In this document: in pieces, positions 1 to 64,000 of the stretch | Numbering within the stretch: position 1 is the first letter of the stretch | Layout: each line of letters starts with the position of its first letter | From: Tubulanus polymorphus | Lineage: Eukaryota; Animalia; Nemertea | Assembly (NCBI RefSeq): GCF_964204645.1 | Contig: NC_134033.1 | Span: forward strand, 4,488,231 to 4,552,230 | DNA: 64,000 nt | Reading direction: 5' to 3' | Position numbers and translations under genes: made by a program | The notes under the pieces: model-generated | Told to the model about the DNA's origin: nothing | Seen by the model: only the letters and a program-made list of their open reading frames with translations | Database searches by the model: none

Positions 1-1966
1 CATTTATTTGAGAAAACTAGTTTATTCGTTATTCCCAGTTACTTACTCTGAATTAAACCTCTAAAATTGCATTTAGAAACAAGACAAGAGTAGAAAAGAC
101 AATGAAGATGATCAGGAGGTTAAGAATATAAGTGATTTAGGAACAGTTGTAAAAGTTAAAGGTTATCGCAGAGGATGGGAATTTGATTAGCTGAATTGCA
201 AGGGTGTTGTGTTTTTCCACATAACTGAGGATGAACGTAATTACATCTCACACAATTTCACAACGACAAATTACGACAATTCAAAGTTATCACATGAGGT
301 GTGGCCTATTGCACAGTGATATACACCTATGTGTTAGATAATTGATGAAATAATAATGCATGAATTTGAAAGGTTCAATTAAAACCAAGACCCTTTGGAA
401 CGCCCTGATCTCCGTGAGAAAATGCACAGATTCCCTGGTCATTCTTTTCTCCAATTAGTATTTAGAAACGCCTTTGATACAAAATCCTTTATTTTTCACT
501 TTTTCCCTATATTCCTTCAGTAGAATAAACACACTCAAACGCGTTGAACGAATATTAAGAACCCACTATCTACACGTTAAAATTTTTTTTAAATCGGGAA
601 TTTATCTAATCAAATATTAAAACAACACGACCTAGAACTCAACCTAGAGATCATCGCCAGGCGTTCAAACTCCTGGATGATGATCTCAAAGGCGAGATCG
701 AAATGTGGTGTACTTTTGATTATTTTTCTAGAGGATTTTGTATTTTAAAGGACAGTGTACTTTTGCCTGTGAACGATTTTGATGCCAAACCGCATTGCAA
801 GTATATATAATATTATCTCTAGAGCAATGGAGCATGAGCAAAAAAAATAACGAATTAACAACGGTTAATTTAAAAAATCGAAAAGCGAACAGAGTGAGTG
901 CAGTGCACTTTTCCGGGAGAAGAAGAGTACCTTCAGTGTGGATGATTGGATTGAATGGTTAGGTCTATGTGACTTATTTGTTTTACAATACAGTTAACCC
1001 CCAATATATCACCCTCAAATATCCTGTATTTCAAGTAATCATCTAATACATATTCCTATGCCTCACGTTGCACATCCAGGAAAAGTCGAATGGAAGTAGA
1101 ATGCCTAATCTTTCTTTTTTACCTAACCGTGAAACCTTACAAATTTGTGAATGACCGTCAAATGTCTGATTTATGAAATATATTAAAATGTAGAATACCT
1201 GGACATGGGCTGCCGAGATATTTTGTGCCCACATGAAGTGGGGGCAGTCGTTTGTTGTTTGGGTAATCGGAGATCCACTAGATGACACTATTCAGAACTC
1301 GGGCTTATAGAGAGCAATTTGTGCTAAATTCCAATCTTCAAGTCGTCTAAAACACTTGTTCAATGCATCGAAATAAAATGCTGCCTTGCAAACAATACTG
1401 CCAGACCATAGGTCACTGACGTACTGGTCGGAGTGGTGACTAGGCAATTACTCTGTTCTATCGTTATTTTAATACAAAGAAATATTTCTTTGTGTTTCAA
1501 GTGGATATGCTTTTAAAGCGGCACTTTCGGTGGAGAGAGGCGTGGCCACGGAAGAGGCGTGACACTACGGACTATCAATTAGATTGATGTGTGACACCCA
1601 GCTGGCGTATCTCCCATCGTAAATAAAATCACCAGACGATTCTTACCGCCGCAATTTGGTCCATGACAAACACTTTCACTGACGATATCGGATTATTCAT
1701 AACGGATCGAGAACCAAAAACTTGCATTTTCGAAAGCTGACTATTTCTATAAGAACGGGAATTTACATTGTGTGCTCTTTGCAGCGCCGTCATCGTAGAA
1801 TTTCTTATTGATTTCAAAACGGTGTATAAAAACTTTTTACCCAAGATCCGTCGTGAAGGAGCCGTGTCTGGATCGTGAATCACGCGAACAAGAAGAAAAC
1901 ACCAATCAATTAGTTGAACTTTGATGAGATATATTCACGAGTTAAAACAAATACGTCGATAAAGAA

Positions 1967-3061
1967 ATGAACTCGACTTCAAATTACGCGAATGAAACTT
2001 ATCCCCAAGAACGACACCTCTATGGCGCGTCCTGCTACTTCTATTTTGTCTATCCAGTGGATTTGGTGAACACTATGAACCGGTCGATAAAGTGGGTACA
2101 CATTGTTTGCACCTCGTTCTTTATTGTCTTCGGTCTGATGACGAATGTCGTATCATTAATCGTTATGATGATGCCGAAAATGCGCAAGAGCTCGTTCGCG
2201 GTCTACCTGGCAGCTCTAGCTATAAGCGACGGCGGTAATTTGATACTGCACAGTATTTTCTGGATTAATTACATCAGCGCCCTTTCGGGTAGACCGTTGG
2301 TCATCGTGGTCTTTGGAGGGTTCGCAAAGAGCTTTATGAAATACATAAGTATGTATTTTGCCGCTTTGAGCAGTTGGTTAGTAACATTGATAAGTATTGA
2401 ACGTTTTATCGTTGTCTGTTTTCCGATGTCAGCGTCGCGTTTGTGTCGCCGTGGATCGGCCCGTGGCGCCACCTGTTGCACGGTTCTTAGCGTCCTTTGC
2501 GTAGTGTTAATCGACGGTTCCCTGCGTCCATGGATGAACTACGACACCAGTTGTAGGATACCCAATCGACTCCACGACTCACGCGCTTTAGGGACTCTAA
2601 TGATGGGCTACCTGCCTTTTATCATTATAACGTTTTGTTGCGTGAGTATAGTCGCAGTTTTGAGACTCCGCAGTGCTAGAATGCCGATCGCCGCCTTCAA
2701 ATTAACCAATAACAGAGTTACTCGTCTTATGCTTCTCGTAATGCTGGTTTTTCTCGTTCTGTTATTTCCTACTATAGTTTCTCTTACTCTAGTAACCGTG
2801 CTCCCACACTTACGAGAAGTTCTGCAATTGGTATCGAGTTCAATGTCCGTCATTCTTTCAGAAATAAGCTATTCAGTCAATTTCCTTATTTACGCATTGG
2901 CCAGTCGAAAGGTGCGGGAAGCGTTTGCTGAAAAGTTTCTTATTTGGTCGACAGATGGCACTCGTAGCAACATCCGATTAAGGGATCGAATGAATAACAA
3001 AATTAAGTCCAAAGAGACAACGGACTCTCCTACACCCGCTATTAATGCTAGTGAACCTTAA
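1967..3061 (+). CDS. Intronless class A (rhodopsin-like) peptide GPCR, FMRFamide-receptor-like, 364 aa
   Basis: Seven hydrophobic segments. TM1 'GLMTN', TM2 'YLAALAISD', TM3 'SIERFIVVCFP', TM7 'SVNFLIYALAS'. N-terminal N-glycosylation sequons (NST, NET). Confidence 0.93.
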   Translation: MNSTSNYANETYPQERHLYGASCYFYFVYPVDLVNTMNRSIKWVHIVCTSFFIVFGLMTNVVSLIVMMMPKMRKSSFAVYLAALAISDGGNLILHSIFWINYISALSGRPLVIVVFGGFAKSFMKYISMYFAALSSWLVTLISIERFIVVCFPMSASRLCRRGSARGATCCTVLSVLCVVLIDGSLRPWMNYDTSCRIPNRLHDSRALGTLMMGYLPFIIITFCCVSIVAVLRLRSARMPIAAFKLTNNRVTRLMLLVMLVFLVLLFPTIVSLTLVTVLPHLREVLQLVSSSMSVILSEISYSVNFLIYALASRKVREAFAEKFLIWSTDGTRSNIRLRDRMNNKIKSKETTDSPTPAINASEP

Positions 3062-4339
3062 AGGCCATCGATATTGTGTTTGACATGGAAGCAGATGAAT
3101 GTACAACGTTTTAGCACGTCTCAATGAATATACACGAAATGTAAATTTACTCGATGTAGAAGAAAATCAGAATCGTTGGAAATATAAATAAATGTTTGCA
3201 ACGTTAATGTCACGAAATGATCTCTTATTGTCATATTTTAACATTTGGCATTCAGAAGTTTTCGTCTGAAATAGGCAGAAATACAGGTATCCATCTCCAG
3301 CACCCCTGGAAACATTCACCATTGTAACGTCAGGTCATATCGACCAGGTTTTGAAAATGTGTTGATTTAAGATCTAATCTGGTACGTAATTGATTTTAGT
3401 TATGTATTACTCGTTACCGTAAAACGGGGTGAATAGGAACAGGCAGTGGGAAAAGTTTTTTTCTCTCCTCATATAAACTTTAACGTTTGACAAATTAATT
3501 CTAAATTCTTTTCAAACTTTAGCCACAACGCTAGCTAAGAAATAACACAGTAAATTATGGAAGTCAATAGGAACAGGCACTTCTCTATGAAAAAATATAT
3601 GTTCCATTTCAAATTTTGATAAGTTGAATTTACTACCTTGTACCACTTGGTCATATGGACATGATATTTTCTGTAATCCAGCCAATATTGGGTTCTACGT
3701 TAGGTTCACGTACAACATGTAAATGACTGCACCAGTGAATGTAATGTTCTAAAGTTAATGTTGATTGCTGATCATGAAACAATTAAACCGGTAGTGCCAG
3801 CAGGTACACAACCAATTTTCGACGTCGATCCTGCGTTGAAGACTGTGATGTCGAAATACTAACGTGGATTTACGTCGATGGTTTTGTTTGTTGTAAGCTG
3901 GCGTCGCTTTACTAGTTAATTTCAACGTTTTATCGACGTGGGTTAAAAACAAAGTTCTTTTAAAAACTAAATGAATCATTGTTGACAATATCTGTTTCTT
4001 CATTTGAAAACCCATGTGCTCAAATGGTCCTTAATAATCAATCACCGTCATACTCCACGGCAAATGTGGAAGACTTTCCGTTCAGACATCAGTGTGACCT
4101 TTCCTCTTTATCAACGATTTAATCATCTGAGATTATTAGAAAACGACGATGGTAATGCTATAAAATTGCATTGTGTTATGAACTGAGCTTAATCGGACTT
4201 CGAATTGCGGGACTCGAACACCATCGACTAAAATTAATCGATCGACGTAATAACGTCGCGGCCATTGCATACCGTAACAAAACATGGAAAATGGTCACGA
4301 TCATGCATAAAGAGAAATTAATCATAAATATTGGTTCTA

Positions 4340-4620
4340 GATTTGGTTGCCCTCACAACGCGTTGTTGGGGCATGCTGTATTTACTTCGTCGTCCGTCCA
4401 TCTGTCCGCAGTGTTTTCCGTGCCCTAGCACCTAAACCCTTTGACAGACTTTCTTTAAATTCAAAGAGTTGTGTTGTCCTTGGTTAGTATCTGATTAGAT
4501 TTTGGGTCCTGTAGGTCCAAGGTCAAGGTCGCAGAAATCCATTTTGTGAAATTCATTTCCGGGCTCTAACTCACAGATAGTTTAAAATAACTAAATGAAA
4601 TTCCATACGGATAGGTTATT
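4340..4620 (+). repeat. Helentron/HINE-like non-autonomous repeat fragment
   Basis: Short 5' hairpin (gccc..caac gc gttg..gggc), then a gtcc/gtcgtccgtccatctgtccg microsatellite and a ggtcaaggtc motif, a layout typical of invertebrate HINEs. Boundaries approximate. Confidence 0.45.
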
Positions 4621-4774
4621 CTATTCTTAGTGGGTAAGGCCACAGCAAAAGAAAACCCTGTTTCTCGGGCACGAACGACCCGACTCGATATTTCGCCATT
4701 TCAAATAATCATTTCCAGAAAAAAATATAATTGCCTATGAACGTCGCCACCGGGTATACCCAACCAAGGACCGG

Positions 4775-5260
4775 TTAGTCTAACTTGTTGTTTACAGCAA
4801 CCGGGCCAGATTCAGACCGTATAACATTAGATTTATCTACTAACTGGTAGTAAAAATCTGAACCGACTAATAACGCTACATTGAAAGAATTTGAACCACT
4901 GTTCACGCTATGTGCGAATGTTATACCCTTGAACTCAGGAATCCTAGAAAACGATGAAACTTGAACTGACATAGGTTTAGTAATAACAGGGACAACTAAC
5001 GCATCAAGCTCAAAAGGTTCCTCTTCGACAAAAATAACATTCAAAGTAATAATTATCAACTTCTTTGAATCCTGATGATCTAGCATCAAAACCAGAAAAG
5101 TTAAAAAATTCTCGTCTCTTCGTCTTGAAATTGATCAAATTATAATGATTGGGTTATGAATGACCTCTGAGATCCGTCATCAAATAACATTCCTGTATTT
5201 TCAATAATTATCTGACAGGAGGCAGTTGTCACGGCAGCAACAGCAGTTTTTAATAAAACC
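4775..5260 (-). mobile_element. BEL/Pao LTR-retrotransposon remnant (DUF1758-type aspartic protease region), decayed
   Basis: Minus-strand translation upstream of the listed ORF gives VLLKTAVA...GMLFDDGSQRSFIT. The ORF carries LLVGSDFYYQLV...GPVAVNNKL. Both match Pao protease motifs. Stops and frameshifts are present. Confidence 0.8.
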
Positions 5261-7070
5261 GAACCGTACGATTGCCCTTGAATAGTAGTACAGTAAACTG
5301 TGGCCAGGTCGGATCTGGCCGAGTCGTATATAACCGCTCAACTCGGTGCAATATAAAAAAAATTCAGTTTCCTATATGAAATAATGCTTTCGTATTCTCG
5401 TAGCAATGTCTCAATCGTTTTCGTTACTTACTGCGGCTAAGTCGTATATTCTGAACGACCATTGGTCTAACCAGTATTATTTAACCCCCAGTAAATTCAA
5501 TGACAATTTGTGACCGGACCAATAATGCTCGTAGGGGCGGTGCTGACCGTTCGAAACAGTAAATGAATTCTGCGGGTGGGTTCGAATCCCGGATAAATGA
5601 CGCTGACAGCAGAACGATTGCTGGCATGCGAGGTGGCACCCGACACGTGAATGCTGACCAGGGGATTTCCCGGCTACAGAATTAGATAGGGTTAATCGAT
5701 CGCACATCAGACAGATGATACAAGCGACGAGCAACCAAAAACTGATGTTACTTATTTAAATAGTACACATTTGATTATTCATTTACGTTTATTTCTGCAT
5801 ATAACAGTTTTTACAGTGAGTAAACCCTATATTAGCAACCATATTCCTTAATGAATGAGTTCCAAAATATTTAAAAAAAAATGGTCCTTCAGAGTCGGAT
5901 TCCAACCATGTCGGACGAAACTTAGGCGAAGACTGTAGTACTGGTTATAGCCTGATCTGAAAAATCGACGCTTAAAGATGCAAGATTCTGGTTTCTTTAA
6001 TTCCGACCCAACTGTTGACTGTTGTAACTTAATAGACTCATTCGAATCGATTTTAACATGTAAGCCAACCGGGATTTTCGACAGGTTTGCTCCACGTAAA
6101 CTAGTATGTTGGGAAACTGAACATGATTTATATTTTATTTTGGAAACAAAATCTTATACAAATATATACAAACGTAATACACGTAAATATAATACACGTG
6201 TAAATGTGACAATATAAGGTTATATTTGGGTTCATTATTTAATTGTTCACCTACGAATAAGATTCAATGAAACGTTTCGATATTCCGAAAAATTTGATAA
6301 TGTTATTTAAGGACAAAACGATTCGCGTGAGCAATGAAATCATCAAAATCATCATCTCAAATAATCTCAATCGATTTTTCAAAAACTACAAATTACTATG
6401 ATTTTGAGAGTATTTTGATATTGTTCTGTGAGCTCTCTAGAAAGTAGAAACTAATTTGGATAAACATTCTGTCTCATGAAAATATGTTGAACCAAAAGAA
6501 TCCAGGAGTAATTCAAGAATTCGTCAGTAGGCCGATCTCGAAGAGTTCGTTAACCTAAAGAATCGAGAATTCCAAACACTTACAACTATATCAACATGAT
6601 ACATATCGTTATGAAACCACCACTGCTGCTACACTAACAGATGGTTTTTTTTTGTAAAACTAGGTTTATAAAATCAAAGGCTTTTATACCGTTGAAGATA
6701 TCAATGTAATAAATCATTTCACGTTTATACATTTCGTCTCTAAAACGCTTAAAATTCATCCATTGTGTAAAACTAAACTTGAGTCGTCTACACGTGTTAC
6801 AGTTGTTCGATGACTTTTACGCGCGTTGCGATGAAGAAACTACTCGGTACCACCGAATCAATAACGAATAGCGAATAACGTATGACGATTAACCAATAGC
6901 GAATAACGTTTAGCGATTGACGAACAGCGTGGCGGTCCAGGAATTCCGTACGGTTCAGGTTTTCAAAAAGAGAGAGATCGTGAAAATATATACATACAAG
7001 CATTCATAGAATGTGCATATTACGCATTGGTAGGTGTTCCATTTCATAGATTACAGGTTTCTCTCTCACG

Positions 7071-8135
7071 ATGAATTTCAGTTCGCAGACGACTTCACTA
7101 CTCTCTACAACTACTAGAAATCCCTGCTCACCTTACTTATTCCAAAACGCATTGTCAATCAGCGTAAAACTAGCTGGAGGTTTTCCTATCAGTATCGTCG
7201 GAATAATTTTGAATAATTTCAGCATTGTGATTTTACGTCGCCAAACTTCAAATCACATATCGCTCTACATTCTGCGATGTCTGGCAGTGGCTGACATAAT
7301 CTTTCTTACATTTCACATAATTCAAGAACCTTTTCGTTTCATTGTCTCCGGTTTGACCCAGGGTAGTCATATGTTCGTGATTCCTACGAGTATGAGTTGG
7401 GGTGTTCGGCCATGGATCTATCGGGTAGCTTGGTTACCGAGAACCTCAGCGCAAGTGACAAGGAACTGGATAACTGTACTACTAGTTTTAGAAAGGTCCT
7501 TTTCTATCGCTAGGCCATTCTTCGCTAGAACTCATTTCACAATACCAAGGGTAAGAATTGTAGTTTGTTGTTTCTATATTATTTTTGGTATCTTAGGCTC
7601 TCCATTGATTATCGGTACTACAGTAGGTATCTGGTTTTATGACGAATGTAATTAAGTCGTTATAAAATCCATCCGCGGAGCAAGCGATCCCATACGAAAA
7701 TACTTCCTCACTGTATTTATGTGGATTGATGACTTTCCTAGTCCTTTGTACAAAGAAATCCTGCCTGCCTTAATGCTAATAATTTTCAACAGCCATCTGA
7801 TATGGACTCTGAGAAAGATAAGTTCTAGGAGAAAAGAAATGACACACGAAGGCGAACAAAGGCTAGACGTGAAAGCTATCAGGATAGCTGTAGCTATTGT
7901 TATTCTGTTTATCGTCTGTGAAATCCCTGCTTCGTTCCGATCTTATAACGAATTCATCGGTCGCTTCGTCAAAATGCCACCTATTAAATACTCTCACACC
8001 ATCTATACCCTTCAAGAACTGTTTACCGATCTTTTACCGACCTTAAACTCGTCTGTAAATTTCTTTATCTATTACTTAGCAAACGATAATTTTAGAGGAA
8101 CTGCAATAAAACTGTTGAGAAGGCGGCCGATTTAA
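7071..8135 (+). pseudogene. Intronless class A peptide GPCR (FMRFamide-receptor-like) broken by one in-frame TAA at 7653-7655
   Basis: ORFs 7071..7655 and 7719..8135 share a frame and the gap is open. Motifs LAVAD, LERSFSIARP, CEIP, NSSVNFFIY. Read-through length 354 aa. Confidence 0.88.
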
Positions 8136-11100
8136 ACTCCGTCGAGCGAAACAGATATATTTTGGATCCGTCCAGGCTTTTTTAGATTTCAGAGCCCCAT
8201 CCCCAACGCCATATTTGACGAGAATTTAACATGTGTGATTGCCGTTTAATCACTAAACCAGTTGAATTAAAAAGATGGAATAGAATTTGCAAAAATCACT
8301 CTGGATACTTAAAGTTGATGAGAACATAAAAATAATGATTAATGCAACGTGAGCCAGGTACTTTGAAATGGATGTTGTCATTGCGAATTTATTAAAAGAA
8401 CTGTTGAAGGTCTCTTTAAAACTGCGTACATTAATTACTTTTTTTAATTAATTAATTTTTTTAGAACATCAAATCTCTATATAGATTCAATTAACCCGAT
8501 TGCCTTCGTTCTTGCACAGTATCACTATCTCCGACGATCTTAGTTATTACGTAATAAGCAAATTGCGATACTTTGTGATATTTGCTCACAGTATGAATTC
8601 AAGCGTATATGCGGCTTTCTGTGATATGTAATACGTATCATAGCGAATTGACAACGTGAGGGTTGTGAAATTGGAGGAACTGATGTGGAATAACAATAGA
8701 CCGAGATCTACCTATCTACAGTCGCCGTGACAGAAATGAAACAGCGCGAAATGGCTTCATAATGATGACTTAAAAAGTTCGTAGCCACTATAATCTACAT
8801 ATAGAATAATTGTAATAAATCGTTGAATCTAATTCTGTCTTCTGTAATGAATTTCTATGTTCGCAATAAAACACTGACGTTCACTGGTACGAAAAAACAA
8901 CCGCTTCTATTACGAGATTATATGAAATTGAGAGGAGACCTCAAAATAACAAATAACGAGTGAATTTGAATCATCAATTAAAAAACCGCATCTTCTAAAA
9001 ATACACCCGAGAAATATCGACATCAAAACAAAATCGCGTGCCCAAAATCAGCTCAAATACCAATGAAATAATTCACCCATATAAAACCAGAAATCTAGGT
9101 TCCACAGGAATAGGGCTCGACCGAAACCGGCTGTCTGAACCTGAAACCAGTTGTACGAAAGTAAATGTCATTTGTATTTCATAAGAAGTAGAGTTCAACT
9201 CTTCAACTCTTTATCTTACTCAAATCACACTTAACTCACAAACTGTCAAACATTGCCAATCAAGTTCAATTGTAAATAAATGCAACTTTATTGTGAAAAA
9301 GTTCCACTTAAACTTACATATTCTGTATTTTATATCAACAGCTGAAATTATGTTTTAATTTAAAGATCTATCAACTAAGTATTCTAACCTAACCTATATA
9401 TTCGGCCTATCCATTCAGGCTAGGGTTTGGGGGTAGGGAGGAGGATACTGAAATTGAGAGACATGATATACAGGTCACACCGGAATTCTTCAGTCACTCT
9501 GTCATCATCATTCAACTTAAGGTTCAATCTACTGTGACTAGGGGATCGTGATCTTCTCACTGAAGTAGAACATACAGGCCGCACCTGAATCGGGCCACTC
9601 TGTTGTGTGCTGGGGGTGAAGACACGTACTCTGTGGCCCAGTCTTCTGGGGTCTTGTCTCAGCGATGACCCTGAAATTGTCATGTTTATTTCAAGTAAAA
9701 TATTTACATAAAAGGCGTTGTCTTATAAAACAATACATTTGAAAAATCTGAAATTCTGTAAAAATTAAAAAAAACCTGAAAATAGAGAGAAACCCTGGAA
9801 TAAAAGAAGCATGAATTACAGTAACATGAAATAAAGATATGAGGCATAAGTAATAAACAAACTGCTATTTCTATCCGTAGACCCAGAGACCCACAGGACC
9901 CTGACGTAAATAGCACCCTATTTACTAATTAAAGCATTTTATATAAAATTGTATTAATATTCATGCATTTCTATAACTTACTAACTCACCAAGTAAGTTC
10001 CTAAACTAATTAAACCTATAAAACATAATTTCGACTGTTAATGTTTTTCTAACTTACAATTTATCCAATCCTGTGTGTGTAATGTATGAATCCAATGATA
10101 ATCCTTGAGTCAATTTGAATCCTTGTGTTTTTGATAACAGTTATTTTTTAGCACAGTTTATATCAATCCAGAACTAGTTTGAGCGCGATTTCATTCCAAA
10201 TAAATCCTGAACAATAATACAATTCAAATTCCATTTAATTTCCAGTAACGGCTCAGTTTTTGAGAACGGTTTATCTTTCGTCCATCCAGAATACATCCTG
10301 ATATGTTTACAAGAGGGGTCTGCTTGTTTTACGGGAGACAGTTTGAGCACCTCTGTCCAGACTGGTAAACCATACACCATCGCGATAACCTCTAGGTGTA
10401 AACATATACAAGACACCCACTTGTAATAATCTGTGCGAACGACAAGAATTGTCGAACACAATGAAGTTTCATATTTCATATTATCTAACTATTGGGGTCA
10501 CTGGTCATAATCCATCTTCGCTCTATAAACTGCGCGGCGACTCTAGTGAAGAAATCAATCTATTCTGAAATGCATGAAGTTTATATCGGTATAAATCATA
10601 AATCTCTGATAGCAAAATGATTTAATTTGAAAATTGAATTATTAAAATTGCCGTTAAAACCAGCTTCCAAAACTTCCTCATTAATGATTGGACGCATAAT
10701 TAGTCATACTCGTCGATGATTGGCTAATTTGTACGAAATATGCATAAACTGGATGATTTACGTAAGTACTCAGCGGACCCGATGTTTACGCGGGAACCTT
10801 ACAAATGGTTCCACCTTCTTAGGAATAAAAGTTCCATCACTTCTGTGAAAATCCACCCTCCGAAGACATGGCTGACTTCAGCCCCGGAAATCCAGGAAGA
10901 AAGACACTGAATATTTGGATGGATGAAAGCTGTGGGTACTGGAGTGTGTAATGGGTAGTGTAGTGCGATCTGTGTGCATTTGTGGCCAGCACACCGATCA
11001 CATTTTTCATTGGGGTTTGGTCCAGAACTCACGAGATTTTCAACAACACGAAAGTAACGTGTAATAAATGATGACTTGAATTGCATGACTACCTACCACC

Positions 11101-11811
11101 CCTCATTATTGTTGGAAAACTAAACGTTCTGCACTGACTAAAAATTAGTAATAATAATTAATAAAATTTTAGAAATGGCCAGAATTTTAACTTAGGTTCC
11201 ATCTCATTTTTATTTTACAATTGCGATTGGTATAATTTTTTTTTTAAAGGCCGTTATGGCTTCGTACATTGTCTGCAATTCACTGCAAATAGTTACGCAA
11301 CTACGCACGTGTTTTTGGCAGCTGTACACTCAATCGGCACCGTTCGTGACTAGCTTCACTGTGGAATTATCATTAATCAACATCGCCATATCACATCATC
11401 AACTTCTATTGTGTCTTAAAACCCTAACAGCCGACCTTAATTGAAATGCACACACGATTTCTATCATTGAAAATTGAGAGAGTGGCCATGTTTGTGTTCT
11501 GCTGCTTCGCGTAAATCCCGCGCGGTGGCGCAACCGCGCGGAGTGGGGCCGATACGTCTAGCGGCAATATCGTTCTTGACTCCTTGAAAGGAATTGTCGC
11601 CCATAGGGCTGATCAGGTCAGGAAGGTCCGCTGATTTTTTCATCTAATAAATTTCACATTTTTATCTTCCTCCATTTGCTTATCTATAACACGAGGATAT
11701 ATTTACTCTTTTATCGATCCATCTAAATCTGTTAAACTTCCTCAACCAAAGCGATTGTTTTGGCTATGTATATACGGGTATAGGTGAATCAATACTTTCT
11801 ATATCACGACG

Positions 11812-14800
11812 ATGAAGACGCGTCTGTTCTTTATAATCTGCACAGTTTTGTTGCAACTGGGAAATTTATACATTACACAAACATCTGGAGCTGAAAGTAA
11901 GTTACTGCAGCAGCCATTACTAGACTTTGTGATTATATTTCAGTCAGATTTGCGAATTCGATGACGTCACCTGTTAAATAATAGATTTTCTACAGGCCCT
12001 AAATGCAACCTGACAAAACAACAAACTATGAACACATCTGGTTGACTTAATTTCGCATGAAGTTTGTATCTTGATGTCTGGTTTGATAAAAAACGAGTCG
12101 CGTATATAATCACCTCACTAACCAGGGGCGGAGTCAGACGTTTGAGTAGAGGGGTCAAGTGCAGTTTTTTCCCAGGTATCTCTTATATATTTCAATGAAA
12201 AATACATTCATAAATTAACCGTGTGCAGTAATTTCCGGCAGACGCCGCGAAACAGAAATCGATAAAGATTTGAATCGTGGTTTATTCTATCATTAATATG
12301 ATTGATGTTTATATTCATTTGTTTCAGCAATTTACAGGACGCCTCATTCTGCTCGAGATGCAAAACCCGACAATAAAACGCAAGGAGAAACGATTCGATA
12401 TACTTGTAAAATAATTGGCGGAAATTCTACAGTATCATTCCAAGAGAAGAGAAACGGTTCGGAACAATGGGAAACAGTTCCAGACGACCAGCTTAACAGA
12501 ACTAAAGACAAACAGAATGTTGAGTTGGTTGAGCTAAAATTCCAAGCAGATTTCAAACTACACAATGGATCTTCATTTAGATGTCTTGTAAATGAAAGCC
12601 CAACAGATCCGGAACCTATTCAGTTTGATCTGATCGTAGTTAAACGAACTGGTAAGTAACAGTTTGTGTTGCTTATTGAAATAATCAAATAATCTAGAAC
12701 ATTAACTTGCATTCTTGGTTTTCCTAGAAATATCATATAGTCAAATTGAGCTGATAAAATGTCTGATATCTGGTGTTTGTAGAGCTCGTTTTTAGCCCAT
12801 TTTGGACTTTAGTCCCAGCGGGCTAGTGCGTTCACTTTTCGTCCGTAGACGGAATCCAGTTATTTTGACGAAGTTTCAAGACTGGCAGCCATTGTTGTTC
12901 GCCAAAATCAGCACTTTTTCCACATTTTTCAAGTTTTTAAGGGAAATTTTGAAGAGACTTTTATCAATTATCGTGGTCTTTCGTAAATGTTTTCATCCCC
13001 CAAAGGGCCCATCAGCACGAGAAAAATTTGGCCGATAGGACTCAAGATGGTCGTCCTCTGACCTAGGCGCTACAAATATCAATCGATGTAGATTTTAATT
13101 GTGGTTAGTTCCATCATTAAATGATTGATCTCACTATCAGAAATAATCTGAACACGAAGCATGGGAGGGGTTCGATACCCTCTAACACCCCACCCCCCTC
13201 CTTGGATTTTCTTCTGATAAGTTATTCGAAGTTTGACCGAGTACTGTGCTGGGGAAGGCTATTTAATGTGTACTGTGCTATATATTTATATTCATTCGTT
13301 TCAGAAATCATTCCAATGCCAGACCTCAAAGGAAACCCCGACAGTAAAACACAAGGAGAAATTGTATATTACACTTGTAAAATTGTCGGAAATTTTAATG
13401 CAACATTAACATTCCAAGAGAAGAGAAGAGCTTCAGAACAATGGGAAACAATTCCAGACGACAAGCTTCACAGAGCTAGCAAAAAGAATGTCCATTCCGT
13501 TGAGCTAAAATTCCAAGCAGATTTCAAACTGCACAATGGAACGTCTTTTAGATGTCTAGTAAAGGAAAGCCCAACAGATCGGGAACCTATTCAGTTTGAT
13601 CTAATCGTACTAGTTAATCGAACAGGTAAGTAACTGTTTGTATAGCTAATTGAAATAGTTAAACAACTTAGAACATTAAAACTTGCTTTCTTGGTTTTCC
13701 TACAAATATCAAAGAGTCAAATTGTGCCGATAAAATGTCCAATGCCTGGTGTTTGTTGTTTCATCCGTAGTTTCATTTTCTTTTAAAAATGTCCCTGGTC
13801 AAGTGCTGAACACATGCGGAGAATGGACGACCAATTTTTGAAAGTATTCTTTTAAAGAATCTCATGTAAATATCATCTGTTTCGACATCGAATTTACTTT
13901 TGTTTTCACGGATTATTTTCGTTGGACCGCGGTTTGTTGCCTCCTCGTTGATGTATCTATTCCGTCCGTTCATCTCCGTACAAGAATAAATTTTGTGTCA
14001 ACCATTTTACGGCTCTCAGATTTAAGAGTTAGATTTCGTTGATTTCACTGTCTGGGCCCAGTTCCACAGTTGTGAATTAAGAGTTGACTCAGAGTTAACT
14101 CATTGAAAATGAACTAAATTAACTCAAGTTAACGCTAACTCAGAACTGTGGAACTGGATGCTGAAGCACTGTTGTCTGACTGGCCACGCAGGAAGTATTC
14201 TTTATTTGGCGCCGCATTCATAACGGATCTCATTTCGTGTTTGTTGTTCATTTTATGCGAAAAGGCACATTGATTTACAAATCAGCTATTTTGCGTTCCG
14301 GGTACTATACTTAGTTTACGCGAAGATCTAGCATAAGGTTTTCTAGAATTTTTTGCACAGTCAAAAGAGTGAAAAAATTGCCTAACATCATTAACTTCAT
14401 CAGGTGACGGGTGGAAACCAATGGCTGAAAAATGGCTAAAAGCTGGGTGGGTCTAGGAGGAGGTATGACATCATGTGACCAGTGATAGTTAATTACTATT
14501 AGGCGTTACTACGGCGTTAAATGCATATTTGTTCATTACGGAAAACACTTTTTTCCAGGCTACTTTGAAAGCAAAGCCACACGCAGTGAAAGTTACTTTC
14601 AAAATGTAGTTTTTTTCTCTCATTTCAGATGATTCAAGTTCCACTCAAATCCCGACGACTGAAACCACTACATTCGGGTCAGTATTCATTTCGAGCTAAA
14701 AATGTCCGACGGAAAAGGTTCCTAGACGATGTACGGGTTCCTGTTGTTTCGTAACAACGGCTGATACTAGACTACGTATCACACTCTGCTTTGCGGTCTA

Positions 14801-16547
14801 TGTGTTTTGTAAAAATAACTTGATTCGATATCTCGCTTGTCTCTGGTTTCTGAACAAGAATCACGTGCTGGTTGGTGTATTTAAGATGCTGATGTTTAGA
14901 TGTGTCGGGGTCAATGAAACCGGAATTGTAATAAAAACTGGGACATTCACTAATTATTCATGTCGTTTTCTACCATCAGCTGAAAATTTGGGAAAAAAGG
15001 CAATCGCTAAATATGTGACATCGATGCCGCTACCACCAGCCCTACTTTTGTTCAATTCTTCGCTGGTAATTTGTTTTTTGATTGTAAATTTCGTCCTTTT
15101 CATTCAGAGTTCGCCTGGTTACTACTGAAGAAAAGGTTTGCTCGAAAAACAAGGTCATTATAAATTTAACTTATAATATCAAACTTTCATATAACTTCCA
15201 TACGTTTTTTACGTGAAATATAGTCCCCGGATCCAACGCACAATTAATACCCACTTAACGTAGGGTAAAACAAAACAAACTTTTTTTCAAAAATTCATTT
15301 TTTTTTCTCAGACTGACCCAACCGTCCAGCCTAAACTGGGCCACACTGACCGGACCACACATGACTGGACCATGTCGATAGTTTACATCATTAGTGGAGT
15401 TATCGGTTTCCTCCTCATCATCGTTATTATCGTAGTCATCGTTTGCAGGTATTTACTAAACAAACACGGTAGATTTCTGAAGAGATTATAACTATGTCTG
15501 ATTGGACCGAAGTTCAATATCAAGGTCGATTGTAGAGCTCTATAACTAATGATAAGCGGTTGTCGTTAGTTCCAAGTCGAGTTTGTCGGTGACGTCATGT
15601 ATAAATGATAACGTAACCGCGCGCGTGTCTACTTACTTCGAATCGAACATACACGACAAATGTTGCTATTATATTGTGGGCTTTCCTGACAAAATGGCTG
15701 ATAACCAAAAAAACTAGTCACATTGGCTTTTTGTCACAACAAATAGCCGGTAACGAACGTGATTAAGCATTTTGATTGTTTAATTAATCGGAAAACAGGT
15801 TTTCGTAAGGTAGGCCTACTGGCAGTACATTGAACTGTTCAAATTCCAATAAAAAATGTCGGAGTTCCAATTTTCTCTAATTATTCTTCAAAGTAATGAC
15901 GACTTAGATAAACTCATAGGAATTGCAGAGACGGACCAATACACGAGCTTTTTATACGGAGTTAACTCTTCTTTTCAAGAAGTTTTTCTAGATGCGGGCT
16001 TTGCGGTAAATGATCTGAACAGTATGATCTCTGATCAAAATCTTACATTATTTCAACATTTCTTTCTCGCTCGATTTCTTCAGCGCAAAACTACCCATTT
16101 TTCAGACGCAGGCGACTTTCCAGTGGAGATCGTGTGGACACTACACCCGAGTCTACAACACCGCAGCAACAACTCGAGATGGTGCATGGAGTCAACGACG
16201 AGTTGAATGATGTCATAGATTCGGGTAACGAAACTGACATACCACACACCAGCAATCATAAAGTTACTACAGATCCGTGCGTGGATACTGAGGCCACAAA
16301 CAACAAATATACGACTCCTTATATGGATATGGGAGCAGGGGGAGACACGCATAGAGATCAGTTCTCGAATCCCGAACCTTTCGTGACGTATCATCAGTTA
16401 ACGGAAGATACTGTTGAGCCTGTGAAAGATGATATTCAACATTATTCTTACGCTTCTGTTGAATATGCTCATGATCAATTTCCCTTAAGGGCTGCCACTG
16501 GACAAACAGTAACTGATTGTACATACACGAAACATACTAGGTTTTAA
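11812..16547 (+). CDS. Spliced type I transmembrane Ig-superfamily receptor (~453 aa): signal peptide, 2 Ig-like domains, S/T stalk, TM, Tyr-motif tail
   Basis: Exons 11812-11896 (MKTRLFFIICTVLLQLGNLYITQTSGAE|gtaagt), 12328-12651 and 13305-13625 (phase 1-1, YTCK...W...FRCLV), 14629-14681 (DDSSSTQIPTTETTTFGS; donor weak), 15312-15448 (TM SIVYIISGVIGFLLIIVIIVVIVC) and 16106-16547 (RRRRL... tail with YMDM, VTYHQL, YSYASV). The joined length of 1362 nt is in frame. Confidence 0.8.
12788..13090 (+). repeat. HINE/Helentron-like insertion between the two Ig exons
   Basis: Starts tttttagccc...gggcta (hairpin) followed by gtccgt, and interrupts the duplicated intron sequence. End approximate. Confidence 0.4.
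14057..14157. mobile_element. ~100-bp MITE (Harbinger-like); related copy at ~45482-45578
   Basis: TIRs ccagttccacagtt / aactgtggaactgg with internal gagttaac repeats. Confidence 0.65.
14955..15275. repeat. Dispersed repeat; inverted diverged copy at ~59307-59600
   Basis: caattaatacccacttaacgtagggtaaaacaaaa at 15241 is the near reverse complement of ttttgttttaccccacgttaagtgggtattaattg at ~59307. Homology continues for ~300 bp, and the ORF track shows similar peptides (KYVTSMPLPPALL / KYVTSTLLQPALL). Confidence 0.8.
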
Positions 16548-17285
16548 TATATCGTTTCAATGGTTACAACATCTGCTAAATGAAATCTACTAACTACTTT
16601 ATCGCAACAATAATTGATTTCACATTTAGCATATGATAATCAACCAGGTGTCTAGTTTGGTTTGAGTCTCTGACTTGTGCAGCAGACGGATGGGGTGTCA
16701 GATCCGTCCACATCACTGCACCACGCGACTGATGAACTGGGCTGTCCATAACATTCTCCCTTTAAAAAGGACATCACCGAGAAATATCGTTAATCTTTAG
16801 CAAATGTTTACTATGGTCGAATTATATTCAAACTGTAAATTGAAATTCCAATGATTAATCTTCAAAAATTAATCTTAAAATCGTTACCTTAAATAGAGTA
16901 AGCATGAAGTCAAATAGTCATTTGTAGCTTAACTAGATTTTTTTTAGCAAGTATGAGCTTTGTCGAAAATTTGATAATGTTTATAAGACAAGGAATGCTT
17001 TACATAGATAAAAAAGATTTTCAACAAGGATAGACACAAAATAGATATAATTGTCGAACAGATATGTAAATAGATATAATATAGTATTATGTACAATCAG
17101 ACTTTGTGCTAAAAAACCATCGTGAAAATTACAGCTGGCATCAACTGTGTGTAACGAATCCCAAAAGAAGAGAAAGATAAAGTTAGAAAAGTCACTTTTT
17201 ATGTTAATAGTTCATTGGTTATCTCGCTTGCCGCAAACTCTTAACGTTTTTGGCATCGTTTGACAACTATGACGTCATGCCAATG

Positions 17286-20200
17286 CTAGTTAAATTGTTC
17301 GAAAGTCGTAGTAAAAATAACGCCGACGCTTCTGATTTTCGTAGTAACTACAAATTCATCTTCTGAATTGGGACAATCTGATCGACCATCGCACACGTGT
17401 CTAATCGGTATACAGTAAGACGATGGACATTTCACTGTACCAGCTGGACATTCAAACTCGTTACAATTCAGTAAATGTTCGAGTCTTCTACAAACAGGAA
17501 AACCTGTCGGCATTCTTTCTAAAATACATCTTTCTCTCCTCGCGTAACAATGAGGAGAATCGAATGAACATCTTTGTTTATCCGATTCGGTACAGAGTGA
17601 AGTGAAATTGGTCGTGCAGTAGTTCTCTGTAGTGCAGTGAATTTGTGGTTTAATCGTTATGTTGGTTGTTACTATTTCATCTTCTTCGAGGTCCCCGCCA
17701 CAATCTACAACACCATCCCGATATAACAGAGAACTGATACATTCGCCATTAACGCACAAAAACCCGTTACATTCATCCGAAGAGCAGCCGATCTCATCGG
17801 ATTTATCTTGACAATCAAGCAGTCCATCACATCGTTTATATTTACCCACACATTGTCCGTCGTTACACTTAAATTGATCAGAGGAACATAAAATATGATA
17901 GCACGAGTTCTCATCCGAGCCATCGACGCAATCTCTCATAAAGTCACAGAAACCGCTAATCGATATAACCTGTCCATCGTTACAGCGGAACTGACTGTGT
18001 AAATTGATATCCGTACAATCGAGTTCATCTTCACCGTGTTGACAGTCGTTTCTGGTATCGCATACGCGATGGTCGCTGATACATCTTTGATCGTTACATT
18101 CAAACTGCCACGATTTACAACCGCTTATAGAAGCTAACTCTTCACCAGTTACATCATAGGAACATAGCACGGAATGCGCTTCACCTGTGACATTATCGAA
18201 GGCAGTCACTGACCATTTCACTGTTTGAAAATATGTTATCCAATCTCTAATTACAACTGGTTTTATTGCCATAATTCTTCCGCTTGTATGATTAGTCAGT
18301 ATAGCGCCATATTGATGCTCATAGTGGAAAACATTTATCAAATACTGGATTTCAATATCAGATGTTATTATACCTATGTCTCCACCGATTGTAAGACACA
18401 TTTCTCTAGCTGTTTGGATTGTTAAACTTTCAGTATGGAGCGTTTGCCAGGCTGTAAGTATCTGATAGCAATGCGCTTCTATAGGAATCCATCCTCTTAG
18501 ACACGTGGAGTTAAATCGTTCAAAGTTGTTCCGCTTTATGCCAGTTGTATCGTTTTGTGAAGATGCATTAAAATCGTTTCTTTCTGTTTCACAAATGAAT
18601 GTCGTGTGCGTCTCCTCGATTTGACACGGGAATCGAACCCAGTTCGCCGATCCTCGAGGATTATTCAGTATCATCGCCGTACACGGCATATTGACGTCAT
18701 TTATCGGTTGTTTTCTTAGCGGAGATATCAATCCTCGAATAACTTCTGGTATCGTTTCATTAACAGCAGCGGGTTCGAACCATTCTGTGTAACTGAACGG
18801 TTTTCCATCAGACCACGAGTAATAACCACTGGACTCCTTTAAAAACAAACACTTGTTTTACATACATTGGTGAAAACTTGTTTTGGATTATTTTCTGTGT
18901 TCTAAAAATTTTTGGAATAGCTTTTAATCCCTTATATATACACATGACAAGAACAAAAATCATAATCATCAAAGCTCAATTAGATGATTAATATTTGATA
19001 TGTATTTTACCTGCCATCTCAATCCAATCATCACAATAAGCGCCGCCTGTGAATATGCCTCATGAAGCAGTTTTGTAGCGAAAAGCTTTTTTACGGCCAT
19101 CATTTCACGTTGAGAGTTGATACTGAGAAGATGTCCACCATATTTCTGTTGACAGTAAATTTCAGCGTTCTCCCAATTCAGACGTTCATGTTTAATGTAT
19201 CTAATACACGAAACGCCTGAATCTATAAAATCTGATCGGCAGCCATTAATTCGATGTTTCAGTAAAGGCGATTGTTCTGAAGTGTATTGAATTCGAAATA
19301 TTGGCATGTACCTTGGCACCTCAAAATACAAGTCATACCCGAGTAGACTGTACAATACAAGTCCTGCTACTGCGTTATTTTCACATATTGTTGTTGTATG
19401 ACGGGTTTCTGTAAACGTGGAAAATAAATTGTTCGGATCATCAAATATTTTGATAATTTGAGTTAGTAATATTGATCCCCTTTTGCTGGTACCAACAGAT
19501 TCGGAGCATGATGTTTGTCCGATAAATTTAAACAGGAATCTGATGTAACGATTGATATTTTTGTCATTAGGATAAGAAAAACTAAAGAATATAGTTGAGG
19601 AGGTTGATAATCCAGGGAAGTTCGGTGACTGCACGAGTCCACAATCTACAGCGTTCCTTGAAATTCCACCCATAAACCCTGGAAGCACTTGCATTATCTT
19701 TAATTTCTGACATTTACGTCGTAATACAATCATTAGTGGTGACCTCCAGAATTCATATTTAGTGCGCAATAATTTCAAATGGTTTATTACGAGACTGGTA
19801 TTTAACACTTGACTATTGAGACTTGTCGTTGAACACGGATTCATAGCTGTACGATGACATCTGTCAATTTGATATTCGTGTTCTGATAATACATCAATGT
19901 TTTCTATCTGTAGGCGTCGATTTTCAGGTGTGATCACTAGACAGTATGACGTCATAGTGATCTGACGTTCTCCTTCCTGTAGAACATAACCGTCACAATC
20001 AGTAGGAGCAAACTTGAGGAAACCAGTTACTAGTATATCATCCATGTTGTAAGCGTATGCTACTACAGTAATCGGTCCACCTGATGTAATCAGGCTGACG
20101 ACAGATCGACCGTAGAATGAACCAGGACAATACGGACCATAGCGTCTAGCTGTAAAATTTCCACCATCAAATATATAAAAACCAGCTCGATCACAGTTTT

Positions 20201-21802
20201 CTGATAAGACTGCTAGTTTAATGAATTGCTCATAGATGTCGACCTTCCAGCTGAGTGCAAATCTACTGATACGATATTGTAACTTCCCTTTCGAATAGCG
20301 GGGGGACAGACTCTTATAGAACACTGAATGACTATTTCTAACCTACAATAGATGCAAACATAGGGTAAATCATCGGTATTCAATTAATGTTCATTGCTTC
20401 TTTCCCTTTGTCATTTAACCGAAAAATATTGCGACTTTGCCGTTAAAGGGTCAATGACTTATGTTCGATCAATTTCACAAATTACGATTTATATAATTTT
20501 TACACGTTATTTCATCGTCATCAGACAAATTCAAATCAATACAATAAATCTAAAATATATTACCATGCTATTTTAACTCACTTCTCCATCTTTCACTTTG
20601 ACGTCTGTTTCCTTCAATGATTCTATTTTGTATTCGATCGATGTTGAATTCTTAAACGAATTTCCGTAAAGATTCTCTGATAACAGTAAACACAATATCA
20701 CGAGAAATCCGTCAGATTTTACGCCTAACGACTGCAGGTAGTTTTCGCGGAGTAAAATATCAGTTCCGACAACCGTTAAACCTTCCAGTTTATAAACACC
20801 GATGACGTCACCGGAAGTTACGAGATCACGTGTCCAGTTGAAGACGACGTACTGCAGTATTTCAGCTGTGATAGACCAGCAGTATAAGCGTTTAGACCGA
20901 GTTATTACGTGCGGCCTATCACCAGGAATGAGCACTCCGGATTTGTTTTTACAGATCGGAATCGATGGATTCGAAATATTCCAATCTGATATTCTATACT
21001 TTTTAACGGATAGATTAGTTTTGAGAGGCAGCCGGGCTGAAAAAGTGATGATAGCTTTGTTAGTTTTAGTGTAAATAGAGATGGGCGGATGTCCGGTTTG
21101 TTCCCGTATATTCATTATAGGTTCACTTGTGTTCCATCCGTCATAAATTTGAACGGTCAGATTTAAACCTGGTTGTTCTAATCTTAAGTCTATTTTCTCA
21201 AAAGTCAGATTCATGCCAAAACCCTTTGATATCCCGGACCACTCGAGCTGCAGGAAACTACAAAATATTCCAAACATGTTGATAGCAAATTTATAACCAA
21301 TTTTAAAAGTTTGCAATTGTTTTATTCGGTTGGACGAACAGTGGTGAACAGTTTTTAGATGATTTTCCTCCAAACGATAAAATACATAAACTCGACATCC
21401 TTTCACAACATCATTTACATCACTCTTAAACATCAACGATAATGAATTACTGCGGTAAATATCTAATTGTTTTCCAGCACCGCACAGTAAGTTATCAGAA
21501 TCGCTGATGCGAAGATAGTTATCTCTACAGAATATAGACGGCTCGATGTCGTAGTAAAGATGGACGCGAAAGCTACCCGGTAAAGAGCTGTTGACGAACC
21601 AACGACATTCAACACCGCGCGTAAACGACGGATAATTCGGTGAAACGATGTAACCGGACGTAGAATCGAGTGAAAACCACGTATTGTTACACCGTGAACT
21701 GACAGTTACAGACGGTTGATCGGTAGAGATCCGATCAGTCGTCTGAACCGACGACAGTTTCATTAGTAGAATGAGTAATAACGTTAAGAGACTGCGCGTC
21801 AT
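17286..21802 (-). CDS. GRL101-like copy A: 3'-truncated but open, predicted secreted CUB-CTL-LDLa protein (~1367 aa) with no LRR or 7TM
   Basis: Exons 21802-20582 (signal peptide MTRSLLTLLLILL; CUB GYIVSPNYP...CRW), 20342-19011 (CUB-like IFDGG..YGPYC; CTL start) and 18836-17286 (CTL end WSDG, second CTL-like domain, ~6 LDLa). All introns are phase 0 GT-AG. Homology to copies B/C stops at ~17352 (SEDEF), followed by a short novel tail and a stop. Confidence 0.8.
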
Positions 21803-21839
21803 GTTGACATTCTCCTCGATCAGTTTAACTCTAACCACA

Positions 21840-23490
21840 TCGAATAGATTTTAATCCAATTAATGTTGGGCGTTTCCGAGTGAGAGAGAGAGAGCGGTAG
21901 AGAGGATGAGTCAGACTACATGGCGCTCACTAAAAATTAAATTCGATAATCTACGAAACCGAGTAATTATTAGCGAGATTAAAAATCTAATTCGATATTC
22001 AGTGCCTAGTCATTTCTATATTTATATATCTACATACAATTTCAAAACGTCCTCCGTCCAGTGGTAAACCGCCAACGCTACTGCGGCAAGCGAGGATTCA
22101 GCGATAATCCTCCAGGTGTTGCTAGTGGCACTGGGTTACCGCACTGCAAATTTATTTTTCACAAGAGACCCGCGCATGCGCAGCAATAAACACCACGACT
22201 ATTTTATGATCCCAATTTTGATCGTCGATAGAAAATGGCGGCTTTTTTGATAGTATTTATTCTTTCTAAGGGCATAAGATTCACACTAAGGTCCAAAGGG
22301 TCAGAGTTAGGTTAGGGTTCGAGTAGGCTTAGGTTTAGGATTAGCGTTTTAACGGGAAAAATGATAGGTAAAAATGTAATAAATGTAAGTATAGTTAAAA
22401 GTTGCTTAGCCTTCACTCGAGCTTGTGTGTTCGAATCCAATTTTCAAAATATCAATTTCCAATTTTCCAAGAGGATGAAACATACTGAAAAACTGATAAA
22501 GATAATAATTATCTAAGAAATGTTTTATTATGTTAATGTGATGATATCTTAACTGCCGAAAAGTGAACTATCTGCAATAAACGACTTTACACTTGCTCAT
22601 TCTTACCAGTAAGATCTGGGCGTATTGTAGATTCGTAATCATCTTTGAAATAAAGAACAACGCCAACACCCTTTACATCATTGGAGCGGCTTTTGAAAAT
22701 ACTATTGTAGCCAGGTAGTTTATAAAGATTATTGTTATGGGCATTATCATTACTCCAAGTCTCAGTAAGTGCTATGATAGAAAAATCGGATTTCATACAA
22801 TTGATGTAGTCAGTGAAAGAATCAAAATTTTTGTTGCAACTTCGAATATTAAAAGTGCAAGTTGAAAATTGACTTTTATCGAATTCAAAGTTATTTTCAT
22901 CATACTGACAATTAGAAAATCATTTCTGAAAATAATGCAGTTCAGCACCCTGGATTTTTATGCGCGCTTTAAAAAACTGACCACCGATTTTCATATCGCT
23001 CCCATGTCGCATTGTGGAAAATTTGAGATGCAAAGAACATCATTGAAAACTAGAGATTCATGCGGTTTAAATGTTATTACAACTGTCAAATTCCATCAAC
23101 GGACCAAGGAAACGTGATACAGGACAAAAGTACCCTAACAAAATGGCGGCTATAGTAACTGTACGTTTTTTGAACCTTGTTTTAACGAGTTCGGATATAA
23201 AGATTTATCAGTCATTACGAACCGTGAATTTCATCCCGAATCGGATAATTTCAATATATTCACACCGGATAAGCCCGGGTGACGATGGTTTGCAATCTCG
23301 GGGTACACGTTAAAAGAAGCCCCGTTTGGCAGGCGCTGTCTTTACTGTGGCTCATCGTAATATTTTCAAATATCGTATTATGTGTAATGTCTGATCGTGA
23401 TTTTTGTAAAGTGAAGCGGTTATCTTTTAAGCTGCACTGTAGAGGAAATATGTTATAATCATTCATCAATATTATCATCATTTTATTGGT
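21840..23490. repeat. Intergenic part of the tandem segmental duplication (paralog at ~38780-40433)
   Basis: Near-collinear sequence including (GA)n, a ttaggttagggtt tract, a LINE endonuclease fragment and the gene 3' flank. Confidence 0.92.
22587..22930 (-). mobile_element. Old LINE (CR1/L2 group) APE-endonuclease fragment, co-duplicated at ~39540-39860
   Basis: FNIRSCNKNF...FSIIALTETW...LPGYNSIFKSR...GVGVVLY motifs. Confidence 0.85.
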
Positions 23491-26400
23491 GAAACGGGTG
23501 GCCATGGTGACTTTCCTAATGATAAGTATTACTCATTAAATACTGTTAATGAATTATTTCGCACTTGTGATGCTAATTCTATTCTCTCTTTCCATACTAA
23601 TGTTCGTAGTATCAATAAAAATTTTAATGTTCTATATGACACTATACAAAGCTCAGATAAATTACCTATGTTCATTGGTGTCTCAGAAACCTGGGCCACG
23701 GATGGTAACGATAATGAGACTTTATATTATATGGAAGGTTATAATAGTAAGTTTTTTAATCGTCATTTTAATCATGCTGGAGGCGTTGCGCTTTATGTGG
23801 ATGATCGGATTAATTTTAAATTCCGCGACGACCTGTCAATTGAGAGTGACACATTTGAATTACTTATATGCGAGCTTTTCCTATCTAAAAACGAACGCAT
23901 TTTTGTAGGTGTTCTCTACAGGCAAAGCGGTCATTCTATTGAAGATTTGGTTACTGAGTTAAATGTGTCTTTAGAAAAATTGCCGAGAGACAATGCATTT
24001 ATTATGGGTGATTTTAATATTGATTTACTTAAACACAACACGGACCATCATACTGAAGACTTTTTGCATAACATGGTATCTTTATCGCTTCAGCCCTTAA
24101 TAACTAAACCGACACGGATCACGGAACACTCTGCTACCTGTATTGATCATATGTACACGAATGTTAACGCTGAACGGCTGTCTAACCTCGGAATTCTAAC
24201 GACAGATATCTCGGACCACTTTTCTACCTTTACGATCCATAACCAATATTTTAAAGTCAATACTGCGCATAGTATACGTTATAGGTCATTCAATGAGCAC
24301 TCAATAAATAATTTTAATAATCTGCTAAGTCGTGTAGACTGGACGGAAGTTTATAATGAGGCCAATCCGGATAAATCGTACAACCTATTTTTAGATAAAT
24401 ATAAATTATTATATGACCAAGTATTTCCGGTTCGTGCTAAAACTATCAAACGAAATACCCGCAAGCCATGGCTAACATTAGGTCTTCTTCGGTCTATCAG
24501 AACTAAGAGTAAATACTACCGAAAATATAAAAGAACAAAGCGACCCTGTCATTTCGAACAATATAGGGTATACCGTAATAAGTTACATAGATTGCTTAGA
24601 GTTGCTGAAAAGCGTTATTATGCGGAATCCTTATTTAATGTGAAACATAATTTGAAAAAAACATGGGATGTCCTAATAAGTGTCATTGGTACTGCTAAGC
24701 AAAACCTCATTCTTCCTGAGTTCAAGACTGACAATGGGCGAAAATTAAGCTCACAAGAAATTGCTGATAAATTTAATTTCTTTTTTATTGATATTGGGAG
24801 AAGGCTTGCATCAAACATTCCCAGGGCTGATGTCTTACCAACTCAGTATCTACCAACCGATAGTCCCGATAGTTTATTTTTCAGGCCGATTATTCAAGAA
24901 GACATTTTTGCTATTGTAAACTCTTTAGATGCTGACAAAGGAGCTGGTCCTGATGATATAAAACCTAAAATTATTAAATGCTCAATTAATGAAATCGTGT
25001 CTCCACTACTGCATATATTTAATAGGTCTTATATTACAGGTATAGTTCCAGATGCACTTAAGATAGCCAGGGTTGCGCCTTTATTTAACTCCGGAGCTAC
25101 TGATAATATTACTAATTACCGACCAATTTCTGTTCTGCCATGTTTCTCTAAAATTCTTGAACGCCTAACCCATTGCCGTCTTATCTCGCATATTGATAAA
25201 AATAGAATTCTTTGTCCAAACCAATATGGCTTTCGTAAGAACCGTTCCACAGAAATGGCATTACTCGATTTCGCTGATCGCATTTCGAAACTTACAGAAG
25301 ACGGTTATCTAACAGTGAGTATTTTCATAGATTTGTCAAAGGCCTTTGACACTATTGACAACTCCATACTTTTAGATAAGCTGATACGATACGGTATACG
25401 CGGGATTGCGTTGGCCTGGTTTAGTAATTATCTATCTAATCGATATCAGTTTGTCTCTTATGATAGTTGTTCTTCAATAACACTTCCAATAAATTGCGGA
25501 GTGCCTCAAGGTTCTATTCTTGGTCCGCTACTGTTCATACTTTACATTAATGACATTATCCGTACATCTCATCTACTCAACTTTATTCTATTTGCAGACG
25601 ACACAACTATCTTTTTTAGTGATAAGGACCCAATTTGATTAAATGCCATCATTAATTCCGAATTGAGAAACCTAGTCATGTGGTTTAGAGCTAACAAGTT
25701 ATCTCTTAATATAAGTAAAACTAATTATGTAATTTTCGGCAATATCCGTGTTCCTCATGATTTTCGTATCAAAATTGATAATGTCACCCTTGTAAGGTGT
25801 CAAGAATCCAAGTTTCTTGGTGTTATAGTGGATGACAATCTTACTTGGGCTCCCCATATTAAAATGACGTCCAACAAAGTATCGCGTGCTATTGGCATCT
25901 TATATAAAGTACGTAAATCCTTACCAGCTTATATTCTCCCTACCATTTTTAATTCTCTAGTTTTACCTTATGGGGTGCCAACTATTCTATACGGCTACAT
26001 CATCTAAGTACTTTGCTTAAGCGGACAGTTCGTCTCATTTTTAATGCTCCGTATCTTGCTCACACTGCCCCTTTACTTAAAAAAAGGTAAAATACTTAAT
26101 TCAATTGATATGATAAGTACAGGTAGCTATCTTTATGTATAAACTCGTTAATAATCATTTACCAAATAATTTTAATTATATTTGTAACTTCAGGTTCTCA
26201 AACCAAGCTAGAGTATTAAGGAGCCGTAATGATTTGAGTGTTCCATTTTCTCGTACTACTAAGCGATCGTTCTCTATTAGTATCATAGGTCCAAAAACTT
26301 GGAACAATATTCCACTTGATATAAGGAATAAGTCCTCTGTTCAATCTTTCAAATTTCACTATAAGCGCCTCCTCTTGTCTCAATATTGATGTACTATAAT

Positions 26401-26703
26401 TACTCTTCTGCGTTGCCTTCTGTGTTCTCTAATCATTGTAATAGGGTGTAATCACTTTATGTCACCATCGCCACTATATATACTTGTAAACTCACATACG
26501 TAAAGATGTATATTTCTTACCTTATTTACTTGGTGAACAACTGTTTAATTTTTTTATGTTCGGGGATTCAACTGGACAATCCTATCGGATTTTTTGAATC
26601 CCCTGACAAACGTATGTTATAACGTTATAACCTGTTGTCCTTGTATTATAAATCATCATAGGTTTGTAAAATAAATGAAATGAAAAATAAATGAAATGAA
26701 ATT
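23491..26703 (+). mobile_element. CR1/L2-group non-LTR retrotransposon, 5'-truncated (ORF2: APE endonuclease + RT), inactivated
   Basis: HTNVRS, GVSETW, MGDFN, CIDH, SDH (EN); YRPIS, DLSKAFD, GVPQGSILGP, FADDT (RT). In-frame TGA at 25636-25638 and later frameshifts. 3' tail aataaatgaaatgaaaaataaatgaaatgaaa at ~26670-26701. Confidence 0.95.
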
Positions 26704-29700
26704 CTAAGTTCTAAAATAAATTCAGTATAATCTCACCAGTGTCTAATTATTGATAATTGAAAAAATTAATTCATAATGGGAAAAGAATATATTTTCTCAG
26801 AGGTAGAGCGAAGTCGGGTGGACGATGGTATACAATCACGGGTTAGGAGATAATCAGAAGCCTCGAGAAACCTCGAGGGACCGCCACAAAATTGCGCTTA
26901 GAAACTGGAAACTTCTTTATTGGCTCCGCGGTCGGCGCAGTCTTTACTGTGGGTCGACGAAATGTATTCATATTTTCAAATATCGTTTTATGTGTAATTT
27001 CTTATCGTAACTTTTGTATTAAGTAGAGTGATTATCCTTAACGCTGCACTATAGAGGAAATAAATAATCATTATTTATCATTATTATCATCATAGTATAG
27101 AGATTATCCTAAAATGATGTAGAGATTATCCTAAAAAGGAAATACCCGGTAGTGATTATCATATCAGTATCATCATCATTTTATTGGTTGTCGTTTTCTC
27201 CGTTTATTTCGAGCTCGTATGGATTTCATATCGATAGTTAGAATAGTGTAAAGAAGCGGATTCAGAGTTGAGTTTATCGGCAAGAAAAGAACGGCAAGCC
27301 AAGCGGCAACCTGGTTCGGTATCTCGACCAAAAATACGGCGCAAAACTGAACGATTATCAACGGTAGCCAGCAAAATAAATTACACAAATTGATGACTAA
27401 ACTGCGTCGAGCTAGAACGAGTTCTGTAGGATCGGCTCTACCCGAACCGGATCTGCTTCCGGATACATACTTGTACATCTGCGCGTACGACATCATTATC
27501 AGAGTGAGAATGATCGCGTTTAATACAGCGAATATAGCGAACGAATATTGCCAACCATTGACATTTATAGAAACTAAATTCATAGGTAAACAGATACCCG
27601 TACTACCGTAAAAATCATCACCGAAATACGACGACCGAGACAGCGGCAGAAAGGCGATTAAACTCAGAAATATCCAGCATAAACAAGATAGAATCGAAAT
27701 GATATTTGAGGATAAAACCGGGTTACCGGAAAATGGGTCGATTATATTCGAATATCTGAAACGCGTGAGGAGAAGGAGAAATGTTAAAGAGCCTTCGCAA
27801 GATATCGTCACCACAATTCCGGCGACTCCGCATAATGAACTACGAGTCCAAGTTTCAGAATTCAGAAAATAAACACCTTTATAAACGTGATCAGTTGCAG
27901 CGATCAGAAACAGATAAACAGACATCAGGAAATCACAAAGCGCGATATTAATGATGAGGATATCCGACGATTTATTTTGCGTTTCTGACGAAACTCGAAT
28001 CGACCTAAAACGAAATATAATAACAACAATATTGGAAACGAATGTAAAACAAGCGATGATCCAGATAACAGCTGTGAGGACAGTGTTCTCAATGAGGTCT
28101 GAACACGATGAGAATTGATCAGGATCCGGGAGACACCGGTCAATATTCGGTGCCATACAACAGAATTTATACGCGTCCGTAGCGAGAAAATATAAAGACG
28201 TCAGATTATCAAAGATATAATTTTCCGTAGAAATGATCCGAGAATTGTTGGTGAAATCTAGAACTCCCAGTGAACTCAACCCCGTAAACGCGTATCTGGA
28301 TATTGATCTGATTGCGTTACTGCTGATATTCAAATATTTCAGCGCTGGTAAACCTCGGAATACGTTACGAGTAAGAATCGATATAGAGAGTTCACGGAGA
28401 TCCATAACCGGAAGTGACGTCAAACCATCGAAGCTTCCATCGTTCAAATATCTCAGCGGATTTCCGGCGAGTAATAGTTGTTTCAAACTGTTTAAACCAG
28501 TGAATGTATCAGCGTGTAGTGATACTAGGCGATTATACGACAGATCTAATGTATTTAGATTGCGTAGATTAGAAAACGCGTTGGAGACAATGTCAGATAA
28601 ATGATTACGGGAAATATTGAGTAAGAAAAGGTACAGAAAAGAGGAAAATGTCGATTCATTAAATCTAACTCGGTTATTCGATAAAATCAAAACTCGAGTC
28701 GACGCGGCAAAAATTCCAGAAATATCCGATAATAAAGTATTTTCACAATCGATGAAACGACCTTGACATTTACAATAGTTAGGACACGTGACGTCGCAGT
28801 AAGCCTCGTCATCCGAGTTATGTTTACAATTAACGACGCCATCGCAAACTTCCGACTGAGGAATACATCGATGTTCGTCAGCGCATTTAAACATTCCCGG
28901 ACACGAAAACGTTTCGCAATTAAATTCATCTTCTGAATTGTGACAATCTGATCGACCATCGCACACGTGTCTAATCGGTATACAGTAAGACGATGGACAT
29001 TTCACTGTACCAGCTGGACATTCAAACTCATTACAATTCAGTAAATGTTCGAGTCTTCTACAAACAGGAAAACCTGTCGGCATTCTTTCTAAAATACATC
29101 TATCTCTTCTCGCGTAACAATGAGGAGAATCGAATGAACATCTCTGTTTATCCGATTCGGTACAGAGTGAAGTGAAATTGGTCGTGCAGTAGTTCTCTGT
29201 AGTGCAGTGAATTTGTGGTTTGATTGTTATATCGGTCGTTACTATTTCATCTTCTTCGAGGTCCCCGCCACAATCTACAACACCATCCCGATACAACAGA
29301 GAACTGATACATTCGCCATTTACGCACAAAAACCCGTTACATTCGTCCGAAGAGCAGTCGATCTCATCGGATTTATCTCGACAATCAACCAGTCCATCAC
29401 ATCGTTTATATTTACCCACACATTGTCCGTCGTTACACTTAAATTGATCAGAGGAACATGAAATATGATAGCACGAGTTCTCATCCGAGCCATCGACGCA
29501 ATCTCTCATAAAGTTACAGAAACCGCTAATCGATATAACGTGTCCATCGTTACAGCGGAACTGACTGTGTAAATTGATATCCGTACAATCGAGTTCATCT
29601 TCACCGTGTTGATAGTCGTTTCTGGTATCGCATACGCGATGGTCGCTGATACATCTTTGATCGTTACATTCAAACTGCCACGATTTACAACCGCTTATAG

Positions 29701-31221
29701 AAGCTAACTCTTCACCAGTTACATCATAGGAACACAGCACGGAATGAGCTTCATCTGTGACATTATCGAAGGCAGTCATTGACCATTTCACTGTTTGAAA
29801 ATATGTTATCCAATCTCTAATTACAACTGGTTTTATTGCCATAATTCTTCCGCTTGTATGATTAGTCAGTATAGCGCCATATTGATGCTCATAGTGGAAA
29901 ACATTTATCAAATGCTGAATTTCAATATCAGATGTTATTATACCTATGTCTCCGACGATTGTGAGACACATTTCTCTGGCTGTCTGGATTGTTAAACTTT
30001 CAGTATAAAGCGTTTTCCAGGCGGTAAGTATCTGATAGCAATGCGCTTCTATATGAATCCATCCTCTTTAGACACGTGGATTTAAATCGTTCAGAGTTGT
30101 TCCGCGTTATTTCAGTTGTTTCGTTTTGTGAAGATGCATTAAAATCGTTTCTTTCTGTTTCACAAATGAATGTCGTATGTGTCTCCTCGATTTGACACGG
30201 GAATCGAACCCAGTTCGCCGATCCTCGTGGATTATTCAATATCATCGCCGTACACGGCATATTGACGTCATTTATCGGTTGTTTTCTTAACGGAGATATC
30301 AATCCCCGAATAACTTCTGGTATCGTTTCATTAACAGCAGCAGGTTTAAACCATTCTGTGTAACTGAACGGTTTCCCATCAGACCACGAATAATAATCAC
30401 TGGACTCCTTTAAAACAAAAAACAAATATTTGTTATACAACATTGCAGAAAACTCTTTTTGGATTGTTTTCTGTGTTCTAATCATTTTTGGAATAACTTC
30501 ATATCTTTACACATGACAAGAACATAGATCATTATCATCAAAGCTCAATTAAATGATTAATATTTGATATGTATTTTACCTGCCATCTCAATCCAATCAT
30601 CACAATAAGCGCCGCCTGTGAATATGCCTCAGAAAGCAGTTTTGTAGCGAACAGCTTTTTCACGGCCATCATTTCACGTTGAGAGTTGATACTGAGAAAA
30701 TGTCCTCCATATTTCTGTTGACAGTAAATTTCAGCGTTCTCCCAATTCAGACGTTCACGTTTGATGTATCTAATACACGAAACGCCTGAATCTATAAAGT
30801 CTGATCGGCAGCCATTAATTCGGTGTTTCAGTAAAGGCGATTGTTCTAAAGTGTATTGAATTCGAAATATTGGCATGAACTGTGACAACTCAAAATACAA
30901 GTCATACCCGAGTAGACTGTACAATACAAGTCCTGCTACTGCGTTATTTTCACATATTGTTGTTGTATGACGGGTTTCTGTGAAGGTGGAAAATAAATTG
31001 TTCGGATCCTCGAATGTTTTGATAATTTGTGTTAGTACTATTGATCCCCTTGAGCGGGTACCAATTGATTCGGAGCATGATGTTTGTCCGATAAATTTAA
31101 ACAGGAATCTGATGTAATGATTTATATTTTTGTCAGTAGGATAAGAGAAAATAAAGAATACATGTTAAGGTGTTTGGGTCCGCTGGACCGTTAGAGGCTG
31201 GGCAACACAGCCAGTTCCACG

Positions 31222-32019
31222 AAATCAGTTTCCGTTCCGCTCATGTATAGACACTCTCAGGACTCGATATACAGCCGCTCGGACTGATGCTAAGGGCAGT
31301 CAATTTACTCCCGACGTGTCGTTTTATCAACATAACGCTATATCAATATTCGACAACCAAGGAATACCTGGTCGAATCGATACCGCCCGGCGGTCACACA
31401 AAAAATCGCTTCAGATCACATCAGATCGATGATTTTAAGAACCTCCTCAATCCAACAGATTGAAATATAGACGTAGTTGATACATACGCCGACAGATGAT
31501 CGGTGCGATTACCCTCGCAACACCAACGGACCCTGTTTTGACAGGACGGAAAGTACTCTCCACACGAGACGAGGAAAGCCCGTCCCACCTTTGCAAAAAT
31601 CTAACATCCATATCGGTTCTCACCACTACCCGCCACCGTAAGGCCTCGAATGTGTTGCTGATACACACGCCATCTATCTGATTAGGCTATCAGTACTATT
31701 TGCAATAACTTGCAATATAATACAGTCATACACCGACGCCGGTTTACTATATATAAAAGAAACAACACAATGTGTTCCTCACATTCTCAATATGAATTAC
31801 TCGTTTTTATTTCTACTGTGAATGATATAATTGTTACATTGCTACACCCTCGTGAACTGGCTGCATCACCCAGCCTCTAACAGTCTTACGGACCTAAATA
31901 CAACTTTTTCTACTGTGGATATTTAAACTACATACTAATGTGTACATATTGCTACACCCTCGTGGAACTGGCTGTGTTGCCCAGCCTCTAACGGTCCAGC
32001 GGACCCAAACACCTTAACA
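31222..32019 (+). repeat. 5' pseudo-LTR (~798 bp) of the PLE
   Basis: Matches 35695-36492; both copies give identical 73-aa and 61-aa ORFs in the track. Confidence 0.95.
31811..32012 (-). ncRNA. Tandem pair of a putative structured RNA motif in the pLTR (also 36284-36485; partial inverted copy 31161-31221)
   Basis: Two diverged ~90-105-nt units. Minus-strand hairpins are GGUC..GACU / GGUCC..GGACC, GGCUG-G(GUGA/GCAA)..-CAGCC and UGUA-GCAA-U(GUA/AUG). Linkers GUUAGA, AGUUC(C)ACGAGGG and CACAGUAGAA are conserved. Function unknown. Confidence 0.55.
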
Positions 32020-32389
32020 TGTCTTCTTTTTCCTACCCCCGGGTAGAAGCCGTTGTTTCAACGTGAAAATGGCCAACATAGACGGTGTGTCCAGCCACCC
32101 ACATCGGTAGCAGAATAGCAATATCGGTTCTATTTACAACCAACCATACGGTTAACTGGTCCCTGCTACGGCACGGAATTACTTGAGGAATACCAGTAGA
32201 TCGCTAACTCGAACGATCCCGTGTGGGTAACAGAACTTGCCGTGAACATCACGGTCCACACAATTTATACACAGAATCACCCCCTCATACACTGAAGGAG
32301 TGGAAAACCTGATAAATACACAGAAGAACGATCACGCAATTAGCAAATCACAATATATACACACAACACACCACCGGATGTGTACTACA

Positions 32390-32535
32390 CGACGTCAAGT
32401 GACTCAATGATTTTCTAGCCAATCAGCGCGTAACAGTGATAATTAGCCTGTGAAACAACAAACTCTCCGATTGGTGCCCTGCGGGAGCACCCAGAGAGTA
32501 TAAATAGTTAGCTATTCACTAACTGATCACTAACT
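32390..32535 (+). promoter_or_regulatory. Putative internal Pol II promoter of PLE ORF1
   Basis: gacgtca (CRE-like), tgactca (AP-1), agccaatc and gattgg (CCAAT in both orientations), TATAAATA at 32499-32506, and an Inr-like tcact ~28 nt downstream, before the ATG at 32567. Confidence 0.55.
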
Positions 32536-32566
32536 GCACTACATTGACTCGCTCTGTATCAGTATT

Positions 32567-33193
32567 ATGGCTCTTGACGACATGTTCACAGAAACCGAAA
32601 TCGACGAGATGATGAGAGACCTGGACTCAACCAACGCTACCGCGACGCCGCCATCGGAACCGCCGCACCCGTCTACCGAGACCAACTCAACAAGACCCGA
32701 ACACTATTCGGCTCTTAAGATGTATGAAGACTCGAGACGGAGGGTACTGCAACACCAACATCACGGCTCGCTACTTAGAATCGGTTTGGTCGCTGGCGAA
32801 GTGCCGAAACACTTCAAAATCCACTTACCCATCAGACTGATGGAAGCAGACAGGAATCCAGACGTTACAAAAGACTGGATTCGCAGACTCCACCAGACGA
32901 GTCTAGATCTGATGAAGATTTCGGCCCGCCACCACGAAGCGATGGCCGACCAAAACCGCCTCAAAGCAGAGGCGATCGCAGCTGAGATCTTAAAGTTACC
33001 AGGCGCCTCAGAAGCCCAGCTCAAAGAAGCAGAAGCTAGCGCGGTCACACCGAAATCAGCTCCGGCTCAACCGACACCAATGGTGAACGAAGAGGACCCT
33101 ACGGCGGCACCGAAGAAACGTCACCCGAGTAGGGGACGTCACCAATCCGGCGGCCGCTCTAACTACCGGGGCAAGCGACCGAGAAGAGAATAA
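32567..33193 (+). CDS. PLE ORF1, 208 aa: helical core, basic RG-rich C-terminus (putative nucleic-acid binding)
   Basis: Intact ORF inside the element. H..LL......VPK.F.I..P....W...L...SL.LM resembles, from memory, the N-terminal region of Neptune-type PLE polyproteins. Ends PKKRHPSRGRHQSGGRSNYRGKRPRRE. Confidence 0.75.
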   Translation: MALDDMFTETEIDEMMRDLDSTNATATPPSEPPHPSTETNSTRPEHYSALKMYEDSRRRVLQHQHHGSLLRIGLVAGEVPKHFKIHLPIRLMEADRNPDVTKDWIRRLHQTSLDLMKISARHHEAMADQNRLKAEAIAAEILKLPGASEAQLKEAEASAVTPKSAPAQPTPMVNEEDPTAAPKKRHPSRGRHQSGGRSNYRGKRPRRE

Positions 33194-33720
33194 TCCATTT
33201 TCTCTCTCACAACAACACACACTCTCTCAACAGTCCTTATCAGGACTACCCCTATGTCTAAGACAGACTTAGTCCATCTCAGTCCGACGCAAACCCATTC
33301 AAATGTTTGCAATAGATTTCTATCTGAACAGTCGTTCCCTTGAACCGCACTCCGACGTTAACCGTCCGCGTGTCTAAAAACAAGGCTCATATACATGTAT
33401 TCATAGTTTAATGGGAATTCATTTTTTATTTCTATTTATTTATTCTTCCATCAGAACGAATACACACGAGCCGCCATCGTGCATTATACATTATATGTAT
33501 ACAAAACACGCCCGCATACAGAGAACAGTGTTAATCACACGACTAGGTCGATTATCCACCTATTGATTACACTCATAGAGCCACTAACAGCTAAACCCTT
33601 TTGCTCTACAGCTGTTTAATACCGATCTACTCGGCTAATCTAGCAGTGTATCTAACCAGACGACACACGCGGAACTCTGCTCACAGTATCACGCACTCAC
33701 ATTCCAATCTTACTCCCCTT

Positions 33721-35590
33721 ATGGGTAGGAGGAAAAACAACCAGTGGAAAAACCACTCAACTGGGTCACGCATCAGCCGAGGTAAACCCTCCGCTACAAC
33801 TGCCTCCCAGCACAACAGATTTGTGGTCAACCTATCAGACCACGTGGTTAGCAAAACCACCATTAATGCATTAAGCAAGGGTCTGAAATTCGTACCCAAT
33901 AATGCACCGACACAGAAGGACGAACTTCTCACGGCCGCCGAAGCTTTCTTCCGCCGCCTTAGGTTGAAATATATATTTTTTAACCGTGAGAAAAACTCAC
34001 TGCACCCCTTCAAAGGGATAAGCCAATTCAATCCGCTTACATCAGGCGATCGCCGGCTCGAACGTTATATTGAACTAACGCGTACAGAGCTCAAAAAAAC
34101 TCAATCTCACGCAAAAATTCAAATCCAATTTATCGAGAAACGAGATGAAAGCGATCAACGAACTAAATCGGAATAAAGATCTCATTGTAAAACCCTGTGA
34201 CAAAGGGGGAGCCATAGCTATCATGAGCAAAGACTCTTACAAAAAAGAAGCTCTGAGACAGCTAAATGACACCAACAGCTACCGGTCAATCGCTCCACCC
34301 GACACTACTTTAGTCACAAGTGAAATAAAAAGAATCATAGACGATATGAAAAACAACCAAGAAATAGACCATGTTACATGGCTATATCTAACACCGGGAT
34401 CTGATATCAAAATCCCCGAATTCTACCTTCTACCGAAAATTCACAAGGTCAACAACCCGGGGAGACCGATCCTAAGCGGCAACAATGGCCCCACGGAAAA
34501 GATATCCAAATATCTGGACTATTTTCTGAGACCAATCGCGAGTCGAGTATCAACATACATCCAAGATACCAATGACTTTCTCAACAAAATCAATTCCCTC
34601 CCTCCCCTCCGCAAAGATGCGATATTGGTGACAATGGATGTCAAAAGTCTATACACCAACATCCCTCACGGAGAAGCCATCAGTAGCATCTTAAGAAGTC
34701 TAGATGACTTCCCGCTACAATACGCAGTTCGCCGTCCAGACAAAAGACGCTTCGTTCAATTCCTGAATCTCATACTGAAGAGAAATGAATTCTCTTTCGG
34801 GAAAAACGAACACCGCCTTCAAATAGAGGGTTGCGCCATGGGTTCAACAGTCAGCCCGAGTCTAGCGATCATATTCATGCATTATCTCGAGACTAAATGT
34901 CTCCGCTCGGCACCGAACAATACTATACCCATGTTATATTGGAGATATATAGATGATATATTCTCAATCTGGACCCACGGTGAAGATAAACTACTCGAAT
35001 TTTTCGAACATATGAACCAATCACACCGTACCATCCAATACGAACTGACACAATCAAGGGAGAAGGTACCCTTCCTAGACGTTGAAGTCTACAAAGGGAA
35101 AGATTTTGAGAACTCAGGTAAACTCTCAACAAGGGTGTACACAAAACCCACGGACGCACACTCGCTCCTACACAAAGAATCGTGTCACCCGCCTCACTGC
35201 AGCAACAACATTGCATACGCACAGGCTCTCAGATTTAAGAAAATCTGCTCGGACGAAAGCGAATACCGCTCACAATGTAAAAAACTACAGGGTTACCTCC
35301 GGGCCCGAGGCTATAGTGCTCGCGAAATCCGCGCTCAAATCTACAAAGCGGACCAACGATATCGTACGGATCTCTTACACACGCGCACAAAAAAGCGCTC
35401 ATTTGATTCAATCTCACTGATCACCAAATACCATCCGAACACGGATAATATCCGTCAGTCGCTTACAAAACACTGGAAGATAATCCAATCGAACGCGACT
35501 CTGAGAATAATATTCAAGGAACCTCCTAGAATACTATTTACACGCGGCAAAAATCTTTGAGACATTCTAGTCCGCGCGAGATGTGTGTAA
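33721..35590 (+). pseudogene. PLE reverse transcriptase ORF with a +1 frameshift (A7 run ~34093-34099) and an in-frame TGA at 35558-35560
   Basis: VVNLS...LSKGLKFVP, KPCDKGG, FYLLPKIHK..PGRPI, MDVKSLYTNIP, GCAMGS..SP, WRYIDDIF, PFLDV, VYTKPTD. Ends RGKNL*DILVRARCV*. No GIY-YIG ORF follows. Confidence 0.92.
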
Positions 35591-35694
35591 GGCACACCAC
35601 CATCTCAACCTCAATACCGTAATAATAGTCGGTTTTATGTGCTTCATACGAATCCTTCAATCAAGATTTATGCAAAATAAGGTGAAAACCGTTT

Positions 35695-36492
35695 AAATCA
35701 GTTTCCGTTCCGCTCATGTATAGACACTCTCAGGACTCGATATACAGCCGCTCGGACTGATGCTAAGGGCAGTCAATTTACTCCCGACGTGTCGTTTTAT
35801 CAACATAACGCTATATCAATATTCGACAACCAAGGAATACCTGGTCGAATCGATACCGCCCGGCGGTCACACAAAAAATCGCTTCAGATCACATCAGATC
35901 GATGATTTTAAGAACCTCCTCAATCCAACAGATTGAAATATAGACGTAGTTGATACATACGCCGACAGATGATCGGTGCGATTACCCTCGCAACACCAAC
36001 GGACCCTGTTTTGACAGGACGGAAAGTACTCTCCACACGAGACGAGGAAAGCCCGTCCCACCTTTGCAAAAATCTAACATCCATATCGGTTCTCACCACT
36101 ACCCGCCACCGTAAGGCCTCGAATGTGTTGCTGATACACACGCCATCTATCTGATTAGGCTATCAGTACTATTTGCAATAACTTGCAATATAATACAGTC
36201 ATACACCGACGCCGGTTTACTATATATAAAAGAAACAACACAATGTGTTCCTCACATTCTCAATATGAATTACTCGTTTTTATTTCTACTGTGAATGATA
36301 TAATTGTTACATTGCTACACCCTCGTGAACTGGCTGCATCACCCAGCCTCTAACAGTCTTACGGACCTAAATACAACTTTTTCTACTGTGGATATTTAAA
36401 CTACATACTAATGTGTACATATTGCTACACCCTCGTGGAACTGGCTGTGTTGCCCAGCCTCTAACGGTCCAGCGGACCCAAACACCTTAACA
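35695..36492 (+). repeat. 3' pseudo-LTR of the PLE
   Basis: Direct repeat of 31222-32019. Confidence 0.95.
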
Positions 36493-39400
36493 GTTGATGA
36501 GGTTGATAATCCAGGGAAGTTCGGTGACAGCACGAGTCCACAATCTACAGCGTTCTTTGTGTTTCCACCAATAAAACCTGGATTCAGTTGACTTTGTTTT
36601 AATTTCTGACATTTACGTCGTAATACAATCATTAGTGGTGTCCTCCAGAATTCATATTTAGTGAGTAACAATTTCACATGGTTTAATACGAGACTGGTAT
36701 TTAACACGTGACTAGTGAGACTTATCACTGAACAGGGATTCGTAGCTCCACGATAACATCTGTTAATTTGATATTCGTGTTCTGATAATACATCTATGTT
36801 TTCTATCGGTAGACGTCGATTTGCAGGTGTAATCACAAGACAGTATGACGTCATAGTGATTTGACGTTCTCCTTCCTGTAGAACATACCCGTCACAGTCA
36901 GTAGGGACAAACTTGAGTCCACCAGTTACTAGGTTATCACCCACGTTGTAAGCGTATGCTACTACAGTAACCGGTCCACCTGATGTAATCAGGCTGACGA
37001 CAGATCGACCGTAGTTTCCCAAACCACCAGCAGGACAATACGGACCATAGCGTCTAGCTGTGAAATTACTACCATCAAATATATAAAAACCAGCTCTCTC
37101 ACATTTCTCTGATAAAACTGTTAGTTTTAATTCCTGAGTTCCTAATCTATACTCATAGATGTCGATTTTCGAGCTGAGTGCAAATCTACTGATACGATAT
37201 TGTAACTTCTGTTTCGGATAACGGGGGAACAGACTGTGATAGTACACTGAATGAGCATTTCGAACCTACAATAGATGCAAACATAGAGTAAATCATCGGT
37301 TTTCAATTATCATTCATGTCTTATTTTTCGTTTGCCCCTTAACCGGAAAATATTGCGACTCTGTCGTTAAAGGGTCAATGGCTTATGTTCGTTCAGGTTT
37401 GATTTCAAAAAATTACGATTCATGTGAATTTTACACATTATTTCATCGTTGTCAAACAATTTCAAAACAATATAAAAAATTTAAAATATATTTTCATGCT
37501 GTTTCAACTCACTTTTTCATCTTCCATTTTGACGTCTGTTTCCTTCAATGATTCTATTTTGTATTCGATCGATGTTAAATTCCTCAACGATTTTCCGAAA
37601 AGATTCTCTGATAACAGTAAACACAATATCACGAGAAATCCGTCAGATTTTACGCCTAACGATTCCAGGTAGTTTTCGCCGAGTAAAATATCAGTTCCGA
37701 CAACCGTTAAACCTTCCAGTTTATAAACACCGATGACGTCACCGGAAGTGACGAGATCACGTGACCAGTTGAAGACGACGTACTGCAGTATTTCAGCTGT
37801 GATAGACCAGCAGTATAAGCGTTTAGACTGAGTTATTACGTGCGGCCTATCACCAGGAATGAGCACTCCGGATTTGTTTTTACAGATCGGAATCGATGGT
37901 TTCGAAATATTCCAATCTGATATTCTATACAGTTTTACAAATAGATTAGTTTTGAGATTTAATCCGGCCTGTTTCATTGAAAAAGTGACGACAGCTCTGT
38001 TACTTTTCGTGTAAATAGAGATGGGCGGATGTCCGGTTTGTTCCCGTATATTCGTTATAGGTTCACTTGTGTTCCATCCGTCATAAATTTGAACGGTCAA
38101 ATCTAAACCTGGTTGTTCTAAACTTAAGTTTATTTTCTCAAAAGTCAGATTCATGCCGAAACCCTCTGGTAACCCGGACCACTCGAGCTGCAGGAAATGA
38201 CATATTCTATTCATGCCGATGGCAAATTTGTAACCAGTTTCAAAAGTTTGTGATTGTTTTATCCTATTTGAGGGACAGTCGTGAACAGTTTTTAGATGAT
38301 TTTCCTCCAAACGATAAAAAACATAAACTCGACTTCCTTTCACAACATCATTTACATCACTCTTAAACATCAACGTTAATGAATAACTGCGGTAAATATC
38401 TAATTGTTTTCCATCACCGCACAGTAAGTTATCAGAATCGCTGATGTGAAGATAGTTATCTCTACAGAATATCGAAGGCTCGATGTCGTAGTAAACTTGG
38501 ACGCGAAAGGTACCCGGTAAAGAACTGTTGACGAACCAACGACATTCAACACCGCGCGTAAACGACGGATAATTCGGTGAAACGATGTAACCGGACGTAG
38601 AATCGAGTGAAAACCACGTGTTGTTACACCGTGAACTGACAGTTACAGACGGTTGATCGGTAGAGATCCGATCAGTCGTCTGAACCGACGACAATTTCAT
38701 TAGCAGAATGAGTAATAACGTTAAGAGACTGCGCGTCATGTTGACATTCTCCTCGATCAGTTTAACTCTAAACACAGCGAATAGATTTTAATCCAATTAA
38801 TGTTGGGCGTCTCCGTGTGAGTGAGAGAGAGAGAGCGGTAGAGAGGATGAGTCAGACTACACGGCGCTCACTAAAAATTAAATTCGATAATCTACGAAAC
38901 CGAGTAATGATTAACGAGATTAAAAATCTCATTCGATATTCAGTGCATAGGCTGTTCTATATTTATATATTTATACATACAATTTAGAAACGTCCTCCGT
39001 CCAGTGGTAAACCGACAACGCTACTGCGGCAAGCCAGGATTCAGAGATAATCCTCCAGGTGTCGCTAGTGGCACTGGGTTACCGCACTGCAAAGTTATTT
39101 TTCACAAGAGACCAGCGCATGCACAGTAATAAACACCACGACTATCAGACGATCCCTATTTTGATTGTCGATAGAAAATGGCGGCTTTTTTGATAGTTGT
39201 TATTCCATCTATAGAGAGTACGGAGCATAAGGGCATGAGGTTTATACTAGGGTCCAAAGGGTCAGAGTTAGGTTAGGGTTCGAGTAGGCTTAGGTTTAGT
39301 ATTAGTGTTTTAACGGGAAAAATAATAGGTAAAGAATGTAAGTATAGTTAAAAGTTGCTAAGCCGGCACTCGAGCTTGTATGTTCGAATCCCATTTTTAG

Positions 39401-40420
39401 AATATCAACTTCCAATTTTCCAAGAGGACTAAACATACTGAAAAACTGATAAAGATAATTATTTAAGAACTATTTTATTATATTAATGTGATGATATCTT
39501 AACTGCTGAAAAGTGAACTATCTGCAATTAACGACTTTGCAGTTGCTCATTCTTACCGGAAATATCTGGCCGTATTATAGATGATCGTAATCATCTTAGA
39601 AATAAAGGGCAATGCCACCGCCCTTTACATCATTCGAGTGGCTTTTGAAAATACTATTGTAGTCAGGAGATTATTGTTATGGGCATTATCATTACTCCAA
39701 GTCTCAGTAAGTTCTATGATAGAAAAATCGGATTTTATACAATTGATGTAGTCAGTGAAAGAATCAAAATTTTTGTTGCAACTTCGAATGTTAAAGGTGC
39801 AATTTGAAAATTGACTTTTATCGAATTCAAAGTTATTTTCATCATACTGACAATCAGAAAATCATTTCTGAAAATAATGCAGTTAAGCACCCTGGATTTT
39901 TATGCGCGCTTTAAACTGAACACAGATTTTCATATCGCTCCCATGTCCCATTACAGTGGCAAATTTGAGAGATGTTTTTTGCATCCTTGAAAACTATAGA
40001 TTCATACGGTTTAAATGTTGTTAAAACTGTCAACTTCCATCAATGGACCAAAGAAACGTGATACAGGACAAAAGTGCCCTAACAAAATGGCGGCTATAGT
40101 AATTGTACGTTTTTTTAACCTTGTTATAACGAGTTCGGATATAAAGATTTATCAGTCATTACGAACCGAGAATTTCATCCCAAATCGGATAATTTCAATA
40201 TATTCACACCGGATAAGCCGGGTGACGATGGTCTGCAATCTCGGGGTACGCGATAAAAGAAGTCCTGTTTGGTAGGCGCTGTCTGAACTGTGGTTCATCC
40301 TGATATTTTGAAATATCGTATTATGTGTTATATCTGAACGTGATTTTTGTTAAGTGAAGCGGTTATCTTTTAAGCTACATTGTAGAGGAAATAAGTTATA
40401 ATCATTCATCAATACTATCA

Positions 40421-43400
40421 TCATTTTATTGGTTGTCGTTTTCTGCGTTTATTTCGAGCTCGTATGGATTTCATATCGATAGTTAGAATAGTGTAAAGAA
40501 GCGGGTTCAGAGTTGAGTTTATCGGCAAGAAAAGAACGGCCAGCCAAGCGGCAACCTGGTTCGGTATCTCGACCGAAAGAACGGCGCAAAACTGAACGAT
40601 TATCAACGGTAACCAGCAAAATAAATTACACAAATTGATGACTAAACTGCGTCGAGCTAGAACGAGTTCTGTAGGATCGGCTCTACCCGAACCGGACCTG
40701 CTTCCGGATACATACTTGTACATCTGCGCGTACGACATCATTATCAGAGTGAGAATGATCGCGTTTAATACAGCGAATATAGCGAACGAATATTGCCAAC
40801 CATTGACATTTATAGATATTAAATTCATAGGTAAACAGATACCCGTACTACCATAAAAATTATCACCGAAATACGACGACCGAGACAGCGGCAGAAAGGC
40901 GATTAAACTCAGAAATATCCAGCATAAACAAGATAGAATCGAAATGATATTTGAGGATAAAACCGGGTTACCGGAAAATGGGTCGATTATATTCGAATAT
41001 CTGAAACGCGTGAGGAGAAGGAGAAATGTTAAAGAGCCTTCGCAAGATATCGTCACCACAATTCCGGCGACACCGCATAATGAACTACGAGTCCAAATTT
41101 CAGAATTCAGAAAATAAACACCTTTATAAACGTGATCAGTTGCAGCGATCAGAAACAGATAAACAGACATCAGCAAATCACAAAGCGCGATATAAATGAT
41201 GAGGATATCCGACGATCTATTTTGCGTTTCTGACGAAACTCGAATCGACCTAAAACGAAATAAGATAACGGTAATATTGGAAGCGCAAGTAAAACAAGCG
41301 ATGATCCAGATAACAGCTGTGAGGACAGTGTTCTCAATGAGGTCTGAACACGATGAGAATCGGTCAGGATCCGGGAGACACCGGTCAATATTCGGCGCCA
41401 TACAACAGAATTTATACGCTTCCGAAGCGAGAAAATATAAAGACGTCAGATTATCGAAGATATTATTTTCCGTAGTAATGATCCGAGAATTGTTAGTGAA
41501 ATCTAGAACTCCCAGTGACCTCAACCCAGTAAACGCGTATCTGGATATTGATTCGATTACGTTACTGCTGATATTCAAATATTTCAGCGCTGGTAAACCT
41601 CGGAATACGTTACGAGTAAGAATCGATATAGAGAGTTCACGGAGATCCATAACCGGAAGTGACGTCAAACCATTGAAGCTTCCATCGTTCAAATATCTCA
41701 GCGGATTTCCGGCGAGTAAAAGTTGTTTCAAACTGTTTAAACCAGTGAATGTATCAGCGTGTAGTGATACTAGGCGATTATACGACAGATCTAATGTATT
41801 TAGATTGCGTAGATTAGAAAACGCGTTGGAGACAATGTCAGATAAATCATTACGGGAAATATTGAGTAAGAAAAGGTACAGAAAAGAGGAAAATGTCGAT
41901 TCATTGAATCTAACTCGGTTATTCGATAAAATCAAAATTCGAGTCGACGCGGCAAAAATTCGAGAAATATCCGATAAAAAAGTATTTTCACAATCGATGA
42001 AACGACCTTGACATTTACAATAGTTAGGACACGTGACGTCGCAGTAAGCCTCGTCATCCGAGTTATGTTTACAATTCACGACGCCATCGCAAACTTCCGA
42101 CTGAGGAATACATCGATGTTCGTCACCCCATTTAAACATTCCCGGACACGAAAACGTTTCGCAATTGAATTCATCTTCTGAATTGGGACAATCTGATCGA
42201 CCATCGCACACGTGTCTAATCGGTATACAGTAAGACGATGGACATTTCACTATACCAGCTGGACATTCAAACTCATTACAATTCAGTAAATGTTCGAGTC
42301 TTCTACAAACAGGAAAACCTGTCGGCATTCTTTCTAAAATACATCTATCTCTTCTCGCGTAACAATGAGGAGAATCGAATGAACATCTTTGTTTATCCGA
42401 TTCTGTACACAGTGAAGTGAAATTGGTCGTGCAGTAGTTCTCTGTAGTGCAGTGAATTTGTGGTTTGATTGTTACATTGGTCGTTACTATTTCGTCTTCT
42501 TCGAGGTCACCGCCACAATCTACAACACCATCTCGATACAACAGAGAACTGATACATTCGCCATTTACGCACAATAACCCGTTACATTCGTCCGAAGAGC
42601 AGCCGATCTCATCGGATTTATCTCGACCATCAACCAGTCCATCGCATCGTTTATATTTACCCACACATTGTCCGTCGTTACACTTAAATTGATCAGAGGA
42701 ACATGAAATATGATAGCACGAGTTCTCATCCGAGCCATCGATGCAATCTCTCATAAAGTCACAGAAACTGCTAATCGATATAACCTGTCCATCGTCACAG
42801 CGGAACTGACTGTGTAAATTGATATCCGTACAATTGAGTTCATCTTCACCGTGTTGACAGTCGTTTCTGGTATCACATGCGCGATGGTCGCTGATACATC
42901 TTTGATCGTTACATTCAAACTGCCACGATTTACAACCGCTTATAGAAGCTAACTCTTCACCAGTTACATTATAGGTACATAACACGGCATGAGCTTCATC
43001 TGTGACATTATCGAAGGCAGTCACTGACCATTTCACTGTTTGAAAATATGTTATCCAATCTCTAATTACAACTGGTTTTATTACCACAATTCTTCCGCTT
43101 GTATGATTAGTCAGTATAGCGCAGCGCCGTATTGATGCTGATAGTCGAAAACATTTATCAAATACTGAATTTCAATACTAGATGTTATTATACCTATGTC
43201 TCCACCGATTGTAAGACACATTTCTCTAGCTTTGTGGATTGTTAAACTTTCAGTATGGAGTGTTTGCCAGTCTGTAAGTATCTGATAGCAATGCGCTTCT
43301 ATACGAATCCACCCACTTAAACAAGTGGAGTTAAATCGTTCAAAGCTTTTCCGCTTTATTCCTGTTGTATCGTTTTGTGAAGATGCATTAAAATCGATTC

Positions 43401-44261
43401 TTTCTGTTTCACAAATGAATGTCGTGTGCGTCTCCTCGATTTGACACGGGAATCGAACCCAGTTCGCCGATCCTCGTGGATTATTCAGCATCATCGCCGT
43501 ACACGGCATATTGACGTCATTTATCGGTTGTTTTCTTAGCGGAGATATCAATCCTCGAATAACTTCTGGTATCGTTTCATTAACAGCAGCAGGTTTAAAC
43601 CATTCTGTGTAACTGAACGGTTTCCCATCAGACCACGAGTAATAACTAATGGACTCCTTTAATTAAAAAACAAATAAACAAACACTTGTTAAACATTGCT
43701 GAAAACTCATTTTTCATTTTTTCGGTGCCATTTTTGGAACAATTTAATATTTTTCAACATGGCAAGAACATTGATCATAATCATCAAAGCTCAATTAGAT
43801 GATTAATATTTGATATGTATTTTACCTGCCATCTCAATCCAATCATCACAATAAGCCTCGCCTGTGAATATGCCTCATGAAGCAGTTTTGTAGCGAACAG
43901 CTTTTTCACGGCCATCATTTCTTGTTCAGAGTTGATACTGAGAAGATGTCCTCCATATTTCTGTTGACAGTAAATTTCAGCGTTCTCCCAATTCAGACGT
44001 TCACGTTTAATGTATCTGATACACGAGACGCCTGAATCTAGGAAATCTGTTCGGCAGCCATTAATTCGATTTTTCAGTAAAGGCGATTGTTCTAAAGTGT
44101 ATTGAATTCGAAATATTGGCATGAAATCTGACAGCTCGAAATACAAGTCATACCCGAGTAGACTGTACAATACAAGTCCTGCTACTGCGTTATTTTCACA
44201 TATTTTTGTTATATGACGGGTTTCTGTAAACGTGGAAAATAAATTGTTCGGATCATCAAAT
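40421..44261 (-). pseudogene. GRL101-like copy C: 5'-truncated (part of exon 2 + exon 3: CTL-LDLa-LRR-7TM)
   Basis: Exon remnant 44261-43826 and exon 43656-40421. A 5-bp duplication (agcgc) at ~43118-43127 shifts the frame. Lost cysteines (VDGRDK, FKWGDE). Confidence 0.9.
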
Positions 44262-44600
44262 TTAAAGCCTGAAAGTACATAATTAATAACACTTTTACCT
44301 TTCGGCTTGCGGAAAGTGTATTTGCCACACTTTTTGTCGTCGTGAGATCTGTTATTTAGTATCAGTAAATCACAACCCATACAAATATTAATGAGGTTTC
44401 GCAGTGCGTGATCAGCTCTTACTATTGAATCTTGTGAAATTCTATCTGAATTAATGTTACACCTGTCAAGTATGTTCATATAGATTAGAATTGAGCGCAT
44501 ATCAACGTTTGTGTATAAAAGCTCATTAAAATCACACACGTCCATTGAAACTACCAACCGTTTTTGATTCACGCAATCAGCTTCTTGTTTCATCCAAACA
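44262..44600 (-). mobile_element. LINE APE-endonuclease C-terminal fragment at the 5' breakpoint of copy C
   Basis: LINICMGCDLLILNNRSHDDKKCGKYTF...GKSVINYVLS matches the LINE EN pattern L.LC....L.ILNGR...D..G.FT....G.SVIDY. Confidence 0.75.
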
Positions 44601-44931
44601 CGATCAATCTAAGTTGAGAATCGTTCAGCTCAATTTCATTTACGATTCGCAGTCGTGTCTTTTCTCTGCATCGGTTTGAGATGTGGCGCCAATCCTTCGT
44701 AAGTCGATTTCTTCTTCTGATCGTCTGCACCGGTAAGTCGAATTGAACTAATCGTTAATTTAAATTCATTTCATAAGAAAGTACGTTAACAATATTTACA
44801 AACAGAACACAAATTGAGACGGTATTTTAACTACCGTCAAGCAAAGGCCAAAAGCAACGCACCCTTGAAAGGAAATTGTGGGAGAAACAAGAATAATGGA
44901 AAATATATTTTTGCTCTCTTGGCAATCTCTT

Positions 44932-45183
44932 GATGAGGAGAGAATCCCACAATGATAATAAAAAGTCCGAAAATGAAACTTCGATATAGTAGTTTATTTC
45001 AACGTTTCGACTATATCCTAATAGTCATCTTCAGGAATAACTTTATTCCTGAAGATGACTATTAGGATATAGTCGAAACGTTGAAATAAACTACTATCTC
45101 GAAGTTTCATTTTCGGACTTTTTATTATCATTGTGGGATTCTCTCCTCATCGCGTCAACACGGATATAGTGTTCTACCAATCG
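44932..45183 (+). mobile_element. Short Penelope-type insertion: inverted + direct pLTR fragment forming a 220-bp palindrome, with 13-bp TSD
   Basis: Arms 44932-45040 and 45043-45151 (1 mismatch seen). TSD ttggcaatctctt at 44919-44931 and 45184-45196. The same family occurs on the minus strand at 61323+. Confidence 0.88.
45043..45090 (+). ncRNA. Minimal type I hammerhead ribozyme (mirror copy on minus strand at ~44993-45040)
   Basis: ttattc-CUGAAGA-ugacuau..auagucg (stem II)-GAAA-CG-UU-gaaauaa. The palindromic ACGU stem III is typical of PLE hammerheads. Confidence 0.8.
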
Positions 45184-45344
45184 TTGGCAATCTCTTGTTC
45201 TTTCTCTCTTAGTCTCTTGCTCTTTGTACATTTTTATAGAAGCCTCGATACTAACAGCGTGGTTATAATGGTTGTAGATATTCGAGTCTATTTTCGGTCT
45301 GGATTGTAGTTATTTCACCCACAATCTCACTTTCGAAGAATTCT

Positions 45345-45395
45345 CTGAATATGGGTGGAAGTAATATCCTGCCGAAACGTCAGAACAAAATAATA
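45345..45395 (+). ncRNA. Degenerate PLE-type hammerhead remnant of a different family
   Basis: ct-ctgaata-tgggtgga..cctgcc-gaaacgtc-agaa; the core CUGANGA is mutated to CUGAAUA. Confidence 0.5.
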
Positions 45396-46482
45396 ACAAA
45401 TGTTTTTTTTTTCTAATTTATTTACGTGGAAGAAATAACCATATTTAGCAGCTTTTCACACTTAACTATTCAGAGCACATGTCCACAGTTGTGAGATAGA
45501 GTTAACTTAGAGTTAAAATCAGTTCATTTTCGATGTTCTAACTGAAGAGTCGAATTAATTTTAGAACTCTGGAACTGGATACAGAACGTTCGTTTGGAGA
45601 TTTATTCCGTGATCAAATAGAACGGACCAAGCGAAGATCAAATAAGATCCGTTCTAAAATTTCGAATTGGTCATTTCTCGTTGTGTCAATTATAGGAATG
45701 GCTTGTCGGCTGGTCTAATTCAATAATCATTTTGTATCGTACAGGGAAATGTTAATCATCCAAAGATTTATATATTGTATTCTCTCATGCTAATACGAGT
45801 ATAAACTCTTTTAAACCGTCCGTAAAGAAAGGACTTATGGTCAATTTAGGATTCGTTTTAGCCTTTTTGATAACCGGAATAAATATTCTTTAACGCACAT
45901 TGGAAGGTTTATAAATGAGAGGGAAGAAGGAAAAATAGTTTCCAAAAAGATTGTTTATTAGAGGTGTTTTAAATCGAAAGAAATGAAACAGGGAAAAATA
46001 TGAATAATACATAATTTTTTTTCCTAAATTGAAAAATAAAGAGCAGTAAATATGTTGGTGAATTGACTTAAAATCAAGGAACCTAACTTTGAAGCTAGGG
46101 CTGCAAATCCTTAGATTGAAACTTTTGAGGGAGGAATTTTTTGTCATGTTAAAAAATTAAGTGAAGTTGAAGAGAAAAATGGAAAACAATCCTAGTAACT
46201 AATGAAGCCTGATTATTACGTGCGGTTCATGCCAATCAACATGTCGTCATTTGGGAGCACGCGGTTACAAGAAATTGTAATTTCATCGAATTTTTAGTTC
46301 GATTTTGCAAATTTACCCAAAATTTGTTTGCGCTGAATGGCGTCATATTTATCTGTGTATAACTTGCGTTTGAAGTACAGTTTAGGATCATTTAATGACG
46401 ACGGTAGTTGGCAGGGAGAAAACTGGAGTTCGTTATATGTTTATATGTTATATGAAAGGTAACTATAGCCCGATTATTTCAG

Positions 46483-47671
46483 ATCGTTTCATCGCGTCTC
46501 CTGAACGTTTTCCTGAATCTGGAATGTCGAATCCCGAATCTGGGATAACGAGTATCACACGTGAGATGCCTGGTCGAAAAATTCCCGGAAGAGGCGACAT
46601 AAATAACACCCAATTGATCGGAGATTACAAGGTGGCATCAGAGCAAATAGATGAAGATGGGGATTTAGTTCGAGTTTGTCCAGTCACGGGTTGTTTGGCT
46701 AATTTATGTACTTGCGCACTGTTCAACAACTGTTGTGACCTGATTGGAAAGTGCGTCATAAGAAGCGACGCGGACGAATTGAGATGAAACAAAACGATAC
46801 AACAAATTCAATGGACCGACTGTATATACGGAATCGGAATCGAGACGTATCAGTCAAATGGTTTTATAGCGATCAGTCGGTGCCCGAGTGATTTCGACTT
46901 AAATTCAGACGTGCGTCGCTATTGCGAATCGCCGTCCAGTAATCTAGCTACGACGATTCCCGTCTACATCGACGACTGGCTTCCCTTTAAGAATATGTAT
47001 TGCGCGATGTGTCACGGGTTCAACGACACTCGATACAAACCGGCTAGTCTCGTCCTGCAGTGCACTAACACCACACGAATCGATGACGTCATCACGAGCG
47101 TGCGCAACGCGTCTTTAAGCGACGATACCGCAAAGGTTCGACTGCCGAAGATTGTCGTTTATCTTACGCGCATCACAGGCAAGTTCGCATGGTTTTACAG
47201 CCGTGCATGCGCAGTAACCTACCCGTGACGTCACACTGCAACGAGTCAGCAGATCAAGACTTAAGGTCTAAATGCAGACGGGTTTTTAACCCGATATCAG
47301 CCGTAGTCGGTGGACGGGTGAAAACATACCGTAATTATTTCTGCATGAAATGTGAACCGAGTGACAGCGTTTTAAACGAATCGACCTTAGTTTGTAACTA
47401 TGATGATCTAACCGGCCAAAAAACATTCGGTTTGAATATCTTACTCGATTTCAGTCTCGCGAACGGCGTAGAATTTCGAACTGCGGGAATGCCCGTCATC
47501 ACGTGGGCGCCGAAAGACTTTCTCTGCTCGGAAACAAACGAAATATTTGACCAGGAAACGCGTAGATGTCGCGGATACGGCTGTTTACGGGGATACCGAC
47601 TCCTGGGTACCGACGAAGCCGTCTGTCGGCTTGTTGACCGATGGTCTCATGCCCGGGACGATGTAATCTAA
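46483..47671 (+). pseudogene. Cys-rich ectodomain exon of an SMB-domain / adhesion (Methuselah-like) GPCR-type gene, disrupted
   Basis: Acceptor ttatttcag at ~46482. SMB-like C..C...C.C...NCC..C, repeats ISRCP...C...PV....FKNMYCAMC and YRNYFCMKC, then ILLDFS...C...IFD....CR...C..GY. In-frame TGA at 46785-46787 and a frameshift at ~47150-47190. No 7TM seen. Confidence 0.65.
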
Positions 47672-49167
47672 TAGGTATGGGCGTGGTTACCAGACTGAAG
47701 ACAGATTAATAACTTGTATTACCTCTAGATGGCAAACTAGTCAAACCTGCTGCTCAGCATTCTCTAGAGATGTCTTACAGTCGTTTAAATGTACTCGTAG
47801 AAAGCTAGCTTCGGAAAATGTAGACACAATTAAAAAAGAAACAGTATCTACTTATCGTCGAACTTCGAAACAAATTGCTACGGTAGGGCATTAGTCAAAT
47901 GTGATTCATTAAACTTATGTTCATAATATAGATGTAGTCAAATACCTAAAGTAGTGTCGTATGGATATACAGTAGAAGTCCTTTAAATGCCACTATTGGG
48001 ACCAATTGAACACACCGCATTATAACAAAATTGACATCTTATACGGAAGCATTTTCGTTTGTGTTGGATTTGGCAGATTTGTTCCCTGAAACACGATGGC
48101 GTTAAGTGAGCGACCACATTAAGTACGATCGTAGTAGTCATCGGTTGGTAGTCTAAGACTACACGAAGAAACAAACTAGTTTCTCAAGAAAGTCAAATAC
48201 CACCCGCGCCATGAAAAAATCCCTAATAAAGACTAAAAAGACAAATGCGCTTTCTTGATGAAAATTAAAACCCGCTCGCCTGCGTAGCTGTATAGTGTCC
48301 ACGACAGTGGTATTTTTATCTGCGGGCGTTAATATGCTCATCCTCGACGTACATGTAATCAACATTTACGGTGACAAAAACAGCGCCAGGTTCGTTTCAT
48401 TTTCCTTATTACGAGGAAGCGTGACACTTGCGAAAATTAGTTTCCATTAAATGAGTCGATATAGTTTGATTTTATAGGTTTTTGGGAGCTACTTAATTCT
48501 AAATAAAGTTTTTTTTTGCATATGTTCTACTTGCATTTAATGGTATTTGTTTGGCATTGGTAAAATAAAAGCTTCCCTCCCGCGTCTGTTCTATAAGTCT
48601 CAGGTTTAGCTTTTTATTTCAACTTTTTTATTCGAAAAAAGGAATAAAAATAAAATTCGCCCGCCTTCGTCACTTTCCAGATAAAAATCTGATGAGAAAC
48701 TAGGGTATTTCTTTGTGGCCTAACAGATATAGTAGCCTAGTAGTGTAAAATAGTCCGATATAGATATATTCATACGTTACTTGTAGTCAAATATATAGTG
48801 GTAAAGTCAATTGTTAAAATGTAGTTTGTTCGTACATATTCATCAATTTACCCCAAGTGAATCTCAATTGCGAATCCTGATCAATCGTGATAATTTTTGG
48901 TTGTACCTCATATAGATAGGACATTACGTATCCACTTCCGTACGTACACGACCACCCACGACCCCATGAAATGTGTGTCCACGGATTTTCTGTTGAAATA
49001 ATAAAATATCGTTCTTTGTCGTTGTATACTTTTTCTTTCTGTTAATATTTTCGAAGCATTTCTTCATCATCATTGAAGATCTCCGAGTGCTCCCGACCAA
49101 ATGCCTATTTGGGAGTATAACCAGGAAAGGTTGTCGTTAGACCCAAGACTAATTCGGTTTATCATAA

Positions 49168-49805
49168 GGCGCGTTCACAAGACAAAATTTAGACCGGTCT
49201 AAATTTGGTTCTAAAAGAGCGAACCAGATTTGGTCCAAATTTTGGACCAGTCTGAATCTACGTGTGTGTGTGGACAGAAATTGGTACCAGGTCCGGTCTA
49301 AATCGTAATTCTGAATCTCTGCGGTAGATGTCGAGACCTTTGCAGTAGAATGTGAGTCCAGTTTATGAAGTTTTAAACGCTTTAATTAACGTTTATGTAA
49401 TTATTTTTAAGTACCGTCTTTCCACCCCCTACCATGGAAATGTTTGGAGCGTATTCGTATTCGTGTCGCTATCATGATCCGTTTTACTTTCGAGTTGTGA
49501 ACCGTGTTTAAACTTACGAGTTACGGCGTGATAGAATAAAATCGAATTCGGGTAAATGTCTAAACGTGACAGAGGATCAAATTGGTGTCTTGCTCTACTT
49601 GGAATCTGGAAGCAAGACTTCATCCAGGCCCAGTTAATTACTTAGCAGATGGTGACATCTCATGGGTCCGGTGACATGCGATTTTATCAACGCGTGTCAA
49701 AACGCCATGTGAACGCTCACCAAAATATGGTCCGGTCTAAATTTGGACTGGACCAGGTACGGACCCATTCAGTCCGGTCTAACTAGTTGCCGTGTGAATG
49801 TGGCT
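49168..49805. mobile_element. Non-autonomous PIF/Harbinger-like DNA transposon
   Basis: Imperfect TIRs ggcgcgttcacaagacaa..tagaccgg / ccggtctaactagttgccgtgtgaatgtggct, flanked by taa/tta. Many internal ggacc/ggtcc repeats. Confidence 0.6.
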
Positions 49806-50285
49806 TTAGATCGCAAATAGTCGAGTTACTCCGATAACCGAAGTTCGAACTGTAGGAAGCATAGCGTAATGTCTTAATTGATTTCCATATGAACTGAATG
49901 CAGCTGCTGCATTGAAAGGGTGAATCTTTCCATTTTCGTCCAATGGTAAACTTTCCAAGTAGAGATTTAGAGCGTCGTCTAACAATTCAGACGCTCCTGA
50001 GTCTGGAATTTGCTTCATAGGCAGGACTGCGCTGAACCAACCTAGAAAATATACATTGTCACATATGCAAAAGCAGCGGTATTATTGAACGAGTACCGGT
50101 AAATCGAACATACCATTAGCACTACGACGGTCGGGAAAAGTGTAATCATCGAATCTCAATGTACACCATTTAACGGTAAACCCTAATGATTCAGCCATTC
50201 GTCAAAATCCAGTGACTGGATCTTGATATCTCCATTCACTAAACCCCTCCCAATCTGGATCGTATAACAATGTCGGCGTGAATCC
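49806..50285 (-). pseudogene. Two exons resembling the C-terminal half of a class I SAM methyltransferase (JHAMT/Tam-like), with in-frame TGA
   Basis: Exon 50285-50114 (..WRYQDPVTGF*RMAESLGFTVKWC....YTFP), a short GT-AG intron, then an exon from 50041 (GWFSAVLPMKQIP...LLDD). Family call is from motif resemblance only. Confidence 0.4.
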
Positions 50286-51892
50286 CTACAATTCATAAAA
50301 TAATTCAGATTAATATTTGACAATAGTGCCGACAAGAAGGTTGTTAATTCCTGATGTTTTTATCTAGAGTGCTAACGCTCAGCGGCCAATATATGCTTTG
50401 TAAGGCCCGCACAGATTGTCTTCTTCTGTTTTTACGTCCCTTTAAAAGAGATCACTAAAAAGCCTTATTCCAAAAGTGACGAGAGCGAGAATTGTTTTTT
50501 TTTTAATTTTCGAAATGGGGAATATAGGCGTCAACAACCAGGTATCGTATTGCAAGAAATATTTCATTTAACCCGTCAGAAATAGTTAAGAAATAGAAGA
50601 TTTTGTCCATCAAATTCAGTGATAATACGAGACAAATGTAGTTTTGATTTGCATTGCAAACTGGTCCATGATTTCATTGAACAACCATTTTGAAGATATC
50701 ATTTCAATAAGGACATATAGAATATCTTACATAATCACTGTGTATATTCAAAATGTATACAGGGTTAATCTGTAGCCGGTGGTGCGGTTGTCCGCTGTAG
50801 AACTGCAACTGCATTATGATAAACTCCGCTCATATTGTGTCATGTTATTGTCCTCGGTCTTTGAAATCATGTAATACGTATTCGATTTGAATTGAACCGT
50901 TTCGAGGATTAATTCTTGACATCGAATTCACTATACACACACGCACACGCACACGCACTGTTAATTCTTGATGGGAAAAATTGTTGTATTTGTATTGTGT
51001 ATTTGTATTGTTTATTAGTAACCGGAAGAGGCTGCCTTTTGTACTCGTGGCAGGTCTTCGGTTTTTTCGTGGGTAGAGACAAATATCGTGGCGGAATGCG
51101 AGCCGTACAATCGTGGATCGATCTGTGAAAGTTTGGATCAGCATGATGTCGTTTTTGCTGCGTGATCGTTCGTAATCTCTGTTCGTCGCTAACCGATGGC
51201 GTTCCATCGTATTGGTGTTGATTTGCGTTGATCGTTTCGTTAATATCGTGAGTTCCGTTAAATCGCTTTTCGCTAAATAATATCGTTCCGGAAGCCTCGC
51301 GCGCGTGTGTAGAATCGTTTGATTTCGTGAGCTTTAAATTTGTTGTAAGTGTAACTTGTAATGTGCACATTTTGTTTGTATTCTTAAAATACAAGGCTTT
51401 GTAAGTTTTCTGTTTCTATTAAAGGTCCATATATCTCATTTAACATCAATACAGTCCTCTTATATCATATATTGTTTCTATCTGGTACCGGTGCAAATTT
51501 GGTTTCATGTGCTGCCGACACACGCACACACACAGATCAGCAATTCCTTACTCTGCCGCCGATTGTGGCTGAATAAACCGAAGTAATAGGGATAATAGGC
51601 TTTCAGATCAAAGGTCGAACGGTCGAGCTCGTAAAAAATGAAAAACATAAAAATAATAACAATTTCTACTTGAATTACTCGCGAAACTCATAAAAATGAA
51701 AAATAATTCTCACACGCTCGAATTTATTTTCCATTTTCTACTCACTAGAAGAAAGTGTGAGTAAAGTGTGAGTGAAATAGTTTATATTTTAAACATATTT
51801 CGAGTAAAAATATTTGTATGAGTTAGATTTTTAAACATTAAAAGTGTGAGTAAAGTGTGAGTGAAATAATTCATAAATCATTGAATATTTAT

Positions 51893-53927
51893 ATGCGTTG
51901 GATTCATTTTAATAAAAATTTTGTTATAAAAATGAAGAAAGAAGAAGAACACAACTTTAAAGGGTAACTGACACTTTTTTTTTTATTTCAAAATATGATG
52001 TATTCTATTGATCTATACACTCATCTTCAACCGTTCTGTTCCAAAATGTTTAGTTAACGCGCAATTTGTGATTTTGTAACAAGATTTTTGACCTCATTTC
52101 GTTGTTTACATCGCTTACTGTTCAGCGTCGGCTAAATCAGCAGGTGCGCGCTGCAACGTCATTACAGGCAGAGCTGAGAAATAGCGTCTATAGAAATGTG
52201 TTGAATTTTGAGGAAACTGCGTGTATTTTCTGTTATATCTCAATGCCAGATTGTTTTACAGCTTTGAAACTGGCCAGGGAGTTAAAAGGATCTATTGTCT
52301 ATTGCATAAACCTATTTCAAAGAATCAATGAGTAATTTGAATAGGCTAAATCGATCAAATTGAAGATGCAGATTTCAATCCGCTGCTATGAAGCTATTTT
52401 AAAGTACACTATGCTAAGCTCTCAGCACTGTTACTGCTGCTCCATAGTTCACCTATAGTTCAGCACCACAAGCATACTACAGTGTCTTATGTAATCACAG
52501 ATTTCGATCTCGCTAAAGAATAAATAGATTCATATTCGTTTACTATTTTTCAAAGTCATTTAAGACTAAGTAGGCCTAGTTTTAAAACTAACACTTCAAA
52601 ACTCTACAAAAACTTTCATAAATTTCTACAGCTTTACAACAAATATTCAAAGGAATAATGTTTTTCGATTAAAGTTTCACGCTGCAGAAGAGTTTTGATA
52701 GATTACATCACAAATCTTTCACAAATGTTATTTCTAAGTTTTAAAATAGGATGGATGAGGAAATATTCTTATTTTGTGACCAAAGCCGCTACCAATACGA
52801 GGTATATTTCAAGAAAAGAATTGAAATTATTCTTGCGGCTAATTCTGTCTAAGTTTCATCATCAGTTCATTAGTCAAAATATTCTTAGATCTAACCATGA
52901 TCTTACTTACTATCACTAAATGATATTACAAAACGATGATTTAAACATCCGTGTTCCTTGCTGTCTACTAGAAAATGCCATGGATTGCTATTCAAATCCT
53001 ATTTTTGCGCTTAGTTGGAACGGATATGGTCCATTCAACAGTTAAGTATAATCATTAATATGTAGACTTTCAAAATCAAGAGGCATTTTGTCTCAATTCG
53101 AATGCCAAATAGGTATAAAATTAAGTTGAATTGCTCTTGTAGCTTATTTCCTATTCATTTCTATAGACATCATTTCCAAGCCGTTACTTTAGTGACGTAG
53201 TTCTATTAATAGACACAGTACCACGCGTTCAGCAGAAGCAATGAACATCAAAATCATCAATTCTGACTAGATTGAAAAGATTTGTCCAATTATGAAATCA
53301 CCTAGCCTTATTGTATACTATAATATATCGTTTAGTGTAAAAAGTAGAAAATCTTTTAAAAAGTGTCAGTTACCCTTTAAAATCGAAATCAATGAAACCA
53401 ATAAATCATTTTCACAGTTTTACATTAAAAATTATATTTCAGCAACAAATTTAGTGTCTGCAAGGTATTATAAAATCGATAATATTACTATGATTAATCA
53501 AATATTATCAAATGAAACATATTTACTTACTGAACTAGTAGATACTTTTGATAATGGCGTTAAAAATCCTAAAATATTCAATACAGTTTTAAATTTTAAA
53601 GGAACTTTAGATGAAAACATAATTAATATTCTTAAAACTCCTTTCAATGAAAGAAATGATGATATAATACTTTCTAAAGATTATAATGATTTGATTAACT
53701 TAAGAATTGAAAAAAGACAATTATATTATTTCAATTTTGATAATAAACAAATTATCTATAATGAAAATTCATTTAAAGATATTGCAGTTCAATGTAAATT
53801 AGATGATGAATTTAGAAAATTCAATCCTAATGAAAAAGTGCATTGTTATTGCGGAGGTAAATATTTAAAATCACATAAATCAAAACATTATGAAACAATT
53901 AAACATAAAAACTGGTGTAAAGAGTAA
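51893..53927 (+). pseudogene. Polinton TIR-overlapping ORF (~204 aa after removing the nested element) with C-terminal CxCG...H....H zinc-finger-like motif
   Basis: 51893-51960 + 53381-53927 joins in frame. Ends VHCYCGGKYLKSHKSKHYETIKH. A truncated mirror copy lies in the right TIR (55509..56069, minus). Confidence 0.7.
51961..53376. mobile_element. Non-autonomous Kolobok-like DNA transposon nested in the left Polinton TIR
   Basis: TIR agggtaactgacactttt / aaaagtgtcagttaccct with TTAA TSD (51957-51960, 53377-53380). The purine-purine 5' end fits Kolobok rather than piggyBac. Removing it restores the match to the right TIR. Confidence 0.88.
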
Positions 53928-53989
53928 CAATTCTACATTATAATTATTGAATTGAGTTAAATGATTTAAATATCTAATAGACTGTTAAA

Positions 53990-54373
53990 ATGATAAATTG
54001 TTTGACAGTTGAAATGATAAATTGTTTGGCAGTTAAAATGATAAATTGTTTGACAGTTGAAATGATAAATTGTTTGACAGTTGAAATGATAAATTGTTTG
54101 ACAGTTGAAATGATAAATTGTTTGGCAGTTAAAATGATAAATTGTTTGACAGTTGAAATGATAAATATTTTGACAGTTGAAATGATAAATTGTTTGACAG
54201 TTAAAATGATAAATTGTTTAACAGTTGAAATGATAAATTGTTTGACAGTTGAAATGATAAATTGTTTGACAGTTGAAATGATAAATTGTTTGACAGTTAA
54301 AATGATAAATTGTTTAACAGTTGAAATGATAAATTGTTTGACAGTTGAAATGATAAATTGTTCGGCTGTAAAT
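53990..54373. repeat. 24-bp minisatellite, 16 units (atgataaattgtttgacagttgaa)
   Basis: Contiguous units without spacers; translates as (MINCLTVE)n. Confidence 0.97.
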
Positions 54374-54488
54374 TTAATTGTTATTTGATTTAATCATTTA
54401 AAAGTTTGATATTTTTAAAATGATTATAAAATATTTAATTAAAAACTAGCAAATATTTTATAAACTGTTTAATTTTTCTCTTAAATAA

Positions 54489-54707
54489 ATGGATGGTTTC
54501 ATTCCAACTGGGAAAAGTGATTTGAAACATTATTTAGTTGCTGGAGGTTTAATATTGGCGGCATTATACTTTTACTATGAAAATATTTCAAAAGATTTGA
54601 TGAATGAAAATAATAAATTGAGTAAAAAATTAAAGAAGTTAAATGGAAACAATCACAGAAATAAAAAGAATAAAAAAGTTAATTTAGAAAATGATTTAGA
54701 GGATTAA
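54489..54707 (+). CDS. Small Polinton-internal ORF, 72 aa, one hydrophobic segment then a basic/coiled tail
   Basis: ATG start; YLVAGGLILAALYFYY, then a K/N-rich tail. Confidence 0.5.
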   Translation: MDGFIPTGKSDLKHYLVAGGLILAALYFYYENISKDLMNENNKLSKKLKKLNGNNHRNKKNKKVNLENDLED

Positions 54708-54745
54708 AACAGCATCTTTTAATTTCATATATTTTGACTATAAAA

Positions 54746-55048
54746 ATGAGTGAAAATATATTAAACTTATTACATCTAATATATAAAAATCAACAAAATA
54801 TTAAATCAATTATTATGCTTACAAGTTTATTTTCTTTTTCAATTTATAGTATAAAACAGTTGTTAGAATTCTATGATTGCTGTAAAATTAGATACACTGA
54901 ATTAATAGAAAATATGAATTATATTTCAGATAGATTGAATAATATTAAATGCTGTGAAATATGCAATAAAAGATATAAAAATAAAAAGAGTTTGAGAAAT
55001 CACATGTATATTCATGAACTTGATGAAAAATTATATGAATCAAAATAA
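54746..55048 (+). CDS. Small Polinton-internal ORF with a C2H2 zinc finger
   Basis: CEICNKRYKNKKSLRNHMYIH. Confidence 0.6.
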   Translation: MSENILNLLHLIYKNQQNIKSIIMLTSLFSFSIYSIKQLLEFYDCCKIRYTELIENMNYISDRLNNIKCCEICNKRYKNKKSLRNHMYIHELDEKLYESK

Positions 55049-55480
55049 GAAATCGACTGTTAAATTAGCTGAAAATATAAAATATATTAGTTGAAATGTA
55101 TGAGGGTTGAGGTATCAATGTATTAGATACCCTATCAGATACCCTAATACCATGTATTAAATACGTATCAAATACGTATTGATGGTATTAAATACGTATT
55201 AATGGTATTGAATACATATTATGCTTTATTTCTGAAAATGAAGTAACAGAAGTAATTTATGTTTTAATTCATTCAAGTATGATATTGTAAATTCTTTACA
55301 CTTGTCTAGGATAATACAAGAGTGATATTAGTTAGTTGGCTTATTCAATAAGAGAAACAATGAAATAATACAAGAGTGATACTAACAGTTAAAGTTATTG
55401 AATTTCTTGTTAAATCTATTTGAATTCTAGTCAATTCTTGTTAACCAATAGCGCGAATAGAAATCAAAAAGATTTAAATG

Positions 55481-55545
55481 AAAAAACCATAAGTTACTTT
55501 ATCTAATACTAAGTTAGTATTAGATAAAGTAACTTATGGTTTTTT
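55481..55545. repeat. Perfect 65-bp palindrome at the inner edge of the right TIR
   Basis: 32-bp arms aaaaaaccataagttactttatctaatactaa / g / ttagtattagataaagtaacttatggtttttt. Confidence 0.95.
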
Positions 55546-57050
55546 AATTCACATTGAACTGCAATATCTTTAAATGAATTTTCATTATAGATAATTTGTT
55601 TATTATCAAAATTGAAATAATATAATTGTCTTTTTTCAATTCTTAAGTTAATCAAATCATTATAATCTTTAGAAAGTATTATATCATCATTTCTTTCATT
55701 GAAAGGAGTTTTAAGAATATTAATTATGTTTTCATCTAAAGTTCCTTTAAAATTTAAAACTGTATTGAATATTTTAGGATTTTTAACGCCATTATCAAAA
55801 GTATCTACTAGTTCAGTAAGTAAATATGTTTCATTTGATAATATTTGATTAATCATAGTAATATTATCGATTTTATAATACCTTGCAGACACTAAATTTG
55901 TTGCTGAAATATAATTTTTAATGTAAAACTGTGAAAATGATTTATTGGTTTCATTGATTTCGATTTTAAAGTTGGGTTCTTCTTCTTTCTTCATTTTTAT
56001 AACAAAATTTTTATCAAAATGAATCCAACGCATATAAATATTCAATGATTTATGAATTATTTCACTCACACTTTACTCACACTTTTAATGTTTAAAAATC
56101 TAACTCATACAAATATTTTTACTCGAAATATGTTTAAAATATAAACTATTTCACTCACACTTTACTCACACTTTCTTCTAGTGAGTAGAAAATGGAAAAT
56201 AAATTCGAGCGTGTGAGAATTTATTTTTCATTTTTATGAGTTTCGCGAGTAATTCAAGTAGAAATTGTTATTATTTTTATGTTTTTCATTTTTTACGAGC
56301 TCGACCGTTCGACCTTTGATCTGAAAGTCTATTATCCCTATTACTAACCGACACTTTTGACTCGAGACCTATCGACGAAATCCGTCGAATTCTCTTCACA
56401 TAAATTAGTGGTGAGTTTTCGTAGTTCAATACTGGTTATAACGGACTATAGTGATATTCATGGATCGAATTAAATTCAACAGGTGATCATGGCGATTTTT
56501 TTCGGATAAGCCTTATATCGTTGGGGCCTAATTGCTGTCAATAGCCGCGATACAACAAGTTCACAGTGGACTAAGATTAGCAATTTGATCTTCTGTTGCA
56601 ACTTGATTCTGGTTAAGCTTTTCTGAGCGTATCTTTACTGGACTAAAACCTGGAGATATGCCCGAGCTACGATAAGCCCTCTAAGACGCATAGTAAAGGT
56701 TGCAGATATAAGAGGGTATTGGTATCGTCAAATCTACTCTGTATAGAAGATACCCTTAGATGACACGTTCGCATTTTAAATATAATTAATGTACACTGGT
56801 GGCCATTTGGTAACGTAATTATCTGCAAATGTGTCTCCTTGTTTTCTTGAGAAACATTTTTGCAAAACATGTTCAATGCATTGTAAAATCTGCTTTGTTT
56901 TGAGATACTCTGAAAATGAGGCTTTTATCATATATAGATGTTCGCGTGTATATTCGCCATCATCACTGCGCGCATTTGATAGCTGGATGAATCAGAAGGA
57001 AACTAGTTGTTACCGAGTCACTGATTACAGGTTATGGTTTTAGCTTCGAC

Positions 57051-58130
57051 ATGAATTCTACAATCGCAACCACTACACTTGGGTTCTGCGCCAGCCAATT
57101 ACAACCAGAACAATGGCAGCACGTATTCAGCTATAGAATTTATATCTGCGGATATTTCCCGGCTACGGTTTTAGGAATGTTTCTGAATGCTGTTTCTATT
57201 ATTGTCTTCAGAAAGATCGGTCGTGTTGTTTATCGCACTATATCCATTCTTGCCTGGTTTGATTTTTTGTTCGTTTTTTCAGTGTTTCTTCTGTATCCGT
57301 TCCGAATATTCATTATCTATGTGAACGACGGGAATAAAGTTCTCGGACGTTTCCCTGACTGGCTTTTTGGGCACGAAATCATTATTTGGGTTCTACCGCT
57401 GTTTCATACGTTTCAAATGGCAAAAAATTGGGCCGTAGTTATTATAAATTTCGAAAGACTTTTGGTTGTCGCGAGTCCGCTGTATTTCAGACGATTCTGG
57501 AACAAAAAGCAGATAATTTTTCTATCGGTGTTAAACGCATTATCTTCTGCTGTTTGTTTTTGGCCGTATTATTTCCCGCGAAATTTACCCGGAAAAGCCA
57601 GGCGAATTTGTTACACACTCTTTTTCACGATGGGATCATTTAAAGCCAAAACAATTCGAACACCTTTTAAATATAGGGCTGATCACGCAACACATTTTGT
57701 TTCTAATTCCTATATTTTCATGACTGTTCTTGCACCTTTTATTACTTTAATTGTTATAAACCTAACTTTATTTGGAGTAATGGTATTTAGAAAATGCAAC
57801 CAAAGGAAACAATTTCACACGGACGTAGCGGCGCAAAGTGAAAAACCTCAAAATAGATCTACCGAACTCCGAATATTAAAATTGGTTCTTATAATTGTAT
57901 CTTTGTTTTTCATCTTTGAAGTTCCTGCTTCGCTAGACCGCCTTTTGAATTTCTTCAAAAGAAAGTACGGATTAGCTCACGATGTAACTAAAGATGAAAA
58001 AATGATTATGCGTAAAGTTGGAATTCTGCTCAGTGTTATAGATTCATCCGTGAATTTCTTCGTTTACTGCGCAACAAACGGTGCCTTTAGGAAGAAAGCT
58101 AAGCAGATTTTGCTAATAAATTACCTGTGA
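57051..58130 (+). CDS. Intronless class A peptide GPCR (FMRFamide-receptor-like), 359 aa
   Basis: LAWFD, NWAVVIINFERLLVVASP, FEVP, DSSVNFFVY; seven hydrophobic segments. Confidence 0.92.
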   Translation: MNSTIATTTLGFCASQLQPEQWQHVFSYRIYICGYFPATVLGMFLNAVSIIVFRKIGRVVYRTISILAWFDFLFVFSVFLLYPFRIFIIYVNDGNKVLGRFPDWLFGHEIIIWVLPLFHTFQMAKNWAVVIINFERLLVVASPLYFRRFWNKKQIIFLSVLNALSSAVCFWPYYFPRNLPGKARRICYTLFFTMGSFKAKTIRTPFKYRADHATHFVSNSYIFMTVLAPFITLIVINLTLFGVMVFRKCNQRKQFHTDVAAQSEKPQNRSTELRILKLVLIIVSLFFIFEVPASLDRLLNFFKRKYGLAHDVTKDEKMIMRKVGILLSVIDSSVNFFVYCATNGAFRKKAKQILLINYL

Positions 58131-58681
58131 TCTTAATATAGAACCACAAAAACAACAATATCTTTAGTTCCAAAATTATCAGACCAAAACATGACGTATG
58201 ATATTGAGCTGTAATTATATAACTGTAATTATATTCGATTTGCAAATCTCAACAATCTTGAATTGAATTCACTTGCTCCAGTCTAACGCAAATATTGCGC
58301 AGCTACTCACGCGACATTCTAATTTATAACTGCATGGAAATACCCCAAAGAAAAAACGACTTTAAAGATGTAGTGCACTTCCACTTTAGATGACGCACAA
58401 TAGTTGCCAATATATCGAGCATTTTGTAATCGTTTTTACGGCTATATAATGATTAAATAAAGTTTCATTAAGTTATTGCCAAATGTGATATATTACTACC
58501 ACGAACTAACAACTATTAGCCTAAAAGTACCATTTAAAATTCAGAACTGGTCAGCGAATTTAACATGTATATGTTGGACCCGTTCCTACGTTCAAGAGTA
58601 CGTACAAACTGTAAAATAGGCATCAGCGTGTTATTCAAGTACAAGATCACTTAATCACGTAAAGCTTTTAAGAAATAAATT

Positions 58682-59260
58682 ATTATTAGGGTTTCTGCTG
58701 CTTTCGCTGAAACCCTATTGCATTCCTGCTGATTATTATAATTACATATTTTCCACTTTTTTTCGTACATAAAATTCATCTTCTATCATATTCCACAACT
58801 AACAGCTTTTAAACGAAATGTTTAACCCTGATAATAAATTACAGTCCCTTTCTCCGCGTAAATTCTATGGATGTACTGTGCATCCTATTTTAAACTTAAA
58901 AGATAACTCTAAGATAGATAGCACCGGTGGAAATAGCAATCGCCAATCATGGCGTGGACTCGTGCAAATCTGGAAGTTCGTGACATCATTTCATGAATAG
59001 GCTAAATAGAGAAGGAAGGCTCCGATAATTTCTAAATCACCGCTTACTGTGAATAACTGGGGTTCGACCATTCACAAGTTCAAAATTTACTTCCTTGTTT
59101 GTGCATTTGTGCATCGGGAAAATTTAAATGAAGTCCGGATCCCCCCTAAATTTGAAGGTCCCTAAACAGAGATCGTAAGTGACATTTTCCAATTAAGGTG
59201 AACTGACAGAAATCATGGTATTTCCTCATGATGAATCGATTTCAATGGTATTGTGGCTGT
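58682..59260 (+). repeat. HINE/Helentron-like repeat; second direct copy at ~61665-62040
   Basis: 5' hairpin tattagggtttc...gaaaccctatt. The body (ctgctgatt...caccggtggaaatagcaatc...ggttcgaccattcacaagtt) recurs ~2.94 kb downstream. Confidence 0.7.
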
Positions 59261-60457
59261 GGTATTGCGTATCTTATGATTAATTTATTAATCATTCCTA
59301 AGTGTCTTTTGTTTTACCCCACGTTAAGTGGGTATTAATTGTGCATTGGATCCGGCGACTATATTTCACGCGAAAGTTTGATATTATAAGTTAAATTCAT
59401 AATTACCCCGTTTATCGAGCGAACCGCTTCTTTGGTAGTAACCAGACGAACTCTGAATTAAATGAACGAAATTTACGTAATCATGTAAATTAGCAGCAAA
59501 GAAAGGAAAAAGCAAGGCTGGTTGTAGCAGCGTCGAGGTCACGTATTTTGCGAATGCCTTGTTTCTCAATTTTTCAACTGGTTGTAGAGCATGACAAGAA
59601 TAATCACTTCTAATCCGCCGTAACTTACGTTTCGACAGTTCTTAATGCTAGATGGCACATTGGTTCTATGCTTTTCTATGCTTTCTAGCGTGATTTCTTA
59701 GTGTTAAGATAATTACATATACAGAGACGTGGTACTTGATTCTATTGTAGGACTATATAAACTGTTCAAATGCTTTTTTTCATTTTTTGGTGGCCCCGGC
59801 CTTATCCATCAAATGGAGAAATGAAATGCAGTACAGATATAGTATACTTATTGGATGGACAGCAAAAGGCAAAAAGGAGAGGAAACGCATAAGAACAGGA
59901 AATGGGCGAAATCGGACAACATTCGGATTTGGGTCACCAATGACCCAGCCCTGGGGACCATATCTTGGCTCAAAAATTAAAATTGCTAATGGACCAAGGA
60001 CGTTGTTATCTTTGATAGAACAGTTGTAGTAGAACAACGATCTTTATCTATTTTGGCCCAATATTCTAGAAAAAAGTTCATTTCTATGGAATTTGAGCAT
60101 TGGTTGACCTATATTTGGGGAGGGGCATGATTACACCCCAGAGGTAAACAAATTCCCAAAAACCACATTCTCAATCATTCTGAATAAGAATATATATAGT
60201 TTTCATAGGTTAAAAATGATAAGAAAAGATAAAATTGTTTAAAACACGCCAACCATTTTGAATGAAAATAAGATAACGACGTCTTGAGCGTCTTGAGCTA
60301 ATAAATAATTTGACAGGGAAAGAACGAAGTGAACTTACGATTCATGAATAAACTTCGAAAACTTTTATTTAAAGTTCTTCAAAGAAAAGTCGCGTTCACT
60401 TTTTAATCACAAAATTTGTTATTAGCCTGTTTTTTTTCACAAATCTGGCTGCATCCT

Positions 60458-60507
60458 CCATCGGCAGGGATTCGAACCTGATGGTATCGCTTCACTCAGC
60501 CACGGCA
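60458..60507 (-). repeat. tRNA-derived SINE-like head remnant
   Basis: Minus strand tggctgagtg (A-box) ... ggttcgaatccc (B-box). No complete cloverleaf. Similar B-boxes at ~5579 and ~60763. Confidence 0.4.
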
Positions 60508-61322
60508 CGAACCCCCCTCCCACACTAGACCGGGTGCGCAGGCGAAAACTTGCGGGACCAATCAGATTGCTCGTTGCATAATCGCTGAGGCAAATTCCAC
60601 GGAAGAACCATAAATGGGAAAACCCGGGCTAAAATGAAACGGAATTTCTGATTTGCTAATAATGACATCATATAAGCTGCGCGTGAAGCTTCGCGTGAAG
60701 CTGCGTAAAGCTGCGCACTCGTTCTAGCGTGGTTTCGTAGGGTGGCAATCTCGGTGCCTTCAGGTTCGAATCCCTTTCGGGGGAAGATGGTCTGGTTGCA
60801 GATAAGTAGATTTGGGAAAACGAATTTCCGACGATTTTCATCGAATATAACAAGGTCTCGCTGAGAACGTGTCGTAAATATTTCAATATCCTACTAGATT
60901 TCTCCGAACAATCATCGATTTTCGTCAGTGTCAAACATTCAGTAATAAAGCCTTAATAAAAATTACGTATAGTTTGTGTAAAGTTTAAAGCTCTGAGTCA
61001 TTATGAGATTTAGCGCTATAGAAAAATAAATGTTATTGTTTCTCTTATTATTATCAAAACTAAACCACATTCATGTCACTGGTCCGAACAGTCATGGTTC
61101 ATGGATTGGGGATTTTTTATGGAATCCATTGTTGATTTCTCATAATCAATGGATAACAAGATGATTCTATCAATTACTCTCCGTTAAGGGAATGGGTAAA
61201 ATCTATGTATAGACATACATGTGTAGCGTATGTAAATTCATGAACCGTCGATTTTCGGGAACAGTGTGTGAAAAACTTTCTCAGCTTCTCTCCGGCTCAA
61301 ACGGGTAGGTACGAGCACGATC

Positions 61323-61640
61323 ACGATTGATAAAACACTATATCCGTGTTGACGCGATGTAGAGAGAATCCCACAATGATAAGGAAAAAGTCCGAAAATG
61401 TAACTTCGAGATATAAGCTTATTCAGCGTCTCGACTATATCCTAATATTCATCTTCAGGAATAACGAGATACAGCTAAAATTATGAGATATGTATACAAT
61501 CCAGAGACAAAGAGACTAATTCAATTAATCACAGATGATACAAACTAAAGAGAATTAACGTAGAAACAGTTACACGCTTAAATATATTAAAGGGAAGCAA
61601 ACCAAAGGATAATTATAAGCAACAATAGTGAATATAAATA
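61323..61640 (-). mobile_element. Second, longer and more decayed copy of the hammerhead-bearing Penelope pLTR family
   Basis: 61323-61463 is the reverse complement of 45043-45183 with substitutions (GAAA core reads GAGA). The far boundary is approximate. Confidence 0.75.
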
Positions 61641-62378
61641 TAAATTGTAACTTAAAGTCAGTAGGATTCCTGCTGATTTTTATTTTGACATATTTTCCAC
61701 TGAGTTTCGTCACATAAAAATCATCTTCTATTAGATTTGAATACTAACAACTTTGAAACGAAATGTTAAACTCTGATAATAAGATAACAGTCTCTTTCTG
61801 CGCGTAGTTTCTATGGGTGTACTGTGCTTCCTATTTTAAACTTGAAGTTACTTAAAGATAACACCGGTGGAAATAGCAATCATCAATCATGGCGCGCATA
61901 CTGGCGCGAAACTGAAAGTTTGTGACGTCATTTCATAAATAAATAAAGAAGGAAAGCTCCGAGAATATCCAAATCACAGGTTACTGTGAATAACTGGGGT
62001 TCGACCATTCACAAGTTAAAAATGTACTTCCTTGTTTGTGAAGTAAGTTTATTCATACTGTTATTAAAAGCAGTTCCTTTTAAACATTCTATAATAGTAT
62101 AATTATGTTCGTGGATATCAATACTTCGAAAAATCAACAGCGGTTTATTTATTTATTGTACCGGTACGCATTTTCTTAATTGAATTGAATTGGTCCGGTC
62201 CACAGGAATTGGCTATTTCAGATGACTCAAAACCAGGTTCCTATTTTTCGTTTCGTCTGTATTGTTCGGATTTTATACCATCAACAAATGAACTTGAACT
62301 TTAATTTGTATTGATCCATATAATATACAAATGGAGGAACTCATTGGATTCAAGTCCCACCTACCTCAGTGTACTCTG

Positions 62379-62516
62379 GGGCCGGTTGCATAGTCATGGC
62401 TTATACTTAAGACCAGTCTAAGACCAACTTAGTTCTATAGCCAATCTAACAAGTTAAGACCAGTCTTAAGATTTAAGACCACTTTTGGACTTAAGTCACG
62501 ACTGTGCAACTGTCCC
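62379..62516. mobile_element. 138-bp PIF/Harbinger-like MITE
   Basis: TIRs gggccggttgcatagtcatggctta / taagtcacgactgtgcaactgtccc; 3-bp TSD ctg; internal taagacca repeats. Confidence 0.8.
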
Positions 62517-62605
62517 CTGGATTGATTTTTTAGGTCCGATTTTTAAAGGGCTTTCCCTGGAGGGAAGGGAGGCGACTTACAAATCCCAAAATTAAAAAAC
62601 AAGCT

Positions 62606-63199
62606 ACGTACACGAATACCGAAGGTGGACAGGGCAAAGATACAACTCCTTATATGGATATGGAAGCAGGAAAGGGCAAAGATACAACTCCTTATATGGA
62701 TATGGGATCCGGGATCGAGGCAGATACCTACTTGAGTACTGAAGGCGTGATTGGCAAACATACAACTCCCAGCGCCGGAGGAGATACAGACACAGATCAA
62801 TACATGAATCCTGAAGCCTTGAAGACAAAGTATCTTCAGTTAACGGGGGATACTGATGAACCTGTAGCAGATGATGTTTATTCTTACGCTTCTGTTGAAT
62901 ATAAAGCTCCTTATATGGATATGGGACCCGGTATAGACAAGGATATATACACGAATACCGAAGGTGGACATGGCAAAGATACAACTCCTTATATGGATAT
63001 GGGACCCGGGATCGAGGCAGATACCTACATGAGTACTGAAGGCACGATTGGCATACACACAACTCCCAGCGCCGGGGAAGATACAGACACAGATCAATAC
63101 ATGAATCCTGAAGCTTTGAAGACCACGTATCTTCAGTTAACGGAGGACACCGATGAACCTATGGCAGATGATGTTTATTCTTACGCTACTGTTGAATAA
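62606..63199 (+). other. Paralogous cytoplasmic-tail exon of the Ig receptor with internally duplicated Tyr motifs; no upstream exons found
   Basis: Homologous to ~16310-16465 (TTPYMDMG, NPE...Y.QLTEDT.EP..DD..YSYASVE). The 3' flank 63200-63630 matches ~16465-16950. Contains a 297-bp internal tandem duplication. Confidence 0.8.
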
Positions 63200-63819
63200 A
63201 CGTGTGATTACATTCCGTTAGAGGGTGCCACTGGACAAACAACAACCGATAATACGTATACAAAACGTAATAACGTGTTAACATCATTATTGTAATGGTT
63301 TCGGCATTTGTGAAATGAAGAACATTTAATTTACTGCAACAATAATTCATTTCATCATAATCCACCGTTTCGTTAGTGTAGAGATGCAGCAGACGGATGT
63401 AGGTCACTACAACCCCGCGCCACTGACGCAGTGCGCTGTCTTCATTTACATTCCATCTTTGTGTAGAGACATCACAACAAAATCGGTAATTTTTAGCAAA
63501 TGTATACTTTGGTCGAAATGTATTCAAACTGTAAATAGAAATTCCAAAAATTAACCTTTAAAATCGTTAACTTTAATGAGTAAGCATGAATTCAAAATGA
63601 AAGTCATTTGTAGCTAAACTAGATTTTTTAGTAAGTTTTAAGATTATGGAGATTTCAGAATTCGCCGACGACTACGAAAAAATTCCACTAGTTCATCGCC
63701 GTTGAACTCACCGTTAAACTTAGTATCCATCAATGAATTAGGAATGATATCTTGAATATTAGTTTAATCAGTATACCCCGAGGCACGTTTTATGTATAAG
63801 GATCACGTCTATATACATC

Positions 63820-63910
63820 GTTGCTGCTGCTGTTGCTGCTGCCTCTGCTGTTGCTGCTGCTGGCTGCTGCTGCTGCTGTTGTTGTTGTTGTTGTTGTTGT
63901 TATTATCATT
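63820..63910. repeat. Compound (CTG)n/(TTG)n microsatellite
   Basis: gctgctgctgttgctgct...gttgttgttgttattatc. Confidence 0.95.
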
Positions 63911-64000
63911 ATAACATGAACAGCTGCATCTTTCCTCTATTTCGTCAAGAAAATCACATCACAGAAGACATTGTTCCGTTCAAATTTCCGGGTAGTTGCG

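Follow-up and report, generated by a model that had tools for sequence, protein, structure and literature searches.

A tandem hairpin module at the 3' end of a hammerhead-less Penelope-like element from Tubulanus polymorphus, a candidate signal for recognition and initiation by the reverse transcriptase

The last ~210 nt of a Penelope-like element (PLE) from the ribbon worm Tubulanus polymorphus are made of two units, lying on the same strand as the reverse transcriptase (RT), whose hairpins and linkers form a motif that is real, conserved, structured, and not in Rfam. This module is regarded here, with moderate confidence, as a cis-acting 3' element for RT recognition and initiation in a PLE family devoid of hammerheads; its position, its conservation and covariation, its occurrence in RT-less elements, and the cDNA start points are observed, whereas its action on the plus strand and its binding by the RT are what we infer. 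The element lies in a 64,000-nt stretch of DNA that was analysed as a whole (the window), and all positions given below without further indication refer to it.

The element and its insertion site

The element, with its RT on the + strand, is inserted at 31163-36492 in a duplicated host GPCR locus. These limits are exact since one paralogue of the locus is uninterrupted at the corresponding site (~19593-19600). The minus-strand ORF of 931 aa at 27176-29971 codes for a host LDLa/LRR/7TM receptor and is distinct from the element RT. The host gene, an intronless LDLa/LRR/7TM (relaxin-receptor-like) ORF with CUB-domain exons upstream, is part of a segmental triplication (17352-23490, ~27151/28922-40433, and 40394-44261), and the retroelement is present in the middle copy only. 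In contigs from two public runs, position 31160 is joined to 36492 by a single T, a join that corresponds either to an insertion-free allele or else to a paralogous empty site; were it an allele, the insertion would be polymorphic and recent. As to the surroundings of other copies, L087 (G000:C5:13005600-13012400; ~720-1120, + strand) adjoins a long trinucleotide array and others adjoin (AAT)n or (ATT)n, which suggests a microsatellite insertion bias, as reported for Naiad and Neptune elements.

The element body (32020-35694, + strand) contains the 5' UTR, a coiled-coil-like ORF1 (32567-33193), and the RT ORFs (33601-34176 and 34145-35560). It is enclosed by two pLTRs forming a direct repeat of 798 nt, 4473 nt apart and 100% identical, namely the upstream one (31222-32019, + strand), which is the 3' part of the preceding tandem unit, and the downstream one (35695-36492, + strand), which holds a second copy of unit 1 (36284-36378) and of unit 2 (36381-36492) of the module and whose last nucleotide is the end of the insertion. 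At the other extremity, joined to the left target flank, 31163-31222 (- strand) repeats, in inverted orientation, the terminal 60 nt of the element (tail, helix B, and helix A) and is 100% complementary to 36433-36492; the additional CA at 31161-31162 agrees with read-through into the following unit. This partial-tandem organization, together with the inverted 5'-truncated copy, is that by which a PLE is recognized. The pLTR start, AAATCAG (31222 and 35695), is found again at the junctions of independent copies and of solo-pLTR arrays with an 800-804-nt period, where ...CCTTAACA is joined to AAATCAG; it would be either a transcription start or an RNA-processing site. Besides, AUCAGUU at 35697-35703 is able to pair with GACUGAU at 35757-35763, and no ribozyme model matches at the pLTR start.

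The RT ORF gives an RVT_1 match, the motifs DKG and NLRDILVRA being readable in its translation, and an RT fragment annotated in T. polymorphus is 98% identical to it. The RT frame of the window copy is interrupted; this copy also has an in-frame stop at 35558-35560, which is missing from three other copies (L087, L088, and L089), in which the frame ends in ...DILVRARCV and, in two of them, is a continuous ORF of 643-652 aa. The closest relatives of this RT measure 625-650 aa, with 42-53% identity, and are devoid of PF01541. It also aligns, with 36-41% identity over ~91% of the query, with ~900-aa proteins combining RVT_1 and GIY-YIG (PF01541), one of which bears the name GIY-YIG endonuclease. 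No Pfam match to GIY-YIG was obtained at E<=1 in the RT ORF, in ORF1, or in the downstream 110-aa ORF, nor in any downstream frame. Judging from the translated sequence, the Penelope-type RT identifies the host of the motif as a PLE. The element family is young (copies 98-100% identical) and inserts inside chromosomes despite having no detectable GIY-YIG. Finally, a 3.34-kb derivative (window 32524-33660 compared with L088 and L089) is missing ~1.1 kb including ORF1, and is arrayed in tandem on contig C4, with at least four units.

Layout of the tandem module

The two units, each of ~110 nt, are located at 31811-32019 and repeated at 36284-36492, and each is built of hairpin C, GUGAAC, helix A, CUCUAAC, helix B, and a short tail. 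More precisely, unit 1 (31811-31905, + strand) comprises a spacer, the hairpin C region (31835-31846), CGTGAAC, helix A (31859-31863/31871-31875, with its loop at 31864-31870), TCTAAC (31876-31881), helix B (31882-31886/31890-31894), and the tail TAAATACAAC. Unit 2 (31908-32019, + strand) comprises a spacer, hairpin C (31940-31944/31953-31957), CGTGGAAC, helix A (31970-31974/31982-31986, with its loop at 31975-31981), TCTAAC (31987-31992), helix B (31993-31997/32001-32005), and the tail CAAACACCTTAACA, which is the 3' terminus of the unit. A first-pass annotation of the window had proposed two diverged tandem units at this place, and self-comparison confirms them: the 62-nt cores (31838-31898 and 31948-32009) are 84% identical with a spacing of 110-111 nt, their spacers being diverged, and the pair recurs with 100% identity at 36311-36371 and 36421-36482 in the second pLTR.

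Helix A is GGCTG/CAGCC in both units (31859-31875 and 31970-31986), and helix B is GGUCC/GGACC in unit 2 and AGUCU/GGACC in unit 1. Both helices being self-complementary, they can form on either strand, while hairpin C of unit 2 reads GUGUA/UACAC on the plus strand. The fold initially proposed, made of three minus-strand hairpins, is indeed antisense to the RT, which is on the + strand; its third hairpin (UGUA-GCAA-UGUA/UAUG) stands as specific to the minus strand through G-U pairs, whereas helices A and B form on both strands.

Genomic relatives and covariation

In the genome assembly (268 Mb, 77 contigs), a DNA search retrieved ~40 copies with 76-100% identity, in the form of 4.47-kb units, 3.34-kb units with ORF1 deleted, and pLTR-only arrays with an 800-804-nt period. 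Two pLTR-only tandem arrays (G000:C1:15643490-15645317 and G000:C6:18373340-18374359) show short variable junction filler and are retrozyme-like, with no hammerhead. A covariance-model search of the same genome, in two rounds, gave ~113 matches, most of them without RT, and these cover at least five lineages with cores diverged by 20-40%. The order of the parts is common to all lineages, that is, hairpin C, (C)GUGAAC, helix A, CUCUAAC, helix B, a tail of 14-18 nt, and then unrelated flank; the tail is CAAACACCUUAACA in the window family and AAUUUUCUUAUAAUCA or AACAACCUUAUAAUCA in others, with CUUA..A.CA in common. The dimer of unit 1 and unit 2 is also found at two places in one diverged lineage, the units being 151 nt apart in L077 and 210 nt apart in L097 (a stretch that overlaps L081). 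One other lineage has a single unit, which indicates that the duplication is not obligatory. No RT was found within 6 kb upstream of the five diverged copies examined. One diverged lineage is a ~780-nt solo pLTR that shares two more patches with the window pLTR, and the others share the module alone.

The first-pass annotation had suggested collecting homologous pLTRs from related genomes; the covariance model detected no module in the contigs of the four closest RT relatives, and a metagenome scan for GCCCAGCCTCTAACGGNCC returned 7 matches, 0 of which were confirmed by the covariance model and which are regarded as chance matches, so that neither source provided the module from another species. 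As a separate observation, one of these four relatives, whose RT is 53% identical (L090:3364-4112; GCA_004566115.1), carries two ~190-nt tandem hairpin units in its 3' region, an architecture parallel to that of the window module without sequence similarity, and these hairpins keep their pairing through a U-A to C-G change, as read by eye in the printed sequence.

Covariation was evaluated on a model-fitted alignment of 70 distinct sequences, all of them paralogous copies of one genome. Paired cells amount to 80.9%, compared to 75.5% in shuffles, and 11 of the 14 base pairs change on both sides. The covariation score of 0.221 (0.134 in shuffles) exceeds that of all 500 shuffles (0/500 reached it), although, module homologues being found only within this genome, all the covariation comes from paralogues, many of which are probably dead. 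The signal collapses when the partners are slid by one to three columns. In helix B, GGUCC/GGACC is compensated to GGCCC/GGGCC (third pair, U-A to C-G); helix A varies from GGCUG/CAGCC to GGUUG/CAACC and AACUG/CAGUU, and also occurs as GACUG/CGGUC; hairpin C is found as GUGUA/UACAC, GUAUA/UAUAC, CGUG/UACG, UGUG/CACG, and CCAU/AUGG. The linkers are more conserved than the stems; among those proposed from the start as conserved, CACAGUAGAA is kept between the two units of the window family only and is absent from the diverged lineages. The minimum free energy is not better than that of shuffles on either strand (z -0.1 to -1.3), and the module consists of several short hairpins and does not make a compact fold of unusual stability. 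Two additional pairings were considered and rejected, namely a pseudoknot pairing the UGUU of the helix-A loop with the AACA of the tail, which neither unit 1 nor the diverged lineages conserve, and an outer closing stem GUGU/ACAC in the fold of unit 2, which is not conserved either.

End points of reverse transcription

In every lineage, the element finishes with the ~95 nt of the module, whose hairpins lie about 15-20 bases from the 3' end, and the copies end 14-18 nt past helix B. The flanks of 23 distinct copies of the window family diverge directly after CCAAACACC(TTAACA), and those of the diverged lineages directly after ...CTTATAATCA, ~17 nt past helix B. Among the partial genomic matches, 12 keep the 3' part only and 1 keeps the 5' part only, a bias that is predicted by copying from the 3' end. 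Copies truncated at the 5' end keep the module, as do solo-pLTR relatives devoid of RT; the carriers without RT are the 800-804-nt solo-pLTR arrays, the solo-pLTR lineage that has diverged, and several short lineages in which the 6 kb upstream contain no RT.

At the right junction of the window copy, the element ends ...CCTTAACA and is followed by GTTGA. The left junction reads, from the target inwards, ...AAAGAATA, CA, and TGTTAAGG..., and CA together with TGTTAAGG is the reverse complement of ...CCUUAACAUG, reaching two bases into the next tandem unit. In addition, AAAGAATA, at the end of the target, can pair at 7 of its 8 positions with UCUUCUUU, which comes after TTAACA in the tandem RNA. 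The inverted copy, the CA, and this microhomology show that a second cDNA was primed just past the module, from the other target strand, on an uncut read-through RNA. The inverted 60-nt copy is thus an abortive cDNA primed from the opposite target strand, which came to a halt once the tail, helix B, and helix A had been copied.

In the mechanism proposed here, the telomerase-related RT of the element would bind the module on plus-strand element RNA, and target-primed cDNA synthesis would begin in the tail just downstream (...CUUAACA); initiation would be internal, on read-through or tandem transcripts, and the duplication would provide two docking or initiation units. Initiation in the tail would explain why every genomic copy ends there, and the presence of the module in RT-less pLTR-only derivatives would explain their mobilization. 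The recurrent AAATCAG start and the solo-pLTR arrays fit transcripts beginning at the pLTR start, with the RT initiating at the first module met.

Search for a known ribozyme

The first-pass annotation had started from the premise that PLE pLTRs carry hammerheads, which holds for canonical elements and has to be qualified since Naiad and Chlamys elements are devoid of them (PMC8557442). Its statement that the pLTR lacks a hammerhead core is correct: CUGANGA is absent from the pLTR on both strands, and its two occurrences in the ORFs are without a proper helix II/GAAA arrangement. A cmscan with all 4227 Rfam 15 families gave no match at gathering score over the whole window, and no ribozyme family appeared at E<=10 on 31000-32800 and 31100-36600 (including RF00163, RF00008, and RF02275-7), nor at E<=1 on 16 related loci or 4 contigs of RT relatives. 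Similarly, the Rfam 15 covariance models gave no match for the HDV-like, twister, twister-sister, pistol, hatchet, hairpin, VS, and hovlinc classes. Genome-wide, RF00163 gave no match, but it gave none in control genomes either, which makes this particular result uninformative. HDV-like folds can escape Rfam. By eye, neither the hammerhead, nor the HDV-like ribozyme (on both strands), nor the hairpin ribozyme could be fitted, and no P1 partner of the linker was seen on either strand; a 12-nt identity, GGCUGGGCAACA, to the genomic HDV ribozyme was set aside as chance, given that the pairing partners differ and that RF00094 does not match. The misfit to known classes that had been claimed is therefore borne out by both Rfam 15 and the fits by eye. 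From the two functions put forward at that stage, RT recognition or priming fits the evidence, whereas self-cleavage has gained no positive support.

Strand of action and alternative explanations

The strand was approached through wobble pairs, plus-only cells being G-U on the plus strand and minus-only cells A-C on the plus strand. There are 29 minus-only versus 6 plus-only cells in helix A, 23 versus 16 in helix B, and 12 versus 29 in hairpin C. The signals hence conflict, A and B leaning to the minus strand and C to the plus strand, and the minus-strand preference initially advanced is not established, all the more so as part of its G-U evidence is CpG decay: among the differences said to keep pairing through G-U, those involving the A residues at 31882 and 31865 are more simply explained as minority CpG-to-CpA differences, most copies having G there. 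A minus-strand function would take place either at the 5' end of the first-strand cDNA, as single-stranded DNA hairpins with GNRA-like loops guiding template switching, second-strand priming, or the formation of inverted 5' copies, or in an antisense RNA. We consider it rather unlikely, although several observations speak for it. The states GACUG/CAGCC, GGCUG/CAACC, and GGCCG/GGACC, which are A-C on plus and G-U (G-T) on minus, look like wobble intermediates; hairpin C of unit 1 pairs on the minus strand only; and inverted terminal copies show that this cDNA end joins in an unusual way. Besides, the helix-A loop on the minus strand contains GNRA in 25 of 30 distinct variants (GCAA, GUGA, GUAA, GCGA, and GAAA), with G and A held while N takes three values (C, U, and A) and R is A or G, a fit for which a plus-strand reading gives no explanation. 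This part of the GNRA-capped middle hairpin first described therefore stands; nevertheless, the loop is of 7 nt, its proposed closing G-C pair is broken in several lineages (G-U, A-C, G-G, or G-A), and in one lineage the tetraloop disappears when another register, GGGC/GCCC, is adopted. The minus-leaning states of A and B are lineage-fixed, but the counts reflect few independent events, and CpG decay yields the same G-to-A changes without selection. On the plus side, hairpin C of the diverged lineages has G-U at three positions that would be A-C on minus, and helix B shows plus-only wobbles in L073, L072, and unit 1 of the window family. Nothing speaks for antisense transcription; none of the runs recorded as RNA contains the element stretch, and the one possible RNA run gave no coverage of it.

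The idea that each unit is a self-cleaving RNA of an undescribed class, processing tandem transcripts in place of tandem minimal hammerheads, appears very improbable. In its most explicit version, which is just as doubtful, catalysis would reside in a core made by the linkers CUCUAAC and GUGAAC, with a tertiary contact provided by the GNRA loop, the hammerhead having been replaced in one PLE lineage and in its pLTR-only (retrozyme-like) derivatives. Such a ribozyme would be in line with the position near the pLTR 3' end, which is the hammerhead site of canonical elements (PMC8557442), with the tandem arrangement, like that of minimal hammerheads, with invariant single-stranded linkers between covarying helices, and with the lack of a hammerhead core in both the element and the solo-pLTR arrays. 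However, besides the absence of any Rfam ribozyme match at E<=10 and the failed fits by eye, the three hairpins follow one another and show neither a conserved junction or pseudoknot nor a thermodynamic signal, some lineages have a single unit, one cDNA template corresponds to an RNA left uncut across the unit boundary, and the junctions of the solo-pLTR arrays are made of variable filler instead of a precise cleavage-ligation site. In addition, hammerhead cleavage is dispensable for Poseidon insertion in vitro (PMC11167929) and Naiads thrive without hammerheads (PMC8557442), so that no replacement is required. The palindromic helices could also be sites in double-stranded DNA (half-sites of a dimeric protein or a promoter element), or else reflect recent descent without structural role, which we hold to be decidedly unlikely. 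Both helices read alike on the two strands, the wobble counts favour neither strand consistently, the short stems have no more than ordinary stability, and most copies are young and near-identical, all of which would agree with such an origin. Yet stems change with pairing kept in the lineages that are 20-40% diverged, and these compensated changes are unpredicted by simple descent and weakly predicted by a fixed protein half-site; linkers are more conserved than stems; and the module keeps a constant distance from the cDNA start, which links it to reverse transcription.

Comparison with known systems

Recognition of their own RNA by PLEs is almost unknown, the sole biochemical study having mapped a required segment in one lizard element without defining a structure, and no paper describing a conserved 3' structure in PLEs was found in the literature. 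The compact, covariation-backed module reported here is tied to the cDNA start and is common to an RT-coding family and several RT-less families, in a lineage with neither hammerhead nor detectable endonuclease. It thereby offers a concrete RNA for the study of RT binding, internal initiation, and self-cleavage, and it indicates that retrozyme-like pLTR-only arrays can exist without a hammerhead.

Within the PLEs, canonical elements carry hammerheads near the pLTR 3' end, whereas Naiad and Chlamys do not (Craig et al. 2021, PMC8557442). With the latter two, the window element shares proliferation without canonical hammerheads, insertion at microsatellite or AT-rich sites, and an inverted 5'-truncated copy. 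However, Naiad possesses an N-terminal GIY-YIG and DKA, while the window element combines DKG with a coiled-coil ORF1 located upstream, and no GIY-YIG could be detected at either of its ends; going by these sequence features, it is not of Naiad type. Minimal type I hammerheads are known from PLEs and animal retrozymes (Cervera & de la Pena 2014, PMC4209133; Li et al. 2026 bioRxiv 10.64898/2026.07.22.740005). Like them, the window module is near the pLTR 3' end, in tandem, and present in pLTR-only non-autonomous tandem arrays; it differs from them in lacking a CUGANGA...GAAA core on both strands, a three-way junction, and an Rfam match.

Another parallel is provided by non-LTR elements of the stringent type. 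In the eel UnaL2/UnaSINE1 pair, a conserved structured 3' end is common to the RT-coding element and its RT-less partner. The same holds for the 3' stem-loops of other stringent-type elements and their partner SINEs, as in the 3' UTR of Bombyx R2 (PMC11194090), and, as in the window family, the conserved 3' end is retained by 5'-truncated copies. In contrast to these systems, the RT lineage of the window element is telomerase-like, its module has three hairpins and a duplicated unit, and it has no terminal simple repeat or poly(A) of its own.

The closest comparison is with the Poseidon element of Anolis carolinensis, in which initiation is internal and occurs at two adjacent stem-loop sites beside a required protein-binding RNA segment (Frangieh et al. 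2024, PMC11167929), and for which extension from both target strands was observed in vitro, hammerhead activity being dispensable (PMC11167929). The two elements belong to the same class and share the tandem/pLTR organization, a fixed internal cDNA start just downstream of an RNA segment (required in Poseidon), and two adjacent start or docking sites; extension from both strands moreover fits the inverted terminal copy in the window. They differ in that there is no sequence similarity between them, and that the Poseidon site is inside the ORF start, beside a functional hammerhead, with sites 30-40 nt apart, whereas the window module, a putative RT-binding site, is in the 3' UTR, without hammerhead, and has units 110 nt apart.
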